From: Oscillospiraceae bacterium
GTDB taxonomy: Bacteria > Bacillota > Clostridia > Oscillospirales > JAKOTC01
DNA length: 64,000 nucleotides
Direction: 5' to 3'
Assembly (NCBI GenBank): GCA_035353335.1
Contig: DAOPZJ010000002.1
Location: 4,703 to 68,702 of the forward strand
This document shows positions 1 to 64,000 of this stretch, piece by piece; the first letter of the stretch is position 1, and each line of letters starts with the position of its first letter. Position numbers and translations under genes: made by a program. The notes beneath the pieces are model-generated. The model searched no databases. It was not told the origin of the DNA and worked only from the letters and a program-made list of their open reading frames with translations.

Positions 1-37
1 CGGCGGCGGACGAGAAAACGTCCGCCGCCGATTTTTC
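1..37 (+). terminator. Rho-independent terminator-like hairpin at window edge
   Basis: Perfect 12-bp stem CGGCGGCGGACG / CGTCCGCCGCCG (1-12, 19-30) with loop AGAAAA, followed by ATTTTTC. It lies just downstream of the minus-strand stop at 50, so it may serve either strand. Confidence 0.6.
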
Positions 38-49
38 ATTTCAATTCGC

Positions 50-694
50 CTATTTTTTCCCCTTCGGCGGGAAATAATTTTGAATCATGCGTTTGGTCTG
101 CTGCAATTGTGTCGATATTAAAATGATGACTTGTCCCGGGATGCCGATCGTAAAAATCAGGGCGATGTTTTCCTCCAAAAACAGAATATAAAGAGAAAAC
201 AAAATGCCCCACATCAACAGCGAAACAATCAAATAGTTCCACTTTTTGTTGCGGCCCCAGATCGAATTGAACACCAGAGCCACAATGCAAGAAATCGGCA
301 CCGCATAGATAAAAATCGTCCAGAGCCGCAATTTGATACCGATCAGATATAACACGGCAAACAAAATCGTTGCCACTAACCAGACCGCTGCAGTCGCCAA
401 TAAAGCGATGGTCACATGGTTTTTCCGGCGTGCGGCGGCAATCTCGTCTGGCATTACCTCGGGCTCGGGTAGTTTGTCATCAGTATGTTCAAATAACAGA
501 AAATCGACCGTCACCCCGAACAGGTCGGCGATCTCTTTTAAAACGGCTATATCGGGAAGCGACTCGCCGCGCTCCCATTTTGATATCGCTTTGTCCGAGT
601 AGTGCAGCTTTTCCGCGAGAGTGATTTGGGTCATTCCGGCCGCACGGCGCAGGGATGCGATATTTTGCGAGATTAAGTGTTTCAGGTTTTCCAT
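50..694 (-). CDS. XRE-family HTH transcriptional regulator with C-terminal multi-pass membrane domain
   Basis: N-terminus has a classic HTH_3 pattern (MTQITLAEKLHYSDKAISKWERGESLPDIAVLKEIADLFGVTVDFLL). The C-terminal ~120 aa contains about four hydrophobic segments (e.g. VTIALLATAAVWLVATILFAVLYLIGI). Confidence 0.85.
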   Translation of the reverse strand: MENLKHLISQNIASLRRAAGMTQITLAEKLHYSDKAISKWERGESLPDIAVLKEIADLFGVTVDFLLFEHTDDKLPEPEVMPDEIAAARRKNHVTIALLATAAVWLVATILFAVLYLIGIKLRLWTIFIYAVPISCIVALVFNSIWGRNKKWNYLIVSLLMWGILFSLYILFLEENIALIFTIGIPGQVIILISTQLQQTKRMIQNYFPPKGKK

Positions 695-701
695 GGTAAT
701 A

Positions 702-839
702 TTCTACCACATCAAAATTTAAAATGCAACAGCGAAATTTGGCTGTATAACGCGAAATTCTACCAACAGTAGAGACACTCAAAACCGTCTCTACCGCCCC
801 TATTTGCAAGGTAGAAACACATTCGGCAACAGTAGGTGG
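702..839. promoter_or_regulatory. Divergent control region with repeated TCTACC/GGTAGA half-sites
   Basis: TTCTACC at 702-708 and 758-764. GTAGAGAC (769-776) pairs with GTCTCTAC (787-794). GGTAGAA at 810-816 and GTAGGTGG at 832-839. Located between the XRE gene and the acyl-CoA ligase gene. Confidence 0.3.
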
Positions 840-901
840 TATTCGGAATCAAAATGCGATAAAAATAAAGCAGAACATATTCCGAAGGGAGTGCATTTTT
901 A

Positions 902-2587
902 ATGGCAAAATCGAGAAAACCGAAGGGTAAAATCACCTATTATCAGGTTGAAAAATTTTCAACCCTGCGTGAAATGCTGGACAAATCCGCCGCCGAAGCC
1001 GGCGATACTGTCGCATTCCGCTATAAAGAAAACGAGCATGATTACGAAAAGACCTACTCCGAATTTTTATCCGATACCGAAGCTCTCGGCGCGGCTCTGA
1101 CCGATCTCGGGCATCGCACCGACCACATCGCATGCATCGGCATTAACAGCTACCGCTGGGCTGTGACTTACCTGACCGTGGTCAAGAGCGCCTGCGTATT
1201 CGTTCCGATCGACAAAGAGCTTCCCTCCGACGACATCATCAACATTCTCATTCACAGCGACAGCCGCGCGGTTTTCTGCGATGCGCACTACCTTCCGATT
1301 CTCAAGGAAAACGCACACCGCCTGCCCGACATCGAGAACGTGATTTGTTTTGACAAGACCGACGCGGCAATTGGAACTTTACGTCTGTACGACTTCGACA
1401 CTCTACTCGAGAACGGCAAGTCCATGGATAAGCATGAGTACGATATACTACAAAACGACCCGATGAAGTTACGTATGCTGGTGTATACTTCCGGAACGAC
1501 CGGCATGGCAAAAGGAGTCATGCTGTCCGAACACAACCTCGTCTCGAGCATTTATTACGGCCTCCAGGTCTCGACGGTCTATGACACCTGCCTCTCGGTA
1601 CTGCCCTATCACCATACCTACGAGGCGGTCAGCGGCATTTTGGTCTCACTGCACCACCATTCCACAATCTGCATCAACGATAAAATCCGCAATGTCCAAA
1701 AGAATCTGATGCAATATCACCCCTCCTATGTCTATCTGGTTCCGGCATTCGCGGAGTTTTTCTATAAAAAGATCAACGAGAGCATCGACAAGACCGGCAA
1801 GCGTCAGGATTTTGACAAAGCAATCAAGATTTCAAATGCCCTACTCAAAGTGGGCATCGACGTCCGCCGCAAGCTGTTTAAAAACATCCACGAGCAGTTC
1901 GGCGGGCGGCTTATCAAGATCGTGTGCGGCGGCGCTCCGATCCGGCCCGAAGTCGGCGATTTTTTCAACGCCATCGGCATCAACCTGATCAACGGTTATG
2001 GCATTACCGAGTGCTCGCCGCTGGTCTCGGCTAACAATGACACCTTCAATGATCCCACGACGGTCGGCGTTAAATTGCCTTGTGTCGACATCAAAATCGA
2101 CAATGAGACCGAAGACGGCACCGGCGAAATCTGTGTGCGCGGCGACGTCGTGATGATGGGCTATTATAAAAACCTCGAACAGACCGCCAAAGTGTTAGTC
2201 GACGGTTGGTTTTATACCGGCGACTACGGCCGTATGAACGATTACGGCCAGCTCTTGATTACAGGCCGCAAAAAGAATATTATCGTGCTCTCGAACGGCA
2301 AAAACGTCTATCCCGAGGAGATCGAGGCCTACATTGCCCGCCTGCCCTACATCACCGATGTCATTGTGAGTTCCGACGCAAGTAAACACGGCGAGCAGTT
2401 TTCGTTGATCGCAGAAATTTATTGCGAAGAGGGCGTCAGCGACCACTCGAATCTGGATGTTCTCGGCGAAATTCAAAGCGCCTGCGCGGGCCTTCCGCCG
2501 TATAAGATGATCTCGAAAGTCGTCATCCGCACGGAACCGTTCCCCAAGACCACGACCAACAAAATCAAGCGCAACTATGCGAGTTAA
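902..2587 (+). CDS. Long-chain fatty acid--CoA ligase (AMP-dependent synthetase/ligase family)
   Basis: 561 aa. AMP-binding signature YTSGTTGMAKGVMLSEHN, later GYGITECSP and YTGDYG motifs typical of acyl-CoA synthetases. RBS-like GAAGGGAG upstream. Confidence 0.9.
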   Translation: MAKSRKPKGKITYYQVEKFSTLREMLDKSAAEAGDTVAFRYKENEHDYEKTYSEFLSDTEALGAALTDLGHRTDHIACIGINSYRWAVTYLTVVKSACVFVPIDKELPSDDIINILIHSDSRAVFCDAHYLPILKENAHRLPDIENVICFDKTDAAIGTLRLYDFDTLLENGKSMDKHEYDILQNDPMKLRMLVYTSGTTGMAKGVMLSEHNLVSSIYYGLQVSTVYDTCLSVLPYHHTYEAVSGILVSLHHHSTICINDKIRNVQKNLMQYHPSYVYLVPAFAEFFYKKINESIDKTGKRQDFDKAIKISNALLKVGIDVRRKLFKNIHEQFGGRLIKIVCGGAPIRPEVGDFFNAIGINLINGYGITECSPLVSANNDTFNDPTTVGVKLPCVDIKIDNETEDGTGEICVRGDVVMMGYYKNLEQTAKVLVDGWFYTGDYGRMNDYGQLLITGRKKNIIVLSNGKNVYPEEIEAYIARLPYITDVIVSSDASKHGEQFSLIAEIYCEEGVSDHSNLDVLGEIQSACAGLPPYKMISKVVIRTEPFPKTTTNKIKRNYAS

Positions 2588-2654
2588 GCGCTAAAGATAG
2601 GGAGCTGCGATCTCGGCGCACCATTCGGACCGGAAATGTTAATTTAAAAACTCA

Positions 2655-2695
2655 AAAAGCCGTGTGCAATCATCAAATGCATACGGCTTTTATTT
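2655..2695 (+). terminator. Rho-independent terminator after the acyl-CoA ligase gene
   Basis: Stem AAAAGCCGTGTGCA / TGCATACGGCTTTT (one mismatch) followed by TTTTATTT. Confidence 0.6.
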
Positions 2696-3008
2696 CCGAA
2701 CCGAATTCGTCTATTCTTGAAACTACTATTGCGATTTTCCTTTTTTGCTTAAATCTACCTTAAGATAAAATTACCAAACCGTTTTTATTTTATCATGAAT
2801 CCGGAGAAAAATCAAACTTCGCTTTTTGAATTTTTTTAATTTTTAAAACGGCGAAAAATGAGAATTCAAAACACGGAGCGCTTTCCATGTGAAATGGCAT
2901 ACATTTGCGCGTTTTGGGACAATTCAAAAGTCGTTTTTGCGCATACTAACCGACGGAATCTCTTTGAGATTTCATATTGATTTTGTCAAAATAAATAAAC
3001 AGGCAGGT

Positions 3009-3635
3009 GTGAATTTGAAACAAAAATTCAAAACGACATTGTCGGTTCTTTTGGCATCAATTTTGCTGTTTATGATATCGGTCTTCCCGATGGCCGCGCA
3101 GACCGCCACTTATAAAGTGGTCAAAGGTGACACCCTATGGAAGATTGCCGTCAAGTATCAGGTGGGCGTCAGTGAGATCATCGCGCTCAACCCGCAGATT
3201 ACAAATCCCGCTCTGATCTACCCCGATCAAGTCATCAAGATCCCGCTGCCGGACGCCCAGCAACTGGCGTATGAGCAAAAGGTCGTGGACCTGGTGAACC
3301 AAGCCCGAAAGTCCAACGGTCTGAAACCGCTGACCATCAACTGGCAGCTGGCACGCGTTGCCCGCTATAAGGCGCAGGATATGCACGATAAGCACTATTT
3401 TTCGCATACGAGCCCGACTTACGGCTCGCCGTTCGATATGATGAAAGCCTTCGGCATCACTTACCGAAGTGCAGGTGAAAACATTGCGATGGGTTATACA
3501 ACTCCGCAAAGCGTCTTCGACGGTTGGATGAACTCTCCGGGACATCGGGCGAATATTCTGAACGCAAGTTACACTCAGATCGGCGTCGGTTTCTTCGAAG
3601 AGGGCTATTATTGGTCCCAGATGTTCATCGGGTAA
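3009..3635 (+). CDS. Secreted LysM + CAP/SCP (YkwD-like) domain protein
   Basis: The signal-peptide-like N-terminus (KQKFKTTLSVLLASILLFMISVFPMAAQ) starts at in-frame GTG 3009 or TTG 3015, after AGGCAGG. LysM motif YKVVKGDTLWKIAVKYQVGVSEIIALNP. C-terminal CAP/SCP motifs (HYFSHTSP, GENIA, W..S.GHRANIL). The ORF-track start at 2889 is probably a spurious extension. Confidence 0.8.
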   Translation: MNLKQKFKTTLSVLLASILLFMISVFPMAAQTATYKVVKGDTLWKIAVKYQVGVSEIIALNPQITNPALIYPDQVIKIPLPDAQQLAYEQKVVDLVNQARKSNGLKPLTINWQLARVARYKAQDMHDKHYFSHTSPTYGSPFDMMKAFGITYRSAGENIAMGYTTPQSVFDGWMNSPGHRANILNASYTQIGVGFFEEGYYWSQMFIG

Positions 3636-3654
3636 TCATTTAATAATTTTTTAT

Positions 3655-3684
3655 CGCCGCTCCGTCACCCGGGCGGCGTTTTTA
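3655..3684 (+). terminator. Rho-independent terminator
   Basis: CGCCGC(T)CCG ... CGGGCGGCG hairpin followed by TTTTTA. Confidence 0.55.
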
Positions 3685-3779
3685 TGACGAATGAATTGAC
3701 ATTGCTCTGCCCAAATGATAGGATAACAACGAAATCATTTTAAAGAATTTGAATTCACGTAAGAGGAAAGGAAACCTTT

Positions 3780-4004
3780 ATGACCGGTCAAAAATTCGAT
3801 AAAGATGCCTGTATAGCCCTCTTGCGCGAAAAACAACAGTCGCTTTCCGAAAAGAGGCTTAAGCGTTATCCTCAGCGCGGTGATTTTTCAGTCGAAGAAA
3901 TTGTTGCAATCAAAGCGTATTTCGGCCCATGGCCGCGGGCGCTCGAAGCTGCCGGTTTAAAACCGCCGCGCCCAATTGACCCAAAGCGGAAAGCAAGACG
4001 ATAA
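3780..4004 (+). CDS. Small protein resembling a single homing-endonuclease-associated (HNH_repeat-like) repeat
   Basis: 74 aa. Good RBS (AGAGGAAAGGAAA) upstream. The pattern ...YP.RGDFS.EEI..IKAYFGPWPRALEAAGL matches, from memory, the repeat that ends FGSW..AL..AGL. No nuclease domain is present. Confidence 0.5.
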   Translation: MTGQKFDKDACIALLREKQQSLSEKRLKRYPQRGDFSVEEIVAIKAYFGPWPRALEAAGLKPPRPIDPKRKARR

Positions 4005-4050
4005 CATTTTGCTTGAATAGAAATGAAAAACAAAATGCGGCCAATCTAGC

Positions 4051-4092
4051 AAAAACCGGGCGTCACGACATCGGACGCCCGGTTTATTTTTT
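4051..4092. terminator. Bidirectional Rho-independent terminator between convergent small genes
   Basis: AAACCGGGCGTC / GACGCCCGGTTT 12-bp stem, flanked by an A-run on the left and TTTATTTTTT on the right. Confidence 0.7.
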
Positions 4093-4112
4093 AAAAAGGT
4101 ATACAATAGACT

Positions 4113-4358
4113 TCAAGAGATGGTTGCCAACAAATCCTCCGTAATTTCCTGCATTTGGCACAAGTCCACCTGATTGCTGTTCATTAAATCGACCAGTGTG
4201 TCTGCAGTTTCACGCGAAGTCGTAACGTCCCGGAGCATGCATATCCCACTCCGGAAACGCTCCCGCCCAATAATCGCATAACCCTCATGCGATCCCGCCT
4301 GGCAGTCCGTGTACTTTTCGCAAGCTGTTTTGTACTGAAATTTGCCGAAACTCAACAT
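4113..4358 (-). CDS. Hypothetical 81-aa protein (candidate ECF-sigma regulon member)
   Basis: ORF with ATG start and no recognisable domain. It is preceded at ~120 nt by promoter-like motif copy 1, which is shared with the sigma and anti-sigma genes. Confidence 0.55.
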   Translation of the reverse strand: MLSFGKFQYKTACEKYTDCQAGSHEGYAIIGRERFRSGICMLRDVTTSRETADTLVDLMNSNQVDLCQMQEITEDLLATIS

Positions 4359-4480
4359 GACTTTTTTGCTCCATTCGAAATTTTGTTTTGTTTTTTAGTG
4401 AATGCACGGTGAAACCCCGTTTCATCCGGTCATTTGCGGCTGCAGCCTGCACTGCTTAATATTGGGACCGGATACCATGG

Positions 4481-4527
4481 TTTTCCCCTCTGCATATATA
4501 AACAATCGAAAAGGCCGTTTTCTTACA
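4481..4527 (-). promoter_or_regulatory. Promoter-like motif copy 1 (putative ECF-type promoter)
   Basis: Minus-strand reading TGTAAGAAAACGGCCTTTTCGATTGTTTATATATGCAGAGGGGAAAA. Near-identical architecture to copies at 5160-5207 and 5817-5860. Confidence 0.4.
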
Positions 4528-4856
4528 TTTCAATAAAAAAATTGTTAAAAAATATTTCGACATATTTCGACAAATAGATGAAAAATATACCTTACGGCTT
4601 TAAATAGCCATATTTTAACTTTTATCAGAAAGAGATTTCCATTTATTTTACAGCAGGATTATCACTCTCATCCTTTTACTGATCTTCGACATGCGAATAG
4701 ATCAGATAAAAGGCGCGTTCTTCAACCGAAAATATAAGCAGTTTACGATTGAAAACTACTTCTCGACCGGCCTATTTAACCGTTTCGAGCTCATTTCCGA
4801 CGAAACCGCTTTCATAAATATATGGGTTTTTAATGATTTTATTTTTTCTTACGATA

Positions 4857-5126
4857 TCAAATTCCTTTGACCAGCGCGGCGCCTGCGGCCAGCGACATCA
4901 GAATAATAACCGCCACTGCGGCGACTCTGAATATTATGGCGGCGACATACCGACGGTGTTTTTTTACAAACCCCTCCGGATGGCGCAGCATCTGTTCTTT
5001 CCGTGTTAAATACCGTTTGCTGAACGAGACATTTTCACCTTCTGCTTTCTCAATGACACCCGCATAGTCAGAAAGCAGCGAGTCCGTCAGCGCCTCTTTC
5101 AGTACCGCATCCAATTGATCGCCCAT
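4857..5126 (-). CDS. Putative membrane-anchored anti-sigma factor (short, single TM)
   Basis: 89 aa, immediately downstream of the ECF sigma gene. Cytoplasmic N-terminal part, then basic stretch KKHRRY followed by TM segment VAAIIFRVAAVAVIILMSLAAGAALV. Confidence 0.6.
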   Translation of the reverse strand: MGDQLDAVLKEALTDSLLSDYAGVIEKAEGENVSFSKRYLTRKEQMLRHPEGFVKKHRRYVAAIIFRVAAVAVIILMSLAAGAALVKGI

Positions 5127-5159
5127 TTTTTAATCCTCCCAATCGGATTTTAAGGGAAC

Positions 5160-5207
5160 TTTTCCCCTTCACTATATAAAACAATTAAGAAGGCTGTTTT
5201 CTGACAC
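5160..5207 (-). promoter_or_regulatory. Promoter-like motif copy 2
   Basis: Minus-strand reading GTGTCAGAAAACAGCCTTCTTAATTGTTTTATATAGTGAAGGGGAAAA, 34 nt upstream of the anti-sigma-like start. Confidence 0.4.
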
Positions 5208-5218
5208 CTGATAAAAAT

Positions 5219-5803
5219 TTATTTGGAAATTTTCGTATTTTGGAGTTGATTTATATTTTCCTCTCTCATCAGTTTACGAATTAACATTTCTTTACCTCGC
5301 TTGATGCGGGTTCCGAGGATTTTTTCTTCGATATTGAGTTCCCGTTCGATCTCTTCATAACTCCACTCGCACACAATGCGCAGATATAAAACATCTTCAT
5401 ACACCGATGGCAATTCTCTTATTGACTCTTTCAGCCGTCGGTAATTGATCTCATTTTTAAAACCTTCAATCGTTCTGTCTGTTTCCGCCGCATACCAATC
5501 CTGTGGGTTAAAATACTCCACCTGGGATTCTCTTTTCGCGGTATTGAGCGAGATGTGTCTGACGACAACAATCAGCCAGGCCTTCAATTCCTCTTCGTTT
5601 TTTCGTTTCAGTTCCGAAAGATGCTCAATCGCTTTGACAAAAGCGTCCTGAACCGCTTCCTCCGCCTTTTCCTTAGAATGCAGAATCCGGTTTGCAATCA
5701 CAAGCATCAGTTTTTCGTTTTTTTCATAAATTTGCGCGAAAAACAACCGGTCATCTCCGTTGTCAGCCAAAGTCAATAATGTTATAAGCATGATTAACCC
5801 CAT
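5219..5803 (-). CDS. RNA polymerase sigma-70 family ECF-type sigma factor
   Basis: 194 aa. Region 2-like EEAVQDAFVKAIEHL...WLIVVVRHISLN and region 4-like LPSVYEDVLYLRIVCEWSYEEIERELNIEEKILGTRIKRGKEML. An alternative start at ATG 5791 is possible. Confidence 0.85.
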   Translation of the reverse strand: MGLIMLITLLTLADNGDDRLFFAQIYEKNEKLMLVIANRILHSKEKAEEAVQDAFVKAIEHLSELKRKNEEELKAWLIVVVRHISLNTAKRESQVEYFNPQDWYAAETDRTIEGFKNEINYRRLKESIRELPSVYEDVLYLRIVCEWSYEEIERELNIEEKILGTRIKRGKEMLIRKLMREENINQLQNTKISK

Positions 5804-5816
5804 TTACACCTTAATG

Positions 5817-5860
5817 CCTGTTCCCTCTGTATGATATCATAAGAAGGGCCGGTTATCAAG
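5817..5860 (-). promoter_or_regulatory. Promoter-like motif copy 3 (upstream of sigma gene, suggests autoregulation)
   Basis: Minus-strand reading CTTGATAACCGGCCCTTCTTATGATATCATACAGAGGGAACAGG. Shares GCC(C/T)TTCTTA, an A/T-rich -10-like block and an AGAGGG(G)AA tail with copies 1 and 2. Confidence 0.4.
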
Positions 5861-5873
5861 GCGGGTGATGCGG

Positions 5874-5908
5874 CGAAAAAGGGATATGCGGTAATCTCCG
5901 CATATCCC
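5874..5908 (-). terminator. Rho-independent terminator of the HTH-ARH gene
   Basis: Perfect 11-bp stem GGGATATGCGG / CCGCATATCCC (5881-5891, 5898-5908). On the minus strand it is followed by TTTTTCGCC. Confidence 0.7.
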
Positions 5909-5936
5909 TCATTCTCATTGATGATATTTATTTCAT

Positions 5937-7523
5937 TCAGCCTTTAATGTGTTTCATCGTCAATTCCGTCATCTCTTCAACCGAGACCGTTCCGACGCCG
6001 AAAATCGAAGTGTCCACTTTTTCGTTGAATACCGAGGTCCAGTGTTTCGGAATGCCCGCCGCGCCGATCGCCATGCCGACAATCGAGCCGACGGTCGCGC
6101 CGTTGCAGTCGGTGTCAAATCCGGTCTGTACCGCAAGGCAGATTGACTTCCCGAAATCAAGCCCCCCGAAAATCAAGGCGGAAACCACAATCAGCGCATT
6201 CGAAATCGTGTGACACCAGTGATATCCCGTACCCTCGTCATAGTTTTTATGAATCCACGCCATGCAGGTCTCGGCGTTCTCTCCGTTGTCGATCATAGCA
6301 AGCAGTTTTTGAATCTCGTCATAAAGCCGCGAGGTTATCGGAATCTGCCGCAGTCCCGCGTTGATGATCTTCCGAACGTCGCTTGTCACCGCCGCATCGG
6401 CAATCATCGCCGCGACGAACATCTCGCCGTAGATGCCGTTTTTCACATGCGAAATCGAGGCATCCCGCCACGCCATATCGGCGGCCTCGACCGGATCACC
6501 GGGGTTTATATAGCCGAAATAGTCGGCCCGAATCTGCGCGCCGATATATTCGCGGAACGGATTTTTAATAATCGCCGAAACCGGCGGATAAAAACCGTTT
6601 ACAAAGTTGACAAATGCCACCCGCTCGGCGGTGCAGTAGGCGTCCTTCGGCTGATTCGCGAGCCAGCATTTTGCCACGTCGATCGGTTGAAATTCCCGCC
6701 CGTATTTTTGGAGCAGCCGGGTCGCCGCCATCACGGTGTAATTGGTGTCGTCGTCGGACGGCGCATTCGGAATGGTCTTTGCATAACTGCGCTTTTTAAT
6801 CGGGAACGTATATTTCGTTGCAATCTCATCGGTGATCTCATCGGCCGTTATATAGCGATGCATCGGATAGTTCCCGGTCTCTTTGAGCAGCGGAATCAGT
6901 TCTTTTGTACGAATACCCTCAATGGGTTTCCCGAGCAAACAACCCGCAATTCTCCCAAGCCATGCGCCCTTGATTTTCTCTTTCAATGTTTTTATGTCAA
7001 CCGGAGCGGCTTTGTCCGAACTGCCCTCACATAATGCCTTGATACCTTCTAAATCGGACGGCTCGTTAAACTTGTAGCCCTCCTGCTTTTTGCAGCTCTT
7101 CAAAAGCCCGTATAAAATCTCGGCCATTTCCTCACGGGCTTTTCCGGGCGGCAGCAGGCTGATCTCGTTGGCGAGCTTTTTATAGGGTTCGATATCATAT
7201 CCCTCGTCCGCCATCTGCACACACTCGATGTGGATGTTGGCTGAATAGACCTCCCACCCGTGCATGTCGGCATAACTCGGTACAAATTCCCGATTAAAAC
7301 GCAGTTCCTCGTCATTATTAGCGGCGGTCTTGGCGCACACCAATCCGTCGAGCGTGACATTAAAATATTCGGCGATTGCGACAAGCTTGTCCAGTTCCGG
7401 TCTTGTCGTGTCCGATTCCCATTTTTGCACCGCCTGCCGCGAGACATGCAGAATGTCCGCCAGTTCCTCCTGCGTCAGTCCTGCTTTGGCGCGCAGCGCT
7501 GCGATTTTGCTTCCGATAGTCAT
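5937..7523 (-). CDS. XRE-HTH domain fused to ADP-ribosylglycohydrolase (DraG/ARH family) domain
   Basis: 528 aa. N-terminus is HTH_3 (LTQEELADILHVSRQAVQKWESDTTRPELDKLVAIAEYFNVTLDGLV). C-terminal ~340 aa carries ARH-family signatures (GAWLGRIAGCLLGKPIEG, SDDDTNYTV, GFDTDCNGATVGSIVG). RBS GGGAGG lies 9 nt upstream of the ATG. Confidence 0.85.
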   Translation of the reverse strand: MTIGSKIAALRAKAGLTQEELADILHVSRQAVQKWESDTTRPELDKLVAIAEYFNVTLDGLVCAKTAANNDEELRFNREFVPSYADMHGWEVYSANIHIECVQMADEGYDIEPYKKLANEISLLPPGKAREEMAEILYGLLKSCKKQEGYKFNEPSDLEGIKALCEGSSDKAAPVDIKTLKEKIKGAWLGRIAGCLLGKPIEGIRTKELIPLLKETGNYPMHRYITADEITDEIATKYTFPIKKRSYAKTIPNAPSDDDTNYTVMAATRLLQKYGREFQPIDVAKCWLANQPKDAYCTAERVAFVNFVNGFYPPVSAIIKNPFREYIGAQIRADYFGYINPGDPVEAADMAWRDASISHVKNGIYGEMFVAAMIADAAVTSDVRKIINAGLRQIPITSRLYDEIQKLLAMIDNGENAETCMAWIHKNYDEGTGYHWCHTISNALIVVSALIFGGLDFGKSICLAVQTGFDTDCNGATVGSIVGMAIGAAGIPKHWTSVFNEKVDTSIFGVGTVSVEEMTELTMKHIKG

Positions 7524-7584
7524 ATCTCATTACCTCCCGGATAAACTCCTGTATAACTCAATTATAGCCGCTTCCGGTTCGAAA

Positions 7585-7754
7585 TCCACCACCCGCGGTG
7601 GAATAGAAAAAGCAACCTGCGGTTGTCTTGCCTTCCGCCGTGCCAAGAACGGCACGGTGTTAAAGGGAATGGGGGCAAGGAATTCACATTGTGAATTCCC
7701 CGGACGAATTACTCTGTAATTCGTCTATCGTCTGTAACAGTGGTGGGATTCATT
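7585..7754. repeat. Cluster of five tandem hairpins (REP/BIME-like intergenic element)
   Basis: Hairpins: TCCACC/GGTGGA 7585-7602; CAACC/GGTTG 7613-7625; CCGTGCC/GGCACGG 7638-7657; GGAATTCAC/GTGAATTCC 7679-7699; GACGAATTAC/GTAATTCGTC 7703-7725. The tail GTGGTGGGATTCATT (7740-7754) and GTTAAAGGGA (7659-7668) recur at 63519-63579. Confidence 0.55.
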
Positions 7755-7755
7755 C

Positions 7756-8796
7756 TTATTTGCCTTTTTTTGCGACAATGATATCTCTTAAAATGGCTTG
7801 ATCCACCCGATGCTCTAACTGCGCATACGGGCCGTCGTTTAAAACAGTCAACCCTTTCCTTTCAAAAAGCTCCGCCATCTTTTCACGCGCAAGCACATTG
7901 CTGTTCCATGAAAGAACCATGCAGCCGCCCGGACGCAGCACTTCCACCCACCCCGGCAGACAAACCTTTAACAGTTCGGCGGGGCTGCGGGTCATCGCGG
8001 ACTGCTTTTCGTCGGTCACATTGGTATGCTGAACCCCGTAGGGCAGGTCGCCGACAATCATATGAAAGAAGTTCTTTTTATAGTATTGCGCCGCAAACTG
8101 CGCGTTCCCCGCAATCAATTCCGCAGTTTTAATCTTGCCTTCTTTTTGCTCCTGTCGGTTTCGCGCAATCTCAAAGGTGCTGCGCAGCGCGGTAAACGAC
8201 TTGTTCGAACCCGAAATTCGCACCGTTTTATATTCGAACTTATATTTCGCGGTCTCTAAAAACTTCTGTAGAAACCGCACCGCTTCCAAGGTGACTTTTT
8301 CACCGATTTCGATGCCGTACACATCATAACCCTTGATAAGTCCCTCGAACAGCGTTGTGCCTTTCCCGGCCAGCGGATCAAGCAATTTCAGAGGCTCGTC
8401 GCAGGGTTGAGAATATCGCGCGATGTTGATCATCATCCGTGTAAAAATTTCGTTGGTCTTCCCCGTGTATTTCAGCATCGCGCTGATGCCCTCTTCGACA
8501 AAGTGCTCGTCGGAGCGCAAAATCGGACGCAGCCGCAGCCCGCCGTCTTCACCCTCCAGCGCAAACAGCGCATAGACGAATGACAATCCCGAGACGATTT
8601 TGATATCATCTTCCGACAACTCCCCCGCCGTCTCAAACACGAGGTATTCGTTCCCGCCGATATTTTTATTCTGAGGTCCGCAACACTTCGAGGAAAGCCG
8701 TTTTGCCGCAATATCAAACTCCGACAGCGCCAGTTTTAAAGCCGTCTCAAAATAGACCCGGTTATGCCCCGGATGATATAAAATCGCATATCTCAT
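7756..8796 (-). CDS. SAM-dependent methyltransferase, DPPY-type (UPF0020/Trm11/RlmL-like; putative RNA m2G or N6-A methylase)
   Basis: 346 aa. Motif I-like LLDPLAGKGTTLFEG and motif IV-like MIVGDLPYG. The N-terminal ~120 aa could be a THUMP-like module (weak). The start overlaps the upstream stop (ATGA). Confidence 0.75.
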   Translation of the reverse strand: MRYAILYHPGHNRVYFETALKLALSEFDIAAKRLSSKCCGPQNKNIGGNEYLVFETAGELSEDDIKIVSGLSFVYALFALEGEDGGLRLRPILRSDEHFVEEGISAMLKYTGKTNEIFTRMMINIARYSQPCDEPLKLLDPLAGKGTTLFEGLIKGYDVYGIEIGEKVTLEAVRFLQKFLETAKYKFEYKTVRISGSNKSFTALRSTFEIARNRQEQKEGKIKTAELIAGNAQFAAQYYKKNFFHMIVGDLPYGVQHTNVTDEKQSAMTRSPAELLKVCLPGWVEVLRPGGCMVLSWNSNVLAREKMAELFERKGLTVLNDGPYAQLEHRVDQAILRDIIVAKKGK

Positions 8797-9386
8797 AACG
8801 CTTTTCTCCCTGCTTCTTTTTCCGCTTTCGGCTCCGGTTTGCGCAGCTTCAGCGTCACTCCGCGTTTACTCGCAATTTTTTCGAATAATCCGACCGCCGC
8901 CGCAGCTTTTTCTTTTGGCGTATCGGATTGACCGTGAGCAGTAAACTGTTGTATCACCAATTCGATATCTTCCAACTCCATCAGATTAACTGCCAGACAA
9001 TAATAACTCTTTCTTTTACCGTCGTCGAAATGGTTAAGTAATTTATTTAACAGTGTGACTTTACGATTCAGTTCAACCCGATAAGCCTCGAAACCGATCT
9101 CTTTGATCTTTTCGAAATTCTTCATCTGGTTTTGATGGGTGATAAAGGAATCGTATTGTTCGGCCCCGTCATATCGTGCACAGGGGTATTCTGCGCACAG
9201 TCCGCAATATTCGACTTCATGGCGGCGGCAGCACGATAAAAAGCCGCACGAAGGGTGCTTCTGCGAAAACCCTTCGGCACCGCAGCCCGGGCACCGGGAA
9301 GGACCGTCGGTAAAAAAACGCGGACACAAGCCGCAGTTCAGTCCGCAGGCAGAAAACAGCGGGTACTCTCTTGCGCAGATTCCCAT
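8793..9386 (-). CDS. Cys-rich DUF3795-like protein
   Basis: 197 aa. N-terminal CGLNCGLCPRF...CPGC...CGFLSCC...YCGLCAEYPC pattern, which I recognise as DUF3795-type. Translationally coupled to the methyltransferase. Confidence 0.7.
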   Translation of the reverse strand: MGICAREYPLFSACGLNCGLCPRFFTDGPSRCPGCGAEGFSQKHPSCGFLSCCRRHEVEYCGLCAEYPCARYDGAEQYDSFITHQNQMKNFEKIKEIGFEAYRVELNRKVTLLNKLLNHFDDGKRKSYYCLAVNLMELEDIELVIQQFTAHGQSDTPKEKAAAAVGLFEKIASKRGVTLKLRKPEPKAEKEAGRKAL

Positions 9387-9414
9387 AAAATCCCCCCGAA
9401 TTCATTCTGAACCG

Positions 9415-9443
9415 ATTATATCATGATTTGCATTGAAAAAACA
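9415..9443 (-). promoter_or_regulatory. Putative sigma-A promoter for the DUF3795-methyltransferase operon (extended -10)
   Basis: Minus strand reads TGATATAAT (extended -10, TATAAT = 9420-9415). The -35 is poor (TGTTTT). Confidence 0.35.
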
Positions 9444-9468
9444 AAACTCCCGCAGCATTTTCGCTGCG
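9436..9468 (-). terminator. Terminator of the upstream XRE gene
   Basis: CGCAGC/GCTGCG stem (9451-9468). On the minus strand it is followed by GGAGTTTTGTTTTTT. Confidence 0.55.
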
Positions 9469-9491
9469 AAGGTTCTGTCTTTCTTTGTTTA

Positions 9492-10256
9492 TTATGCGGT
9501 GAGCAGCCGCAATACCGTCGGGATATGCATATACCTGCCCTCGATGCGATATCCCTCGCTCCCGTCTTTTGCGGTTCCGATTTGGGTCGGCAGTTCTCCG
9601 AGCGCATGTTCCACGTCTTCGACCGGCAATTTGCAAGCCTCGGCAAGTTCTTTTACAGTGATGTATACGCTGTAATCCTTCGCTGTCAGTTCGCAGAGCC
9701 CGAAAATCACCTTCAACGTGTCTTTGTTTTCAAACGTCTGCAAAAAGCTGTGGATATCCCGCAGCTCGGCAGCCGAAACGGGGCGCTCGATCTTGCCGTT
9801 CGCGATCAAGATGGTGTTGCCCTTCATCACCGAAACACCCTCGGGTTCGCTGCAGGCCGAAAATCCCCACTGCCCGAGCCCGTTCTCAGCGATCCGATCC
9901 CGGCTTGTGTCCCACGGCACAAAGCCCTTGTAGCCCCTCGAAACCGCGCCCTCATGCAATATAAATCCCAGCTTGAACGCCAGCGCAAAACTCTCCTCGG
10001 CGGGCGACTCCTGAAACAAGGCCTTGATTTTCAAATACACATCCCCGAGTGAGTCGGCGGGTTTATATCCAAGCAGCGCATCGGTGGTCACGCCGAAGTA
10101 GGCGGCAATCTCCGGCAGCAACGCGATATCGGGGCAGCAAGCGCCGTTCTCCCACTTCGAGACCGATTGGTTGGTCACTCCGAGCGCCTGCGCCAGTTCC
10201 TCCTGCGTGATATTTTTTTGCTTACGCAAAAACGCAATCTGTTCGTTGATTTTAAT
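9492..10256 (-). CDS. XRE-family HTH regulator with uncharacterised C-terminal domain
   Basis: HTH_3 core ITQEELAQALGVTNQSVSKWENGACCPDIALLPEIAAYFGVTTDALLG. The 307-aa ORF-track model has an implausible N-terminus. GGAGG at 10270-10274 suggests a start near in-frame ATT 10256 (non-canonical), so the start is uncertain. Confidence 0.7.
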   Translation of the reverse strand: MKINEQIAFLRKQKNITQEELAQALGVTNQSVSKWENGACCPDIALLPEIAAYFGVTTDALLGYKPADSLGDVYLKIKALFQESPAEESFALAFKLGFILHEGAVSRGYKGFVPWDTSRDRIAENGLGQWGFSACSEPEGVSVMKGNTILIANGKIERPVSAAELRDIHSFLQTFENKDTLKVIFGLCELTAKDYSVYITVKELAEACKLPVEDVEHALGELPTQIGTAKDGSEGYRIEGRYMHIPTVLRLLTA

Positions 10257-10502
10257 CGACGTGGTTATTCCTCCAAACAAGTTTGTTGGTAGGTCCCGGC
10301 GGCAAAAAGTATTTTGCCGCCTAAAGTTCGCAAGCGAACTATTTGTCTTGATTATAATGATAAATTCCTGTAAAAACAATGACGCGTTTTTTGGACTTCT
10401 TTGTACATTTCCCAACCGTGAGTTGGATTAGCCAAATACTTGCCCCCTTGAGCAATCCGGGTTATAATAAAATCAGACCACAAGCAAGGGACGGAAAAAC
10501 AT

Positions 10503-11264
10503 ATGAAATTTATCTCATGGAATGTCAACGGCCTGCGCGCCGTCATGAATAAGGGGTTTCCCGAATATTTCACCGCTGCCGACGCCGACATCTTCTGCGT
10601 CCAAGAGACCAAGATGCAGCGCGAGCAAGCCGATATCGAATTTGCGGGTTACACGTCCTATTGGAACAGCGCCGAGAAAAAAGGCTACTCCGGCACGGCG
10701 GTCTTCACCCGCCTTGAACCGCTCTCCGTCTCCTACGATTTCGGCACCGCCGAACATTCGGGCGAGGGCCGCGTGATCACGCTGGAATTCGAACAGTTTT
10801 ATTTCGTCACCGTATATGCACCCAACTCTCAAAACGAATTGGCGCGTCTGCCCTATCGGATGCTTTGGGAAGACGCATTCCGTGACTATCTGACCGCGCT
10901 CGACAAACAAAAGCCCGTGATTGTCTGCGGCGACCTGAATGTCGCGCATAAAGAGATCGACCTTAAAAATCCCAAGCCGAATATGGGCAGCGCGGGTTTC
11001 ACCAATGAAGAGCGTGAAAAATTAACTGTTCTTTTGCAGTCCGGTTTTGTCGATACTTTCCGCCTGCTTTATCCCAATAAACCCAATGCTTATACATGGT
11101 GGTCTTACATTTTCAAAGCGCGGGAGCGCAACACCGGCTGGCGCATTGACTATTTTCTTGTCTCGGAACGGCTCGCGAACTGCGTCCAAGACAGCATCAT
11201 CTATTCGGAAGTCATCGGCAGCGACCACTGCCCCGTCGGATTGATTTTAGAATTGCCATCTTAA
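10503..11264 (+). CDS. xth: Exodeoxyribonuclease III
   Basis: 253 aa. MKFISWNVNGLRA...FCVQETK...GYSGTAVF...CGDLNVAH...SDHCPV are canonical Xth/APE1-family motifs. Confidence 0.95.
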   Translation: MKFISWNVNGLRAVMNKGFPEYFTAADADIFCVQETKMQREQADIEFAGYTSYWNSAEKKGYSGTAVFTRLEPLSVSYDFGTAEHSGEGRVITLEFEQFYFVTVYAPNSQNELARLPYRMLWEDAFRDYLTALDKQKPVIVCGDLNVAHKEIDLKNPKPNMGSAGFTNEEREKLTVLLQSGFVDTFRLLYPNKPNAYTWWSYIFKARERNTGWRIDYFLVSERLANCVQDSIIYSEVIGSDHCPVGLILELPS

Positions 11265-11300
11265 GTAGGACGGATGAAATATTCTCCTCTGTGAAGAAGT

Positions 11301-11373
11301 GCCCGCCGCAGCGGGCAGGATGGTTCCCCCGTCCGCGCTTCTGAATTCTTAACTCTGAATTTTGAATTATAAG
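11301..11373. repeat. Intergenic composite element: GC hairpin plus degenerate heptamer tract
   Basis: GCCCGC-CGCA-GCGGGC hairpin (11301-11316), then CTGAATT CTTAACT CTGAATT TTGAATT (11341-11368). The tract closely resembles 57054-57086. Confidence 0.4.
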
Positions 11374-11401
11374 ATCTATCTCTTCGAAAGAAGGTCTAAT
11401 T

Positions 11402-12034
11402 ATGCCGACCTGCTACATCTTCGGCGCCGGTGAGCATTACGGCCCGCCGCCCGTTCCCGCTCCCGGCGATCTCGTCATTGCCGCGGACGGCGGCTTGATT
11501 TATCTTGAACAGCACGGCCTCGCCCCCGATCTCGTGGTCGGCGATTTCGATTCGCTGTCCGAAAAACCGGCTTCCGGCGTAAAAACCGTCGTCTTGCCTA
11601 AAAAAAAAGACGATACCGACATGGTCGCGGCTCTGAGGGAGGGCAAAAATAGCGGTTTTCGCGTGTTTCATATCTACGGCGGCACGGGTGGGCGTCTCGA
11701 CCATACCCTTGCCAACATCCAGTGCATCGCCGATCTGGCGCAACAGGGCTGCAAAGGGTACCTTTTCGATCGCGACGCGGTAATCACCGCCATCCATAAC
11801 GACAAACTCACTTTCCCGGCCACTGCGCAAGGGACGGTCTCGGCGTTTGCGCATACGGAAGTTTGCACCGGCGTCTATGAGCGCGGCCTCAAATACCCGC
11901 TCACAGACGCGACGCTATATAACACCTACCCCTTAGGAGTCAGCAACGAATTCACCGGCGTGCTCTCCGAAATCTCCGTCCGCGAAGGCACTTTGATTGT
12001 GATTTATCCGAAGGAAATAAAGCTATCATTCTGA
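11402..12034 (+). CDS. thiN: Thiamine diphosphokinase
   Basis: 210 aa. GDFDS and KKKDDTDM motifs and a C-terminal thiamine-binding-like domain typical of ThiN/TPK. Confidence 0.9.
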   Translation: MPTCYIFGAGEHYGPPPVPAPGDLVIAADGGLIYLEQHGLAPDLVVGDFDSLSEKPASGVKTVVLPKKKDDTDMVAALREGKNSGFRVFHIYGGTGGRLDHTLANIQCIADLAQQGCKGYLFDRDAVITAIHNDKLTFPATAQGTVSAFAHTEVCTGVYERGLKYPLTDATLYNTYPLGVSNEFTGVLSEISVREGTLIVIYPKEIKLSF

Positions 12035-12088
12035 GCATACGAAGAATCTCGGAATTATAACAGTTACGGGTAATAATAAAAACTATGT

Positions 12089-12122
12089 AGCGCGCCGGTT
12101 TTCACCGGCGCGCTTATTATTT
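12089..12122. terminator. Bidirectional terminator between thiN and the tyrS remnant
   Basis: AGCGCGCCGG / CCGGCGCGCT 10-bp stem with loop TTTTCA. An A-rich run sits upstream and TTATTATTT downstream. Confidence 0.75.
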
Positions 12123-12131
12123 GAGAACCTG

Positions 12132-12674
12132 TCAATCCTCTTTCTCAAACCTCACCCTTACAAACCGATTCTTCCCCCGGCTCAACACGGCGTCGCAGTT
12201 CACACGGCGGTCGATGTCCTCCACGACAACGCCGTTCAGTTTAATGCCTTTGCCCTCGATCAGCCGTTTGGCATCTGCGTTGGAAGCGGCGAATCCGGCC
12301 ATCCGCAGCAGCGAAATAACCGATATTTCGCTCTCCGTGACCGTCAGCATCTCCATCTGATCCGGATTTTTGCCGGAGGCGACCGACAAATACCGCTGTT
12401 CGGCGGCTTCGACCGCCGTCTCCCCGTGATACAGCCGGACAATCTCTCTCGCATACACAAAATGCGCCTGCCGGATATCCCTCTCGACCAACGGCGTAAA
12501 TACGCTTTCGGCAACATCGGTTGTCAGGCGGAAATAGTCCGCCAAAATCGTGTCCGGCACTTTCATGCACTTTTCAAATATAATCTCCGCCGGTTCGTCG
12601 ATGCCGATGTAGTTATCGAGCGACTTGCTCATCTTCTCTACGCCGTCGAGACCCGGCAGCAGCGGAAATAGGTC
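12132..12674 (-). pseudogene. tyrS: 5'-truncated tyrosyl-tRNA synthetase remnant (KMSKS loop to C-terminal S4 domain only)
   Basis: The frame reads (stop)DLFPLLPGLDGVEKMSKSLDNYIGI... and continues to an S4-like C-terminus (ADAKRLIEGKGIKLNGVVV). The whole Rossmann-fold N-terminal half, including the HIGH region, is absent. An in-frame TGA lies at 12677-12675. Confidence 0.8.
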
Positions 12675-13513
12675 TCAAATTCATTCGCTTTCAGGTGCGT
12701 AAACCCCGTTTGTGGAAACCATACACCGTAGATATAACCCCATGTCTGGTAAATTGTTTTGACAAACGTTTCGGTGGTTGCGGGCGGGGTGTTGAACACC
12801 GCATATTGCGCCGATAGAATCGTCAGCTTGGTGCATTCGGGATTTACACCGTCAAAGTTGTCGACTTCAATGCCGATCAAATAAGAAATATCTCTTGTTT
12901 TTTCGTCATAGTCGAATAGCATCCCGATGTCCCACCGCGTCGCCGGGTCGGTCGGTTTTCCGATCTGCTCAAAAAGCCGCTCAGCATGATACCGGTTCCA
13001 GTGGCAGGGCGCGTCTTTTCCGTTCGCGCCCTTTCGGAAAGTCGTGCGGCAGGCAAATCCCGCGACCTTGAAAGCGGGTTTGACGGTAAAGCGCACAGCA
13101 GGCCCCGGAATTTCAAACCGCCGTTCACCCAATTTTACGGGGTGAAACAGATTCAAACTGCTTTGAGTCTGCCGAAACAGCGATGGTGTCACGCCGAATT
13201 GCGCCCGAAACGCCCGCACAAAATTTTCATGGGAGTTGAACCCCCAGTTAAACCCGACGTCCTTGATGTAGTCCCTGCCCGAGGCGATGGCGACGGCGGC
13301 CTCGGACAGACGCCGCCTGCGCAGATACTCCATCGGCCCGCAACCGACCGCCTGTTGAAACATCCGGCAAAAGTGATAGACCGAATAGCCCGAACGCGCG
13401 GCAAGCTCGTCTACGGTGATCTCGCCGGTCAGGTTTTCCTCACAAAAGTCGATCGCCTTTTGAATGATCTCGGTACCGTTCATGTCATCACCGCCGATCT
13501 GATCATACAACAT
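12638..13513 (-). CDS. AraC-family transcriptional regulator with GyrI-like effector domain (3' end replaced)
   Basis: N-terminal AraC HTH (YSVYHFCRMFQQAVGCGPMEYLRRRRL...VGFNWGFNSHENFVRAFRAQFGVTPSLFR) and a C-terminal GyrI-like domain. The last 8 codons (RCCRVSTA) are read from tyrS-derived sequence in another frame. Confidence 0.85.
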   Translation of the reverse strand: MLYDQIGGDDMNGTEIIQKAIDFCEENLTGEITVDELAARSGYSVYHFCRMFQQAVGCGPMEYLRRRRLSEAAVAIASGRDYIKDVGFNWGFNSHENFVRAFRAQFGVTPSLFRQTQSSLNLFHPVKLGERRFEIPGPAVRFTVKPAFKVAGFACRTTFRKGANGKDAPCHWNRYHAERLFEQIGKPTDPATRWDIGMLFDYDEKTRDISYLIGIEVDNFDGVNPECTKLTILSAQYAVFNTPPATTETFVKTIYQTWGYIYGVWFPQTGFTHLKANEFETYFRCCRVSTA

Positions 13514-13546
13514 CTTCCATAACGTTGCTTGATAATTTTTGCTCGA

Positions 13547-13575
13547 TTGAAAATTAAAGCGGATTATGTTATGCT
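13547..13575 (+). promoter_or_regulatory. Putative sigma-A promoter for the DUF2284 gene
   Basis: TTGAAA (13547-13552), 17-nt spacer, TATGCT (13570-13575). Confidence 0.35.
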
Positions 13576-13617
13576 GAAATCGGTTTTCATCCGTGATAAT
13601 TAGTTAGAGGATTTTAT

Positions 13618-14151
13618 ATGAATATTGATAAAGATCAAATAATCGCCCTCGGGATCAGCCAACATGGTATGATTTCAACCGCGAAAATCCCATTTTCGCC
13701 GGAAGTGCGCAAACTTTGCGAGGACAACGCCTGCCGCAGCTACGGCACGACTTGGGCTTGTCCGCCCGCCGTCGGCAAGATGGAAGAATGCCGAGTAAAA
13801 TGTTTGTCCTATGCCCATGCCTTGGTTTTCAATCAGATTTTCCCTCTCGAGGACTCATTTGATTTTGAGGGGATGCGCGCCGGACACGCGGCTTTTAAAC
13901 AGACCTGCGACAAGATTTATGAACTCGTTAAACAAGAAATAAACGACTTTTTATTGCTTTCGAATGAAAGCTGTAATCGTTGCGAAAAATGTACTTATCC
14001 CGACAGCCCCTGCCGTTTCCCCGACAAGCTGTTTCCCTCAGTTGAGGGCTTCGGCATCTTGGTCGCGGGACTCGCCGAAACTGCAAAAATAAACTATATC
14101 AACGGCGCAAACACCGTCACCTATTTCGGAATGTTATTATATAACGATTAA
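13618..14151 (+). CDS. DUF2284-like predicted metal-binding protein
   Basis: 177 aa. Cys pattern LCEDNACRSYGTTWACPP ... CNRCEKCTYPDSPCRFP recognised as DUF2284-type. RBS AGAGGA upstream. Confidence 0.7.
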   Translation: MNIDKDQIIALGISQHGMISTAKIPFSPEVRKLCEDNACRSYGTTWACPPAVGKMEECRVKCLSYAHALVFNQIFPLEDSFDFEGMRAGHAAFKQTCDKIYELVKQEINDFLLLSNESCNRCEKCTYPDSPCRFPDKLFPSVEGFGILVAGLAETAKINYINGANTVTYFGMLLYND

Positions 14152-14156
14152 ATGAT

Positions 14157-15041
14157 TCATTTTCTGTAGTCCCTTCTAATAAACGGTTCTTTTATCTCCT
14201 CCGAGACCAGCAGGCGGTATTTGTCCGGGTGCCGGTAGGTGTTGCCGTGAATTTCGCGCCGCCTGTAATCGCGAATTTTATCCATCGGGAACGCCGCAAG
14301 ATAAATCCCCTCTGCCTCGCCCGCCTCGACGATCAGCATATCCCTAGATTCGACCGTTCCGGGACGGATTTCCCCATAGGCAACCCCGTCGAAAGCCGAA
14401 GAATGCCCGTTGCAATCGGGTTGACCGTAAGCATAGTTCGCCGTTGCAATCCCGAGCATGTTCTCAAAAGCCCTCGTCCGGAGCTGAGCAAGCCGGTTGA
14501 TTTCCATCGGACAGGCGTTCGGCACCAAGATAACCTCCGCGCCCTTGAGCATTAAAATCCTTGCGCTCTCGGGAAATTCCCGATCATAGCAGATCATAGC
14601 CCCGATCTTCACGCTGCCTTCTTCGATATCCAACTCCGACACCCCAAAGTCCTCACCCGGCGTCAGATTTCGCTCGGCATCGAAATCGCAGGTGTGCACT
14701 TTCGAATAATCCAATACCCGCCTGCCGAAACGATCAAACACCGTCAGCGTGTTTCTCGGTAGCGGCTCGTATTGTTCAAGGTATGTAATCCCGATTGCCA
14801 TCATCAATTCGTTTGCCAATTCGGCAAAAGTACTGACAAAATCACTATTTCTTCCAACGGCGCTCTTTTTGAATTCTTCGATATCGGACGGAAACACATA
14901 CCCATTATTCCACATCTCGGGAAACAGCGCCAGATCAGCCCCCATTGCCTTAGCCGTTCTGCACCAAGCAATCCCCTTTTCGAGATTTTCATCCTGCGTC
15001 TTCGCCGAAATCATTTGTAACAAAGCCACTTTGAACATCAA
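14157..15041 (-). CDS. Carbon-nitrogen hydrolase (nitrilase superfamily) protein
   Basis: 294 aa. Starts MFKVALLQM. Glu (FPEMW), Lys (YSKVH) and Cys (ICYDREFPE) triad context typical of CN hydrolases. Confidence 0.85.
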   Translation of the reverse strand: MMFKVALLQMISAKTQDENLEKGIAWCRTAKAMGADLALFPEMWNNGYVFPSDIEEFKKSAVGRNSDFVSTFAELANELMMAIGITYLEQYEPLPRNTLTVFDRFGRRVLDYSKVHTCDFDAERNLTPGEDFGVSELDIEEGSVKIGAMICYDREFPESARILMLKGAEVILVPNACPMEINRLAQLRTRAFENMLGIATANYAYGQPDCNGHSSAFDGVAYGEIRPGTVESRDMLIVEAGEAEGIYLAAFPMDKIRDYRRREIHGNTYRHPDKYRLLVSEEIKEPFIRRDYRK

Positions 15042-15160
15042 TCTATCTTTTTGCCTCTCATTTCCCTGAAATATTTGTTAGATTATACCATACCAAACGC
15101 CAAAATAAAATAGGCCTAAGCTTTTATGCTAAGCTCTTTTCCGCATACGAAACTAAAACC

Positions 15161-16273
15161 TTAATTCTCTTGTTCGACAGCCTTTACTCTTTTGTTCTTA
15201 TGAACTTTCGTTTTAATTTCCGCAATGACCCAAGTCACAAGGGGAAAGAGCACCTGAACCGGGAGAAAAATCCATCTGTAGACGTCGAACCATTCGTTCA
15301 GCTGCATGGCGTTTTTAAAAACGTTGATCGAAAGCATCAGCATCAACAGTCCGATTGGGGCAGCAAGCTGTCTTTCGGAATTGAGATTTAAAAGCTTCGC
15401 GGTCCCTCTCACGGCTCCCGCCAAGCACACCGCAATCTTGGCAATTCCGCAGATGATCAGATTTATGATGACGATTATTTCAATTCGCTCTAAATAGGAG
15501 GTCAATTGAATAATGCTGACGGCGCTGATTGATGCGCTGGTCAGAAGTTGAATGTTTTCCATGCCGAGAACCAGGATATTTCTCAACGTCGCAACCGCAA
15601 TTAAGAATGCCCCCAATATCAAGCCGATATAAAAAACTTTCAGCGTTTTTTTACGGAAATTCAGGGAATCAATCACCAAAAGGAACACGACGCTCTCTCC
15701 GAACGGCAGTGAATAATTATTAAACGCATTATCCGCTATTAAAAATGCGTCACTCTGCAAAACAGGTTTTAAGTTTTGAAAATCAAACAGATAAGCCGAA
15801 ACGACTACTGTCAGTGAGAAAATTGCAATAATGACCGGAAGCGCGAACAAACACCAGCGCCCGAAGGTCTCGACCCCGTTTCTCGTGATATAAATACAGG
15901 TGAGAATGATACAAATCGCAAACGCATATTGCGGCGTTTCCGGCAAAGATGTTATCTGAATGACCTCCGTGAAATGCCGCGTCACAAAAGCGCCGAGAGA
16001 GAATGCGTAAAAGATATAAGTTGCGAAAATGATGCTTCCCGCGACTTTCCCGAACAGTTCCCTGTTGATGTCCAGCAGGTTTTTCCCCGGGTAGAGGATC
16101 ATAATACGGCTATATATGAAAAAGGTAAACAACGCAAAAACCGTTGCGGCAAGATAGGAGAGCCAAAAGTCCTGATTGTCTCTCGCATGGGTGGCGTGAA
16201 TCAAAGCGCTGCCCAATTCGAACATGACCAGCATCGCAATCGCCTGTTTCGCCGTGATCACTTCTTTTCCCAA
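15161..16273 (-). CDS. Spore germinant receptor B subunit (GerAB/GerKB-type permease)
   Basis: 370 aa with ~10 TM segments and a TTG start. Last gene of an A-C-small-B operon with coupled stops and starts. Confidence 0.85.
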   Translation of the reverse strand: MGKEVITAKQAIAMLVMFELGSALIHATHARDNQDFWLSYLAATVFALFTFFIYSRIMILYPGKNLLDINRELFGKVAGSIIFATYIFYAFSLGAFVTRHFTEVIQITSLPETPQYAFAICIILTCIYITRNGVETFGRWCLFALPVIIAIFSLTVVVSAYLFDFQNLKPVLQSDAFLIADNAFNNYSLPFGESVVFLLVIDSLNFRKKTLKVFYIGLILGAFLIAVATLRNILVLGMENIQLLTSASISAVSIIQLTSYLERIEIIVIINLIICGIAKIAVCLAGAVRGTAKLLNLNSERQLAAPIGLLMLMLSINVFKNAMQLNEWFDVYRWIFLPVQVLFPLVTWVIAEIKTKVHKNKRVKAVEQEN

Positions 16274-16274
16274 C

Positions 16275-16502
16275 TCATTTCCCCCCTTTACCGGTTATGA
16301 AATCGTAAATGGTTTGAAACAAATCCGCATATCTGGGAAGCTCGACTTTGAAAATAATTAAAACTTGCAAAATGAAGGCAAGCGCAAAAAATCCGGTGCA
16401 GAAAAAAATCGCCTTCTTACTTTTCGAGCGATATACAGGCACCAAATCCGTAAATATCAACACCGCATACAACACAGTAAAAATCACAATTTCCTCGCCC
16501 AT
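16275..16502 (-). CDS. Small two/three-TM protein inside the ger operon (possible germinant receptor D-type subunit)
   Basis: 75 aa and hydrophobic. TAATG overlap with gerC and a 1-nt gap to the gerB start. Small D subunits in GR operons are known from Bacillus. Assignment here rests on position and size only. Confidence 0.5.
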   Translation of the reverse strand: MGEEIVIFTVLYAVLIFTDLVPVYRSKSKKAIFFCTGFFALAFILQVLIIFKVELPRYADLFQTIYDFITGKGGK

Positions 16503-17656
16503 TACTGTTGATCCTTTAAACTTTTTCCGGCCTGGGCGCTGTTCCTGATTTTGATTTTGCAGGTCACGCTGAACTGCAGATTCTTGAAACCGTTATCCCA
16601 ATCGTCTTTATATTGCTTCCAAATGTCGGGCTTTTCCGCATAAACCAGTTGCCCGAACCCGAAGATGTCGGTGTCGAATTCATTTTGCACCTTTTGAACG
16701 ACGCGGATGATGTTTTCTTGCAAAAACAGCTGCATGTCTTCCGTCAGAGCCGTCATACCCGCTATATCGGCGTAGCTTGCATTTGGCCCGCTTTCCCCGA
16801 TCGCCGCCTCGGTCTCGGTGCTGATACCAACGGCTAAAATGCCGTCACTGAAAACGGGTTTGACCGTGGTTTTGTTGTCGAACACCTCCAGGGTGATATC
16901 CGCAATTGGGTCGTTTTGATAATTGTAGTTGACCAACAAACCTCCCTTAACTTTATCGATGACATATAAAAAATATTTCGTATCCTCCGAATCCAAATAA
17001 CCCACGAGGATATCCCCTTTGAAAATCGCGGTCCCGCAGATATCCGCCGACTTCATCTCATCCTGCGGCTTCATTGTAACGCAGGGAGCAAAGGCGTAAG
17101 GGACCTCCGATTCAAGCATTTTTATGACTTTATATAATTGAACCCTTGTATATTTTTCAACATTGTCCGAATTATCGATTTTATCGTTGATTTCATAAGA
17201 CAAAATTTCGTTGACGATGCCTTTGGAAGTCATAATGTCTTTTACCGATGCATCCTTTGCGACCAGCAGATGTGTGGTCAGACGTATTTCGGCATCCCGG
17301 TAAAACCAGTCGAGCACATCAAGAAGCCCCTGCCTCGCCAGACCCTCACCAACAATGATGCATTGCGCGTGACTCCAAAACAGTCGTTTTCCGGAGACCT
17401 GAATCGTATTCCGAACCGCATCGAACACGGTTTTTCCTCTGGTCTCCACAATTTTGCCTTCCGGTGACGACTGGCCTTTCGAAGCCGAGCCGGACTCTAT
17501 AATCTCGATATATAAAACATAATCACCGGAGGCAGCGTCGCGGTCAACGCCGACCCCCGCAACGATGGAAAGCATATTGATTTCCCTGTAATTCCAACAA
17601 CCGGTCGTAACCAGGCAGAGAACAATCAACAAAAACAATACCGCCCGCTTTTTCAT
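16502..17656 (-). CDS. Spore germinant receptor C subunit (Ger(x)C lipoprotein)
   Basis: 384 aa. Lipobox LVTTGCWNYREIN followed by LSIVAGVGVD, typical of the GerAC family. Confidence 0.85.
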   Translation of the reverse strand: MKKRAVLFLLIVLCLVTTGCWNYREINMLSIVAGVGVDRDAASGDYVLYIEIIESGSASKGQSSPEGKIVETRGKTVFDAVRNTIQVSGKRLFWSHAQCIIVGEGLARQGLLDVLDWFYRDAEIRLTTHLLVAKDASVKDIMTSKGIVNEILSYEINDKIDNSDNVEKYTRVQLYKVIKMLESEVPYAFAPCVTMKPQDEMKSADICGTAIFKGDILVGYLDSEDTKYFLYVIDKVKGGLLVNYNYQNDPIADITLEVFDNKTTVKPVFSDGILAVGISTETEAAIGESGPNASYADIAGMTALTEDMQLFLQENIIRVVQKVQNEFDTDIFGFGQLVYAEKPDIWKQYKDDWDNGFKNLQFSVTCKIKIRNSAQAGKSLKDQQ

Positions 17657-19200
17657 GTGCGCTTATCCTCTTTTTTTTGTCTTTTCCTGTCATTCGCAAT
17701 CAATCTCGGGCGGTAATTCATCAGCCACCAGGGCATACGGATCATCGTATCTTTCAAGTCTCCCCTGTCGAAGGTCCTGATATAGGACATAAATGGGACG
17801 CCGAACGAATGAAGGCTGAACGCATGCACTAAAATTCCGGTAAACAAGAACAGAAAACCGTATAACCCCATAAGCGCAGAAATAATAATCAATAAAAGCC
17901 GTATGATGATAATCGTGTTGATCATTTTGGGCAACATCAAACTGGTGATGCCGGCGAACGCGACAATGATCACAATGGGCGCGCTGATGAATTTTGCGTC
18001 GACGGCCGCCTGTCCCAATACGAGAGCCCCCACAATTGAAAAGGCTTGGCCGATTGTCGAAGGCATCCGCGTTCCGGCCTCGCGAATAACATCGAATATG
18101 ATGATGAGCCCGAGCAGCTCAATGACGCTCGGGAACGGAACCCCTTGCCTAGCCGAATAAATACTTGTGAGCAGAGTTGTCGGAATCAGCTCTTGGTGAA
18201 AAGTGATTAAACTGAGATAAATAGCGGGTAGACAGGTTGTGATGAACAAAGCGATAATACGCAGAATCCGATTAAATGAAGAGGCCTGAAACTGCAGGTA
18301 GTAATCCTCGTTTGTCTGTATGTTTTCTATAAATAAGCAGGGCAGCGTAAGGACCACGGGAGTTCCGTCAACAATCACGGCATACCTGCCCTCCAGCAGT
18401 TTGCCCGCGACGGTATCCGGCCTCTCGGTCCGATAAATGGTATTGAATATAGATAACGGCGCGTCAGTGATAAATTCCCTGATGTATTCCGAATCCAATA
18501 TACCGTCTATATCGATGGTATCGAGACGTTTTTCCAATTCCGTTAAGATCGATTCCTGCGCGATGCCCTTGATATAACAAATACAGACCTTCGTGCGGGT
18601 TCTCGCGCCGACCGTACGAAATTTAAATTTCAAATCGTTTATCTGGATTTTTCTGCGCACCATGGCGACATTTTGCATAATAGCTTCGGTAAATCCCTCT
18701 TTGGGGCCGAGGAACACTTTTTCCAAATCCGGTTCCGCGATGCTTCTCGACGGCCATCCTTTGGTATTGATGATCATTGCGCGCTTGTAACCGTCGACAA
18801 ATAAAAGCGTATCGCCGTAAAGAATTGCCTCAAGCATTTTATTGATATCTTCCGAGGCGGTGACATCGTTTGACTGAACCACCTGCTCGGATAATGTTTT
18901 GAACAAATCCCCTTCTTTTTTATCTTCATAAGCAGTAACCGGCCTGATGATATTTTCATTGATGATGCTCACGTTGATCATGCCGTCCATGGACATCAGG
19001 CAGCAGCAGATATCGGGGTTGTTTCTGTTTTCGAATTTTCTAACGATAAAGGTATCGTCATTTGCAAAAAGCTTTTGAAAGAGCTCGATATTATCTTCAA
19101 GTTTATCGGACAAACCGCCTTCGATCAACTTCTCCGCGTTTTCAGTTATTTTTGTCCCCGGATTTTTATCGTTTTTGTGCAGCCATTTATCCAAAAACAA
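17653..19200 (-). CDS. Spore germinant receptor A subunit (GerAA/GerKA family)
   Basis: GerA-family soluble N-terminal domain plus 5-6 TM C-terminal region. Start reassigned to TTG 19200, which lies 7 nt after GGAGGTG. The ORF-track start 19293 lacks an RBS. Confidence 0.85.
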   Translation of the reverse strand: MFLDKWLHKNDKNPGTKITENAEKLIEGGLSDKLEDNIELFQKLFANDDTFIVRKFENRNNPDICCCLMSMDGMINVSIINENIIRPVTAYEDKKEGDLFKTLSEQVVQSNDVTASEDINKMLEAILYGDTLLFVDGYKRAMIINTKGWPSRSIAEPDLEKVFLGPKEGFTEAIMQNVAMVRRKIQINDLKFKFRTVGARTRTKVCICYIKGIAQESILTELEKRLDTIDIDGILDSEYIREFITDAPLSIFNTIYRTERPDTVAGKLLEGRYAVIVDGTPVVLTLPCLFIENIQTNEDYYLQFQASSFNRILRIIALFITTCLPAIYLSLITFHQELIPTTLLTSIYSARQGVPFPSVIELLGLIIIFDVIREAGTRMPSTIGQAFSIVGALVLGQAAVDAKFISAPIVIIVAFAGITSLMLPKMINTIIIIRLLLIIISALMGLYGFLFLFTGILVHAFSLHSFGVPFMSYIRTFDRGDLKDTMIRMPWWLMNYRPRLIANDRKRQKKEDKRT

Positions 19201-19225
19201 GGTTTCACCTCCGCATGTTTTGCCA

Positions 19226-19255
19226 TAGTTTTTGTTGTTGAACGTCGAAATATGC
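19226..19255 (-). promoter_or_regulatory. Possible forespore (sigma-G/F-like) promoter of the ger operon
   Basis: Minus strand reads GCATA (19255-19251), 18-nt spacer, AAAACTA (19232-19226). This only partly matches the GNATR-N18-CATNNTA consensus, which I recalled from memory. Confidence 0.3.
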
Positions 19256-19382
19256 AAACGCATGCCCGACAGAGCGGATGGAAACCGTCTCAATGATGTT
19301 CGTCTTGACCGGCAGTCTTTCTCTTGACACCGAATCGGCCGTTTGGTACAATAATCGTAACAATCGCGATATTGGGGAAACT

Positions 19383-20765
19383 ATGTCGAAAACGGGGCTG
19401 GCCGCAAAGCCGATTACCAAAGCGCAGACACGAAAAAAGCTTTCGCCTTCACAACCATCAGGGCCGCTGCTTTCTGCCGGCCGTTTTTTAATGCCCGTAT
19501 ATCTCCGTTTGGCACTCTCCTTTGAAAAAACAGAGATTCGAATCCCCGAGAAAATTATCGAGGCCCTCCGGGACTTCCAACAAAAAAAGACGCGTCTGAT
19601 CGTCGCTTTCCGCCACCCCTACGGCGACGAACCCCAGCTGCTCTCTTATGTATTTAATTACCTCCTCCCGCGCTTAGCGAAAAAGCTGAAGACGCCGCTT
19701 CCCTGCAGCTCCCCCATTCGCCTGGTTCACGATTACGCCGTTCCGCTCTGGGGCGGCGGATTCATCCGTTTTATCCTGCCGCGCGCAGGCGCTTTGCCGG
19801 TCTACCACGTCAAAGCCGAACCTGTGAGCATGAAAAATATCAGGGCGGTCCTTCGGGACGGCAATTCTCCGCTCGGCATCGCCCCCGAGGGCCAAATTTC
19901 CTATCACAGCGAGACCCTGCCCCGAATCGAGCCCGGAACGGTACGCATCGGCTTCTGGTGCGCAAGCGAACTTGAAAAAGCCGCCCGCCCCGAAAAGGTC
20001 CGCATTCTTCCGATTTCGGTGCATTACCAATACGATTCGCGCGACCGAAAGAAAGTTCTTGCCGCTCTCGATCACCTCGAATCTCTCTGTGGTATGACTC
20101 CAACATCATATAATGACATATTACCGCGTATCGAAGCCCTCGAAAACCGCATTTTGGACGTCGCCGAAGAATATTACACAGCGCTCGGTTATCGGCCGCA
20201 AAACCCGACCGCAGGCGAAAGCGAAAAAGCAAACAAACAGCGCCGCTGGGAGGCCCTTCTGCCGTTTGTGATCGAATTCGCCGAAAACATATTGGGGCTG
20301 AACGCAAAAGACGATTCCTTTATTCAGCGCATGTACCGCGTGCGTCTTGAGGGCTGGGACCGCATCTACCCGGAAAAACCCATCGAAACCCTCATCCCGT
20401 TGGAGACCGCTCTTGCGCACCGCCGCACCGGAGAGGCCTGGTATGCGATGCGTCATATGGAGCTTTTCGACCTGATGTCTTACTACGACCTTAATTATCT
20501 CAAAAGTGACCCGAACTCTTTTGACCGCATCGTCGAATCCGTGATTAATCTCCAAGACCTCGCGTTTCGCTTGATGGGCGGCAACATCACCACCCGCCCC
20601 AACAAAATCCGCAAAAAAGCGGTGATCGTACCGGGCGACTGCCTCGACCTCACCGAACGGCTTCCCGATTACCACAAGAACCCGAAACAGACCGCCCGCA
20701 ATGTAACCGATGAACTAGCCAATAAATTTATCAAATGTATAAAGGTGTATCATCATGAAAAATGA
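19383..20765 (+). CDS. PlsC/GPAT-superfamily acyltransferase with long C-terminal extension
   Basis: Start moved to ATG 19383 (MSKTGLAAKP). Acyltransferase block I-like FRHPYGDEP and block III-like IAPEGQISY. About 250 aa of uncharacterised helical C-terminus. Confidence 0.7.
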   Translation: MSKTGLAAKPITKAQTRKKLSPSQPSGPLLSAGRFLMPVYLRLALSFEKTEIRIPEKIIEALRDFQQKKTRLIVAFRHPYGDEPQLLSYVFNYLLPRLAKKLKTPLPCSSPIRLVHDYAVPLWGGGFIRFILPRAGALPVYHVKAEPVSMKNIRAVLRDGNSPLGIAPEGQISYHSETLPRIEPGTVRIGFWCASELEKAARPEKVRILPISVHYQYDSRDRKKVLAALDHLESLCGMTPTSYNDILPRIEALENRILDVAEEYYTALGYRPQNPTAGESEKANKQRRWEALLPFVIEFAENILGLNAKDDSFIQRMYRVRLEGWDRIYPEKPIETLIPLETALAHRRTGEAWYAMRHMELFDLMSYYDLNYLKSDPNSFDRIVESVINLQDLAFRLMGGNITTRPNKIRKKAVIVPGDCLDLTERLPDYHKNPKQTARNVTDELANKFIKCIKVYHHEK

Positions 20766-22113
20766 AGAAACAACAGCCGTAAAAAAGACCAAGCTGCCCT
20801 TTGGGGTCAAAATGGGTTACGGAGTCGGTGATCTGGGGGGCAACCTCTTTTTTACCGCGATGGGTTTTTATTCGCTCATCTATCTGACCGACACTGTCGG
20901 CATCGCCTCTGCGCTCGCCGGAGCAGCCATTTTAATCGGCAAGTTCTGGGATGCGGTCACTGACCCGATGATGGGCTATATCTCAGACCGAACCCGCTCC
21001 CGCTGGGGACGCCGCCGCCCCTATTTTTTATTCGGCGCATTACCGTTACTTTTATCAATGTGGTATTTCTTCTCCGCGCCCGATTTTCAAAACCGACAGA
21101 CACTCGGCTTTCTCTGGGCACTCTTTGCGCTCTGCCTGCTGAACACCGCCTACACGGTTGTCAACATCCCCTATGGCTCGCTGACGCCCGATCTGACCAA
21201 GGACTTCAAGGAGCGAACGTCCCTCAACGGCTTCCGGTTCAGTTTTGCGGTTATCGGCACCATATTGGGCGCAGCCATTGTCCTGCCTATCGTGAATGCG
21301 GCAAGCGACACCCATAAGGGATATTCGAATGTCGGTTTGATTTTCGGTATCATCATGGCGGGGACGATTTTAATCACCTTTTTCACCGTACGCGAGACCG
21401 AACAAAATCACGTTATTTCAAAACAAAAATTTTTCGGAACGTTTGCGGTGGTTTTTAAAAACAAACACTATATGCGGCTCGCCGCGGTCTATACCCTGAA
21501 CCTCACCGGCCTCACCTTTGTCCAGACCATGCTAGTGTATTATTTTAAATACATCTATCAAAACGAAGGCATGACCACCATTGCCATGATTTTATTGCTC
21601 GGCGTCGCCATGGTCTGTATTCCGGTCTCGGTGCTGATTTCCAAGCGCATCGGAAAAAAGCGCACCTATCAGATTGCGCTCGGTATTCTTGCGGTCTGCT
21701 GCCTCGGGATGTTCTTCTTCGCGCACATTCTCGGCATGACGTTCACGTTTGTCGTGATGGCCATCGCCGGCATCGGTCTCGGTTTTGCTTATGTGCCACC
21801 GTTCGCCATGCTGCCCGACGTGGTGGAAGTGGACGCAGTACAGACCAAGAGCCGCAAGGAGGGCGCTTATTACGGCATGTGGACCTTCTTTTCCAAAATC
21901 GGTGTCGCGCTTGCCGCGGCCCTCTCGGGTGCATTCTTAAGCCTTGCCAGTTTTGTGCCGAATGAGGTCGCCCAGACGGATTCCGCGCTTTTCACCATCC
22001 GTCTGTTAATCGGCCCGATCCCTGCCGTGATTTTTATCGCAGCCATCCTGCTCGTCCAACGCTACCAACTCGACGAAAAGACCTACAACGCCATCCTCGC
22101 CGGGGAGAAATAA
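20755..22113 (+). CDS. MFS transporter, GPH (MelB/MFS_2)-like
   Basis: 452 aa with 12 predicted TM segments. N-terminal GYGVGDLGGNLFFT and DRTRSRWGRRRP loop typical of the GPH family. 11-nt overlap with the acyltransferase gene. Confidence 0.85.
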   Translation: MKNEETTAVKKTKLPFGVKMGYGVGDLGGNLFFTAMGFYSLIYLTDTVGIASALAGAAILIGKFWDAVTDPMMGYISDRTRSRWGRRRPYFLFGALPLLLSMWYFFSAPDFQNRQTLGFLWALFALCLLNTAYTVVNIPYGSLTPDLTKDFKERTSLNGFRFSFAVIGTILGAAIVLPIVNAASDTHKGYSNVGLIFGIIMAGTILITFFTVRETEQNHVISKQKFFGTFAVVFKNKHYMRLAAVYTLNLTGLTFVQTMLVYYFKYIYQNEGMTTIAMILLLGVAMVCIPVSVLISKRIGKKRTYQIALGILAVCCLGMFFFAHILGMTFTFVVMAIAGIGLGFAYVPPFAMLPDVVEVDAVQTKSRKEGAYYGMWTFFSKIGVALAAALSGAFLSLASFVPNEVAQTDSALFTIRLLIGPIPAVIFIAAILLVQRYQLDEKTYNAILAGEK

Positions 22114-22135
22114 TTTCACAGAATATAAATACAAG

Positions 22136-22168
22136 AAGCGTTCCGCTAAAACGGAACGCTTTTGCTTT
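22136..22168 (+). terminator. Rho-independent terminator
   Basis: AAGCGTTCCG / CGGAACGCTT stem with loop CTAAAA, followed by TTTGCTTT. Confidence 0.65.
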
Positions 22169-22187
22169 AATATCACTTAATTCACAT

Positions 22188-22634
22188 TTATTGCTTCGCC
22201 GCCAGCTTCAATCCGCAAATCTTTTTATAATCCTCAAAAACTTGTTCACTGTCCGCTTTGAGGATCATCCATTTGCCGATTTTCATATAATCACCCGCCT
22301 TGCGGTACGATTCGGCGGTATAGTCACCGAGCACCGGCAAAAGCAGCTCCATCTGCGCGTCCAGCTTATACCCGATGATGATCATCACATAAAATGTCCC
22401 CCGGCGCGGATACCAAGTCCCGAACGCCTGTCCGCTCTTTTGAAACTTGACGTTCCACATGGGCATTCCGCTGCACCCGCTGTAAGTCAGCTTCGGTTTA
22501 ATCTTATAAGCGGTTTCAAAATACTCGATCAGCGACAGCCACAGCCCCTTGACCGGCCCGACATACTCTGCGATATCGAGCAACGTCGGTTCTTTGTCCT
22601 TCAGGAAAAGTTTATTCCATTCTTGTTGTTCCAT
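22188..22634 (-). CDS. DUF3788-like protein
   Basis: 148 aa. The N-terminal region (EPTLLDIAEYV...W..L..Y....Y...P...YS.CS) resembles DUF3788 from memory. No catalytic motif recognised. Confidence 0.55.
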   Translation of the reverse strand: MEQQEWNKLFLKDKEPTLLDIAEYVGPVKGLWLSLIEYFETAYKIKPKLTYSGCSGMPMWNVKFQKSGQAFGTWYPRRGTFYVMIIIGYKLDAQMELLLPVLGDYTAESYRKAGDYMKIGKWMILKADSEQVFEDYKKICGLKLAAKQ

Positions 22635-22792
22635 GATGATTCACCGTCCTTATAACAAAATCTACGCCTTGCTTTACTTCGTGTTTTATCGGGTATTTTG
22701 AATATTTTGTAATTTTATCATACCATACCGCTCCGAAAATAGCAACTGATAACTCAGAATTGCTGTCTGTCGAAAAATTCTATATTTCCCGC

Positions 22793-22822
22793 TTGACAGA
22801 TTCGCGTGTTTTGTTTTATAAT
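22793..22822 (+). promoter_or_regulatory. Sigma-A promoter for tRNA-Leu
   Basis: TTGACA (22793-22798), 18-nt spacer, TATAAT (22817-22822), ~40 nt upstream of the tRNA. Confidence 0.6.
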
Positions 22823-22862
22823 AACTCTTGCACTTTCGGATTTTCCGAAACGCTTTTTATCT

Positions 22863-22949
22863 GCGGGTATGGCGGAATTGGCAGACGCGTATGGTTCAGG
22901 TCCATATGCTCGCAAGAGTATGCAGGTTCAAGTCCTGTTACCCGCACCA
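22863..22949 (+). tRNA. tRNA-Leu (anticodon CAG), type II with long variable arm, CCA encoded
   Basis: Acceptor GCGGGTA/TACCCGC. Anticodon stem TATGG/CCATA with loop TTCAGGT. Variable arm TGCTCGCAAGAGTAT. T-arm GCAGG-TTCAAGT-CCTGT. Discriminator A plus CCA. Confidence 0.9.
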
Positions 22950-23034
22950 CTAAAAGAACGCTAATTTTGATACGATGAGTAGCAAAGTCAGCGTTCTTAT
23001 GCTATCGGCAGGAAGTTTATATTGGGAGAAAACA

Positions 23035-23574
23035 ATGAAATATTATAAGAAGATTATCGGAGAGCACTTATATCTTTCACCCGTCAACTCGGATGAAGTT
23101 GATACTTATTTAAAATGGATGAATGAGGATAAAACGCTCGCAGTAAATTTCGGCCAATATCCTCTGATGGTTTCATCAAAAAGTGATTTGAATTGGCTTT
23201 ATGAACCACCCAAAAATATGCATCGTTTTGCGATAGTTCTTCTTGACAATGATGTGTTGATAGGAAGCATAAGTCTTCACAACATAGATCATCTAAACCG
23301 CAACGCCTATATTGGTATCTTTATCGGCAACGAGGAACAAAGAGGCAAAGGATACGGTGCCGAAGCTATTCGACTGATACTTAGCTATGGATTTAAGACA
23401 ATGAACCTTCATAGTATAAATCTTACCGTACATTCGGATAATTACGGCGGTATCAAATGCTACAAAAAGGTAGGATTCCAAGAAGTCGGAAGATTGCCGG
23501 AGGTGCTTTTCATAAACGGAAAGTATGTTGATAAGATTTACATGAGTATACTTGAAAACGAGTTTTTAGGATAG
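23035..23574 (+). CDS. GNAT family N-acetyltransferase (RimJ/RimL-like)
   Basis: Start at ATG 23035 after GGGAGA. Motif A-like QRGKGYGAEAIRLILSYGF. Visibly AT-rich: a hand count of 23041-23100 gives 22/60 G+C. Confidence 0.85.
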   Translation: MKYYKKIIGEHLYLSPVNSDEVDTYLKWMNEDKTLAVNFGQYPLMVSSKSDLNWLYEPPKNMHRFAIVLLDNDVLIGSISLHNIDHLNRNAYIGIFIGNEEQRGKGYGAEAIRLILSYGFKTMNLHSINLTVHSDNYGGIKCYKKVGFQEVGRLPEVLFINGKYVDKIYMSILENEFLG

Positions 23575-23605
23575 ATTGCAGATACCTAAACCACCCCTGC
23601 TTGGG

Positions 23606-23675
23606 CTTCACGTTTCGCGCGGCGAAATACTTCACTTCGGCGCAAGCCAACGCTTCACGTCGCTTTTTGCTTCAC
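23606..23675. repeat. Four spaced CTTCAC repeats with an embedded palindrome
   Basis: CTTCAC at 23606, 23630, 23653 and 23670. TTTCGC-GCG-GCGAAA palindrome between copies 1 and 2. Confidence 0.35.
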
Positions 23676-23757
23676 TTCAATTCGTTCTTTATTTATGTGA
23701 TGAAAATCGCTTGTTCTCTCTTTCCACCGCTTGGCAGATCAGGAATCATTTAATGGG

Positions 23758-23786
23758 TTGACTGTCATAACACTTAGCGTTATAAT
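23758..23786 (+). promoter_or_regulatory. Sigma-A promoter for the NlpC/P60 gene
   Basis: TTGACT (23758-23763), 17-nt spacer, TATAAT (23781-23786). Leaves a ~150-nt leader containing an AAATCTTT...AAAGATTT hairpin. Confidence 0.6.
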
Positions 23787-23935
23787 CTAACTCGGCTCAC
23801 AAGAGCGAAATCTTTGTCACATGACATAAAGATTTTTGCATGATTACGACGAAAAGTAATTTGCAAAGGTCTTTTTATTTTTGCAAAAAAACAAAATTTA
23901 AATAAAACGTCATGTGAAACGGTAAGGAGGAACCC

Positions 23936-24595
23936 ATGAAAATTTACAAGAAAATGATCAGCACACTGGCGGCATTGCTGATAGTGGTCAGCATGTTTGC
24001 ATTCGCCGCTTTTGCGGCAACAACCGGAACTGTGCGCGTTGCGACTTCAAGCTACTTGAATGTGCGTTCCGCTACCGGCAGTACGGCACCCATCATCGGC
24101 AGGCTTGCAAACGGCACGCAGATTTCCATCCTCGGCAGCAGCAACGGCTGGTACCAAATCTCATATAACGGCACAACAGGATGGGTATACGGACAATACA
24201 TAACCGTTTCGAACGACAAAGAGCAAATTGTCGTGAACGCGGCAAACAGCGCAATCGGTGTTCGTTATGTATTCGGCGGCGCAACATTGAACGGTATGGA
24301 TTGTTCGGGCCTGGTCGTTTACAGCTACGCAAAAGCGGGCATCACGCTTCCGCATTCGTCTTCACAGCAGTCCTCGCTCGGTGTTGCGGTCAGCAGGGCA
24401 AATCTGAAACCCGGCGACCTCGTGTTTTTTGACACGGACGGCGGACTGAACAACATCAATCACGTTGGCATCTATATCGGCAACAATAACTTCATCAGCG
24501 CCCAGTCCGGCGCGGGGTATGTAAAAATGGCATCTCTCACGAACACTTATTGGTCGTCAAGATATATGACCGCCAGAAGAATTATCAACGCATAA
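23936..24595 (+). CDS. Secreted SH3b + NlpC/P60 (C40) peptidoglycan endopeptidase
   Basis: Signal peptide. SH3b-like YLNVRSATGSTAPIIGRLANGTQISILGSSNGWYQISYNGTTGWVYGQYI. NlpC/P60 core YVFGGATLNGMDCSGLVVY...INHVGIYIG. RBS AAGGAGG. Confidence 0.9.
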   Translation: MKIYKKMISTLAALLIVVSMFAFAAFAATTGTVRVATSSYLNVRSATGSTAPIIGRLANGTQISILGSSNGWYQISYNGTTGWVYGQYITVSNDKEQIVVNAANSAIGVRYVFGGATLNGMDCSGLVVYSYAKAGITLPHSSSQQSSLGVAVSRANLKPGDLVFFDTDGGLNNINHVGIYIGNNNFISAQSGAGYVKMASLTNTYWSSRYMTARRIINA

Positions 24596-24607
24596 CATGC
24601 CAAAATC

Positions 24608-24656
24608 AAAACCGCTTATTGATAGATTTTCTATCAATAAGCGGTTTTCTTTTTTA
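24608..24656 (+). terminator. Strong Rho-independent terminator
   Basis: 18-bp stem AAAACCGCTTATTGATAG / CTATCAATAAGCGGTTTT with loop ATTTT, followed by CTTTTTTATT. Confidence 0.85.
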
Positions 24657-24885
24657 TTCCAGTAAGGATATTTTCGAAAAAAATCTTTTTAATGGATTAT
24701 TTTATCGATTGATATTTCATCTGCAAATCATGATATTTAAATAAAACATTAATTAATTCGGTGTTGTATGTTTCCCATGAATGGCGGGGGAAAGAGGGGC
24801 AGAGTCTATAATTCTTTCCGTCAAAACTCACATCAACGGTAAAGACTTAGCATAAAATGCACTTCCTTTAAGTAATTTTAACGAC

Positions 24886-25947
24886 CTAAAACCTCTTTAA
24901 ACCCTCATCTAAAATTTCAACCAACCGGTCGAAACATCCTGCAGCCTCACGGAGCAGAGCGGCGATTTTGATGCGCTTTTCGGGGTCTTTCATAACCTCA
25001 TTTGAGACATTAAACCCACCGCCGAGGTTTTGGAGCTCTCTCCAAATTCCGCCCTTGCCGTCGCCGTTTCCGATTCTGAAGAACTGAGCGGCTATTTGAT
25101 TTTTCATATCGTTGGATTGCGGATTGAGCTCCGCAAATCGATGTAAAAGAGAGGCATGCGGTGCGTCGATGATATTGTTTGCCCACGCGTTTGTCGCCAT
25201 GCTGCAAAAATAGACCCCGTAATTCGCCCATAAATCGGTTTCGTTTTCAAACCGCTCGTTTTCAACATCATCCGCCCAGGCGCGAAATGCTGCCGCCCCG
25301 TAGCATTTTCCGTCGCTTTCGGGCAATGTCAGCCAAATCCGCATCTTCTTAACCGCAGCAAAGACAAGGTCTGCATAAACAACATCGTGTTTTTTATCGC
25401 CGATAAAAATCCAGTCCTGTTTCACGGTATTTCCGGTTTCATATCTGACAATTTTATCATAAGGGTTGGTATACAACAATATGTTTCCGTTATCCTCATA
25501 TCCGACAAAAAGGCAATAGGTGAATTCGGAATTGGCCGTCGGCGTATCGGCCATCGTGGTTCTGACAAGAACCGGAATGCCTTTATCAATAAACGCCATT
25601 ACCTTTTGTCTATATCGTTCTTTTTCCGAGTTGATCTGTTCGGCGGTGATGTAAGTATAATCATAACCGATGGCGTCAAATACATAACGGATATGTTTCT
25701 CCCCGGCACGAAACCCCGATACGCAATATTCGCAGAGTGTTGACGGATTTTTGTCATAAATTTGCGTTAAACCGTCCCCCGTTATCCAAGAGAAATTCCA
25801 ATAATCCAATTGATTTTCGCCCGATCCCTCATTGAGGGACTTTCGCTCCATGATAAATGCCATGCAATCGTCGAACGGATAGTTTTTCCCCTCCATTCCG
25901 TTTGCGATCCCCCGAATATCGAGTAATCGATTGCTGCTTTGTCTCAT
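24886..25947 (-). CDS. Hypothetical protein, 353 aa, no domain recognised
   Basis: Start set to ATG 25947, which lies 6 nt after GGAGG. Coding-like composition throughout, but I cannot assign a family. Confidence 0.55.
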   Translation of the reverse strand: MRQSSNRLLDIRGIANGMEGKNYPFDDCMAFIMERKSLNEGSGENQLDYWNFSWITGDGLTQIYDKNPSTLCEYCVSGFRAGEKHIRYVFDAIGYDYTYITAEQINSEKERYRQKVMAFIDKGIPVLVRTTMADTPTANSEFTYCLFVGYEDNGNILLYTNPYDKIVRYETGNTVKQDWIFIGDKKHDVVYADLVFAAVKKMRIWLTLPESDGKCYGAAAFRAWADDVENERFENETDLWANYGVYFCSMATNAWANNIIDAPHASLLHRFAELNPQSNDMKNQIAAQFFRIGNGDGKGGIWRELQNLGGGFNVSNEVMKDPEKRIKIAALLREAAGCFDRLVEILDEGLKRF

Positions 25948-26285
25948 TTTCATCCTCCGCTGATTGTAGCATCGCTTTTGATTTTGCCGAAACATCGGTG
26001 ATCTTCATCAATTCTGTCCCGTTCCCTTCGACCCAGAATTTATTGTAACACTTAACCCTGCGTCAATGTCAACCGAATTAAAAAATTATTTCGATTTATG
26101 TATAAAATTTATGAATATGGGCATATTATAAAATTTATACCTAATACTCCCACAGAGCTAAAAAAATTCCGCAAACCCGCTTTAAATGCGGCATCTTGTA
26201 ACGGGCGCTGAATTAAAATGATGACGGGAGATATTTTTCGCTGCGGCAACCGGTATTCCAGATAACACGGAGCCGGCTCCGCCCG

Positions 26286-26314
26286 TTGACACAAAATCGA
26301 TTTCGGGATATAAT
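26286..26314 (+). promoter_or_regulatory. Consensus sigma-A promoter for fba
   Basis: TTGACA (26286-26291), 17-nt spacer, TATAAT (26309-26314). Confidence 0.65.
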
Positions 26315-26361
26315 ACCACAAGAACCAACGTTCGACTCATTCGTGAAAAGGAGCAGTCAAT

Positions 26362-27297
26362 ATGCCGTTAGTAACAAGCAAAGAGATGTTTAAGAAGGCC
26401 TATGACGGCGGATACGCCATCGGCGCGTTCAACGTCAACAATATGGAGATCATCCAGGGCATCACCGAAGCCGCCAAAGAAGAAAATGCCCCGTTGATTC
26501 TTCAGGTTTCCTCCGGCGCGCGTAAGTACGCCAACCATACCTATCTGATGAAACTGGTCGAAGCCGCGCTCATCGAAACCGACCTGCCCATCTGCGTCCA
26601 TCTGGACCACGGCGATACGTTCGAGCTGTGCAAATCCTGCGTCGACGGCGGATTTACCTCGGTCATGATCGACGGCTCCCATTTTTCGTTTGACCAAAAT
26701 GTAGAGCTGACGAAAAAAGTAGTCGAATATGCCCATGCCAAAGGCGCTGTTGTCGAAGGCGAACTGGGCCGTCTGGCCGGCATCGAAGACGCTGTCAATG
26801 TCAGCGCCGAAGATTCGTCCTATACCCGCCCCGAGGAAGTTGAGGAATTCGTCGCCCGCACCGGCGTCGATTCGCTCGCAATCGCCATCGGCACCTCCCA
26901 CGGCGCGTATAAATTCAAACCCGGCACCAAACCGCAGCTTCGTTTTGACATCCTCGACGAAGTCACCAAACGCCTTCCCGGCTTTCCGATCGTTCTGCAC
27001 GGCGCTTCCAGCGTCATGCCCGAATTCGTGAAGATGATCAACGACAACGGCGGAAATATGCCCGACGCCATCGGCGTTCCCGAGGATCAGCTGCGCCAGG
27101 CAGCCAGAAGCGCGGTCTGCAAGATCAACATCGACTCCGACCTGCGTCTTGCGATGACCGGCACGATCCGTCAGTATTTCGCTCAGCATCCGGATCATTT
27201 CGACCCGCGCCAATACCTCAAACCCGCGCGTGAGAACATCAAAGTGCTTGTAAAGCATAAGCTCGTCGAAGTTTTAGGCTGCGCAGGCAAAGCGTAA
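26362..27297 (+). CDS. fba: Class II fructose-1,6-bisphosphate aldolase
   Basis: 311 aa. GAFNVNNME, VHLDHG and SHGAYKF motifs of class II FBA. RBS AAAGGAG. Confidence 0.95.
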   Translation: MPLVTSKEMFKKAYDGGYAIGAFNVNNMEIIQGITEAAKEENAPLILQVSSGARKYANHTYLMKLVEAALIETDLPICVHLDHGDTFELCKSCVDGGFTSVMIDGSHFSFDQNVELTKKVVEYAHAKGAVVEGELGRLAGIEDAVNVSAEDSSYTRPEEVEEFVARTGVDSLAIAIGTSHGAYKFKPGTKPQLRFDILDEVTKRLPGFPIVLHGASSVMPEFVKMINDNGGNMPDAIGVPEDQLRQAARSAVCKINIDSDLRLAMTGTIRQYFAQHPDHFDPRQYLKPARENIKVLVKHKLVEVLGCAGKA

Positions 27298-27310
27298 ACA
27301 CCTGAAATCA

Positions 27311-27340
27311 AAAGGCCGGTACGATTTGTACCGGCTTTTT
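27311..27340 (+). terminator. fba terminator
   Basis: GCCGGTAC / GTACCGGC stem with loop GATTT, followed by TTTTT. Confidence 0.75.
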
Positions 27341-27401
27341 AAATTTGTGATGGACAAAAGGAAACGCGATGGCGGAAACTGCAGCGAACATGAATCTCTT
27401 T

Positions 27402-27436
27402 AAAAAAGAACCCTCCTTTCGGAGGGTTCTTTTTTA
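27402..27436. terminator. Bidirectional terminator
   Basis: AGAACCCTCC / GGAGGGTTCT stem with loop TTTC, flanked by AAAAAA and TTTTTT. Confidence 0.75.
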
Positions 27437-27688
27437 AGTATAATCCACTTCCCTGTTTCGGGCGAAATTCTGCGCCCGCTGAACCAGGCAGTCGATGACG
27501 TCTTCGGGGGAGAGGATTCCGTGATCGGCTTCCATCTCAGCCCAGTTGGCTTTGGCTTTCGGATCGGGATTCGACATTCCCTCCATGATTGCCATACCAA
27601 TCTCTCTGCGGACTTCCTCTACCGTGACGCCGTTAAGTAAAGCCACTTTTTCAAGAACACCCGCAATTTTTTCCTTGTTCATACCCAT
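27434..27688 (-). CDS. Small protein, possibly Spo0A C-terminal-domain-like
   Basis: 84 aa. The segment VTVEEVRREIGMAIMEG....P.....W.......SPEDVIDCLV loosely follows the Spo0A_C helix pattern (VERAIRHAIEVAW...PTNSEFIAMVA) recalled from memory. Weak. Confidence 0.45.
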   Translation of the reverse strand: MGMNKEKIAGVLEKVALLNGVTVEEVRREIGMAIMEGMSNPDPKAKANWAEMEADHGILSPEDVIDCLVQRAQNFARNREVDYT

Positions 27689-27883
27689 CCTGTCCCTTTC
27701 TTCGCTATGTATTTCTTTTCGAACAATTTCACATACTTTTTTGTTCGAAATCTCGCGTGGTTTCCGCGCCGCGCCCCCGCTGCAGGCACGAGCTCGTCCA
27801 CTGAATAAAGGGTATCACATTGCGATTATCGAAACATGTCGAAAGGTGAAGGAAAAAATAAAATCTTTAAAGATATTGAGTAT

Positions 27884-28543
27884 TTATACGAGCCGCTGTC
27901 CGTTGATGATGACGTGAAATTCAAGCCCCAATTTTTCTGCGGCTTTTCGGCACAGCAGCATCCGGGTTAGAAAGATCTCAAAATATTCGATCGCTGAAAA
28001 ACGGCCGGTATCGATGGTCAGCTTAAGCTCAACAGCGGTCTTCTCTTCGTTGATCTGAGTCGTCGCCTTCTTGACCGAATAATTCACCCGGTCATGGATA
28101 TCAAATTTTGCGACATCACGATTGCGTACACGGCTGCGGCGCACATCGGTCTTGTCGGCTAAAATCAATGCGGCGGCGACCGCGTTGACGGCTTCGGCGG
28201 TGCCCTCGTCGTGGTTGCCGATGGCGGTCACAATGGTCGCGATATCCTCCGGGCTTGCACCCATATTGTCCAAAATCCGAAATGCCATCACAGCACCGCT
28301 CTGGGCATGCTCGATGCGGTTGACGAGGTTGCCGATATCGTGCAAATATCCCGCGATCCGGGCGAGTTCGATCTCACGCTCAGAATAACCGAGTGTCGTT
28401 AAGATATAGTTGGCAGTCGAGGCAACCTTCAGTACATGCGAAAAGCTGTGTTCGGTGTAGCCGAGCGCAATCAGCGATTCGTCCGCGCGGGTGATGTAGG
28501 TTTTGACGGCGGAATTATTTTTTACCTGTTCGAATGTAATCAT
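27884..28543 (-). CDS. HD-domain phosphohydrolase
   Basis: 219 aa. HSFSHVLKVA and GYLHDIGN metal-binding motifs. Confidence 0.8.
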   Translation of the reverse strand: MITFEQVKNNSAVKTYITRADESLIALGYTEHSFSHVLKVASTANYILTTLGYSEREIELARIAGYLHDIGNLVNRIEHAQSGAVMAFRILDNMGASPEDIATIVTAIGNHDEGTAEAVNAVAAALILADKTDVRRSRVRNRDVAKFDIHDRVNYSVKKATTQINEEKTAVELKLTIDTGRFSAIEYFEIFLTRMLLCRKAAEKLGLEFHVIINGQRLV

Positions 28544-28614
28544 TTATCATTATTCCTTCCTTTTCCGATTCGATATTATTTTATTAAAAGAACTCCTTGA
28601 TCTGAAAACTTTTT

Positions 28615-31600
28615 TCACTTTAAAAGTTTAACGTTTTCGTCCCCGAGCAATGATTTAAATTGGCGCAGCAGCCCGTCAGTGGGTACGACCCAAAGATTCC
28701 TGGGCGCTCTGACAAGTTTTTTATCGTCTTTAAAATAACAGTAGAGCGGTGTATCGCCCGGGCAGAACTGAACGATGTATCTGACCTGTTCCATGTTCGG
28801 ATCGTCCTTGGATAAAAGCTGCAGATAAATTCCCGCTTTGGTATCCGTAACCGGTTCCGGCTCCTCTTTTGGCACAGGCGGCAGATTGCTGTCGTCCGGT
28901 GCGGAGATTGCCGCGGCGATCAATTTAACTTCATAGGTGTCCTGTTCCTCTGTGTCGCTCTCGCGAACCGAAATTCTTCCCGAAAACGACAGGGCTTTGC
29001 CGTTCGTCAGTAAATCGGCGCTCTTTCCGTATAAATCGGCGAACACCACGACTTCGATTCCAGCGGTTTTATCCTCTATTGTGACAAAGGCCATATTTTG
29101 TCCGTTTTTCGTCATCTTGACGGTTTTTGAAGCGACCACGCCGAGCAGCTCTATATGTTTGCCGTCCAGTTCCGGGGCATTTTCACCGAGCAAAGAGGAG
29201 ATGTCCGGAATCTTATGCTGCCGTTTCAGCCCCTCGAATTTGTCCAGAGGGTGTGCCGAAAGAAACATTCCGGTCACTTCGCGCTCCTGGGCTAAAATTT
29301 CATCTTTCGAAAACTCGGCGGCATCGGGCAGCTCTGTCTCGGGCGGCTTTTCGGTGTTTTCGAACAGCCCTAACTGCCCCTCCACATTCTCATGGTCACG
29401 TTCGGCTAGTTCCTCTAAAATCAGTCCCGATGCGGACATCATCGCCCTGCGCGTACCCGGAAGCGTATCAAATACCCCTGCTTTGATCAACGATTCCAGC
29501 GCTCTGCTGTTCAGCTCGCGCCCGTAAACCCGCGAACAGAAATCATAAAATGTATGATAAGGCCCTTTGCGTTTGCGTTCGGCGACGATCAAATCAATCA
29601 CCGCACTTCCGAGATTCTTGATTGCGAGCAGCCCGAACCGGATGCCGTTTTGGGCGGGCACAAAGGTTTTTTCGCTCTCATTGACGTTCGGCGGGTAAAT
29701 TTTCAGCCCGTGCCGCTTGCAGTCCTCAATATACTGCGTCGCCTTGACGTCGCCCATCATGCTCGAGATCATCGCGGCCATGTATTCTTTATACCAATGC
29801 GTACGCAGATAAGCGGTCTGATAGGCGATCAGCGCATAAGGCGCCGCGTGGCATTTGTTGAAACCGTACCCCGCAAAGGTCTCCATATCGTCAAAAATCC
29901 GATTCGCGGTCTGCTCGTCGATACCCATGGACACCGCGCCCGGCACAATGACATTGCTGTTTTCGTCCTTCTCGCCGTGCACAAACCGCTCGCGCTGACG
30001 CACCATCTCTTTTTGCTTTTTCTTTGCCATCGCCCTGCGCACCAGATCGGCCTGCCCGTAAGAAAATCCGGCAAGGTCACGGCAAACCTGCGTCACCTGT
30101 TCCTGATAGGCAAATATGCCGTTGGTATCTTTGAGCGCGTTTTCAAGCTTTGGGTGTAAATAATGAATATTTTTCGGATTAGCCCGCCCCGCTAAATATT
30201 GCGGAATCGCCTTCATCGGCCCGGGCCGGTACAGCGAAATGGCCAGCATCAGGTCGTCAAGGTTTCTCGGCTTCATGTCAACGAGCAGCTGCCGCATGCC
30301 GCCCGACTCAAGCTGGAAAATCCCGTCGGTGTCGCCTTTTCCGATCAGCGCATAGGTCTTCGGGTCGCTCTCGGGGATCTTGTTGATGTCAAACTCCGGC
30401 TGTTGCTCATTTTTACGCACCAACTCGACCGCATCATGGATGACCGTCAGATACCGCAGCCCCAAAAAGTCGATTTTTAAAAGACCGAGTTCCTCGAGAT
30501 AGTTCATCGTGTACTGGGTCACGACTGCAGCGCCGTTGAGGGCCAAAGGCACATAGTAATAAGCCGGTTTATCGGTAATTACCACACCGGCGGCATGGGT
30601 CGATGCATGGCGCGCCATGCCCTCGAGTTCTTTTGCCGCCGCGACGAGTTCCGCTGCCTGCGTGTCGTTGTCGCACTGTTGTTTTAACGGGCTGTCCGGC
30701 GCGTTAAAGGCATCCTCGAGCGTGCCGAACATCGAGTGGGGCACTTTTTTGGCGACCACATCGACGGCGGCATAGCTCATTCCGAGCGCTCTGCCCACAT
30801 CCCGAATCGCCGCCCTGGCCTTCATCGTGCCGAACGTAACGATCTGAGCGACGTGTTCGGTGCCGTATTTCGCGATCACATAGTCGATGACTTCCTGCCT
30901 GCGCTCCTGGCAGAAGTCGATGTCGAAGTCGGGCATACTGACTCTCTCGGGGTTCAAAAACCGCTCGAACATCAGATTGTAGCGCAGCGGATCGACACCC
31001 GTGATGCCGAGACAATATCCCGTCAGAGAACTTGCACCCGAACCGCGCCCCGGTCCCACGGGAATCCCGCGTGACTTGGCATAGGAGATAAAATCGGCGA
31101 CGATCAAAAAATAATCGGTAAAGCCCATCTTTTCGATGGTGGAGAGTTCATAATCCAACCGCTTTTGGGCCTCACCGCAGCTTTGCCCGTCATATCGTTT
31201 CGCCAGCCCCTCATCAGATAACTTTTTCAGATATTCAAAATGGGTGAACCCCGCAGGTACGTCAAAGTGCGGCAGTTTGGTCTTGCCGAATTCAAATTCG
31301 AAATTACATTTCTCCGCCACCTCGAGGGTGTTCGTGATCGCCTCCGGCGCGTAAGCAAACCGCTCCGCCATCTCAGCTTCGGATTTCAGATAAAACTCCT
31401 TGGTCGGAAACTCCATCGCTGAAGGATCATTGACGTTGGTGTTGGTCTGGATGCAGACGAGAATCTGCTGCGCACGGGCGTCGGACTTATCCACATAATG
31501 AACGTCGTTGGTGGCGACGACCTTGATGCCGAGCCGTTTTGCCACCTTCATAATCCCGGCGTTGATTCCCTTTTGGTCGGGAATGCCCTGATCCTGCATC

Positions 31601-32118
31601 TCGAGGTAATAGTCCTCTCCGAATACCGATTTGTACCATACCGCAGCTTCGAGAGCACCGGTAAAATCGTTCTGGCGCAATTTCGCCGCAACTTCTCCGA
31701 ACATACAGGCAGACAGCGCGACCAGTCCCCCGGCGTGCTCTTTGATCAATTCTTTATCAATACGCGGACGGTTATAAAATCCTTCCATCCACCCCTTGGA
31801 GAGCATATAGATCAGGTTTTGATACCCGGTTTCATTTTTACACAACAGTATCAGGTGCTGCGAATTCTCGTCGCTCTTCTGCTTGTCCGACCTTGCCCTT
31901 GGCGCGACATAGGCCTCACAGCCGATGATGGGCTTGATTCCGGCGGCTTTTGCGGCTTTGAAAAACTCGACTGCCCCGAACATATTGCCGTGGTCGGTGA
32001 CGGCGACGGCAGTCTGCCCAAGCTCTTCGCAGCGTTTCAGCAGTTTGCCGATGCGGCAAGCTCCGTCAAGCAGACTGTATTCGCTGTGCAGATGTAAATG
32101 AATAAATTGAGAGTTCAT
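28615..32118 (-). CDS. dnaE: DNA polymerase III alpha subunit (DnaE type)
   Basis: 1167 aa. N-terminal PHP domain FIHLHLHSEYSLLDGA, polymerase core (PDFDIDF) and C-terminal OB fold. Confidence 0.97.
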   Translation of the reverse strand: MNSQFIHLHLHSEYSLLDGACRIGKLLKRCEELGQTAVAVTDHGNMFGAVEFFKAAKAAGIKPIIGCEAYVAPRARSDKQKSDENSQHLILLCKNETGYQNLIYMLSKGWMEGFYNRPRIDKELIKEHAGGLVALSACMFGEVAAKLRQNDFTGALEAAVWYKSVFGEDYYLEMQDQGIPDQKGINAGIMKVAKRLGIKVVATNDVHYVDKSDARAQQILVCIQTNTNVNDPSAMEFPTKEFYLKSEAEMAERFAYAPEAITNTLEVAEKCNFEFEFGKTKLPHFDVPAGFTHFEYLKKLSDEGLAKRYDGQSCGEAQKRLDYELSTIEKMGFTDYFLIVADFISYAKSRGIPVGPGRGSGASSLTGYCLGITGVDPLRYNLMFERFLNPERVSMPDFDIDFCQERRQEVIDYVIAKYGTEHVAQIVTFGTMKARAAIRDVGRALGMSYAAVDVVAKKVPHSMFGTLEDAFNAPDSPLKQQCDNDTQAAELVAAAKELEGMARHASTHAAGVVITDKPAYYYVPLALNGAAVVTQYTMNYLEELGLLKIDFLGLRYLTVIHDAVELVRKNEQQPEFDINKIPESDPKTYALIGKGDTDGIFQLESGGMRQLLVDMKPRNLDDLMLAISLYRPGPMKAIPQYLAGRANPKNIHYLHPKLENALKDTNGIFAYQEQVTQVCRDLAGFSYGQADLVRRAMAKKKQKEMVRQRERFVHGEKDENSNVIVPGAVSMGIDEQTANRIFDDMETFAGYGFNKCHAAPYALIAYQTAYLRTHWYKEYMAAMISSMMGDVKATQYIEDCKRHGLKIYPPNVNESEKTFVPAQNGIRFGLLAIKNLGSAVIDLIVAERKRKGPYHTFYDFCSRVYGRELNSRALESLIKAGVFDTLPGTRRAMMSASGLILEELAERDHENVEGQLGLFENTEKPPETELPDAAEFSKDEILAQEREVTGMFLSAHPLDKFEGLKRQHKIPDISSLLGENAPELDGKHIELLGVVASKTVKMTKNGQNMAFVTIEDKTAGIEVVVFADLYGKSADLLTNGKALSFSGRISVRESDTEEQDTYEVKLIAAAISAPDDSNLPPVPKEEPEPVTDTKAGIYLQLLSKDDPNMEQVRYIVQFCPGDTPLYCYFKDDKKLVRAPRNLWVVPTDGLLRQFKSLLGDENVKLLK

Positions 32119-33131
32119 AAAGCTTCACCCTCCTTTACAGCAAGATCTTCCGCGATTTTTACGATCTTTGCCAGCCGGTGGTTGACCCCGCTTCTCCCGA
32201 TGCCCAGTAAAATGCCGAGTTCCGAAAGCGAGGCGTCGTCATTTTCCACGCGTGCCAAAGCTGTTGTACGCAGTTCTGCCGGCAGATAGTCGGGGCTCTG
32301 TTTTAAAAAGATATATCGGATTGCCGCGATATGTCTTTCCGCTGCGTTCCTCGACTTACCCAAATTAGCCGCGTCGCAGTTGATCTGACGGTTCAGATTA
32401 TTCGAGATATCGCGGCGAATGCGCAGGCTGGATAATTCGAACATCGCTCCGGTGTCGCCGAGTGCGGCGAGTAAGTACTCAATCTGCTCTCCGTCCTTGA
32501 AATACACCGCCCATTTTTCGCCCCGTTTCGTGATTAATGGGCGGAAATCCAACGTCTCCAGTAACCTTGAAAGTTCTCCAGCCGCCCGCTCGGTCAGCCC
32601 CGAAAACTCCAGATGGAGATCACACGCCGGGTCAGCGGCAAGCCCTGCCGAAATAAACACTCCTCGTAAAAAATGCTGTGCCTGTTCGGGATTTTCAAAC
32701 AAAGATTTATCGAGCGTACCGTCTTCGCCGAACTGATTGAACACCGAAAAAATCCGGCTTCTGGACAGTTCTTCCGGCTTCGCAAAGTCTACTGTCGTAA
32801 GCGCCCTCATCGGATCGGCAGAGTGCGACATTTTAGGGTTTCTCGCCGGTTTCAGGCGGTATTCCCGCCGTTTTGCAGAGCGTGGCTCCTCAGAGCGCAG
32901 CACCGCAGCGCGTACACCGGTCGAGCGCAGTTCGACGGGTAAGACATGTCCTGTTACGTGTTCAAAAATTTCTCCGAGCGCAATCACTGCGCCCGGAATT
33001 TCGGTTCTGAGCAGGTAGTTTTTATGACGTCCGCAGTGTAAAAAAAGCAGCCCGCTACCGAACGCCCGCCCGTATTGAGCAGGTGTCGTAAGTTCGCAGA
33101 GCTTGCTTTTCACCTCATTGCAGAAAGACAT
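32115..33131 (-). CDS. whiA: DNA-binding protein WhiA
   Basis: 338 aa. MSFCNEVKSKLCEL N-terminus, LAGLIDADG-like middle region and C-terminal HTH (SLSELGILLGIGRSGVNHRLAKI). 4-nt overlap with dnaE. Confidence 0.9.
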   Translation of the reverse strand: MSFCNEVKSKLCELTTPAQYGRAFGSGLLFLHCGRHKNYLLRTEIPGAVIALGEIFEHVTGHVLPVELRSTGVRAAVLRSEEPRSAKRREYRLKPARNPKMSHSADPMRALTTVDFAKPEELSRSRIFSVFNQFGEDGTLDKSLFENPEQAQHFLRGVFISAGLAADPACDLHLEFSGLTERAAGELSRLLETLDFRPLITKRGEKWAVYFKDGEQIEYLLAALGDTGAMFELSSLRIRRDISNNLNRQINCDAANLGKSRNAAERHIAAIRYIFLKQSPDYLPAELRTTALARVENDDASLSELGILLGIGRSGVNHRLAKIVKIAEDLAVKEGEAL

Positions 33132-33137
33132 CTGAAT

Positions 33138-34037
33138 CTACTCCAAAAACTTGATCTCACAGACAAGGTCCACCCCGTTTCGGCGTTTGATCTCATCCTG
33201 AATCAAAGCGATTAACTCTTTTACATCCTTCGCGGTAGCATCACCGGTGTTGATGATGAATCCGGCATGTTTTTCGCTGATCTGCGCGCCCCCGATCTGT
33301 TTCCCTTTCAACCCGGCCTGCTCGATCAGAGCACCGGTGTAAAAACCGGGCGGACGCATAAAAACGCTGCCCGCACTGGGAAAATTGAGCGGTTGTTTAT
33401 CGATTCGTTTTCCCTGAATGTCTGCCATCTTTGCCGCAATCACAGCACTGTCGCCCGGCACAAGCGCAAACTTTGCCCATACTATCAATAAATCTTTATC
33501 AGTAAAAAAGCTATGCCGATAACTGAACCCGCATTCCTCTTTTTTCAACGTTTTTGTCTCACCGTCGGCACCGCAGTAACCGACCTCGGTGATAACGTCC
33601 TTTAGTTCGCCGCCGTAGGCCCCCGCATTCATATAGACCCCGCCGCCAATGCTGCCCGGAATTCCAAACGCAAATTCCAGACCCGACAAATGATTGGCTT
33701 GCGCAAAACGGCACAATCCTGCCAGTGAGCCGCCTGCTTGTGCCGTAATCACATTGCCGTCGATATCCATATCGCCCATTTTTTCGCCGATTCGAATCAC
33801 AACGCCGTCATAACCGTCATCCGAGACCAGCAAATCGCTGCCGCGTCCCATCATTGTATGTTTGATCCCATTCCGGGCGCAAAAACCGAGTAAAGCAGCC
33901 GCCTTTTTGGGCGTATCGGGCTCCGCAAACAATGCGGCAGGGCCGCCGATGCGAAAACTGGTGTGTTCGCTCAGCGGCTCGTTAATTCGGTATTCGATTT
34001 TTTCACGCTCGCAGAAAAAGGCCGCTTTTCCGGTCAA
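33138..34037 (-). CDS. murB: UDP-N-acetylenolpyruvoylglucosamine reductase
   Basis: 299 aa. FAD-binding HTSFRIGGPA and GRGSDLLV, with GAQISEKHAGFIIN near the C-terminus. Confidence 0.95.
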   Translation of the reverse strand: MTGKAAFFCEREKIEYRINEPLSEHTSFRIGGPAALFAEPDTPKKAAALLGFCARNGIKHTMMGRGSDLLVSDDGYDGVVIRIGEKMGDMDIDGNVITAQAGGSLAGLCRFAQANHLSGLEFAFGIPGSIGGGVYMNAGAYGGELKDVITEVGYCGADGETKTLKKEECGFSYRHSFFTDKDLLIVWAKFALVPGDSAVIAAKMADIQGKRIDKQPLNFPSAGSVFMRPPGFYTGALIEQAGLKGKQIGGAQISEKHAGFIINTGDATAKDVKELIALIQDEIKRRNGVDLVCEIKFLE

Positions 34038-34046
34038 GATGACCTC

Positions 34047-35000
34047 CTAACGAATATTCCCCAAAAATGCCGCGCCGATAATGCCCGCGTCGTTGCCAAG
34101 CGTTGCCGCGACGATTCTGGTCTGGGGAATTCCGCTCCGGCTGTAAGTCTCCTTTGCGATTCGGGCCCGCAGCGGTTCGAGTAAAAAATCCCCTTCTTTT
34201 GAAATTCCGCCGCCGATGCAGAACACCTCCGGCTGGAAGATATTGATTAAACTGATGACGCCGCAAGCCAGATAGTCGAGATACTTATCCCAAACTTCTT
34301 GGGCGGCTTCGTCGCCTTTGCGTACGCCGTCGCACGCGGTTTTGCCTCCGGCGCTGTCTAAATTGCCGCCGCAGAGCTTCCACATAATCGAAGACGGGTG
34401 TTTCTGCATGCCGAGTTTGGTCATTTTGATCATACCGGTCGCCGAAGAGTAGGCCTCGAAACAACCCTTGCGCCCGCAGGTGCAGGGCCAGCCGTCCTTT
34501 TCGATGACCATATGCCCGAGTTCCGCACCCGCATGATTGAATCCCGCGTAGATTTTTTGATCGATGATGATACCGCCGCCAACGCCGGTGCCGAGAGTAA
34601 TGGCTACCAGATCTTTGACCCCTTTGCCTGCTCCTGCCAGCATCTCACCGTAAGCAGCCGCGTTTCCGTCGTTGTCAACATAGGTTTTGACGCCAAGTCC
34701 CTTTTGGACGAGGTCGGCAATCGGGACGTTGTTGAATCCCAGGTTGTTGTTGTAGATGATCACGCCGCTCTTGGGTTCGACGGAACCGGGCGCGCCGATG
34801 CCCGCCCACTTGATGTCAGTCATCGTAAGGCCTGCGTTTTCCACGGCCGCTTTTGCCGCTGTGACCATGTCGGCTGCGATCTCCTCGGCGGGCCGCGGCA
34901 GGTTTGTCTTTACAGACGCTTTCCCGACGATTTTATATTGGTCGTCGCATACTCCGACCGCGATGTTGGTGCCGCCCAAATCGATTCCGATATAATACAT
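34047..35000 (-). CDS. glcK: ROK-family glucokinase
   Basis: 317 aa. YIGIDLGGTNI ATP motif and ROK Cys cluster CTCGRKGCFE. Confidence 0.9.
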   Translation of the reverse strand: MYYIGIDLGGTNIAVGVCDDQYKIVGKASVKTNLPRPAEEIAADMVTAAKAAVENAGLTMTDIKWAGIGAPGSVEPKSGVIIYNNNLGFNNVPIADLVQKGLGVKTYVDNDGNAAAYGEMLAGAGKGVKDLVAITLGTGVGGGIIIDQKIYAGFNHAGAELGHMVIEKDGWPCTCGRKGCFEAYSSATGMIKMTKLGMQKHPSSIMWKLCGGNLDSAGGKTACDGVRKGDEAAQEVWDKYLDYLACGVISLINIFQPEVFCIGGGISKEGDFLLEPLRARIAKETYSRSGIPQTRIVAATLGNDAGIIGAAFLGNIR

Positions 35001-35045
35001 GTTTCCTTCCGTCCTTTTATGAATTCAATTTCTTTATTTTCACGT

Positions 35046-36002
35046 TCAGAGTTCTTTATGCCTGGCCATCTCTTCGAATTCTTTGCTGTCCAGCCCGAGC
35101 TGCGTCATCAGTTCTTTCGTCGGGTTGTATCCGAATTTTTTATCGCGGTTATTCATCGCAGCGGTCTCAATGATGATGGCCAAATTCCGGCCCGGTTTGA
35201 TCGGAATCGTAAGGCAGGGGATCGAAATGCCCAGAATATCAATTGTTTCGCTGCCGACCCCGAGTCGTTCATAGATCTTTTCAGAATCCCAGGGCTCCAG
35301 CTCAATGACAAGGTCAATTTTCTCTGTTGCTTTGACTGCGCCCATACCGAACAATCTGCGGACGTTGACCACGCCGATGCCGCGCAGTTCGATAAAGTGG
35401 CGGATATTCTCGGGCGACGAACCGACCAGCGTTTTATTGGACACGCGCCGGATCTCGACCGCATCGTCGGCAATCAGCCGGTGCCCGCGCTTAATGAGTT
35501 CCACTGCGGTCTCGCTCTTTCCGACCCCGCTGTCTCCGAGCAGTAATATACCCTCGCCGGAGACTTCGACCAATACGCCGTGTCTGGTTATGCGCGGGGC
35601 GAGCTCCACATTCAAAAGCGCGATCAAAGCAGCCATAAACTGGGAGGTCTGCTCAGCGGTCTTTAGTAATGCGACTCCGTACTTTTTGGCTGTTTCAACA
35701 AATTCCGGCATCGGATCCATATCGCGGGTGAAGATGACCGCAATCGGCTTTTTCGCCATATATTCCTCAGCACCTTTGACGCGCTGCCCGGAGGTCATAT
35801 TTTTAAAGAAGGTAAGCTCGGCAAGCCCGATAATCTGAACACGGGTGCTGTCGAAGTACTCGAAAAACCCGAGCAGCTGAAGGCCGGGGCGGTTGACTTC
35901 GCAAGATGAGATCAAAATATTCTCGGGTACATCCGGCAGCGTCACCGGAACGAGGCCGAACTCCGAAATCAGTTTTGACAGCTTTACCGTATACATGCTC
36001 AA
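35046..36002 (-). CDS. hprK: HPr kinase/phosphorylase
   Basis: 318 aa. Walker A GDSGVGKSE plus LIADD and ELRGIG motifs. Confidence 0.95.
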   Translation of the reverse strand: MSMYTVKLSKLISEFGLVPVTLPDVPENILISSCEVNRPGLQLLGFFEYFDSTRVQIIGLAELTFFKNMTSGQRVKGAEEYMAKKPIAVIFTRDMDPMPEFVETAKKYGVALLKTAEQTSQFMAALIALLNVELAPRITRHGVLVEVSGEGILLLGDSGVGKSETAVELIKRGHRLIADDAVEIRRVSNKTLVGSSPENIRHFIELRGIGVVNVRRLFGMGAVKATEKIDLVIELEPWDSEKIYERLGVGSETIDILGISIPCLTIPIKPGRNLAIIIETAAMNNRDKKFGYNPTKELMTQLGLDSKEFEEMARHKEL

Positions 36003-36064
36003 TAAAAACGCCCCTTTCGCATCGCATTATACCGTATTTCCCGCGGGTTTTCAACCTCCGGGTT

Positions 36065-36526
36065 TTATTCCCGCAAACAGATCAAATCGGGCTTAAATAT
36101 GCCTTTTTTGATCGTAAGCACGGCATAAGTCTGATCAGCTCCGAATTTCAACGTTCCGGGGCAGATGACAAAGATCCCGTTGACAAAATCGATGTTCGGA
36201 ACATGTGTATGCCCGTGTAAAACCACTTTTGCCTGAAATTTTGCGGCCAGCAAAACCGCATCGGCGATCCCGTGAAAATCCTCGCCGTGCACAGCCGCAA
36301 TCCGAACCCCTTCGAGCACCCTGACGTCTTTTTGCGGCAGATCGCTGCTGTAATCGCAGTTCCCCTTGACGCCGATGCAAAAGGCGCCTTTCTCCGGAAT
36401 CAGAAACGCAAAATCGCGCCATCCGTCCCCGAGGTGATAAAATCCGTCGGCGTCCGGGTTTCGGGCAATCACTTTTTGTACGGCATCTGCGTTGCCATGG
36501 CTGTCGGACATCACTATGATCTTCAT
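36065..36526 (-). CDS. YfcE/MJ0936-family metallophosphoesterase
   Basis: Start at ATG 36526 (MKIIVMSDSHGN). GDG, GNCD and HGHTH motifs. The ORF-track N-terminal extension was rejected. Confidence 0.85.
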   Translation of the reverse strand: MKIIVMSDSHGNADAVQKVIARNPDADGFYHLGDGWRDFAFLIPEKGAFCIGVKGNCDYSSDLPQKDVRVLEGVRIAAVHGEDFHGIADAVLLAAKFQAKVVLHGHTHVPNIDFVNGIFVICPGTLKFGADQTYAVLTIKKGIFKPDLICLRE

Positions 36527-36571
36527 AATTTCGCTCCTGTCCGCATATTGTTTCTCAAAGGAGATGATTGC

Positions 36572-36766
36572 ATGCCGTTGACGCAAAATGATCTGGATGC
36601 CCTTAAACGGCTGTTGGACGAGGCTGAGACCGACTCTTCGCCGGACCCGCATATCCGCCTGCTCACCGCGCTCGGCCCGTTTTTAACGTCCGACCGCCGA
36701 CAGCGGCTTCCCGCCGCCATCGGGCTCGTCAAATACCTGAAAACCACAGAACCTTCCGGGGAATAA
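36572..36766 (+). CDS. Hypothetical small protein (64 aa)
   Basis: ATG 36572 preceded by AAAGGAGA. No domain recognised. Confidence 0.4.
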   Translation: MPLTQNDLDALKRLLDEAETDSSPDPHIRLLTALGPFLTSDRRQRLPAAIGLVKYLKTTEPSGE

Positions 36767-36798
36767 CTAAAACCTTTTTAAAGGAGGGTAAAGACCAA

Positions 36799-37089
36799 AT
36801 GCCTGAATACAATGAAAAAGACCTGATTAAAATGCAGAATGATGCAATGAAACGGGTCATGGAGATGCAGCGCAGAGCAAAAGAATCCTATTCCGCTTCA
36901 CAGACCCCCGAACAAAACTCCCCCGAGCCGACATTTTCCTCGCAAAGCGGTGCCGCACAGGAAGAAGTATTTTTACAGTCAAAATCGTTTCATCCGCCGA
37001 TGCAGAGTCCGGAACTGGTTCGGCAACTGTTCATACTCCTCGGCACCGACGACCCGGTCCTCTCCGCCGCGCTCGCATATCTATTATAA
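36799..37089 (+). CDS. Hypothetical small protein (96 aa)
   Basis: ATG preceded by AAAGGAGGG. Low-complexity middle region. No domain recognised. Confidence 0.45.
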   Translation: MPEYNEKDLIKMQNDAMKRVMEMQRRAKESYSASQTPEQNSPEPTFSSQSGAAQEEVFLQSKSFHPPMQSPELVRQLFILLGTDDPVLSAALAYLL

Positions 37090-37098
37090 CATATTTCA

Positions 37099-37200
37099 AA
37101 TGTAAAGTGAAAATGTAAAGTTAATTCGATATTCACAGGTTAATCCTGCCGCCTTCGGAATTCTCCCTTTATGTTTCACATTTTACCTTAAACTGAAATA
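37099..37200. repeat. Composite intergenic element: opposed A/T-rich heptamer arms flanking a CCTGCCGCC core
   Basis: Left arm TGTAAAG TGAAAA TGTAAAG TTAATTC (37101-37127). Core AATCCTGCCGCCTTCGG. Right arm GTTTCAC ATTTTAC CTTAAAC TGAAATA (37172-37199), in the opposite orientation. Confidence 0.35.
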
Positions 37201-37205
37201 ATATG

Positions 37206-37231
37206 AAAAAGAGCGGTTTTGCCGCTCTTTT
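37206..37231. terminator. Bidirectional terminator
   Basis: AAAAAGAGCGG-TTTTG-CCGCTCTTTT between convergent genes. Confidence 0.7.
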
Positions 37232-37243
37232 GCATGTTATCAT

Positions 37244-37648
37244 TTAAAACAGAATCTTTCCCATCTCTTTTCGAACCATTTCGGAAATGCGGTCAAACTC
37301 ATTTTTAAATCGGCAGATGCCCGTCATACTCGGGTTGCTGCAGCCGTTTTGGGTACACCTCGCCAGTTCGAACCTGCCGTCGACCGCCTCGATGACCTCT
37401 CCGACCGAGATATCTCCGGCGGGTTTGGCCAGAACGTATCCGCCGCTGACGCCCTTATAGGATTTCGCAATACCGGCAGCGACGAGCTTACGCATAATCT
37501 TCAAAGTAAACCGAAGCGTGACGCCGGTGGCCTCAGCCAGAGCGCCCGCATCCAGCCGCCGGTTGTTTTCAACGGATTTGGCGGCTGCCATGGCTGATAC
37601 GATTCGAACCGCATAATCCGCCTCAAGCGTCATGTTGGTGATATTCAT
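37244..37648 (-). CDS. Rrf2-family transcriptional regulator (three C-terminal Cys)
   Basis: 134 aa. Winged-helix N-terminus (EADYAVRIVSAMA...LRFTLKIMRKLVAAGIAKSYKGVSGGYVLA). Cys residues in CTQNGCSNPSMTGIC. Confidence 0.85.
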   Translation of the reverse strand: MNITNMTLEADYAVRIVSAMAAAKSVENNRRLDAGALAEATGVTLRFTLKIMRKLVAAGIAKSYKGVSGGYVLAKPAGDISVGEVIEAVDGRFELARCTQNGCSNPSMTGICRFKNEFDRISEMVRKEMGKILF

Positions 37649-37677
37649 AAATGAAAACCTTTCCCGCTCGATTTGTT

Positions 37678-39039
37678 TTATTCAAGGAAGTCCTTCAGCC
37701 GTTTACTGCGGCTGGGGTGACGGAGTTTGCGCAGCGCTTTGGCCTCGATCTGGCGGATGCGCTCACGCGTGACATTGAATTCCTTGCCGACTTCTTCAAG
37801 GGTGCGCTGCCTGCCGTCCTTGAGCCCGAAGCGCAGCAAGAGCACTTTCGCCTCGCGCGGAGTGATTGTGCGCAGCACGTCGTCCAATTGTTCTTTGAGC
37901 ATGGTCAGATGGGCAGTATCGGCAGGCGAGGGCGCGTCGTCGTCGGGGATAAAATCACCGAGATGGCTGTCCTCTTCCTCGCCGATCGGCGTCTCCAGCG
38001 AAATCGGCTCCTGAGCCACCCGTAATATCTCACGGACTTTGCCCGTAGTCATTCCTACGGCCTCGGCGATTTGCTCGGGTGTCGCCTCCTGCCCGGTCTT
38101 ATAAAGGATCTGATTTCCCGCCTTTTTGACCTTATTGATAGACTCCACCATATGTACGGGAATACGGATGGTCCTGGCCTGGTCCGCAATGGCACGGGTG
38201 ATCGACTGGCGGATCCACCAGGTGGCATATGTGGAAAACTTGAAACCCTTGGTATGGTCGAATTTTTCAACGGCCTTGATCAGACCCAGGTTGCCCTCCT
38301 GAATCAAATCCAAAAACTGAAGGCCGCGCCCGACATAGCGTTTGGCGATGCTGACGACAAGTCGCAGGTTCGCCTCGAGAAGGCGTTTGCGGGCGTTCTC
38401 GTCGCCCTCGCCCATGCGCGTGGCAAGCTCAATTTCTTCTTCGGTTGACAGCAGGCCGACGCGTCCGATTTCCTTGAGATAGGCCTTGACCGGGTCGTCG
38501 ATCAAAACGCCGTCGGCGGCTAAAGATGCCTCGAGATCGGGACCGTTGTTGAGTTCGGAGATAAAACTCTCAACGTCTTTGATGGCCTCGCTGTCCGGCT
38601 CCTGCAAATCATCAACCGGTTCCATATCGAGCGGTTCAATATCGAGATCGGGAATATCGCCCTCGGGTTCGGCATCCTCCTCTTCGAATTCATCTTCTTC
38701 GGCATCGGTGACGGGTTCACCGTCATCACCGAGCACAAGTTTGTCAATATCAAAATTTTTGAGCGCTTCTTCGTCGATATCGTCGAGCGTCACCGGTTCC
38801 TCATCCTCATCCGGTTCTTTCTCGGTGTCGAAATCCTCTTCTCTCTCAACCCCGCAGGCCTCGTCTTCCCCCGCCTCGGAGGCCTTATCCTCTCCCTCGA
38901 TATCTTCAAATTTCTCATCGAAAAAGTCGTCCTTATCCCGTTCGAGCCTGCCTTCTTTTGCCGTTTTTTCGGATGGTTTTTTTAACGGGGACTCTTCCTC
39001 GGGCGTCAGGGCACTCTTTTTCTTGTTTTTGTCATCCAT
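37678..39039 (-). CDS. rpoD: Primary RNA polymerase sigma factor
   Basis: 453 aa. Long acidic N-terminus, then regions 1.2-4 ([59 protein letters not shown]). Confidence 0.95.
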
Positions 39040-39117
39040 TTCTATTGTCTTCCTTTCGTTGAAGTTCGGAGGTTCGGTCCTCTTTGCAAATATTTTGAAT
39101 CAAGAGCTGAACTCATG

Positions 39118-40863
39118 TCATACGTTGTTTTGATTTTTCCCGCCTTTGATTTTCTGAAGATCATTGAGGCGTTCCAGCAATTGTTTTTCATCATTTAAAT
39201 CAATCGGCAGATCGAGTTTTAATTTATCGGTATACTTTCCGACCGTATTCATATCGGTACAGGAAGCGGGACCCGATAACATTTTTGACAGTTTCCCCAT
39301 TTGCTCGACCGTGAATTTTTCTCCGAGCGGCGAAATGTCGATTGCGCCTTCGGGCGCGCGCGATTTGACGTAATCAAGCACCGAGTCCCAGAACGGATCG
39401 GGCAGCTTTTGAAACGGCAACAGCGTGCAGACCCGTCCGCAGTCTGCGGGGTTGTCGAAGAGATAACGGATGATCCCGCTGCAGACCGCGTCGAATTTAC
39501 TCTCCGCTCCCGGTTTTGCAAGTACTGATGCCGGAAGTCCGCTGCGCCGGAGTTCTTCCTGCTGGCGGCGTTTTGCCTTAGATCGTCTCAGCCGCACGAT
39601 CTCGGATAAAAGCGCCTTTTTATCTGCGTTTAGATCTTCCGCCGCTTTTGCGGCATATACGTCGGTTTCGACATCGCTTTCGAGATTGGCGAGTTCCGAG
39701 GCCGTCTCTTTCAAACAGGCGGTTTTCTCCTCCGGAAGGTCCAAATCATATTTTGTCTTAATCGCCCGCAATTTAAACGAAAGAGCGTCCGCACTGCCTT
39801 CAAGCAGCGCGGCAAATCGATCAGCGCCGAATTTTTTGATGTACTCGTCCGGGTCTTTTGCGTCTTTCATCTCGAGTACCCGGGCCGAAAGCCCCGCTTC
39901 CCGTAAAATTTCGTAAGCGCGCTGGGTGGCGGACGTCCCCGCCTTGTCGCTGTCGTAAGCGATGATAACCTTGTCGGTGTGGCGCGCCATCAAACGCGCC
40001 TGTTCCTGCGTCAACGCCGTTCCGAGCGTCGCCACCGCCTCTGTAAAACCGGCCTGATGCAGCATGATAACGTCCATATAACCCTCGGCCAAAATCAGAT
40101 GTCCGGCCTTGGCTTTTTTGGCGAAATTCAGTGCGAACAGATTGCGGCTTTTTTTAAAAACAACGGTGTCCGAGGAGTTGATGTATTTCGGCAGCGAGTC
40201 GTCGAGAACTCTTCCGCCGAAGCCGATGATGCCGCCCGTTGAGTCAATAATCGGATACATCACCCGGTTGCGAAACATGTCAACGGTTTCGTTCTTTTTT
40301 GAAACCAAAAATGCGCCCGCAAGTTCATTGTCGGAAAAACCTGCGGCATTTGCGGCTTTTCTCAGATTGTCCCATCCCGCCGGTGCAAAACCCAGTCCGA
40401 AACGCTTGATTGTCTTGTCGGACAGCCGGCGTTTTTTTAAATAAGCCAGTCCCGCCGCTCCTTCCTGCGTAAAAAGCCGCTCGTGAAACCAACGCGCGGC
40501 AAAGCGGTTGAGTTCCAATATTCGAAGCTTTTGTTTGGAGTTATCCTGCTCAAATACGGATTTCGGAATCTCGACTCCTGCGCGCTTGGCCAAAAATTCG
40601 ACGGCCTCCGGATATTCGAGGTTTTCGATTTGCCGGATAAAAGTGATGATGTCACCGCCCGCCCCGCATCCGAAACAGTGATAATGCCCGTCCTGCGGCC
40701 AAACCGTAAAGGAAGGCGTCTTTTCGGAGTGAAACGGACAAAGGCCGACCAAAGTCGTGCCTCTCTTTTTGAGTTGGACATACCCGCCGATCAGCTGTTC
40801 TATGTCTATGCGATACTTGATTTCGCTGATGATGTTTTCGGCAATCAGAGCATATCCCCCCAA
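39118..40863 (-). CDS. dnaG: DNA primase
   Basis: 581 aa. Zinc finger CPFHSEKTPSFTV...HCFGCG and TOPRIM EGYMDV. Confidence 0.95.
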   Translation of the reverse strand: MGGYALIAENIISEIKYRIDIEQLIGGYVQLKKRGTTLVGLCPFHSEKTPSFTVWPQDGHYHCFGCGAGGDIITFIRQIENLEYPEAVEFLAKRAGVEIPKSVFEQDNSKQKLRILELNRFAARWFHERLFTQEGAAGLAYLKKRRLSDKTIKRFGLGFAPAGWDNLRKAANAAGFSDNELAGAFLVSKKNETVDMFRNRVMYPIIDSTGGIIGFGGRVLDDSLPKYINSSDTVVFKKSRNLFALNFAKKAKAGHLILAEGYMDVIMLHQAGFTEAVATLGTALTQEQARLMARHTDKVIIAYDSDKAGTSATQRAYEILREAGLSARVLEMKDAKDPDEYIKKFGADRFAALLEGSADALSFKLRAIKTKYDLDLPEEKTACLKETASELANLESDVETDVYAAKAAEDLNADKKALLSEIVRLRRSKAKRRQQEELRRSGLPASVLAKPGAESKFDAVCSGIIRYLFDNPADCGRVCTLLPFQKLPDPFWDSVLDYVKSRAPEGAIDISPLGEKFTVEQMGKLSKMLSGPASCTDMNTVGKYTDKLKLDLPIDLNDEKQLLERLNDLQKIKGGKNQNNV

Positions 40864-40996
40864 TCTACCAATATGTTATTATAACACGGTTTTTCGTTTT
40901 GTCAAACCAATTTGGTATAATTTCCTGTTAATTCATAAATTTTGCCGCTTCGCAAGGCGGTATGAGGGCATCCCGCCCTGCATTCTCACCGAACTT

Positions 40997-42001
40997 CTAT
41001 CTTCCCCATCCCCTCGGAACAAAAACCTCCTCAAACACACTAACCGCATACCGGTCGGTCATTCCCGCGATATAATCCACGACCGACTGCGACACATGCT
41101 CCCGGTCGACCGGCGCGCGTTTGGTGAGTTCCTCTGGGTTTTCATAAAAATATTCGTATAAAGTTTCGATCATCTCTTTGGCTTTACTTTCTTCACTCTT
41201 CGCTTTGGGATTGGTGTAAACCCGTTCAAACATGAATTCATGCAATTTATCGAAATACCTGTTCAATTCTGAACCGGGGCCGGGGTCTTCACAGTCAACG
41301 CCGTGTTTGATCACTCCCGCGACAAGCGTTGTGATCCGGGCGCTTTTGGTCGGCCCGAGCACATCCCGAATTTCAATGGGGACATCTTCCTGCTTAATAA
41401 TTTCGGCACGAACCGCGTCCTCGATATCGTGGTTGACATAGGCGATCCGGTCAGCAATGCGCACCAACCGACCTTCGAGGCAAACCGACCATTTTCCTGC
41501 GGTGTGATTGATAATCCCGTCAACAACCTCGGCGGTCAGATTCAAGCCTTTTCCGTCTTTTTCAAGACATTGCAGCACCCGGACGCTGTGCTCATAATGC
41601 CGGAAAACCCCCTCATCCTTAAGCACTTTGCTCAATGCTGATTCTCCTGCGTGCCCGAACGGCGTATGCCCGACGTCGTGGCCCATCGCAATGGCCTCGG
41701 TCAGGTTTTCGTTCAGCGACATGGCGCGCGCCATCGTGCGGGCGATCATTGCGACTTGAATCGTGTGGGTCATCCGGGTGGTGTAGTGGTCGCCGCGCGG
41801 TGATAAAAACACCTGCGTCTTCTGTTTGAGACGAGAAAACGAGGAACTGTGCACAATCCGGTCGGTGTCTCTTTGAAAGTCCGTCCGGTAATCGCAGGGT
41901 TTTTCGTTGTGCTGCCGCCCTTTGCTTTGATCGGCAAATGAGGCGTTCGGAGCCAATATTAAATGTTCTTTTTGCTCCAGTTCTTCTCTGATCGTCAACA
42001 A
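40997..42001 (-). CDS. dgt: dGTPase-like deoxynucleoside triphosphate triphosphohydrolase
   Basis: 334 aa with TTG start. HD motifs RMTHTIQV and GHDVGHTPFGHAGE. Confidence 0.9.
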   Translation of the reverse strand: MLTIREELEQKEHLILAPNASFADQSKGRQHNEKPCDYRTDFQRDTDRIVHSSSFSRLKQKTQVFLSPRGDHYTTRMTHTIQVAMIARTMARAMSLNENLTEAIAMGHDVGHTPFGHAGESALSKVLKDEGVFRHYEHSVRVLQCLEKDGKGLNLTAEVVDGIINHTAGKWSVCLEGRLVRIADRIAYVNHDIEDAVRAEIIKQEDVPIEIRDVLGPTKSARITTLVAGVIKHGVDCEDPGPGSELNRYFDKLHEFMFERVYTNPKAKSEESKAKEMIETLYEYFYENPEELTKRAPVDREHVSQSVVDYIAGMTDRYAVSVFEEVFVPRGWGR

Positions 42002-42021
42002 AAACGCCTCCTTTTTTTGAT

Positions 42022-42597
42022 TTAATGTATATCCTGCGGTGTCAAAGAAAAGATGACCATCGACTTGAACCCGCTGATTCCGTTTTTATAATGACAGAAA
42101 TTGCGTAAAACGCCTTCTTTGACAAATCCGGCTTTCTCACATGCGCGCACTGACGGGATGTTTTCGGGCATGATCAGTGCCTGTACCCGCACGATGCCCA
42201 TATTCTGTACCGTATACCGCCCGACAGCACGGATGGATTCGCTGGCATATCCCTTGTTCTGATATTTGGGTGAGATTTCATACCCGATATCCGCCTTACG
42301 ACCGCTGATATCATCACATTGCGGGTCGAACATGTATATCCCGCCGATCACCTTTTTTTCGGCCTTCAGTTCGATTGCCCATCGGATAAACCGCTTGGAC
42401 TCATACGCTTCATTGCGCCAGATTTCGACCATTGCTTTCACTTCTTCATAATCCTGCGGAAAACCGTCCGTATAAGTGAATGCATCTTTATACGCTGCGT
42501 ATTCGTAAATATCGTTCGCATCCCGCATTTCAAGCCGTCTCAGAACAAGCCGCTCGGTCTCAATGACCGGAAAATTCTCAAATGCGTCGAGATACAT
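42022..42597 (-). CDS. GNAT family N-acetyltransferase
   Basis: 191 aa. TERLVLRRLEMRDANDIYEY start and motif A-like QNKGYASESIRAVGRY. Confidence 0.85.
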   Translation of the reverse strand: MYLDAFENFPVIETERLVLRRLEMRDANDIYEYAAYKDAFTYTDGFPQDYEEVKAMVEIWRNEAYESKRFIRWAIELKAEKKVIGGIYMFDPQCDDISGRKADIGYEISPKYQNKGYASESIRAVGRYTVQNMGIVRVQALIMPENIPSVRACEKAGFVKEGVLRNFCHYKNGISGFKSMVIFSLTPQDIH

Positions 42598-42630
42598 ATT
42601 GTTTCCTTTCGTTCTGCCGACGGAGTGCCG

Positions 42631-43905
42631 TTAATTATCGTCCTCCGCATCTTCGCTTCCGGCTGCCTCCAGTTCAAGCACCTGCGCTGCTTCCGGCCCG
42701 TCCAGCTGCTCCACATCACGCAGTTTACGCCGCATGGCGTTGGTGCGCTTTCCGACGAGATCCTCGAGTTCATTGTTGGCTTGTTCGAGCTTCTTCTGGG
42801 TCGCCGCAAGGGTGTCCGCAAACTTGCCGAATTCGGTCTTGACCGCGCCGAGCACTTTCCACACGTCGCCGCTGCGCTTTTGGATCGCAAATGACCGGAA
42901 CGCCATCTGCAGGCTGTTGAGCAGCGCTGCCATCGTGCTCGGTCCGGCGATCATCACGCGGTAGTCATGCTGTAAAGTCTCAATCATACCGCGGTTGACA
43001 GCTTCTGCGTATAAGCCCTCAAACGGCAGAAACATCACGCCGTAATCGGTGGTCTGCGGCGGGCATATGTATTTATCGTGAATGCCTTTAGCTTCGGATT
43101 TCAGCGTGTTGCACAATGTTTTTGCGGCAGCTTCCACGGCATCTTTATCACCGCTGTCATAGGCGTCGCGCAAAGCGGCATATGTATCACCCGGAAATTT
43201 GGAGTCAATCGGAAGCCAGACCGGCGCGCCGCCTTCGGCCGGCAGTTTGACCGCGTATTCGACGTGGTCGCGGCTGCCCGGCTTTGTCGTGACTTCGTGT
43301 TCATATTGTTCGGCGCTTAAAAATTCGCCGATGATCGCTCCAAGCTGTACTTCGCCGAGCACGCCGCGCGTCTTTACGTTGGAGAGCACCTTTTTCAAAT
43401 CGCCGACGCCGTTAGCGAGCGACTGCATCTCTCCGAGGCCTTTGCTGACCTGTTCGAGCCGCTCGCTGACCAGTTTGAATGACTGCCCCAGACGTTCTTC
43501 GAGGGTCTTCTGCAGCTTCTCATCGACGGTCTGGCGCATCTGCTCGAGTTTCATTTCGTTCCGGTCGGAGAGCAGCTTCATCCGGTCGTCCATGCGCAGC
43601 AGCGATTCGTTGACCGCCTTTTGCAGCGTGTCCTGGCTGTTTTTCAGTTGCGAAGTCAGCTCAATCAGACGCTTGTCCTGGATGTCCGAAGCAGCCCTTT
43701 GCGACTGCATCAGCGCACCCGTCACACCCTCCATCCCAGCGCGCATCGCTGCGGTGTTCTCGGTGCGGTTGCGCGAGAGCTCGTCTGCCAGCATTTTCTG
43801 CTGTTTTTCGGAGTTGTTGCGCACAAACGAAAAAATCATCAGTGCGGCGACGATAATCCCCGCAAGATTGATTCCGATTAAAATGAGGAGTTGTCCGGTT
43901 GTCAT
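42631..43905 (-). CDS. rmuC: DNA recombination protein RmuC
   Basis: 424 aa. N-terminal TM, long coiled coil and a C-terminal RmuC nuclease-like region (DYGVMFLPFEGLYAEA). Confidence 0.9.
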   Translation of the reverse strand: MTTGQLLILIGINLAGIIVAALMIFSFVRNNSEKQQKMLADELSRNRTENTAAMRAGMEGVTGALMQSQRAASDIQDKRLIELTSQLKNSQDTLQKAVNESLLRMDDRMKLLSDRNEMKLEQMRQTVDEKLQKTLEERLGQSFKLVSERLEQVSKGLGEMQSLANGVGDLKKVLSNVKTRGVLGEVQLGAIIGEFLSAEQYEHEVTTKPGSRDHVEYAVKLPAEGGAPVWLPIDSKFPGDTYAALRDAYDSGDKDAVEAAAKTLCNTLKSEAKGIHDKYICPPQTTDYGVMFLPFEGLYAEAVNRGMIETLQHDYRVMIAGPSTMAALLNSLQMAFRSFAIQKRSGDVWKVLGAVKTEFGKFADTLAATQKKLEQANNELEDLVGKRTNAMRRKLRDVEQLDGPEAAQVLELEAAGSEDAEDDN

Positions 43906-43929
43906 GGTTCCCTCCGTCTCTGTTTTTTC

Positions 43930-44622
43930 CTATTTCTTTTCCCTCGTCTTCAACGGCGGCGGATTCAATGCGAACACGTCCTTGAAAACAGCGGTGCATT
44001 TATAAGTGATCTTGCGGTCGCGGTGCAGCCGCCCGAAAATCCACATGGCATATTTCGTCTTTTTACCGATTTCATCGAGATAAATCTGCAAAGCGTCGCA
44101 GTCGACATATCCGGCCTCCATCGAAGCCAGCATCGCCGCCGAGGGCTGATGGGTCAAAATGTAATCGACCTGCCAGCTGTACTTTTCGAGATTTTTGCGT
44201 CCGAATTCGAAGTCCAACTCATTAGGCAGTTCTTCGGCATGCCAGGTGCCGCATTTTTGCTTGCTTTCGATATCTTCGCTCTTGGCGCCTCCGAAGGCAA
44301 AAATCTTCTTGCCCTCGATTTCGAAGACGCTTCCGCGCCGCAGCATCCGCAGATTTCCGCTGATCACGGCTGCTTCCCCGCTGCGGTATTCATCAAGCGG
44401 GTATTTCATCAATAATTCATGGTTCTCATTCGCGCCGTCGATAAAGCAGATGTCAAACTTGTTCTTTCCGATCTTTTTTAACAGTTTTTCCTCGGCTTTG
44501 TCACCCTTCCAAATAAAGCCGAAATCCCCGGCAATCAGCAGCGTGTCACCTTTTTTCAGCCCTTTAAAAGAGTTCTTCAGCTTTTTCATATCTCCGTGCA
44601 TATCGCCGGTCACATAAATCAT
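43930..44622 (-). CDS. Metallophosphoesterase (calcineurin-like)
   Basis: 230 aa. MIYVTGDMHGD, GDFG, GANENH and GRLH motifs. Confidence 0.8.
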   Translation of the reverse strand: MIYVTGDMHGDMKKLKNSFKGLKKGDTLLIAGDFGFIWKGDKAEEKLLKKIGKNKFDICFIDGANENHELLMKYPLDEYRSGEAAVISGNLRMLRRGSVFEIEGKKIFAFGGAKSEDIESKQKCGTWHAEELPNELDFEFGRKNLEKYSWQVDYILTHQPSAAMLASMEAGYVDCDALQIYLDEIGKKTKYAMWIFGRLHRDRKITYKCTAVFKDVFALNPPPLKTREKK

Positions 44623-44641
44623 ACGTTACATACCTCCACGC

Positions 44642-45919
44642 TCACAGAACCGAGAGCGCCTGTTCCAAATCGGCCACAAGATCGGCCGGATCCTCGATGC
44701 CGACCGAAAACCGGACGGTTCCCTCGCTGATACCGGCCGCCGCGAGTTGCTTCGCGTCGAGCTGCGCGTGGGTAGTCGAAGCCGAGTGGTTGACCATCGA
44801 CCGGCTGTCGCAGACGTTGGAGACGTTTGCGAACACCTTGAGCCGATCCATGAATTCGGCACACTTGATGCGGTCTCCGCCGAGTTCGCAGGCAAATACA
44901 GCACCGCAGCCGCGCGGCAGATATTTTTTACAGACTCTCAGGTATTTCGAGCTCGGCAGCGTCGGATAACTGACGTTCCTGACTTTCGGGTGAGCAAGCA
45001 GATACTGCGCGACGATCTCGCCATTCTCGCAGTGTTTTTTCATGCGCAGCGATAACGTCTCAAGTCCGATCAGCATCAAATAGGCGGTATTTGCGGACAT
45101 GCAGCCGCCGATGTCGCGCAGGTATTTGCTGCGCAGGCGGGCGCAGAACGGCGTTTTGGCGAAGTCCTTGGCGAAAACGACGCCGTGATAGGATATGTCC
45201 GGCTCCGCAAACTGGCGATATCTCGGATTATTCAAATAATCGAATTTTCCGCTCTCGATAACAACGCCGCCCATCGCGGTGCCGTGCCCGCAGATATATT
45301 TCGTGGCAGAGTGGACAACGACATCGGCGCCGAATTCGAACGGGCGGCAAAGATAAGGCGTCGTAAACGTGGAATCGACCACGACGAGCACGCCGTGCCG
45401 ATGTGCGATTTCGCAGATCGGCGCGATATCGGCGACGGCTGCGCCGGGATTGCTGACGGTTTCGAAGAAAAATAATTTCGTTCGGTCTGTGATGGATTCT
45501 TCCCAGGCGAGCAAATTGTCCCCGTCGATAAAATTGGCCTTGACGCCGAACTGCGCGTAGGTTTGGCCAAGCATGTTAACCGCCCCGCCGTAGATTTTAC
45601 GGGCTGCAACGATCTCGTCGCCGCACTCGCAGAGATTTGCGACCAGAGAGAAGATGGCGTTGTGGCCCGAGGAAAACGCGACCGCGCCGGTACCGCCCTC
45701 CAGCAGCGCCATGCGGTCTTCGAAAATCCGAACCGTGGGATTTGAGATGCGTGAATAGATGTCGCCGTCCTCTTTGAGGCCGAACAACGCCGCAGCCCGC
45801 TCAGTGGTGCCGAAATCATAGGCGTTTGTCTGATAAATCGGAGGAATCATCGAAAAATTGTTTTCTTTCGGATCGTATCCGCCGTGTATTGCGATGGTGT
45901 CAAAACCCGGATCTTTCAT
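44642..45919 (-). CDS. metY: O-acetylhomoserine aminocarboxypropyltransferase / sulfhydrylase
   Basis: 425 aa. Cys/Met-metabolism PLP family with HSATKYICGHG (PLP lysine). Confidence 0.9.
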   Translation of the reverse strand: MKDPGFDTIAIHGGYDPKENNFSMIPPIYQTNAYDFGTTERAAALFGLKEDGDIYSRISNPTVRIFEDRMALLEGGTGAVAFSSGHNAIFSLVANLCECGDEIVAARKIYGGAVNMLGQTYAQFGVKANFIDGDNLLAWEESITDRTKLFFFETVSNPGAAVADIAPICEIAHRHGVLVVVDSTFTTPYLCRPFEFGADVVVHSATKYICGHGTAMGGVVIESGKFDYLNNPRYRQFAEPDISYHGVVFAKDFAKTPFCARLRSKYLRDIGGCMSANTAYLMLIGLETLSLRMKKHCENGEIVAQYLLAHPKVRNVSYPTLPSSKYLRVCKKYLPRGCGAVFACELGGDRIKCAEFMDRLKVFANVSNVCDSRSMVNHSASTTHAQLDAKQLAAAGISEGTVRFSVGIEDPADLVADLEQALSVL

Positions 45920-46079
45920 ATTGAGTTTCTTCCTTCGTGAGAAATTTGAAATTTAAGCTTTTCTTTTGTGTCGCAATTTGTTATAATCAAATAGTAAGAG
46001 CCGTACATATCCAAAAAGATGAAAATACGGTACTATTATAACATTTCGCAAGGCGATATTCAACAGGAGGTGAGGGGCT

Positions 46080-47468
46080 ATGCGCAAATTCAAGCGCGCC
46101 GCCGCTGTTTTTGCTGTGTTGTTAATCCTCTCGGGAGCTTTTCTATTTCCGGCGTCCGCCGAAGGGGTCTACGCTCCGAACGGGGAACCGCAGGCGGAGT
46201 CGGTATACATCGTCAACGAGGACACCGGTCTCGTGATGTACGATAAGAACGGGGAGGAGCGCCTTTATCCCGCTTCTCTGACCAAAATCATGTCGGCCAT
46301 CGTCATTCTCGAAACTGTCCAAGATCTCGACGGCACTGTCGGAACCATGACAAGCGAGCTGCTCGCGATGATTCAGGGCTCCGGCAGCGTCGTTTTAAAT
46401 TTGGTCGAAGGCGAACAGATCACAATGCGCCAGATGTTATATGCGATGCTTCTCGCGAGCGACGGAGACGCGGCCCTTTTGGCTGCAGCGACGACAAGCG
46501 GAAGCGTTGCGGCATTTGTTGCCGCCATGAACGCAAAAGCCGCTGCGCTCGGCTGCACCAACACCAACTTCACCAATCCGCACGGCCTTCATGACGACAA
46601 TCACTACTCCTGCGCCAAAGACCTCTATCTGATGGCCAAAGAGGCGCTGAAGTATCCGGTATTCAGTGAGATCATCAATTCAACCCGCTATACGATCCCC
46701 GCAACGAACAAAAACGGCCCCCGTACGGTCGTCACCACCAATATGATGCTCAGCTATAACCTCGGCGGAGCGCTGTATTACGAACCCGCGCGCGGCATCA
46801 AGACCGGCTTCACTACGCCTGCCGGCCCCTGCCTTGCCTCAATCGCCGAAAAAGACGGCCAGCGCTATGTCATCATCATGCTGAAATCGACGCTTCCCGG
46901 CGCGGACGGTGCCGTCGATCGCTACGGTGCGTTCAAGACGACCAAAACGCTGTATGACTGGCTATTCTCAACTTATTCGCTTCAGACACTGCTGACCCGG
47001 ACTACGGTTGTCAAGAGCATCCCCGTCAATTACGGAGACAGCGTAGACGAAGTGGGACTGGTTCCGTCGCAGGAATTTGTGACCATGGTTCCGAAAAATA
47101 CCGACTTGAGTTCCATCGTCGTCAAATTCGACGACGCCTTAAAAGACAAAACCGTCGACGCCCCGGTCGAAGCCGGAGCGGTTATCGGCAGCGCGGAGCT
47201 GCTGATCGGGGATAAATCACTCGGCACGGTACAGCTTGTCGCGGCCAACGCGGTCGCGCGCAACGAATTGTCCTATATCCTTGCCCAAATCGGTAAGTTC
47301 TTCTCCTCCGACATCATGATCATCATCGCCTGTATTCTGGCAATTCTGATCATCGGCTATATCGTTTTGAATGTCGTTTATAACCGCAAAAAGAAATCGC
47401 ATTATTCTTCGCACAAACCCGCCAAGCGCTCCCGCTCCCGCTCGCGCAACCGCAACATCTTCCGCTGA
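46080..47468 (+). CDS. D-alanyl-D-alanine carboxypeptidase (S11, PBP5/DacB-like) with C-terminal TM anchor
   Basis: 462 aa. Signal peptide, SxxK (ASLTKIM) and KTG (IKTGFT). The SxN position reads SDG. C-terminal TM segment and basic tail. Confidence 0.85.
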   Translation: MRKFKRAAAVFAVLLILSGAFLFPASAEGVYAPNGEPQAESVYIVNEDTGLVMYDKNGEERLYPASLTKIMSAIVILETVQDLDGTVGTMTSELLAMIQGSGSVVLNLVEGEQITMRQMLYAMLLASDGDAALLAAATTSGSVAAFVAAMNAKAAALGCTNTNFTNPHGLHDDNHYSCAKDLYLMAKEALKYPVFSEIINSTRYTIPATNKNGPRTVVTTNMMLSYNLGGALYYEPARGIKTGFTTPAGPCLASIAEKDGQRYVIIMLKSTLPGADGAVDRYGAFKTTKTLYDWLFSTYSLQTLLTRTTVVKSIPVNYGDSVDEVGLVPSQEFVTMVPKNTDLSSIVVKFDDALKDKTVDAPVEAGAVIGSAELLIGDKSLGTVQLVAANAVARNELSYILAQIGKFFSSDIMIIIACILAILIIGYIVLNVVYNRKKKSHYSSHKPAKRSRSRSRNRNIFR

Positions 47469-47659
47469 GCCGAATATAATGATCAAATTATAAGGTGATT
47501 TATGGACCGAAAACAGTGCACAGGTCAAACCGCAAATCCGAAATGAAAGTGTCGCTTACTTTTTTTATTCGGGTCTTGCGCTTTGCCCGCACCATAAAAA
47601 ACGGTCTTACAGATTCCTTGACAGACAGATAAGAAGGAAAGAAACGGAGGAATGTGAAA

Positions 47660-48619
47660 ATGCTGGTACATGGAAAGGACATCAAGATTTTCTGCGGAAA
47701 TTCAACCCCGGAGGTCGCCTCCCAGATTGCCCGTCAACTGGGTACCGATGTCGGAAAGGCCGATGTCGGGACATTTTCGGACGGTGAAATCTCGGTCTCG
47801 ATCAAAGAGACCGTACGCGGCTCGGATGTTTTTGTGATCCAATCCACCTGCAATCCGGTCAACAATAATCTGATGGAACTCCTGATCATGATCGACGCGT
47901 TCAAGCGCGCGTCGGCAGCCCGCATCACGGCGGTCATCCCCTATTTCGGTTACGCCAGGCAGGACCGCAAAGCCCACGCGCGCGACCCGATCTCAGCCAA
48001 ACTCGTCGCCGATCTGATCACCGCGGCCGGCGCAAACCGCGTTCTCACAATGGATCTTCACGCTCCCCAGATACAGGGCTTTTTCAACATCCCCCTCGAC
48101 CATCTGTTGGGTGTCCCGCTATTGACGCCCTTTTTCAAGAAAATCCACGAACAGGACCTTTGCGATGTCGTGGTGGTTTCGCCGGACCTCGGTTCTGTCA
48201 CACGCGCAAGACAATTTGCCGAGCGTTTGGGTACGCCGCTCGCCATTGTGGATAAACGACGTCAGATGGCAAATGTCTGCGAGGTGATGAATATCATCGG
48301 CGAAGTGCAGGATAAAAAGGTTATCATTGTCGACGATATGGTCGATACCGCCGGAACCTTATGCAACGCGGCCAAAGCCGTCATCGAGATGGGCGGCGCA
48401 GCGGAGGTCTGTGCCTGTGCCACCCACGGCGTACTATCCGGAAGCGCGCTTGAGCGCATCGAGGCGAGCCCGCTCAAGGAACTCGTTTTGCTCGATACGG
48501 TCCCGATCAGTCCGGAGAAGCAGAGCCCGAAAATCACGATTTTGCCGATCGCGCCGGTTTTTGCCGAGGCCATCCTGCGCATCTACAACGACCGCCCCGT
48601 TTCACCGTTATTTGATTAA
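47660..48619 (+). CDS. prs: Ribose-phosphate pyrophosphokinase
   Basis: ATG 47660 lies 9 nt after GGAGG (GTG 47654 is too close). YFGYARQDRK and DLHA motifs, plus PRPP-binding VIIVDDMVDTAGT. Confidence 0.95.
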   Translation: MLVHGKDIKIFCGNSTPEVASQIARQLGTDVGKADVGTFSDGEISVSIKETVRGSDVFVIQSTCNPVNNNLMELLIMIDAFKRASAARITAVIPYFGYARQDRKAHARDPISAKLVADLITAAGANRVLTMDLHAPQIQGFFNIPLDHLLGVPLLTPFFKKIHEQDLCDVVVVSPDLGSVTRARQFAERLGTPLAIVDKRRQMANVCEVMNIIGEVQDKKVIIVDDMVDTAGTLCNAAKAVIEMGGAAEVCACATHGVLSGSALERIEASPLKELVLLDTVPISPEKQSPKITILPIAPVFAEAILRIYNDRPVSPLFD

Positions 48620-48639
48620 ACGCATCTGTTTGAAATTAT

Positions 48640-48750
48640 TCGTAACTTTATAACGGTTTTACGGAGACGCAGAAACTTTACACTTTTAATTTTACGCTTT
48701 ATACGAAAATGACTTGTCATTGTACACTTTTAAATGTTAACTGTTAACTT
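48640..48750. repeat. A/T-rich degenerate heptamer tracts in the prs-pth gap
   Basis: ACTTTAC ACTTTTA ATTTTAC GCTTTAT, and later ACACTTT TAAATGT TAACTGT TAACTTA. Same word family as 37099-37200. Confidence 0.3.
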
Positions 48751-48780
48751 ACGGAAGTGATTAAAGAAGGAGTTTTGCCT

Positions 48781-49398
48781 TTGGGTATCTTTTTAAAAAA
48801 AGCCGAACTGTTTTTAATTGTAGGCCTCGGAAATCCGGGGGATCAATACCGCAGCACCCGGCATAACGCCGGGTTTCTTGCTGCCGATTTTATTGCGCAA
48901 AAGCAAAACGCCAAATTTAAAAAACGATTTCAGTCAGAATTTGCCGAAGTGAAATTCAGCGGTAAAAAGTGTTATCTGCAAAAGCCTTTGACCTTTATGA
49001 ACAACAGCGGCCTTGCGGTTCGCGATGCTTGTAACTTTTACCGCATCCCGGTCAAAAATGTGATCGTGATGCACGATGATATCACGCTTGAGCCGGGTCG
49101 GTTCAAATTTAAGACGGGGGGCAGCGATGGCGGCCACAACGGTCTTTCCAGCATCATCACCAATCTCGGTGAATGGGACTTCCAGCACATCAAACTCGGC
49201 ATCGGAGCCAAGACCGTCAAAGAAATGCCTCTGTATGACTATGTTCTCCAGACCATGCCGGACGCGGACAGAAAAGCGCTTGAGGGACTTTTCGAAGATA
49301 TCTGCGGCTGCATTGAGCTGATTGTCGCGGGCGAGCTTGAAAAGGCGAAAGCGGCATATAATCACCGCTCGGAAAACGAACCGAAAGAGGATCAATGA
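48781..49398 (+). CDS. pth: Peptidyl-tRNA hydrolase
   Basis: VGLGNPG..Y..TRHNAGF motif. TTG 48781 lies 8 nt after GAAGGAG. GTG 48757 is an alternative start. Confidence 0.9.
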   Translation: MGIFLKKAELFLIVGLGNPGDQYRSTRHNAGFLAADFIAQKQNAKFKKRFQSEFAEVKFSGKKCYLQKPLTFMNNSGLAVRDACNFYRIPVKNVIVMHDDITLEPGRFKFKTGGSDGGHNGLSSIITNLGEWDFQHIKLGIGAKTVKEMPLYDYVLQTMPDADRKALEGLFEDICGCIELIVAGELEKAKAAYNHRSENEPKEDQ

Positions 49399-52300
49399 AA
49401 GGGATTTTGCAACACCTCTCGGAGCTGTCGGGCATCACCCGGATCAAAACCTCGGCGGCAAAACACAAGGCGTGCGCAATCACCGGCTGCACGCCGTCTT
49501 TTCGCGCTGCGGTGCTTGCGGCAACCTGTGAAGAATTAAACCGCCCCGCGCTGGTGGTCTGCCCGTCGGAAGGCGAGGCCGAAAAATTCGCAGCCGATCT
49601 GCGCCAGTTTACAGACGGCGTGTTTGTTTTGCCCGCCAGAGAATTGATTTTAACCGCGTCGGGCGTCAGCTCACACGAATATGAACGCGAGGCCCTCGGC
49701 GTGCTCGACGCCGCGCGCTGCAAAAAAGTGAAAGCCGTCATCGGCACCGCCGAGGCGTTTACACGTTATACCGTCTCGCCCGAGGTGCTTGCAGGACGAC
49801 TGATCGAACTCAAAACCGGCATGACCATCGCGCCGAACGACCTCGTACAGAGCTTACTCAAAGCTGGATATGTCCGAGTCGATCCGGTCGAAGCCAAGGG
49901 CCAGTTTTGTCTGCGCGGCGGCATCGCCGACGTCTATCCGTCCAACAGCGAAAACCCCCTTCGCATCGAGTTTTTCGGCGACGAGATCGAGCGTATGGCC
50001 TTTTTCGATGCCGACAGCCAGCGCCGCACTTCCAAGGCCGATAAAATGCACATCGTCCCGGCGGGTGAGATTTTCCCAGACGACCCCGAACAATTTCAAA
50101 AAGACCTCGGGCATTTCTGCACAGGTTTGCATACCAAAAACGCTGGCGATTACCGCAGCAAGGCCGAATCCGATCTGACCGCCCTGCGGGAAGGCCGCCG
50201 TATCAACTTTGACCGCTATTACAATTTAGTCCATAAAAAACCCGCCACAATCTTTGACTATCTGCAAAACCCTGTCTGCGCCGTCTTTGATTTCGCGCGC
50301 ACCGCAGAAGCCGGAAACGGCTTTGAAAAGCGGTGGCTCGGTGAGCTCTCCGCCGCGCTGGAAGAGGGTTTCTGCGCCAAGGGTGTTGATGAATTTTACG
50401 AGAGTTTAGATGTTTTGTTTTCGCGTGTAACCGGGAGCGGCGGCCTGTTTTTCGACAACTTTGCCAAGACCGCGCTGTCAAGCCGCGTGCAGGATATCGT
50501 CACGTTTGACTGCCGCGTCAACGCCGTCTGGAACGGCTCTCCCGACACCCTGCACGAATGGCTCTCCGATGTCTCGGCGGGCAATTTTACGCCGGTTATT
50601 TTGGTTCCGACCAAACGCGCTGCCAAAGCCCTGATCGACGATCTGACCAACTCAGGAAAACCCTGTGTTTTATACGGTCTCGACGAACCGTTCACCGGAA
50701 ATACAGCCCATATTGCGGTCGGCGCTCTGTCCGGCGGTTTCGAGCTGCCCGAGCTCAAATTCTCGTTGTTGACCTCGACCCCGCCCCGCGCTGTCAAAAC
50801 CACGGTCAAGCGCGCCAATGCCATCGGATCAATCTCGGAGCTCAAGCCCGGCTGCTACGTCGTCCATCAGGCGCACGGCATCGGCCTTTATAACGGTGTC
50901 GAGACCATCACGGCGGCGGGTGCGACCAAGGACTACTTAAAAATCTCCTATTCCGGCACCGACGTGCTCTATTTGCCCGTGACCCAACTGGATATGCTCT
51001 CAAAATACATCGGCCCCGACGACAACGGGCAGGTGAAATTAAATAAACTCGGAAGCGCCGAATGGCAGCGCACCCGAAGCAAGGTCAAGGCCGCCGTACG
51101 CGATATGGCCGACGAGCTGATCGCGCTCTATTCCAAGCGCAAAAGCATTCAAGGCCACGCTTTCTCATCAGACACCCCATGGCAGGAAGAATTTGAACAG
51201 CGTTTTGAATACGACGAGACCGCCGACCAACTGCGCTGCGTCGAGGAGATCAAAGCTGATATGGAACAACCCGTTCCGATGGACCGGCTCTTGTGCGGAG
51301 ATGTCGGATTCGGCAAGACTGAAGTGGCTTTGCGCGCCGTGTTCAAGTGCGTCATGGATGGCAAGCAAGCCGCGATTTTAGCCCCGACCACGATTTTGGC
51401 ATGGCAGCACTATGAGACCTTATGCCGCCGCATGAGCGGTTTCGGCATCGAAATGGGGCTGCTCTCGCGTTTTGTCACGCCCAAACAGGCCTCGTCGACC
51501 AAGTCAAAACTCCGTACCGGCGGCATTGACGTGGTTGTCGGGACCCATAGCATCTTACAAAAAGACATCGCTTTCAAAGACCTCGGTCTGATTGTCGTCG
51601 ACGAGGAACAGCGTTTCGGCGTCTCCCAAAAAGAGACCCTGAAGACCAAATTTCCCGTGGTCGATGTGCTGACCTTGTCGGCAACCCCGATTCCGCGCAC
51701 GATGAATATGGCCATCAGCGGCATCCGTGACATGTCGATGATCGACGAAGCCCCGATTGACCGCCACCCCGTGCGCACTTTCGTCGCCGAATATGATCTG
51801 CATATGTTGGCCGACGCCATCCGCCGTGAGCAGCGGCGCGGCGGCCAGGTCTTTTGGCTGCATAACCGCATCGAGGACATCTCCTATGTCGCCGCGAAAC
51901 TGCAGACCCTGATACCCGAAGTTCGTATCGTCTGCGCCCACGGCCAGATGGATAAAGAGGAGCTCTCGGGCATCTGGCGCAGGATGATGGACGGCGAGAT
52001 CGACGTATTGGTCTGCACGACGATCATCGAATCCGGCATTGACCTGCCGAACGTCAATACCCTGATCATCGAAAATGCCGATAAGATGGGGCTTTCACAG
52101 CTGCACCAAATCCGGGGCCGCGTGGGGCGCAGTTCCCGCCGCGCTTATGCCTACTTAACTTACCGCCCCGAAAAAGCGCTCTCGGAAATTGCCCAAAAGC
52201 GCTTGGAGGCCATCAACGAATTCACCGAATTCGGCGCGGGCTACGCCATCGCCGTCCGCGATATGGAAATCCGAGGTGCGGGCGATCTGCTCGGCGCGCG

Positions 52301-52850
52301 CCAGCACGGACATATGGCTTCCGTCGGCTACGATATGTACCTCAAACTCCTCGCCGAAGCGGTCGCCGAGGCCAAAGGCGAAAAGCCGCAGGTGCAGAAT
52401 TCGCCCTGCCTTATCGACCTTCCCATCGACGCCTTCATCCCGCCGGCCTACATCAAAGAGCCCGGCCAGCGGCTTGATATCTACCGCAAAATTGCCGCTG
52501 CCGGCAACAAAAACGCCGAGTCCGAAGTTCTTGCCGAATTGCGGGATCGTTTCGGCGAGCCGCCGGTGCAGGTCTCCCGTCTGCTTGAAGTCGCCCGTCT
52601 GCGCAACCGCGCCACGGCCTGCGGAGTCACGGAGCTTTCCAAGCGCGGCGACGGTTTGGTGTTTTATATGAACAACCCAGAGCGCTCCTGCCTGCCCGAG
52701 ATGACCAAGAAGCTGCGTGGCCGCGTGATGATGAACGCAAACGGCGCAAGGCCGCATGTCTATGTCAAACTGCTCAAAGACGACCCTGCGGTTCTGGCCG
52801 CCCGCGTACTCGAATTTTTATCCGGCTCGAAAATTGACTCCGCAATGTAG
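49395..52850 (+). CDS. mfd: Transcription-repair coupling factor
   Basis: 1151 aa. UvrB-homology N-terminus, CarD-like RID, and superfamily-2 helicase motifs (GDVGFGKTEVA, DEEQRFG, TLSATPIPRT). Confidence 0.97.
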   Translation: MKGILQHLSELSGITRIKTSAAKHKACAITGCTPSFRAAVLAATCEELNRPALVVCPSEGEAEKFAADLRQFTDGVFVLPARELILTASGVSSHEYEREALGVLDAARCKKVKAVIGTAEAFTRYTVSPEVLAGRLIELKTGMTIAPNDLVQSLLKAGYVRVDPVEAKGQFCLRGGIADVYPSNSENPLRIEFFGDEIERMAFFDADSQRRTSKADKMHIVPAGEIFPDDPEQFQKDLGHFCTGLHTKNAGDYRSKAESDLTALREGRRINFDRYYNLVHKKPATIFDYLQNPVCAVFDFARTAEAGNGFEKRWLGELSAALEEGFCAKGVDEFYESLDVLFSRVTGSGGLFFDNFAKTALSSRVQDIVTFDCRVNAVWNGSPDTLHEWLSDVSAGNFTPVILVPTKRAAKALIDDLTNSGKPCVLYGLDEPFTGNTAHIAVGALSGGFELPELKFSLLTSTPPRAVKTTVKRANAIGSISELKPGCYVVHQAHGIGLYNGVETITAAGATKDYLKISYSGTDVLYLPVTQLDMLSKYIGPDDNGQVKLNKLGSAEWQRTRSKVKAAVRDMADELIALYSKRKSIQGHAFSSDTPWQEEFEQRFEYDETADQLRCVEEIKADMEQPVPMDRLLCGDVGFGKTEVALRAVFKCVMDGKQAAILAPTTILAWQHYETLCRRMSGFGIEMGLLSRFVTPKQASSTKSKLRTGGIDVVVGTHSILQKDIAFKDLGLIVVDEEQRFGVSQKETLKTKFPVVDVLTLSATPIPRTMNMAISGIRDMSMIDEAPIDRHPVRTFVAEYDLHMLADAIRREQRRGGQVFWLHNRIEDISYVAAKLQTLIPEVRIVCAHGQMDKEELSGIWRRMMDGEIDVLVCTTIIESGIDLPNVNTLIIENADKMGLSQLHQIRGRVGRSSRRAYAYLTYRPEKALSEIAQKRLEAINEFTEFGAGYAIAVRDMEIRGAGDLLGARQHGHMASVGYDMYLKLLAEAVAEAKGEKPQVQNSPCLIDLPIDAFIPPAYIKEPGQRLDIYRKIAAAGNKNAESEVLAELRDRFGEPPVQVSRLLEVARLRNRATACGVTELSKRGDGLVFYMNNPERSCLPEMTKKLRGRVMMNANGARPHVYVKLLKDDPAVLAARVLEFLSGSKIDSAM

Positions 52851-52924
52851 AAGTGGTACAATATACGGCAACGCTCAAAAAGCGTAAGGACAGATAAAAA
52901 TATCCGTCCCTGGGAGGTCGGAAC

Positions 52925-54229
52925 TTGTTTACTTTTGCAATATTGGTCGGCAAAATCGCCGCTTTCTTATTGGGTTTAATCGGACGCGGAAGCGACCTTC
53001 CCGGCAGGGTCGCTTTAAAACTTTGCCCGAAATTGCTCGGCAGATTTAAGCGTAAAGCCAAAATCATCGCGGTTACCGGAAGCAACGGCAAAACCACCAC
53101 CGCCGGCATGATCGCACAGGCGCTTGCTGCCTGCGGCAAGACCGTCAAGACCAACCCGATCGGCTCGAATATGACCGGCGGCGTCGCGACTGTCATGCTC
53201 AAAGCGTCTGACTTACGCGGCCATATCAACTGCGATTTTTTGGTGCTTGAAACCGATGAGCGCTGGTCGCGGTTGATTTTTGCCGACTTCAAACCCGATT
53301 ACATGCTGGTCACAAACCTGTTTCGCGACCAAATCACCCGCAATAACAACGTCGACTTTATTTTTAACATATTAAATGATGTCATCACCCCCGAGATGAC
53401 CCTGATTTTGAACGCCATGGACCCGATCAGCGTCCGACTCGGCAAAGATTGCCGCAAGGTCTATTTCGGCTGCGACGAGGGCGAACTCACACACCCGAAA
53501 CCCATTTCGATCACCCACGACTGCAAGGTCTGCCCGATCTGCAAACATCGGCTCTCCTACAAATTTTACCTCAACAACCATATCGGAAAATACCGGTGCG
53601 ATAATTGCGAATTCACCGCACCGTGTCCGAGTTATTTGTTGACCGATGCCGACCTCGGCAGAGGCACCGCCAAAATCAACGGTCTGGATATCAAACTCGA
53701 AGCCCCGACCGCTTACGGATTTATGAACCTGGCCGCCGCAGCCGCCGTCTGCACCGAAGCCGGTCTGCCGTTTTGGTCGGTCGTTGCGGCGCTCAATCAA
53801 ATTAAGACCAATAAAACCCGAATCGACCGTTTTAAAATCGGTGAACGCGAAGGCGTTATGATCTTGTCAAAGAATCAAAACCCCGTCTCGTTCGATTTAT
53901 CGATTTCCGAAGTGCTTCGCATCCCGGGCGAAAAGACCGTCGTCGCCTACATCAACAACATCAACCATACCAATCACCGCGACACCACCTGGCTGTGGGA
54001 CATCGCGGTTGAACGTCTTGCGGGCAATGTCAGAAACGTGATCTGCGCAGGCCCGAGGGCGTATGACCTCGCGGTTCGGCTCAAATATGCGGGCTTTGAC
54101 ATGGACACTGTGCTGATCGAACCGGACAACTCCGGCATCAAAGCAGCCGTGTCCAAAACTAAAGGGACGCTCTGCATTTTGACCGAACTGTACGACGCAA
54201 AAACCATTATGGAGGCGACCGGAAGATGA
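52925..54229 (+). CDS. murT: MurT-like Mur ligase family protein (lipid II isoglutaminyl synthase ligase subunit homologue)
   Basis: 434 aa with TTG start 7 nt after GGGAGG. P-loop VTGSNGKTTT, TNLFRDQ, a four-Cys ribbon (CKVCPIC...CDNC) and C-terminal DUF1727-like DTTWLWD. Several signature motifs are divergent (see findings). Confidence 0.8.
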   Translation: MFTFAILVGKIAAFLLGLIGRGSDLPGRVALKLCPKLLGRFKRKAKIIAVTGSNGKTTTAGMIAQALAACGKTVKTNPIGSNMTGGVATVMLKASDLRGHINCDFLVLETDERWSRLIFADFKPDYMLVTNLFRDQITRNNNVDFIFNILNDVITPEMTLILNAMDPISVRLGKDCRKVYFGCDEGELTHPKPISITHDCKVCPICKHRLSYKFYLNNHIGKYRCDNCEFTAPCPSYLLTDADLGRGTAKINGLDIKLEAPTAYGFMNLAAAAAVCTEAGLPFWSVVAALNQIKTNKTRIDRFKIGEREGVMILSKNQNPVSFDLSISEVLRIPGEKTVVAYINNINHTNHRDTTWLWDIAVERLAGNVRNVICAGPRAYDLAVRLKYAGFDMDTVLIEPDNSGIKAAVSKTKGTLCILTELYDAKTIMEATGR

Positions 54230-54921
54230 AACTGCTTCGGCTTTACGACGACCTGCTCGACCTCTACGGCGACGGCGGCAACTTCACTGTGATTAAAAAA
54301 CGGCTTGAAGCAGCCGGATATGAGCTGACTGCGGAATGCCGCACGGTCGGTGAACCTTTCGACCTGACGCAATACGACTTTGTCTACATCTCCCCCGGTC
54401 TGCCAAAAAACCTCGCCGTCGCCGCTGCCGATCTGGTGCCGCGCAGCGAAAACCTGTTTGACGCCATCGAAAAAGGCGTGGTGTTTTTAGCGACCGGCAA
54501 CGCCCCCGCGTTGTTTTCCGAAGAATTTATATTGGACGACGGCGAAAAAGTCAAGGGCTGCGGCCTGTTCCCGGTCAAGCATGCCTTCGGCAAAAAGATC
54601 ACAATCCGTGACCTGGTAGGCATCACTGAAAGCGGACTCCAAATCACGGGCTTTTTAAACAGTACCGACACCCGCCATGGCGAATATGAAACCCCGTTCG
54701 TCCGTATCACAGGCAGCGGGAAGCAACCGTATGATAAAACCACGGACGGCGCGCGCAAAAAGAACCTTTTCGCCACCGAGCTGCTCGGCCCGGTGCTCGT
54801 TCGCAACCCCGACCTTCTGCGCGAACTGTTGAATCTGATCGCAGGTGAGCCGCTCCCGCCCTACGACGATTCCCTCGAAACCGAAGCCGCAAAGCGCATT
54901 TTAAAAGAGCTTATGGCTTAA
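54226..54921 (+). CDS. gatD: GatD-like protein lacking the canonical glutaminase Cys/His (pseudo-amidotransferase?)
   Basis: 231 aa with a 4-nt overlap with murT. N-terminal LYDDLLDLYGDGGN matches the GatD hallmark. The expected (A/T)ICGG nucleophile site reads LATGN, and the expected HGP(I/V)L site reads LLGPVL. Confidence 0.65.
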   Translation: MKLLRLYDDLLDLYGDGGNFTVIKKRLEAAGYELTAECRTVGEPFDLTQYDFVYISPGLPKNLAVAAADLVPRSENLFDAIEKGVVFLATGNAPALFSEEFILDDGEKVKGCGLFPVKHAFGKKITIRDLVGITESGLQITGFLNSTDTRHGEYETPFVRITGSGKQPYDKTTDGARKKNLFATELLGPVLVRNPDLLRELLNLIAGEPLPPYDDSLETEAAKRILKELMA

Positions 54922-55069
54922 ATAACGAAGGGGGAGATGCCCACATCCCGCCGCATATGAAGACAATATTGTAATTCGTTTATATAATTTAATTCTTCTA
55001 TGGAATTAAATTTGACGCACGGCGGAATAATGAGGGCGTTCTCTCAGGACGTCCCGCCCCATAATAAAC

Positions 55070-55096
55070 AAAAGGCCCCTTTTCGGAGCCTTTTTT
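55070..55096. terminator. Bidirectional terminator
   Basis: AAAAGGCCCC-TTTTC-GGAGCCTTTTTT (one mismatch) between convergent gatD-like and ABC permease genes. Confidence 0.65.
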
Positions 55097-55106
55097 ATAT
55101 GCGCAA

Positions 55107-55961
55107 CTATCTTTTCTTTCTTGAGATATTCCAAAGTGCCAAACCGTAAAACAAGACAGCGCTTCCGATTAAAATCAGAATGCTTGTCGTCACCGAAACC
55201 GCAGCGTCGCCGAACTTGAATGTCACGCCCATCATCTGTTTAAATCCTTCGATCGTCTCCGCAGGCGCACCGTCAAATGTGGCAGCCAACGGCGCTTCCA
55301 TCATCGCCTGCCGGAATAACGCGGCCGCATGCGAAGGTGGGAAGCATTTGATCACCCACTGAACGCCTTCTGGCAACTGTCCGATCGGCAGATAAATGCC
55401 TGTCAAAAAGCCGATCATGGTTCCGATCACGGTGCTTGCGGTGCCGAAAGCGTTATTGCTCTTAAAAAACGAGACGAGCAGCAGCACCATTGACGCATTG
55501 GTCGTCGTGGAAAGCACCACCAGCCCGAGCACTTTAAAAAGCGCCGTAAACCCCATGAATTCGCCGCCGCTCAGGATGATGTATACCTCAGCCAGCACTA
55601 CGGTGACCAGGCTCATGATGATGCCGATGACGATGGAACTGAAAATATATCCGCCGACAATCTTGCTGCTTTTAATCGGCGAGACTGTGAAATCTTTGAT
55701 AATTTTTTTCGATTTATCATCAACCATTGTGCCGAACGCGCCCATCGTCGTTGTGACCGAGGTAACCGCGAGCAGGCCTGCCATGATCCAGGAATTCATT
55801 AAAAATTCCGCACCCGGGGCGTTATCCATACTTTTGACCCAGACGTCGCCCAAAAACAGCGCATACAGCCCGATGATGATGAACACGGCGAGCAGAGAAA
55901 AAAACACCGAAGCCCTGTCTTTGAAAAACACTTTAAGATTTCTGACGGTAAATCCGCTCAT
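55107..55961 (-). CDS. ABC-2 type transporter permease
   Basis: 284 aa with six TM segments. Overlaps the upstream ATPase gene by 4 nt. Confidence 0.85.
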   Translation of the reverse strand: MSGFTVRNLKVFFKDRASVFFSLLAVFIIIGLYALFLGDVWVKSMDNAPGAEFLMNSWIMAGLLAVTSVTTTMGAFGTMVDDKSKKIIKDFTVSPIKSSKIVGGYIFSSIVIGIIMSLVTVVLAEVYIILSGGEFMGFTALFKVLGLVVLSTTTNASMVLLLVSFFKSNNAFGTASTVIGTMIGFLTGIYLPIGQLPEGVQWVIKCFPPSHAAALFRQAMMEAPLAATFDGAPAETIEGFKQMMGVTFKFGDAAVSVTTSILILIGSAVLFYGLALWNISRKKR

Positions 55962-56887
55962 TGCCTGATCTCCTTTCCCGTGACGGCGATAAACGCGTCG
56001 TCCATCGTGCCCTTCAAAACTTCAAATCCCGAGATCATGTACCGGCAGGATTCGAGAATCGGCAGCGCGTCCATCGTAGCCGGGAGTTCTGCCTGGACGG
56101 TGTCAGCGGAAATTTTATAAGAAACACCCATCTCTTTGAGCTTTTCGGCGACCGCCTGCGTGTCCTTACAGGTCAAAACGAGCCGGTCTTTCGAATATTT
56201 TTCTTTCAGCTCGGCAGGGGTTCCCTTTGCCGAGATTTCGCCGTTGTCGATGATGATCACATAATCGGCTCCGGCGGCTTCCTCCATGTAATGTGTGGTC
56301 ATAAAAACGGTCATGCCGCTCTCTTTTTGTATCTTCGTGACCGTCTCCCAGACGCTTTTGCGGGTCTGCGGGTCAAGCCCCGTGGTCGGTTCATCCAGAA
56401 ACAGAATTTTCGGCGTGTTGATCAATGCCCGCGCGATGTCGCAGCGCCTGCGCTGCCCACCCGAGAGCTTGCCATAAGGCCGTTTAAGCAGTTCTGTGAC
56501 CCCGGTGATCTCGGCCGTGCGTTTGACCGCGGCAGAAAGCGCCTTGCCTTTGAGCCCGTATAAGCTGCCGCGGCATTTCAAATTCTCTTCAATCGTCAGC
56601 AGCTGGTCGAGCAGGCCGTCCTGAAACACCGCACCGATCTCGTTTCTGATGGTTCGGTCGTCTTTGCCGACTGTGCGGCCGTCGACGGTCACCGCGCCCT
56701 CGTCCTGTTTTAAAAACGTGCAGATAACGTCGATGGTGGTAGATTTTCCTGCGCCGTTCGGGCCGAGAAAAGCAAACAATTTGCCCTTTTCCACATAAAA
56801 ATCGATCCCTTTGACCGCATGCACCTCTCCGTATGACTTATGTAACCCCTTAACTTCGATAATCTTTTCCAATATTACGCCCCCCAT
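55958..56887 (-). CDS. ABC transporter ATP-binding protein
   Basis: Walker A GPNGAGKST, signature LSGGQRRR and Walker B ILFLDEPT. Start at ATG 56887, or TTG 56872. The upstream extension to 56923 runs through a REP-like hairpin and was rejected. Confidence 0.9.
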   Translation of the reverse strand: MGGVILEKIIEVKGLHKSYGEVHAVKGIDFYVEKGKLFAFLGPNGAGKSTTIDVICTFLKQDEGAVTVDGRTVGKDDRTIRNEIGAVFQDGLLDQLLTIEENLKCRGSLYGLKGKALSAAVKRTAEITGVTELLKRPYGKLSGGQRRRCDIARALINTPKILFLDEPTTGLDPQTRKSVWETVTKIQKESGMTVFMTTHYMEEAAGADYVIIIDNGEISAKGTPAELKEKYSKDRLVLTCKDTQAVAEKLKEMGVSYKISADTVQAELPATMDALPILESCRYMISGFEVLKGTMDDAFIAVTGKEIRQ

Positions 56888-57036
56888 TGTAGGGACGACC
56901 CCATGTGGTCGCCCGTCTTTCAAGATGCCTGATGTTTCGGTTTGAATTCCTAATTATGAACTTCCGGCGTCACGCACCGTGTTAAAAGAATACCAAATAA
57001 TTGGGTAGCACGCTATCAACACAGCTTTTAAATACC

Positions 57037-57086
57037 GCAACCGGCGGTTGCACTTTCTAATTCTAAACTCTTAATACTGAATTTTA
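57037..57086. repeat. GC hairpin plus heptamer tract (same family as 11301-11373)
   Basis: GCAACC-GGC-GGTTGC (57037-57051), then TTCTAAT TCTAAAC TCTTAAT ACTGAAT TTTAAT. An opposed arm TTTGAATTCCTAATTATGAA lies at 56941-56960. Confidence 0.35.
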
Positions 57087-58169
57087 ATATGTTCCGAGTT
57101 CAATTCCCTTTTTTATAAAATATTTATAGTTCTCCATATCGACGGTTTTCGGTACCGAATGGTCGGTGTGCAGCACATAGCCGTATTTGCCCTTGACAAT
57201 CGGGATTTTCTTTTCAAGTTCCGCGTCAATCTGGGCGCGGTCGTTAGAGCAGAGTGCCCGGGCGTCGATGCCGCCCATCAATGCGATCTTGTCGCCGTAG
57301 TTTTGATAAATGCGCAGTAAATCCATACCGGCTTTGACTTCCATCGCCTGCAATAAATTCATCCCCGCTTTAATCATACCCGGAATCAGCGGTTCGACAA
57401 ATCCGCAGGAATGCACCATCACCGGCAGTCCGATGGAGTGCGCATAGTCAAACGTATACACATGAGACGGATAAATGAATTGATCGTACATCGCCGGAGA
57501 CATAAACGGCGCACCCTTGTAGCCCATATCTTCGTAATACCAGATGCCGTCGGGTTTTCCCTCGCGTTCAAAAAGCATTTTTTGCAGTTCCACCGTCAGC
57601 CACGCAAAGGTCTTGCTCATATCCATAATCCATTCGGGGTCGTAGATCATCGCGGCAAGCATCTCTTCGTGCCCCGCGACCGGGTGCATGCACTCAAAGA
57701 CGTTGACGCCCGACCATACCAAAAACTTATTGTGTTCCGCGGCATATTGCTTATCCTTATGGTAGGCTTCAAAGTTAATGCGCTTTTCAAACAGCGACCG
57801 GTCAAGCAGAAGCGGTTTAATCTTTTCCTCCCATTTTTCCCGGCTGTCGATTTCGTAGCGCACATGCTCCGGGGTGGAGTCGTGTTTTTTATGGCGGCGC
57901 AGCACGGCCCAGTTGCCGTCGAGCTTGGTTACGGTATCCTCGTCTTCTTTTACAACGACCGGTTCAAAATCGACACGGGCGACCATTTTAAACGGCCAGC
58001 ATTCCAACAAATCGAAGTTGAATTCCTTGTTCATATCAGACCCGCAGCCCTGATTTTCCATCCATTCTTTTTGAGTGTCGCCCCAAAAATGCTCAAAAAG
58101 CCCGATCCGATCCACCGGCTGGTGATTTAAAATACGTGAAATGCGTTCTTTCCCTGTCAGTTCCGTCAT
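57084..58169 (-). CDS. Uroporphyrinogen decarboxylase (URO-D) family protein, MtaA/CmuA-like
   Basis: Start at ATG 58169 (MTELTGKERI), 7 nt after AAAGGATGG. URO-D-like N-terminus (PVDRIGLF) and C-terminal HSCG. Function uncertain. Confidence 0.75.
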   Translation of the reverse strand: MTELTGKERISRILNHQPVDRIGLFEHFWGDTQKEWMENQGCGSDMNKEFNFDLLECWPFKMVARVDFEPVVVKEDEDTVTKLDGNWAVLRRHKKHDSTPEHVRYEIDSREKWEEKIKPLLLDRSLFEKRINFEAYHKDKQYAAEHNKFLVWSGVNVFECMHPVAGHEEMLAAMIYDPEWIMDMSKTFAWLTVELQKMLFEREGKPDGIWYYEDMGYKGAPFMSPAMYDQFIYPSHVYTFDYAHSIGLPVMVHSCGFVEPLIPGMIKAGMNLLQAMEVKAGMDLLRIYQNYGDKIALMGGIDARALCSNDRAQIDAELEKKIPIVKGKYGYVLHTDHSVPKTVDMENYKYFIKKGIELGTY

Positions 58170-58373
58170 TACAATTCCATCCTTTCGCAAAGGCGATAAA
58201 TGTTATTAGATTTCGGTCGCAAATATTTTTAAACCCGATCTTTTACATGATACCATCTGTATATACCTCTGTCAAATGTATTATGGTAAAAAATAAAAGC
58301 GTTTTGCACAAGCAGAGCGCTTTACCTTAACATTGCTTTTTCCTGTTTATTAAAATCTTCTCGCCGCAGCGGT

Positions 58374-58404
58374 ACCTTACCTCTTCACTCTTCACTATTA
58401 CTTC
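58374..58404. repeat. Heptamer tract TCTTCAC/TCTTACT
   Basis: CCTTACC TCTTCAC TCTTCAC TATTACT TCTTACT, immediately 3' of mnmA. Preceded by CGCCGCAGCGG. Confidence 0.3.
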
Positions 58405-59397
58405 TTACTTCAAAATAACCCCTCCGCCGATGACCAGTTCGCCCTCATATACCACCGCGCTCTGCCCCGGCGCAACGGCTCTGGCGGGCTGCTCGAATAA
58501 TACCCTGTCCCCTTCAATCTTCGCTCCGACCGCTCTCGCCGCCGAACGGATCTTTACACCATATACTTTTTCGCCTTCCGGAATTCTGTGCCAAATGCAA
58601 TCCGATAAAACAGCGGTATCCGAATATTCATCCCCGCCCCACGCCAAAAAGACCCGGCGGGTTTCGTGTTCGATTCTTTTCACAAACACCGGTTTTCCGA
58701 ACGCGCCGACGCCCTTGCGCTGGCCGATCGTAAAATTGTAAATCCCCTCGTGCCTGCCGCATACATGGCCGTCCGGTGAGACCAAATCTCCCGGTAATAT
58801 CCCGAGCTTTTCACGCAAAAATGCGGCGTAATCGGCATCGGGCAGAAAACAATTCTCGCTGCTGTCGGGCGCGTCGTGGCAGTCCAGCCCGTTCTCTTTG
58901 GCGATTTTCCGCACTTCGCCCTTATCATGAACGTCTCCGAGCGGCATCAACAGGCGGTTTACGGCATCGTCTTCAAGCCGGTAAAGCATATAGCTCTGGT
59001 CACGTTTCTCGCAGACGGCTTTTCGAATCAATCCGTCTTGGGTTCGTGCGTAATGTCCGGTTGCGATGTATTGATATCCGTTTTGATCGGCACATGCGAG
59101 CAGCTGCCTGAATTTGATTGCCGGGTTGCAGCGCACGCAGGGATTCGGCGTACGCCCCTCTGCATATTCATTGATAAAATACGATATGATGGTCTCTCCG
59201 AATTCTTTTCGCGCGTCAACGGTGTATAACGGAATTCCGAGTTGTTTCGCGGCTTTTTCGGCTTTCTCAATGCCATTTTCGTGCTGTTTCGACATGATCA
59301 TATAGATCCCGCCGACTCTGTACCCCTTATTTTTCAGCATCAAAGCACAGACGCCGGAATCGACGCCGCCGGATAAGGCGACCAAAATGCTATTCAT
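58405..59397 (-). CDS. mnmA: tRNA 2-thiouridine(34) synthase
   Basis: Start at ATG 59397 (MNSILVALSGGVDSGV PP-loop), giving an 8-nt overlap with nifU. The ORF-track extension was rejected. Confidence 0.93.
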   Translation of the reverse strand: MNSILVALSGGVDSGVCALMLKNKGYRVGGIYMIMSKQHENGIEKAEKAAKQLGIPLYTVDARKEFGETIISYFINEYAEGRTPNPCVRCNPAIKFRQLLACADQNGYQYIATGHYARTQDGLIRKAVCEKRDQSYMLYRLEDDAVNRLLMPLGDVHDKGEVRKIAKENGLDCHDAPDSSENCFLPDADYAAFLREKLGILPGDLVSPDGHVCGRHEGIYNFTIGQRKGVGAFGKPVFVKRIEHETRRVFLAWGGDEYSDTAVLSDCIWHRIPEGEKVYGVKIRSAARAVGAKIEGDRVLFEQPARAVAPGQSAVVYEGELVIGGGVILK

Positions 59398-59812
59398 GGC
59401 ACCCTTCGCAGTCGATGATCCTGCCGACAATCGGTTCCGGATCGATGCCTTTCTTTCGGTAATAATCGGCAAGCGCCGTCTTGATGGCCTGCTCAGCCAG
59501 TACCGAGCAGTGAATCTTCGCAGGCGGCAATCCCTCCAGCGCTTCTACGACCGCTTTATTGGTCAGCTTGAGCGCGTCATCGATGGATTTTCCTTTGATC
59601 AACTCTGTCGCCATCGAACTCGTCGCAATCGCCGCGCCGCAGCCGAATGTCTTGAATTTGACGTCGGTGATGATGCCGTTGTCGATTTTTAAAAACATCT
59701 TCATGATGTCGCCGCAGCGGGCATTTCCGACTTCACCGACACCGTCGGCATTTTCAATCTCGCCGACATTGCGCGGATTCATAAAATGATCCATCACTTT
59801 TTGGGTATACAT
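59390..59812 (-). CDS. nifU: Fe-S cluster assembly scaffold (NifU/IscU type)
   Basis: 140 aa. NPRNVG, GNARCGD, FKTFGCGAAIA and KIHCSVLA motifs. Confidence 0.93.
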   Translation of the reverse strand: MYTQKVMDHFMNPRNVGEIENADGVGEVGNARCGDIMKMFLKIDNGIITDVKFKTFGCGAAIATSSMATELIKGKSIDDALKLTNKAVVEALEGLPPAKIHCSVLAEQAIKTALADYYRKKGIDPEPIVGRIIDCEGCHE

Positions 59813-59821
59813 ATAAACCTC

Positions 59822-60994
59822 CTAAATACGTCCGGCCCAAATCGGGCTCATTGCGCGCAGTTTCTGCACAATCGGCGGCACGGTTTTCAGGATATAATCC
59901 ACGTCCGCTTCGGTATTGTACCGTCCGAGTGACAGCCGCAGTGAACCGTGTGCGATCTCATGCGGCAATCCGATCGACAACAATACATGGCTCGGGTCGA
60001 GCGACCGGCTGGTGCAGGCCGACCCCGACGAGGCGCAGATACCGTTCATATCCATCCAAAGCAGCAGCGATTCGCCTTCGACGCCCTCAAACGAAATATT
60101 GGCGTTGCCCGGCGCCCGCTGCGTCCGGCTGCCGTTTAACCTTGTTGCCGGCAGCGCAAGCAGCCCATCGATCAGCTCGTCCCGAAGTTTGGCAATCCGT
60201 ATGCTTTCCTCGGGCAGATGTTCAACCGCTTCGGTGATCGCCGCGCCGAGTCCTACGATACCCGGGATATTCTCGGTTCCGGCGCGTTTACCGTTCTCCT
60301 GCTGCCCTCCGCTGATGAGCGACATGATCCGAACGCCTTTTTTGATATACAATGCGCCGACGCCTTTCGGGCCGTGAAACTTATGTGCCGACAATGACAG
60401 CATGTCCGCGCCGAGTGCCTTGACGTCAACCGGGATATGCCCGACCGCCTGTACCGCATCGGTATGAAATAATACGCCTTTTTGAGCGCATACAGCGGCA
60501 ATTTCCGAGATCGGATTGATCGTTCCGATTTCATTGTTGACTGCCATCACGGTGACCAGCGCGGTGTCCTCACGAATCGCCGCCGCAATCGCTTCGGGCG
60601 TGATAATGCCCTCGCTTGTCGGCTTGATGAGCGTCGGTTCAAATCCCTGCGCTTTAAGCGCCTCGAGTGTATTCAACACCGCGTGATGCTCGTATTCGGT
60701 CGAGACGATGTGTTTCTTGCCTGTCTTGGCCTTTTGAAACGCCGCGCCCTTGATCGCCCAGTTGTCACTCTCGGAGCCGCCGCCGGTGAAATAAATCTCA
60801 CTCGGATCGGCGTGAATCGCCTTTGCAACCTGTTCGCGGGCCGCGGTCAGCGCCTTTTCGCTCTCATACCCCAAGCTGTAAATCGACGACGCGTTGCCGT
60901 ATTTTTCACAAAAATACGGTTTCATCGCCTCAAAAACCGATTCCGACACACAGGACGTCGCCGCGTTGTCGGCATATACGATTGCTCTTTCCAT
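59822..60994 (-). CDS. nifS: Cysteine desulfurase
   Basis: Start at ATG 60994 ([14 protein letters not shown]). PLP lysine in [12 protein letters not shown] and active-site SSGSACTS. Confidence 0.93.
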
Positions 60995-61012
60995 CTTTAT
61001 CGAGCATTCCTT

Positions 61013-61052
61013 TCCGAAAAACAGATGACGGCACGAAAAACGTACCGCCATC
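61013..61052 (-). terminator. Probable pfkA terminator
   Basis: Imperfect 12-bp stem GATGGCGGTACG / CGTGCCGTCATC (two mismatches), followed on the minus strand by TGTTTTTCGG. Confidence 0.5.
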
Positions 61053-61053
61053 T

Positions 61054-61082
61054 ATGATACACCGAATTCGTATGTTTTACAA
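61054..61082 (-). promoter_or_regulatory. Putative sigma-A promoter for nifS-nifU-mnmA
   Basis: Minus strand reads TTGTAA (61082-61077), 17-nt spacer, TATCAT (61059-61054). It abuts the pfkA terminator hairpin. Confidence 0.4.
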
Positions 61083-61108
61083 CATCGAAATCATTTAATT
61101 CAGAAAAC

Positions 61109-62089
61109 TCACAGCGAAATCCGCTTGTTGAGCTCATATAGTTCTTTGTCGAACGGTTTTGTCATTTTCAACGCTTCGGCGATATCAAAGTCGACGATTT
61201 GGCCGTTTTTTTGCACAACCACGCGGTTGCCGATGCCTTTGGCAAGCAGGTCGACTGCATGGACACCCATCATCGTGGCAATCACGCGATCTTTTGCCGA
61301 CGGCGAACCGCCGCGCTGGACATACCCGAGCACGGTCGCGCGGGTCACGACCCCGGTCGCGTTTTCGATGTCTTTGACCAGCTGCGCCACGCCGCCGGGA
61401 TAATCGATGCCTTCCGCAGCGATGATGATGAAGTGTTTTTTACCCGCCCGGCTCATCTTCTGCATCGGTTCGACGACGTCTTTTTGAAGGTCGATCGGAA
61501 TTTCGGGCACCAGGATTGCCATTGCGCCGCTTGCGACGCCCGCGTGCAGCGCAAGGTATCCGCAGTCGCGTCCCATGACCTCAATCAACGAACAGCGGTC
61601 ATGCGAGTGCGAGGTATCACGCACTTTGTCGACCGCGTCAATGATGGTGTTCAGCGCCGTATCGACTCCTATGGTATAGTCGGATGCGCTGATGTCGTTG
61701 TCAATGGTGCCGGGAATGCCGACACAAGGAATGCCCTTTAGGGACAACGCGCTCGCGCCGCGGAAACTCCCGTCTCCGCCGATGACGACGATGCCCTGGA
61801 GACCGAATTGCTTGCAGTTTCGGATGGCGCGTTCCAGACCCTCGGGGGTTTGGAATTCGGGGCTGCGGGCGGAATACAGAATTGTCCCGCCTCTGTGCAG
61901 GATCTCCGAAACGCTTCGGATCTCCATCTGCTGAAAATCGCCGTGAATCAGTCCCTCATAACCGCGGTTGATGCCAAAGACCTCCATGCCGCTGCTGATG
62001 GCGGAACGCACAACCGCGCGCACTGCGCAGTTCATGCCCGAAGCGTCTCCGCCGCTGGTCAATACGCCGATGGTTTTGATTTCGCTCAC
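61109..62089 (-). CDS. pfkA: ATP-dependent 6-phosphofructokinase
   Basis: Start at GTG 62089, 8 nt after GGAGG. GVLTSGGDASGMN and IGGDGSFRGA (the GGDGS form typical of ATP-PFK). Confidence 0.93.
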   Translation of the reverse strand: MSEIKTIGVLTSGGDASGMNCAVRAVVRSAISSGMEVFGINRGYEGLIHGDFQQMEIRSVSEILHRGGTILYSARSPEFQTPEGLERAIRNCKQFGLQGIVVIGGDGSFRGASALSLKGIPCVGIPGTIDNDISASDYTIGVDTALNTIIDAVDKVRDTSHSHDRCSLIEVMGRDCGYLALHAGVASGAMAILVPEIPIDLQKDVVEPMQKMSRAGKKHFIIIAAEGIDYPGGVAQLVKDIENATGVVTRATVLGYVQRGGSPSAKDRVIATMMGVHAVDLLAKGIGNRVVVQKNGQIVDFDIAEALKMTKPFDKELYELNKRISL

Positions 62090-62135
62090 AATAATCGCCT
62101 CCGTTTGGGTCTCTCGTATAAGGTTATTCCGGTTT

Positions 62136-63392
62136 TTATTTGACAAGCACTTTCTTCAGTTTCACAAACCGCGGCAAACTGTTCTCAAAAGGCAGTTTGG
62201 TCTGTCCCTGAACGAGCGGCAGCGCGTAGTCGATGAATTTTTTGTTCAGTCCGTCGCCGGTTTTGTTGATCCAGTCGAGCGGAATCTTTTTCTCGGCGTT
62301 GGCGACGACGGTCAGATCGAACAATTTGATCTTGCACTGATATTTGCCGTCTTTATACACCCGCTCGAAACCGACCATCTTGTCGGTCACGCCTTTGACG
62401 GCGTTTGTGACGGCGGCTTTACCCGCTTTGAACGCCTCGTCGATGTCGGTCTGGGAGGCGCAGTGCGCCGCGCAGCGCTGCAGAAGCGAAAGCTCGATGC
62501 CGCGTACCTTTGCGCCGGTGGCATTTTTCACGGTGTCCGCGAGGAAGGAAGCGAGGCCTCCGAGCTGCGCATGGCCGAAGCTGTCCTTTGTCTTGGTCAG
62601 GTCGGCGCCGTATTCGGAGATATATTTCCCGTCTTTGTCTTTAATACCCTCGGATACGACGACGAGGCATTTTTTTGTCTTCTCATAAATGGTCTTGACT
62701 TTAGCGACAAAGCTGTCCAGATCGAACGGCACTTCGGGCAGATAAATCAGATCGGGCCCGCAGCCCTTTTCGACGGCAAGCGCGGCGCTCGCGGTCAGCC
62801 AGCCGGCGTTACGGCCCATAGCTTCGACGATTGTGACCATTCCCGTGTCATAGACATGCGCGTCGTGGTAGACCTCCATGACCGAAGTGGCGATGTACTT
62901 GGCGGCGGAGCCGTAACCGGGACAGTGGTCGGTGCCGTCGAGGTCGTTGTCGATGGTCTTCGGAATACCCATCACGCGGCATTCGTAGCCGTTGGCAAGG
63001 CAGTATTTCGAAATTTTATTGCAGGTGTCCATCGAGTCGTTGCCGCCGTTATAGAAGAAATAGCGGACGTCGTACTTTTTGAACACTTCGAGAATGCGTT
63101 TATAATCGCTGTCGTCAACCGACGGGTCCTTGAGCTTATAGCGGCAGGAGCCGAGTGCCGACGAGGGCGTATATTTCATATATTCCAATTCTTTGGGATC
63201 CTCTTTGCCCATATCCATGAGCTTTCCGTCCAATACGCCTTTGATGCCGTTGCAGGCACCGTAGACCTTGGTGATGGCTTCGCTCTCGAGCGCGGTTTTG
63301 ATTGCGCCGTAAGCGCTTGCGTTGATCACGGAACTCGGACCGCCCGATTGACCGATAATACATGCTCCTTTTAATACTGACATCTGATTCAT
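62136..63392 (-). CDS. pfp: Pyrophosphate-dependent phosphofructokinase (diphosphate--fructose-6-phosphate 1-phosphotransferase), short type
   Basis: 418 aa. GQSGGPSSVINAS and NGGNDSMD (Asp in place of the ATP-PFK Gly), plus PKTIDND. ATG 63383 is an alternative start with better RBS spacing. Confidence 0.85.
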   Translation of the reverse strand: MNQMSVLKGACIIGQSGGPSSVINASAYGAIKTALESEAITKVYGACNGIKGVLDGKLMDMGKEDPKELEYMKYTPSSALGSCRYKLKDPSVDDSDYKRILEVFKKYDVRYFFYNGGNDSMDTCNKISKYCLANGYECRVMGIPKTIDNDLDGTDHCPGYGSAAKYIATSVMEVYHDAHVYDTGMVTIVEAMGRNAGWLTASAALAVEKGCGPDLIYLPEVPFDLDSFVAKVKTIYEKTKKCLVVVSEGIKDKDGKYISEYGADLTKTKDSFGHAQLGGLASFLADTVKNATGAKVRGIELSLLQRCAAHCASQTDIDEAFKAGKAAVTNAVKGVTDKMVGFERVYKDGKYQCKIKLFDLTVVANAEKKIPLDWINKTGDGLNKKFIDYALPLVQGQTKLPFENSLPRFVKLKKVLVK

Positions 63393-63432
63393 ACCCTTCG
63401 TTTATTGGTTTGTTATGTGAGAACATCCCTGC

Positions 63433-63487
63433 GTGAGAACAATTCTCACCGCATACCATTATACCACTTTCCAACTTTGTCGGTCAA
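63433..63487 (-). promoter_or_regulatory. pfp promoter (extended -10) with downstream palindromic operator candidate
   Basis: Minus strand reads TTGACC (63487-63482), 18-nt spacer, TGGTATAAT (-10 = 63463-63458). Then the palindrome GTGAGAA-NNN-TTCTCAC (63433-63449) and an extra direct half-site GTGAGAAC (63417-63424). Confidence 0.45.
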
Positions 63488-63488
63488 T

Positions 63489-63579
63489 AGGGATTCTGCC
63501 GCCAACCTTACCTCCCTTGTTAAAGGGAGGGGGACCACTAAAGCGCCGTTTAAGCGCTTTAGTGGTGGAGGGATTCATT
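63489..63579. repeat. Two perfect hairpins plus tail, related to the 7585-7754 cluster
   Basis: CCTCCCTT-GTTA-AAGGGAGG (63511-63530). CCACTAAAGCGC-CGTTTAA-GCGCTTTAGTGG (63535-63565). AGGGATTC direct repeat at 63489-63496 and 63569-63576. Tail TGGTGGAGGGATTCATT matches 7740-7754. Confidence 0.5.
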
Positions 63580-63604
63580 ACCGGCTGTAAAAGCCGAGTA
63601 AGCG

Positions 63605-63631
63605 AAAAAGAACGGCTTTCGCCGTTCTTTT
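63605..63631 (-). terminator. Terminator of the upstream (edge) gene
   Basis: AAGAACGGC / GCCGTTCTT stem. On the minus strand it is followed by TTTTTCGC. Confidence 0.7.
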
Positions 63632-63645
63632 CATCAGGTTATTCC

Positions 63646-64000
63646 TCACTTAAACGTAATCAACTGTAAAAGCGCATCGAGCGAATAATACGGCCAAGCA
63701 TTCGTGTTTTCGTTCAACTGCAAAACAATCAGCTTTCCGCCCGTCTCGAAGAAGAAGTAGTGAGTATGAGTCATCGCACCGCCCAGAATACTAGCTGTGA
63801 TATCGGCATACCGGACATTGCCCAAGGAGCAAGTTCCATCTTTGATCGTCGTATTGGAAACCGCCCAGTTGTATTTCATGAAGTATTCCTGCAGCATCCG
63901 GTCAGCTGCGGCGGAGAAGGTCTCCCCATTTAGTTCGTAACCGGTCAGGGTGATCATGCAATCATGCCCGTTAATTGTGCAGGAGTTCTCGCTCTCGTAA
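63646..64000 (-). CDS. Hypothetical protein, probably 5'-truncated by the window edge
   Basis: The frame stays open upstream of ATG 63957 to position 64000 (..YESENSCTINGHDC-MITLTG..). No domain recognised. Confidence 0.45.
   Translation of the reverse strand, partial: YESENSCTINGHDCMITLTGYELNGETFSAAADRMLQEYFMKYNWAVSNTTIKDGTCSLGNVRYADITASILGGAMTHTHYFFFETGGKLIVLQLNENTNAWPYYSLDALLQLITFK

Follow-up and report, generated by a model that had tools for sequence, protein, structure and literature searches.

Two copies of a conserved promoter-like element and candidate Spo0A boxes in a putative ECF sigma factor module from a probably endospore-forming Oscillospiraceae bacterium

In a 64,000-nt stretch of Oscillospiraceae DNA (hereafter the window), two copies of one promoter-like element of about 35 nt, M1 and M2, precede two genes of a small module that also encodes an ECF-type sigma factor, and candidate Spo0A boxes lie upstream of M1. 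The explanation that we prefer, and to which we give an even chance of being right, is that an endospore-forming member of the Oscillospiraceae here carries an ECF sigma module of three transcription units, in which sigma-A would drive the sigma gene, the motif would drive both an anti-sigma-like gene and a DUF6514 gene, and Spo0A would provide a second input. The genes follow one another on the minus strand in the order sigma factor, 89-aa single-TM protein and 81-aa protein, as an earlier note on this DNA had described. That note had also quoted three intergenic segments as copies of a single ECF promoter; all three strings do occur on the minus strand where it placed them, and two of them, M1 and M2, are real copies of one motif while the third, M3, is not. 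Related loci are referred to by their L numbers.

M1 (AATGTAAGAAAACGGCCTTTTCGATTGTTTATATA, 4495-4529, minus strand) lies before the DUF6514 gene and M2 (GGTGTCAGAAAACAGCCTTCTTAATTGTTTTATATA, 5173-5208, minus strand) before the anti-sigma-like gene, and the two form one element, TGTnAgAAAAy-N11-rATTGTTT(T)ATATA. When the window was scanned with a position matrix made from 13 instances, all of them from lineages other than the window's, M1 scored 44.3 bits and M2 37.4 bits, and the third-best site in the 64 kb reached 6.1 bits. The local alignment of M1 with M2 scored 47, compared with 14.7 ± 2.5 for shuffled sequences, none of which (0/500) reached that value. The pattern GAAAAC-N15-18-TATATA occurs exactly twice in the window against an expectation of 0.02, and a 24-nt degenerate core finds the M1 and M2 sites alone, even at 3 mismatches.

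M1 is conserved in all nine lineages examined, and M2 is found at the matching position in six of the seven lineages having the sigma gene, its place being kept in L001, L004, L007, L023/L030 and L025. The positions of both copies are thus stable across lineages, though the sigma proteins are merely 51-83% identical. L025 carries a third copy before an operon inserted within the module; this operon consists of a 94-aa gene together with genes for a LytTR response regulator and a histidine kinase. L021, a Lachnospiraceae MAG, likewise has a strong M-like site (31 bits), which precedes a DUF4367 gene with no adjacent sigma gene; a second candidate copy in L021 was unconvincing (1.4 bits with the motif matrix) and was rejected. 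At L027, which holds the nearest non-orthologous sigma factor with a DUF4367 partner (27% identity), no motif was found.

The earlier note had named a scatter of the motif over many unrelated positions, as a dispersed repeat, as the finding that would undo its model, and the window holds no further copies beyond M1 and M2. That the two nevertheless have no regulatory role in common, and are repeat copies or what is left of a local duplication, is very improbable, the least probable of the readings that we weighed. Their likeness does span about 60 nt and so takes in flanks where contact with a sigma factor is not expected; against this reading, both copies have stayed in place while the flanking non-coding DNA diverged, and when 185,579 species genomes (the window's own genome not among them) were scanned with a strict pattern there were 10 matches, eight of which, in coding sequence or unrelated contexts, look like chance, while the two that seem real both lie upstream of homologous genes.

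M1 and M2 are conserved elements of a promoter-like kind. Their two most conserved blocks, TGTnAgAAA upstream and ATTGTTT downstream, start 22 nt apart and are followed by ATATA; this start-to-start spacing is that of a −35/−10 pair. Neither a sigma-A promoter scan nor the sequence itself revealed a usable sigma-A −35 or −10 in M1 or M2. In most copies AAAAC lies within the upstream block, with AAAT or AATT there in others, and the downstream block reads TTGTTT/ATATA and has no CGT; an AAC-type −35 and a CGT-type −10 are usual for ECF promoters. When the motif was compared by eye with the consensus sequences for sigma-H, D, E, F, G, K, B and 54, CodY, cre and LytTR, no convincing match was seen.

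The sigma gene is a 194-aa ORF (5219-5803, minus strand), and in orthologues the start corresponds to its second ATG (5791), giving 190 aa. Its sole domains are PF04542 and PF08281 (Sigma70_r2 and Sigma70_r4_2), so that the protein has only regions sigma-2 and sigma-4 and falls within the about 170-200 aa of an ECF (group 4) factor; it scored 62.1 bits against TIGR02937 (cutoff 42.9), and its closest solved structure is that of B. subtilis SigW (E = 4e-7). The orthologues make up a small, isolated clade, with profile-search scores above 300 bits inside it against at most 76 bits for the rest, and outside this clade the identity of the sigma factor to anything is at most about 30%.

The segment before the sigma gene, M3 (5860-5817), differs from the other two. 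It scored −18.3 bits under the motif matrix, and its alignment with them is weak, since shuffled sequences did as well in 13/500 cases against M1 and in 55/500 against M2. It has 10 of 12 matches to TTGACA-17-TATAAT, plus an upstream TG (TTGATA, 17 nt and TATCAT, with TG before the −10; 5831-5859, minus strand), and so reads as a near-consensus extended sigma-A promoter. TTGAxA-17-TAxxAT with the TG stands upstream of the sigma gene in all seven lineages, with a spacer that differs in each. On the matrix score, the sigma-A hexamers and the comparative spacers, M3 was ruled out as a third motif copy. Because M3 is a sigma-A-type promoter and not the motif, the sigma gene shows no sign of autoregulation via the motif, and the autoregulation from a group-specific promoter that is common but not universal among ECF factors is apparently absent at this gene.

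The model of the earlier note, one ECF promoter in three copies including an autoregulatory copy at the sigma gene, has to be weighed against these data. ECF sigma factors usually autoregulate (PMC7826278), and M3 in the window does have GCC(C)TTCTTA in its spacer and ACAGAGGG past its −10 in common with M1 and M2. This spacer likeness is a coincidence of the window's genome, because it is absent in the six other lineages, which keep the sigma-A hexamers and the TG alone. The model is already contradicted by the comparative sequence data, and we give it hardly any credence. Another part of the same proposal, that the sigma and anti-sigma genes are separately promoted, is in keeping with the distinct promoter-like elements before each of them. 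Upstream of the sigma promoter, the HTH/ADP-ribosylglycohydrolase gene (CDS 5937-7523) has a terminator-like hairpin (5880-5909, minus strand) with a 12-bp stem followed by TTTTT, and an equivalent hairpin also precedes the sigma promoter in related loci. The hairpin would shield the sigma gene from transcription arriving from upstream.

Which factor reads M1 and M2 is the point at which our preferred explanation is most exposed. In L009 (on one contig with L018) and in L024, the locus has no sigma/anti-sigma pair and retains the 0A boxes and M1, in the order glycohydrolase gene, 0A boxes and M1, DUF6514 gene; a profile search found no sigma orthologue from the L009 assembly. M1 at these two loci is identical at 30-31 of 33 positions, compared with identities of 0.22-0.63 at fourfold-degenerate sites, which indicates purifying selection on the element where the sigma gene is missing, and the two loci form the main caveat to the adjacent sigma factor being the reader of the motif. 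The motif might instead be a promoter or operator read by a factor encoded elsewhere; this could be a different alternative sigma factor, an activator or repressor that binds DNA, or the HTH/ADP-ribosylglycohydrolase protein, whose gene is always syntenic. The sigma/anti-sigma pair would then be an optional insertion between the glycohydrolase and DUF6514 genes. The L021 site, with no sigma gene adjoining, fits this alternative. So does the glycohydrolase protein: every locus that reaches beyond the upstream edge of the module has it, at 86-90% identity, far above the conservation of the sigma factor. The spacer between the motif blocks is partly conserved, and AAAC...GTTT makes a short inverted repeat; the repeat is, however, just 4-5 bp long. 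No M-like site precedes the glycohydrolase gene, and nothing else in the window exceeds 6.1 bits; XRE-type regulators usually autoregulate. The lack of resemblance to the alternative-sigma consensus sequences listed above also speaks against a factor encoded elsewhere, as do the placing of M2 exactly before the anti-sigma gene in six of the seven sigma-carrying lineages and the apparent use of a third copy in L025 to drive an operon inserted within the module. We consider a factor encoded elsewhere to be the less probable reading but one with a real chance, and continue with the adjacent sigma factor as the presumed reader of M1 and M2.

A single-TM protein beside the sigma gene is a conserved feature, and in L011 and L027 the anti-sigma-equivalent gene overlaps the sigma gene. 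In the window it is a tail-anchored protein of 89 aa (ORF 4857-5126, minus strand), anti-sigma-like, which presumably binds the sigma factor and holds it at the membrane. Searches gave it neither a match to an anti-sigma domain family nor a homologue of solved structure. L004 and L007 have DUF4367 proteins of 224-233 aa, to whose N-terminal 85 residues it is 50-53% identical; the window's protein is therefore a short form in which the DUF4367 ectodomain of the relatives is absent. Searches of the gap at 4575-4857 by tblastn, blastn and tblastx found neither a remnant of the ectodomain nor any other coding sequence, and a 59-aa plus-strand ORF there matched no family. A 23-nt hairpin is all that this gap has in common with L001. 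The putative anti-sigma of the window's genome is, as far as its sequence tells, one without the sensory part, a loss that the earlier note had missed. No terminator-like site was found between the sigma stop codon and M2.

The core of a 0A box, the binding site of Spo0A, is TGTCGAA (PMC3485338). Two perfect cores, 10 bp apart from start to start, form a tandem pair TGTCGAA-ata-TGTCGAA (4556-4572, minus strand), which starts 45 nt before the TGT of M1, and a lone third perfect box, TGTCGAA (4685-4691, minus strand), lies ~115 nt upstream of the pair. The tandem pair occurs in nine of nine lineages at 45-46 nt from M1, except that the distance is 35 nt in L025, a difference of 10 bp that keeps the helical phase. 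It is identical to that of L009 at 18 of 20 positions, against an identity of 0.48-0.63 at fourfold-degenerate sites. The 7-bp core of 0A boxes is thus found here, as are the phased multiples near a promoter in which such boxes often occur. These candidate Spo0A boxes upstream of M1 are a new finding that the earlier note had missed. The gene spo0A itself is absent from the window, which does encode the spore germination proteins Ger(x)B and Ger(x)C and probably derives from an endospore former. Two phased boxes stand before M1, so expression of the DUF6514 output is probably tied to Spo0A~P and thereby to the onset of stationary phase or of sporulation. We know of no precedent for Spo0A acting at an ECF-type promoter, and the Spo0A-activated promoters known to us so far use sigma-A or sigma-H.

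The gene behind M1 encodes an 81-aa protein of the DUF6514 family (4113-4358, minus strand) and is followed by an intrinsic-terminator-like hairpin (4053-4085, minus strand; 12-bp perfect arms, then TTTTT). The suggestion of the earlier note that it is the output of the module is plausible. Its match to PF20124 (DUF6514), at 24.1 bits, is marginal and lies just above the Pfam gathering threshold of 23.9; the L009 orthologue scored 29.7 bits, and the distant relatives of the 81-aa protein in the profile search, which are clear DUF6514 members, scored up to 51 bits. The protein and its orthologues align with the C-terminal half of the DUF6514 model. The orthologues are 65-86% identical, with invariant H24 and C67, an invariant block HEGY.IIGR.RF and a nearly invariant C19; the window's clade is set apart from DUF6514 at large by an invariant HEGYAIIGRERF block of its own and by conserved Cys/His residues. 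In L028, a distant member, the promoter is of an ordinary sigma-A-like type, and both the motif and 0A boxes are missing. A metagenome scan with the DUF6514 alignment gave only 3 loci, and our search of the literature found nothing on the family. The AlphaFold2 model of the 81-aa protein (pLDDT 65) has three strands followed by two helices, and no fold in the PDB matched it at E below 3.

Between M1 and this gene lies a 5′ leader of about 136 nt (4359-4494, minus strand), whose nested hairpins had been pointed out before: ATCCGGTC...GACCGGAT, GCTGCAGC, and TGAAAC-GGG-GTTTCA. The hairpins are present, and both the minimum-energy and the centroid structure include the 9-bp stem ATCCGGTC/GACCGGAT; the stability of the hairpins is not significant, and they are not conserved. 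The 139-nt leader folds at −34.2 kcal/mol compared with −29.5 ± 3.4 for shuffles (z = −1.39), with an equal or lower energy in 20 of 200 shuffles. Rfam 15 gave no match to the leader at the gathering threshold and, in 4050-5950, none overlapping it even at E = 5; the corresponding search of L023 found nothing relevant. The leaders of relatives are 315-390 nt long and do suggest a regulatory RNA, with a conserved upstream ORF of 16-19 aa whose stop codon lies in the loop of an 8-bp hairpin showing one compensatory and three one-sided changes. This upstream-ORF region is gone from the window's leader, only both ends of which align with L001, and the window's leader appears, by alignment, to be a deletion derivative of the long form. 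L009, L011 and L024 have short leaders too, of unrelated sequence, and no T-run follows the leader hairpins. That the leader is a structured regulatory RNA (a riboswitch or attenuator) controlling the gene in the window's organism is therefore very unlikely.

In the mechanism that we propose, the sigma gene would be transcribed from its own housekeeping sigma-A-type promoter and not from the motif, and the adjacent anti-sigma-like protein, itself tail-anchored, would keep the sigma factor at the membrane. The motif would serve as an alternative-sigma-type promoter used twice. At M2 it would produce negative feedback by raising expression of the anti-sigma gene, added to read-through from the sigma promoter, and at M1 it would drive the monocistronic DUF6514 gene as the output. 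The two helically phased boxes before M1, at about −70 and −80, would bring in Spo0A as the second input, which would bind and activate there. A bolder form of this proposal is that an ECF-holoenzyme promoter is directly co-controlled by Spo0A~P at the two boxes, that an envelope-signal sigma factor and the sporulation master regulator jointly switch on a small Cys/His DUF6514 protein, and that the sigma factor is wired for negative feedback only and its anti-sigma is sensor-less; in this full form we regard it as speculative and rather unlikely.

If the proposed mechanism holds, it would define, for an ECF clade of sporulating Oscillospiraceae that stands sharply apart, which promoter is its target and what makes up its minimal regulon: the anti-sigma gene and the DUF6514 gene, joined in one lineage by the LytTR two-component operon. 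It would be a natural ECF module without positive autoregulation, with feedback solely through the anti-sigma, and sister lineages would hold sensor-bearing (DUF4367) and sensor-less variants of that protein. It would also provide the first functional handle on DUF6514, tied to Spo0A and the onset of sporulation, and possibly the first case of Spo0A at a promoter dependent on neither sigma-A nor sigma-H. For specialists this would be no major surprise; it would be a compact and testable system.

Among known systems, the group-5 sigma factors TcdR, BotR, TetR and UviA recognise promoters with a −10 of GTTATA, which the A/T-rich GTTTATA of the window resembles, and the size of the sigma factor is similar, around 180-190 aa. 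An SRQ motif within region 4.2 is diagnostic of the TcdR-related group, whose promoters have TTTACA as their −35 (PMC4031146). The window's sigma factor was rejected as a member, since it reads ...EEKILGTRIKRGKEML... in place of SRQ, and the upstream block of the motif is TGTAAG/TGTAAT and not TTTACA.

Spo0A-controlled promoters with 0A boxes include abrB, spoIIA, spoIIE and spoIIG, and spo0A and sigH in C. difficile. The arrangement before M1 is like them in its perfect TGTCGAA cores (PMC3485338), set as a tandem direct repeat at 10 bp from start to start and upstream of the core promoter. It differs in that the core promoter matches neither sigma-A nor sigma-H, and in that the boxes, at roughly −70 to −85 relative to the presumed start, do not overlap the −35.

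ECF sigma factors that do not autoregulate are known from groups ECF32 and ECF203, in which no conserved target motif is found upstream of the ECF gene itself, and in non-autoregulated groups other transcription factors are in control or the anti-sigma is missing (Casas-Pastor et al. 2021, PMC7826278). The window's sigma gene likewise has no target motif upstream; unlike those groups, the module has an anti-sigma-like gene that bears the motif, and the likeness is one of description, not of group assignment.

Compared with SigW-RsiW of B. subtilis and other Firmicutes ECF pairs, the module differs in having a sigma-A-type promoter and no motif copy at the sigma gene, with the motif before the anti-sigma gene instead; in its downstream block ATTGTTT(T)ATATA, where CGTA or CGTC would stand; and in its anti-sigma, whose N-terminal domain belongs to no known family and whose ectodomain is absent in the window's genome. 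It resembles these pairs in its region 2 and 4 sigma factor with an adjoining single-pass membrane protein, in the A-rich, AAC-containing upstream block of its motif, in the hexamer-to-hexamer distance of roughly 17 nt and in its small local regulon.

The module is encoded on the minus strand. A 528-aa protein with matches to HTH_3 and ADP-ribosylglycohydrolase domains (7523-5937) is followed by a terminator-like hairpin (5909-5880), by the gene of a sigma factor whose only domain matches are Sigma70_r2 and Sigma70_r4_2 (5803 or 5791 to 5219), by that of an 89-aa anti-sigma-like protein whose sole hydrophobic segment is C-terminal (5126-4857) and, after about 500 nt in which no convincing ORF was found, by that of an 81-aa protein barely above the Pfam DUF6514 cutoff (4358-4113; 24.1 bits vs 23.9). 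A perfect 12-bp hairpin and then a T-run come next (4085-4053). A 74-aa ORF on the plus strand (3780-4004) and the DUF6514 gene converge; the ORF has a 29.2-bit match to HNH_repeat (PF18780), which is associated with homing endonucleases. The sigma factor is recognised by TIGR02937, the generic ECF model, and by none of the specific equivalog models, and its closest solved structure is B. subtilis SigW. Its orthologue set is small and sharply bounded (>300 bits, 50-99% identity), all matches outside the set lying at or below 76 bits and at ~30% identity or lower. The ORF opens at ATG 5803, and every orthologue opens at the equivalent of the second ATG, 5791 (MLITLL...), which is probably the true start.

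The earlier note had described three copies of one promoter-like motif, and the three strings it quoted do occur where it placed them. Two of them, M1 (~4529-4495) and M2 (~5208-5173), are clearly one element: aligned locally, they score 47 (shuffles, 14.7 +/- 2.5), the pattern GAAAAC-N15-18-TATATA occurs exactly twice in the 64 kb where 0.02 occurrences are expected, and a position matrix made from 13 instances, all from other lineages, gives them 44.3 and 37.4 bits. The motif does not behave as a dispersed repeat, an objection that the note had itself raised, as the third-best site in the window reaches only 6.1 bits and the 24-nt core finds no further match there with up to three mismatches permitted. 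The most conserved columns are TGTnAnAAA and TTGTTT, whose starts lie 22 nt apart, a distance that would roughly fit the geometry of a -35/-10 pair; downstream of TTGTTT come (T)ATATA and, shortly beyond it, a G-rich stretch.

The claimed third copy, M3 (5860-5817), was ruled out by its matrix score (-18.3 bits), its sigma-A-type layout and comparison across lineages. It aligns to M1 and M2 no better than chance and reads TTGATA-17-TATCAT with a preceding TG (10/12), among the two best sigma-70-type matches in the region scanned. Upstream of the sigma gene, TTGA(A/T)A-17-TAnnAT with the TG is found in all seven lineages that have the gene, the spacers are unrelated, and GCCCTTCTTA, which M3 and M2 share in the window, is not seen in the other lineages; M3 is therefore a conserved housekeeping-type promoter. 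We thus see no evidence in these sequences that the sigma gene is autoregulated through the motif. What stays plausible of the proposed ECF mini-regulon is a local one of separately promoted genes.

Nine lineages of the locus were recovered; the sources label relatives as Oscillospiraceae MAGs. The sigma gene is present in seven (the window; the related loci L001, L004 with L005, L006 and L022, L007 with L008, L011, L023/L030 and L025/L026) and missing from two (L009 with L010 and L018; L024). The glycohydrolase gene is present wherever the contig reaches upstream of the module, sigma-less lineages included, with the DUF6514 gene downstream; its product, a 528-aa XRE-type HTH fusion, is 86-90% identical across lineages, and the sigma factor is far less conserved (50-83%). 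M1 precedes the DUF6514 gene in 9/9 lineages. Of the seven that have the anti-sigma-like gene, six have M2 in front of it, the exception being L011, where the sigma and anti-sigma-like genes overlap and M2 is missing. In L025 (4504-6926) and L026, the anti-sigma and DUF6514 genes are separated by an inserted operon for a 94-aa protein, a LytTR response regulator and a HATPase_c_5 histidine kinase, and this operon has its own motif copy, the third in that locus (CGTAATAAAACAGCTCACCTGTTTGTTTATTAAC).

M1 is accompanied by a second conserved element. The tandem TGTCGAA-ata-TGTCGAA lies at 4572-4556, beginning 45 nt ahead of the M1 TGT, and an isolated third box lies at 4691-4685 (minus strand). 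TGTCGAA is the core sequence bound by Spo0A, and the proteins of B. subtilis and C. difficile recognise it in the same way (PMC3485338). The pair is found in 9/9 lineages, 45-46 nt from M1 except in L025 (35 nt), where the 10-bp shift preserves the helical face; M2 has no such pair upstream. When the window is compared with the sigma-less L009, the boxes (18/20 identical) and M1 (31/33) are conserved while the A/T-rich 26-nt linker between them (17/26) and fourfold-degenerate sites (0.48-0.63) have diverged, so boxes and M1 alike are under selection. Across the window TGTCGAA occurs 24 times, about twice the level of dinucleotide-preserving shuffles (12.9 +/- 3.4), none of 100 of which reach 24. 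A second near-perfect pair, TATCGAAacaTGTCGAA, is located at 27827-27843 (+) in the intergenic segment 27689-27883. It lies ~140 nt in front of an 84-aa gene without a Pfam match (27688-27434, minus), to which it is oppositely oriented; an HD-domain gene flanks the segment at its other end. The organism appears to be an endospore former, since the window contains a spore germination receptor operon (15161-19293, minus) with genes for an endospore germination permease and a Ger(x)C lipoprotein (15161-17656); a 546-aa ORF upstream in the operon could be the GerA-type subunit. We know of no description of Spo0A at a core promoter dependent on neither sigma-A nor sigma-H.

These arrangements suggest a simple circuit. 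Sigma-A would transcribe the ECF sigma gene and, since no terminator was found between the two genes, also the anti-sigma gene by read-through. Free sigma would fire M2, yielding more anti-sigma and hence negative feedback, and would fire M1 to express the DUF6514 gene, while Spo0A~P on the phased boxes would make M1 respond to stationary phase or sporulation as well. The circuit is weakest where it ties the window sigma to the motif. The sigma/anti-sigma pair was lost from L009 and L024 or was never there, and these lineages still keep boxes and M1 under selection, and the profile search found no sigma orthologue attributable to the L009 assembly, a MAG that may be incomplete. Furthermore, a Lachnospiraceae MAG (L021, JAAWBG010000029.1) has a 31-bit M-like site (6136-6163, minus) upstream of a gene for a 241-aa DUF4367 protein, which is followed by genes for a 143-aa protein and a 69-aa ORF; no sigma gene adjoins the site and no orthologue of the window sigma was detected. 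Divergent genes there encode a GntR regulator and an ABC transporter, and a putative transposase-like gene, assigned by eye, is nearby. Either the promoter is one that related ECFs encoded elsewhere also recognise, or the motif is read by another factor. Because of these sigma-less sites, we give the circuit driven by the window sigma about an even chance, and consider reading of the motif by another factor possible but rather doubtful.

The anti-sigma-like protein occurs in two forms. Its label rests on topology and on a gene that adjoins or overlaps that of the sigma factor; the N-terminal domain matched no anti-sigma family. A long form (224-234 aa) with a C-terminal DUF4367 domain is found in L004 (4650-5342), L007 (4723-5394), L023/L030 (1091-1792 in L030) and the more distant L027, and a short form (85-91 aa), ending 3-4 residues past the TM segment, in the window (4857-5126), L001, L011 and L025. 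No remnant of the DUF4367 ectodomain was found downstream of the short form in the window. DUF4367 is reportedly mentioned in one preprint on the LolA-like protein GerS. RsiW-type proteins undergo site-2 proteolysis, and we speculate that a form almost without ectodomain might be a constitutive protease substrate, which would make feedback through M2 functionally important.

The putative output protein is more conserved than the sigma factor (80% vs 58% identity for L004), with H24, C67 and the block HEGY.IIGR.RF invariant and C19 nearly so. A profile search of 1.84 billion representatives gave only 28 relatives, the small ones being DUF6514 members; the promoter of one distant member is of an ordinary sigma-A-like kind. 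AlphaFold2 gave a low-confidence model (pLDDT 65) that matched no PDB fold, and we found no literature on the family. The nested hairpins described earlier in its 139-nt leader exist and are not special, the fold of the whole leader showing no unusual stability (z = -1.39) and no Rfam family matching it. Orthologue leaders fall into two unrelated types, of ~130 nt (L009, L011, L024) and 315-390 nt (L001, L004, L023, L025). The long ones have a 5'-proximal conserved GGGUA/UACCU hairpin and then, after AGGAGG, a conserved upstream ORF of 16-19 aa (L004, 5637-5690; L023, 1599-1649; L025, about 7217-7276) encoding MKKHLNRLIFMNDRPCL, MKRTKRRIFFNDLPCL and MRRKNMNERWIFFNGRLCF, peptides with a basic N-terminus and then ...RIFFND.PCL. 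A conserved 8-bp hairpin, with one compensatory and three one-sided changes, carries the stop codon of the ORF in its loop, and in L001 the ORF is degenerate (ATG to ATA). Since this region is wholly absent from the window leader, which aligns with that of L001 at the ends only, the window leader looks like a deletion derivative and not a dedicated riboregulator.

Three features are of most interest: the Spo0A boxes, the proposed wiring for feedback only, and the anti-sigma variants without a sensor. In sequence, the two boxes in tandem are textbook sites for Spo0A. GTTTATA, the -10-like block, is reminiscent of the GTTATA in promoters of the TcdR group, but the TTTACA -35 and the SRQ signature of that group (PMC4031146) are missing. 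Unlike the usual ECF systems, the module shows neither autoregulation nor a CGT-type -10; ECF groups without autoregulation exist (Casas-Pastor et al., PMC7826278), and by their description the module is similar to these. In its predicted working, it would resemble a classical ECF sigma/anti-sigma pair such as SigW-RsiW.

Follow-up and report, generated by a model that had tools for sequence, protein, structure and literature searches.

The 64,000-nucleotide stretch of DNA analysed here, which we call the window, encodes a MurT/GatD-type pair in which the GatD-like subunit, judged by its sequence, is a dead glutaminase, and the MurT-like subunit looks like an active ligase, all of the ligase residues tested being kept. 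The catalytic losses are kept under purifying selection across a large clade. By analogy, the best reading of the MurT/pseudo-GatD pair is as a natural counterpart of the GatD C94G mutant of Staphylococcus aureus, and we propose, with a probability of roughly 0.55, that the complex amidates the D-Glu of lipid II with free ammonia. We infer that the two proteins form a complex, that lipid II is the substrate and that ammonia is the nucleophile. No description of such a variant was found in the searchable literature.

The canonical MurT/GatD enzyme of S. aureus, S. pneumoniae, S. pyogenes and M. tuberculosis is the lipid II isoglutaminyl synthase (glutamine-hydrolysing), EC 6.3.5.13 (PDB 6GS2, 6H5E, 6FQB, 9SQ9). 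The window pair resembles it in its two-gene operon with translational coupling, in the folds of both subunits, in the MurT architecture with its ATP, Mg2+ and acceptor residues, and in the residues through which each subunit meets the other, among them the Asp that MurT contributes to the S. aureus triad. The differences lie in the glutaminase pocket, where the GatD-like proteins of the clade lack Cys94, His189 and Gly60/Gly95/Gly96 and the window protein lacks Arg128 as well, and in three MurT motifs, with RDQxTRN in place of RDQMDRFGE, KNQNP in place of KNP and NNINH in place of DNAAD. The NCBIfam equivalog scores are also far under the cut-offs: 191.9 and 177.7 bits against 800 for the MurT-like protein (NF045635 / NF052464), and 64.5 and 65.8 bits against 400 (NF045636) and 450 (NF052463) for the GatD-like protein.

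Both open reading frames lie where the original prediction placed them, with the 4-nt overlap that it described. The features of the locus are as follows.

52834..52862, plus strand: promoter-like site TTGACT-17-TACAAT, matching 10/12 consensus positions, with TG ahead of the -10
52886-52911, plus strand: predicted leader hairpin of 26 nt, upstream of the MurT-like gene
52913-52917, plus strand: Shine-Dalgarno GGAGG, 7 nt ahead of the MurT-like TTG start
52925..54229, plus strand: MurT-like gene for a predicted ATP-dependent ligase, TTG start, 434 aa
54226..54921, plus strand: gene for a predicted GatD-fold pseudo-glutaminase, ATG start, 231 aa
55070..55094, no strand assigned: GC-rich hairpin with A and T runs on either side, in the gap that separates the GatD-like gene from the convergent ABC-transporter genes

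The junction of the two genes reads GGAGG-N10-ATGA, the TGA stop of the MurT-like gene sharing 4 nt with the ATG of the GatD-like gene; this overlap, with GGAGG 10 nt upstream, indicates that the second gene is translationally coupled to the first. JGI gene calls give the identical two-gene layout on three independent metagenome contigs, and the MurT-like protein is 100% identical to one (P0044) from JGI digester contigs. The pair could have its own transcript, starting from the promoter-like site that overlaps the 3' end of mfd; this site is a match to consensus only, and four such sites are seen where 1.8 are expected in shuffles. The downstream hairpin, scored on the minus strand, is palindromic with A/T tracts at both ends, and is likely to be a bidirectional terminator that closes the transcript. 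An Rfam search of 52700-55200 gave zero matches, and there is no canonical murT-gatD copy within the 64-kb window.

Assignment of the two proteins to the MurT/GatD type, as first proposed, is borne out by Pfam, PDB sequence matches, HHalign and AF2 fold matches, which all agree. In the MurT-like protein Pfam finds MurT_C (DUF1727, 4e-20) and Mur_ligase_M (5e-11), and the best PDB sequence match is MurT (2.9e-44); its architecture comprises a Mur-ligase central domain, a Cys4 ribbon and MurT_C, without the N-terminal UDP-binding domain. The top 13 PDB fold matches of its AF2 model (pLDDT 87.8) are all MurT chains, with TM scores up to 0.76-0.82, above every other fold. The GatD-like protein matches Pfam GATase_3 (PF07685, 4.7e-9) and, among PDB sequences, GatD best of all (2.6e-15), and in HHalign the clade profile aligns to GatD with a probability of 99.9%. 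Its AF2 model (pLDDT 94.8) has a CobB/CobQ-type class-I GATase fold with an extra C-terminal helix, residues 216-230, and TM scores of 0.84-0.87 to nine GatD chains, ahead of other folds, compared with about 0.6 to HisH and PdxT.

All of the GatD-like motifs quoted in the original prediction are present, the last of those below having been quoted as ELLGPVL.

54241..54282, plus strand: N-terminal motif LYDDLLDLYGDGGN, residues 6-19
54385..54405, plus strand: YISPGLP, the former oxyanion strand (canonical F(F/I)GGG), with Pro57 as the Gly60 equivalent
54487..54507, plus strand: LATGNAP, the former nucleophile elbow (canonical (A/T)ICGG(F/Y)Q), Cys absent
54649..54663, plus strand: GFLNS (canonical GFENH), Glu and His gone, Asn145 invariant
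54778..54810, plus strand: ELLGPVLVRNP (canonical Y(L/F)HGPIL..N), with Leu187 as the His189 equivalent

Profile alignment by HMMER and HHalign, suggested earlier as a check on the catalytic columns, places neither a Cys nor a His there. The predicted change from His to Leu stands, since every alignment method puts Leu187 in the His189 column; elsewhere in the clade this column is occupied by L, I, M, T, S or V. The predicted change from Cys to Thr stands in part. The Cys has indeed gone, and HMMER, MAFFT and HHalign find none at or beside the Cys94 column of the window protein, but all three put Gly91, not Thr90, in that column and Thr90 in the Ile93 column. Reading Thr90 as the Cys column amounts to a one-residue shift, for which the support is indirect: rare relatives read LFCGG at the LATGNAP position, and in the AF2 model A89 is the last residue of the strand and T90 the first of the turn. 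Under either register the alignments leave no thiol at the nucleophile position. Beyond the nucleophile and the His, the equivalents of Gly95 and Gly96 in the window protein are Asn92 and Ala, and that of Arg128 is Ile126, although Arg is kept in about 60% of the other clade members. The role of Gly60 has been described (PMC5871853), and in S. aureus GatD each of the substitutions C94S, C94G, C94A, H189A and R128A kills glutamine-dependent activity (PMC6113224, PMC5871853, PMC3266927).

Other parts of the same protein are held constant. In LYDDLLDLYGDGGN, Y14 is equivalent to the Tyr30 'plug' of S. pneumoniae GatD, G18 to Gly34, the single conserved contact to the MurT Trp, and N19 is invariant. 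In LATGNAP, Gly91 is invariant among the cluster representatives of the clade (187/187) and Thr90 is found in about 88%. In ELLGPVLVRNP, residues G188, P189, L191, N194 and P195 are invariant; the corresponding HGP stretch of S. aureus GatD touches MurT (PMC6113224).

The MurT-like motifs that had been quoted (GSNGKT, the four Cys, RDTTWLWD, RDQITRNNN and KNQNP) are likewise all present, and the relevant segments are these.

53075..53101, plus strand: P-loop TGSNGKTTT, ATP-binding motif, residues 51-59, clade-invariant
53162..53263, plus strand: acceptor and Mg2+ residues in GSN and LETDER (N82, E109, D111/E112), clade-invariant
53315..53350, plus strand: interface / putative ammonia-channel loop NLFRDQITRNNN, residues 131-142
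53531..53608, plus strand: four-Cys zinc ribbon, C203, C206, C225 and C228, invariant
53867..53896, plus strand: SKNQNPVSFD loop, residues 315-324, the canonical K-N-P loop with a two-residue insertion
53954..54001, plus strand: NNINHTNHRDTTWLWD stretch, residues 344-359, with NNINH instead of the canonical DNAAD stem-peptide motif

The canonical P-loop reads GTNGKT (PMC6113224). N82 is equivalent to the acceptor residue Asn85 of S. pneumoniae, E109 to E108 of S. aureus, and D111/E112 to D112/E113 of S. pneumoniae, residues whose roles are established for canonical MurT (PMC6085368, PMC6113224). The hinge residue R299 and the N-terminal LPG motif are also invariant in the clade, and CPxC occurs in 120/120 members. 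Within NNINHTNHRDTTWLWD, D353 corresponds to S. aureus D349 and S. pneumoniae D355, W358 to S. pneumoniae W360, which is essential for GatD binding (PMC6085368), and D359 to the S. pneumoniae D361 'negative gate'; D353, W356, W358 and D359 are conserved, giving the Asp of D(T/V)SW and the GatD-contacting Trp/Tyr (roles in PMC6113224, PMC6085368). The MurT-like protein thus retains each GatD-contacting residue tested.

The original prediction called this MurT divergent. Its motifs are non-canonical, as claimed, but the signature is clade-wide rather than idiosyncratic: the canonical RDQ(M/L)DR(F/Y)GE loop is found in 0/120 MurT-like homologues and RDQxTRN in 117/120. For the loop NLFRDQITRNNN the clade signature is RDQ[LIV][TV]RN where canonical MurT reads RDQMDRFGE; R134, D135 and R139 are kept, and the equivalents of Asp139 and Glu143 become Thr and Asn. 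In S. pneumoniae MurT, mutants of Asp136 and Arg140 are less active and those of Asp139 and Glu143 show a minor effect (PMC6085368). The window protein keeps the equivalents of the first two and swaps only the minor-effect pair. In the SKNQNPVSFD loop, K316, Q318, N319, S322 and D324 are clade-invariant, with KNQNP found in 107/120.

How general are these losses? The clade was sampled as 187 cluster representatives, 78 adjacent partner genes from named genomes and 120 MurT-like homologues. This comparison with homologues in related genomes, one of the checks first suggested, shows the catalytic losses to be conserved: His occupies its column in 0/187 representatives and 0/78 genome-encoded partners, the Cys column is Gly in every representative (187/187), and 76/78 partners have no Cys. 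The MurT-like signature occurs in at least 208 species genomes, from Oscillospirales and Erysipelotrichaceae, and 583 clusters (50% identity) match at E <= 1e-30; all matches are from samples of gut, rumen, caecum or digester. Compared with the closest relative (L005), the GatD-like gene has a dN/dS of 0.14 and the MurT-like gene one of 0.08. The GatD-like gene lies immediately 3' of the MurT-like gene in 78/80 loci, mostly with a 4-nt overlap, and one homologue (P0276) is a natural single-chain MurT-like::GatD-like fusion; no further conserved neighbour gene was found across the 80 loci. The ratio of GatD-like to MurT-like identity is 0.69-0.85, which suggests relaxed constraint on the GatD-like subunit relative to its partner when set against a canonical GatD/MurT baseline of 1.10 from a single species pair.

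Which parts of the pseudo-glutaminase, then, does selection hold? The invariant GatD-like residues Y14, G18, G188, P189, N194 and P195, and the invariant MurT-like residues R134, D353, W/Y358 and D359, coincide with interface residues of the solved MurT/GatD complexes. Of the three explanations offered originally, a pseudoenzyme scaffold and an ammonia-dependent or otherwise re-purposed ligase both survive, the invariant GatD-like residues being MurT contacts. These two are halves of one model and not alternatives.

We envisage that the two proteins would form an obligate heterodimer of MurT/GatD type, in which the MurT-like subunit would use ATP to convert the D-Glu alpha-carboxyl of the lipid-linked peptidoglycan precursor into an activated acyl-phosphate. 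With nucleophile, His and oxyanion glycines all lost, the GatD-like subunit would work without glutamine hydrolysis and would be retained as a structural and allosteric partner needed by MurT. Because this subunit could not hydrolyse glutamine, the amide nitrogen would be free cytoplasmic ammonia, probably entering via the conserved acidic MurT opening that faces the GatD-like subunit. Free ammonia is plentiful in gut, rumen and anaerobic-digester habitats. There is a parallel in carbamoyl-phosphate synthetase I of ureotelic vertebrates, an ammonia-dependent enzyme whose class-I glutaminase-homologous domain has its catalytic Cys replaced and is kept for structural or allosteric reasons; it differs in being eukaryotic, in having the dead domain fused, and in its unrelated synthetase fold and pathway.

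The closest experimental precedent is that of Munch et al. (2012, PMC3266927). S. aureus MurT by itself is inactive with every nitrogen donor, whereas MurT with GatD_C94G still carries out NH3/NH4Cl-dependent amidation of lipid II at pH 8.5. This too is a nucleophile-less GatD with an intact MurT, and in the sequence-alignment register the natural clade has Gly at the same column. The mutant, however, carries one substitution in an otherwise live site, whereas in the clade the whole pocket and several MurT loops are remodelled, and selection has preserved this state across a broad phylogenetic span. The S. aureus activity with NH3 was seen at pH 8.5 only and was absent at pH 7.5 (PMC3266927), so that adaptations would be needed for an ammonia-dependent enzyme to work efficiently. 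A divergent glutaminase-independent MurT branch is also known from archaea, as the 'MurT-like' proteins of Methanopyrales and Methanobacteriales, whose genomes have zero GatD homologues (Lupo et al. 2025, PMC11915815). The present pair, in contrast, belongs to bacterial Bacillota and has its GatD homologue adjacent.

Two further points count against free ammonia as the nitrogen source. The changes to KNQNPVSFD and NNINH appear to be more than glutaminase loss requires, and could point instead to another nucleophile or another stem peptide; and the loss of two acidic residues from the channel loop would not be expected for NH4+ capture. A paralogue with a new function would become more likely if a canonical murT-gatD were present in these genomes as well.

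The strongest alternative, which we think unlikely, is that the acyl-phosphate on a stem-peptide carboxylate is attacked by something other than ammonia, for instance an amino acid, an amino-acid amide or a diamine. This donor would then be bound by the altered GatD-like pocket together with the new motifs of the C-terminal domain, or the GatD-like subunit would be a mere scaffold. The near-invariant polar residues K316, Q318, N319, S322, D324 and N345 lie in clade-specific loops whose counterparts in canonical MurT are directed at the cleft that separates GatD from the ATP site, and NNINH supplants DNAAD, a proposed stem-peptide contact (PMC6113224). Nor has the former GatD active site drifted freely, having its own invariants G91 and N145, with N92 in 84%. 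On the other hand, the residues shaping the GatD-facing opening are the same as in canonical MurT, and the C94G precedent already accounts for the keeping of a dead subunit.

A more specific form of this idea, to which we give somewhat less credence again, is that the pair, instead of being an amidase, is the missing ligase of an orphan peptidoglycan modification and puts an amino acid, amino-acid amide or diamine on the D-Glu alpha-carboxyl of lipid II, for example Gly, D-Ala amide or the residue that opens a cross-bridge of group-B type. The donor would then sit in a site built from the former glutaminase pocket and from the loops KNQNPVSFD and NNINH. Known substituents at this position include Gly, glycine amide, D-Ala amide, cadaverine and group-B peptidoglycan cross-bridges, and to our knowledge most of the non-NH2 substituents have no ligase assigned. 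Group-B walls occur in Erysipelotrichaceae, one of the two lineages of the clade, but the carriers are mostly Oscillospirales, in which we know of no such walls. The existence of non-NH2 substituents is reportedly covered by Schleifer and Kandler in 1972 and by Vollmer et al. in 2008; our literature search turned up no peptidoglycan chemotype for the cultured species of the clade.

It is improbable that the GatD-like subunit still frees ammonia, from glutamine or another amide, with a different catalytic apparatus, for example with Thr90 as nucleophile helped by the Tyr14/Asp16 loop, as in Thr-dependent amidohydrolases. The prevalence of Thr90, modelled as first after strand beta4 in the usual nucleophile position, would fit such a hydrolase, as would the conserved Tyr17/Asp19-equivalent loop and the retention of the glutamine-capturing Arg128 equivalent in much of the clade. 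However, some members carry Ile, Asn or Ser for Thr90, three sequence methods make the nucleophile column Gly, and the window protein has Ile at the Arg128 equivalent. The mild C94S change already abolishes S. aureus GatD (PMC6113224), and here both oxyanion glycines are missing and no general base takes the place of the His.

More improbable still is a regulatory, non-catalytic complex that modifies no peptidoglycan and acts by lipid II sequestration or nitrogen sensing, the GatD-like subunit binding glutamine, for example, without hydrolysis. Pseudoenzymes often turn into regulators, and this tendency, with the Arg128 equivalent kept in part of the clade, lends the idea what it has; but a complex that had given up ATP-dependent catalysis would hardly account for the invariant ligase P-loop, Mg2+ ligands, acceptor Asn and hinge Arg. 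Decay of a redundant copy, the third of the original explanations, or a sequencing or assembly artefact has solely the missing catalytic residues in its favour and can be dismissed, given intact open reading frames on independent contigs of three metagenomes, a confident GatD-like fold prediction, the dN/dS values, and the same losses across 187 representatives and 78 genomes.

In staphylococci, streptococci and mycobacteria MurT/GatD is essential and serves as a drug target; it has been treated as strictly glutamine-dependent in vivo. The present clade is a large natural group (no fewer than 208 species-level genomes and several hundred clusters at 50% identity) in which the glutaminase chemistry has been discarded and the subunit kept. 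It shows that a second, non-catalytic role of GatD can be maintained by selection alone, and it offers a natural system for studying how ammonia gains access to the MurT active site. UniRef names one member a '(glutamine-hydrolyzing)' synthase subunit, a label that is probably wrong. Were the ligase instead re-purposed, an orphan peptidoglycan modification would gain its gene. Under the ammonia-dependent model, D-Glu amidation in many Firmicutes of the gut and rumen should depend directly on ambient ammonia and not on the glutamine pool. Amidation to iso-Gln governs cross-linking, sensitivity to lysozyme and antimicrobial peptides, and recognition by NOD1 and NOD2; if it is tied to ammonia, the wall chemistry of these commensals could therefore vary with ammonia levels.

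The MurT-like ligase gene and the GatD-like gene overlap by 4 nt at an ATGA junction, in which the ATG of the GatD-like gene overlaps the TGA stop of the MurT-like gene. The reading frames thus bear out the two coupled genes of the original prediction.

Features of the pair and its surroundings (window coordinates)
Overlapping the end of mfd: promoter-like site, TTGACT-17-TACAAT
52925-54229, + strand: MurT-like ORF, 434 aa, TTG start, GGAGG 7 nt upstream
54226-54921, + strand: GatD-like ORF, 231 aa, ATG start, GGAGG 10 nt upstream
55070-55094: hairpin beyond the GatD-like gene

JGI gene calling on three independent metagenome contigs from anaerobic digesters gives identical genes and proteins, in the order prs-pth-mfd-pair, with convergent ABC-transporter genes next. 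No Rfam family was matched around the pair, including upstream, where an RNA leader or riboswitch was looked for; a 26-nt hairpin (52886-52911), also without an Rfam match, is located after the promoter-like site and ahead of the Shine-Dalgarno sequence of the MurT-like gene. Upstream of prs-pth-mfd, ~5 kb before the pair, is a gene for a PBP5-type D-Ala-D-Ala carboxypeptidase (46080-47468, + strand; Peptidase_S11 with PBP5_C in the JGI annotation of an identical contig), for which no linkage to the pair was seen in other genomes. Downstream of the transporter genes is a gene for a protein of the URO-D family (PF01208; 57084-58190, - strand), unrelated to the pair; members of this family in anaerobes often act as methyltransferases and not as haem enzymes.

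The family relationships of both proteins are clear. The MurT-like protein matches the Pfam families MurT_C (4e-20) and Mur_ligase_M (5e-11), and its closest relatives of known structure by sequence are MurT chains (6FQB_A, 2.9e-44; 6GS2_B, 3e-43); the GatD-like protein matches GATase_3 (4.7e-9) and the GatD structures 9SQ9_C (2.6e-15), 6FQB_E and 5N9M_A. Confident AlphaFold2 models (pLDDT 87.8 for the MurT-like and 94.8 for the GatD-like protein) give the same picture, in that the 13 best PDB fold matches of the former are all MurT chains and the nine best of the latter all GatD chains (TM 0.84-0.87), with HisH and PdxT forming the next fold group at a TM of about 0.6. The NCBI equivalog cut-offs are nevertheless missed by a wide margin (192 against 800 bits for the MurT-like protein, 65 against 400-450 for the GatD-like), implying that these are true homologues that lie outside the ordinary membership of the characterised family.

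The most marked difference concerns the glutaminase site. HMMER against PDB sequences, MAFFT with the S. aureus and S. pneumoniae GatD proteins, and HHalign of a profile of the clade formed by relatives of the window pair (probability 99.9%) all place LATGNAP over (T/A)ICGG(Y/F)Q and ELLGPVL over Y(L/F)HGPIL without gaps. The predicted exchange of the catalytic His for Leu is upheld by all three, with Leu187 at the column of S. aureus His189. The predicted exchange of Cys for Thr stands as a loss of Cys, but the assignment of Thr requires a shift of one residue, since the three sequence methods agree in putting Gly91 at the Cys94 column and Thr90 one position earlier; in no register does a Cys or a His occupy the catalytic columns. 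In favour of the Thr90 register, strand β4 of the model ends at Ala89, with Thr90 the first turn residue, and in two relatives the same spot is occupied by LFCGG or LFCGS. These two are GatD-like partners with Cys at the usual place of Thr90, and without the His, encoded at L033:5305-6078 (Neobittarella massiliensis; LFCGGAV) and L037:1793-2452 (LFCGSAI); this Cys, which bears on which residue matches Cys94, might be either left over from an ancestor or the product of a reversion. With either register, the alignments predict that a thiol is absent from the nucleophile site.

The losses extend beyond the dyad. In the window protein the oxyanion glycines are gone, the equivalent of Gly60 being Pro57 and those of Gly95 and Gly96 being Asn and Ala; GFENH has become GFLNS, and the glutamine-capturing Arg128 is replaced by Ile. 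Each of the single S. aureus GatD substitutions C94S, C94G, C94A, H189A and R128A ends glutamine-dependent activity (PMC6113224, PMC5871853, PMC3266927). Given these mutants and the residues lost, glutamine hydrolysis by the class-I mechanism is almost certainly beyond the GatD-like protein.

The losses recur among relatives, whose examination was proposed with the original prediction. A word-indexed search gave 43 GatD-like relatives of 29-98% identity, all without the dyad, and a profile run exhaustively against 1.84 billion cluster representatives gave 583 proteins at E <= 1e-30. When the 150 best of these were combined with the earlier set, the Cys column was Gly in all 187 sequences and the His column was Leu, Ile, Thr, Ser or Met, never His. 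When the motifs of the clade's MurT-like proteins were scanned against one genome for each GTDB species, 208 carriers were found, the 80 best of which belong to the Oscillospirales (including Zongyangia hominis, Ligaoa zhengdingensis, Pseudoflavonifractor capillosus, Neobittarella massiliensis, Hydrogenoanaerobacterium, Angelakisella, Negativibacillus, Faecousia and Saccharofermentans) and the Erysipelotrichaceae (including Solobacterium). Nearly all are from samples of gut, rumen, caecum or digester. Two clade loci, L014 and L068, lie in MAGs named outside these groups ('Marvinbryantia formatexigens' and 'Atopobium sp. UBA2090'), reflecting either mislabelled bins or horizontal transfer.

Of the 80 loci in which the MurT-like ORF is intact, 78 have the GatD-like gene directly after it, usually with a 4-nt overlap; no partner among these 78 carries His at the catalytic column, and 76 are without the Cys. 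One of the two loci without a partner reaches a contig edge. The other, L041:883-2214 on a 4.6-kb Oscillospiraceae MAG contig, is the only one of the 80 to continue past the MurT-like gene without a GatD-like gene; the MurT-like gene is followed, ~390 nt further on, by a 359-aa ORF, and tblastn found no GatD-like remnant there. No conserved neighbours hint at function, the biggest cluster of flanking genes beyond the pair being present in only 15 of the 80 loci, and the upstream genes differ (mfd in the window, metG-tatD in Zongyangia). As no other flanking gene is conserved, the pair itself is the unit of selection.

What has been kept is consistent with a working complex. In the GatD-like proteins L13, Y14, G15, G18, N19, Y54, G58, G91, N92, G142, N145, G188, P189, L191, N194 and P195 are invariant or nearly so. 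Tyr14 is the counterpart of Tyr30, the 'plug' in S. pneumoniae GatD, and Gly18 that of Gly34, the only conserved GatD residue that directly touches MurT (PMC6085368), while GP...NP matches the stretch framed by prolines, beyond His189, that touches MurT (PMC6113224). In the MurT-like proteins the P-loop GSNGKT, the Cys4 ribbon, the hinge arginine R299, the N-terminal LPG motif, E109 (S. aureus E108), D111/E112 (S. pneumoniae D112/E113) and N82 (S. pneumoniae N85, the residue that holds the carboxylate of the acceptor) are likewise invariant or nearly so. R134, D353, W356, W/Y358 and D359 are also kept, matching S. pneumoniae R135, D355, W360 and D361; these residues comprise the 'negative gate' that faces GatD and the Trp required for GatD binding (PMC6085368). 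Physical association is independently supported by P0276, a natural 793-aa fusion in which a MurT-like part of the clade type (GSNGKT, RDQLTRN, CPVC) is joined through a low-complexity linker of ~100 aa to a GatD-like domain that lacks both Cys and His (LATGNA, TYMTGP). P0254 (435 aa), which like P0276 came out of the search of cluster representatives, looks like a fragment of a fusion of this type.

Judged from the alignments, the MurT-like subunit of the clade also has strongly conserved signatures of its own. RDQ(L/I)TRN(G/N)N replaces RDQMDRFGE in 117 of 120 homologues, none of which has the canonical form; this loop lies at the GatD interface and is a probable wall of the ammonia channel (Morlot et al., PMC6085368). 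Compared with the S. pneumoniae loop, D136 and R140, whose mutation lowers activity, are kept, whereas D139 and E143, of minor effect, are replaced. SKNQNPVSFD takes the place of KNP(A/V)G, and NNINH that of the DNAAD-type motif, proposed to touch residue 3 of the stem peptide (PMC6113224).

How might such a pair function? The most economical explanation appears to be that the two proteins form a MurT/GatD-type heterodimer, in which the MurT-like subunit would phosphorylate the α-carboxyl of the D-Glu of lipid II and free ammonia, rather than ammonia derived from glutamine, would attack the acyl-phosphate; the GatD-like subunit would be kept because the MurT-like subunit would not function without it. 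We give this model as a whole a probability of roughly 0.55. There is direct precedent in S. aureus, where MurT paired with GatD_C94G no longer works with glutamine but is still active with NH3/NH4Cl at pH 8.5 (Munch et al. 2012, PMC3266927), and where MurT by itself shows no activity, whatever the donor (PMC3266927). Loss of the glutaminase is plausible, too, because the habitats of the carriers are ammonia-rich. The classical analogue is vertebrate carbamoyl-phosphate synthetase I, an enzyme that works with free ammonia and retains a glutaminase-like domain from which the Cys is missing.

Alternatively, a re-purposed ligase may couple the acyl-phosphate to a nucleophile other than ammonia; to our knowledge, several substituents of the D-Glu α-carboxyl, and group-B cross-bridges, have no ligase assigned. 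A putative role in group-B peptidoglycan would suit the Erysipelotrichaceae, in which such cross-bridges occur, but has a low probability, as the carriers are mostly Oscillospirales. The literature yielded no peptidoglycan chemotype or muropeptide data for cultured carriers. That the GatD-like protein is a Thr-based or other non-canonical hydrolase is improbable, since Thr90 is not universal, the His has no replacement general base, the oxyanion hole is lost, and C94S is already inactive in S. aureus. A purely regulatory complex, slightly less probable still, fits poorly with the invariant catalytic residues of the ligase.

Decay of a redundant copy, one of the possibilities first put forward, can be discarded together with artefact, on the grounds of purifying selection against L005, the closest genome relative (dN/dS 0.096/0.698 = 0.14 for the GatD-like gene and 0.068/0.882 = 0.08 for the MurT-like gene), substitutions fixed across the clade and intact genes on independent contigs. 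An hmmsearch with both clade profiles (E <= 10) over every ORF of 80 aa or more in the window found no second copy, only the pair itself. In bacteria murT is reported to be mostly single-copy (Lupo et al., PMC11915815). Across the clade the identity of the GatD-like proteins is 0.69-0.85 of that of the MurT-like proteins, whereas in a single canonical species pair, S. aureus and S. pneumoniae, GatD (41%) is better conserved than MurT (37%). Such relative rates are expected if catalytic constraint has gone while fold and interface are still needed.

We found no description in the full-text literature of a GatD clade without Cys and His, or of a naturally ammonia-dependent MurT. The only 'MurT-like' proteins that a Mur-ligase phylogeny describes are archaeal ones without GatD (Lupo et al., PMC11915815), and the Bulleidia genome paper presents a MurT tree with GatD unmentioned. 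The NCBI pipeline names are 'MurT ligase domain-containing protein' and 'hypothetical protein'. For Zongyangia hominis (P0057; L004:10001-11308), UniRef gives 'Lipid II isoglutaminyl synthase (glutamine-hydrolyzing) subunit MurT', with an NCBI 'hypothetical protein' as partner; 'glutamine-hydrolyzing' is likely an over-annotation, as this partner would be unable to hydrolyse glutamine. The pair would be the same machine as MurT/GatD after the deletion of one of two chemistries and a remodelling of the subunit that remains; its clade is large, with a coherent ecology.
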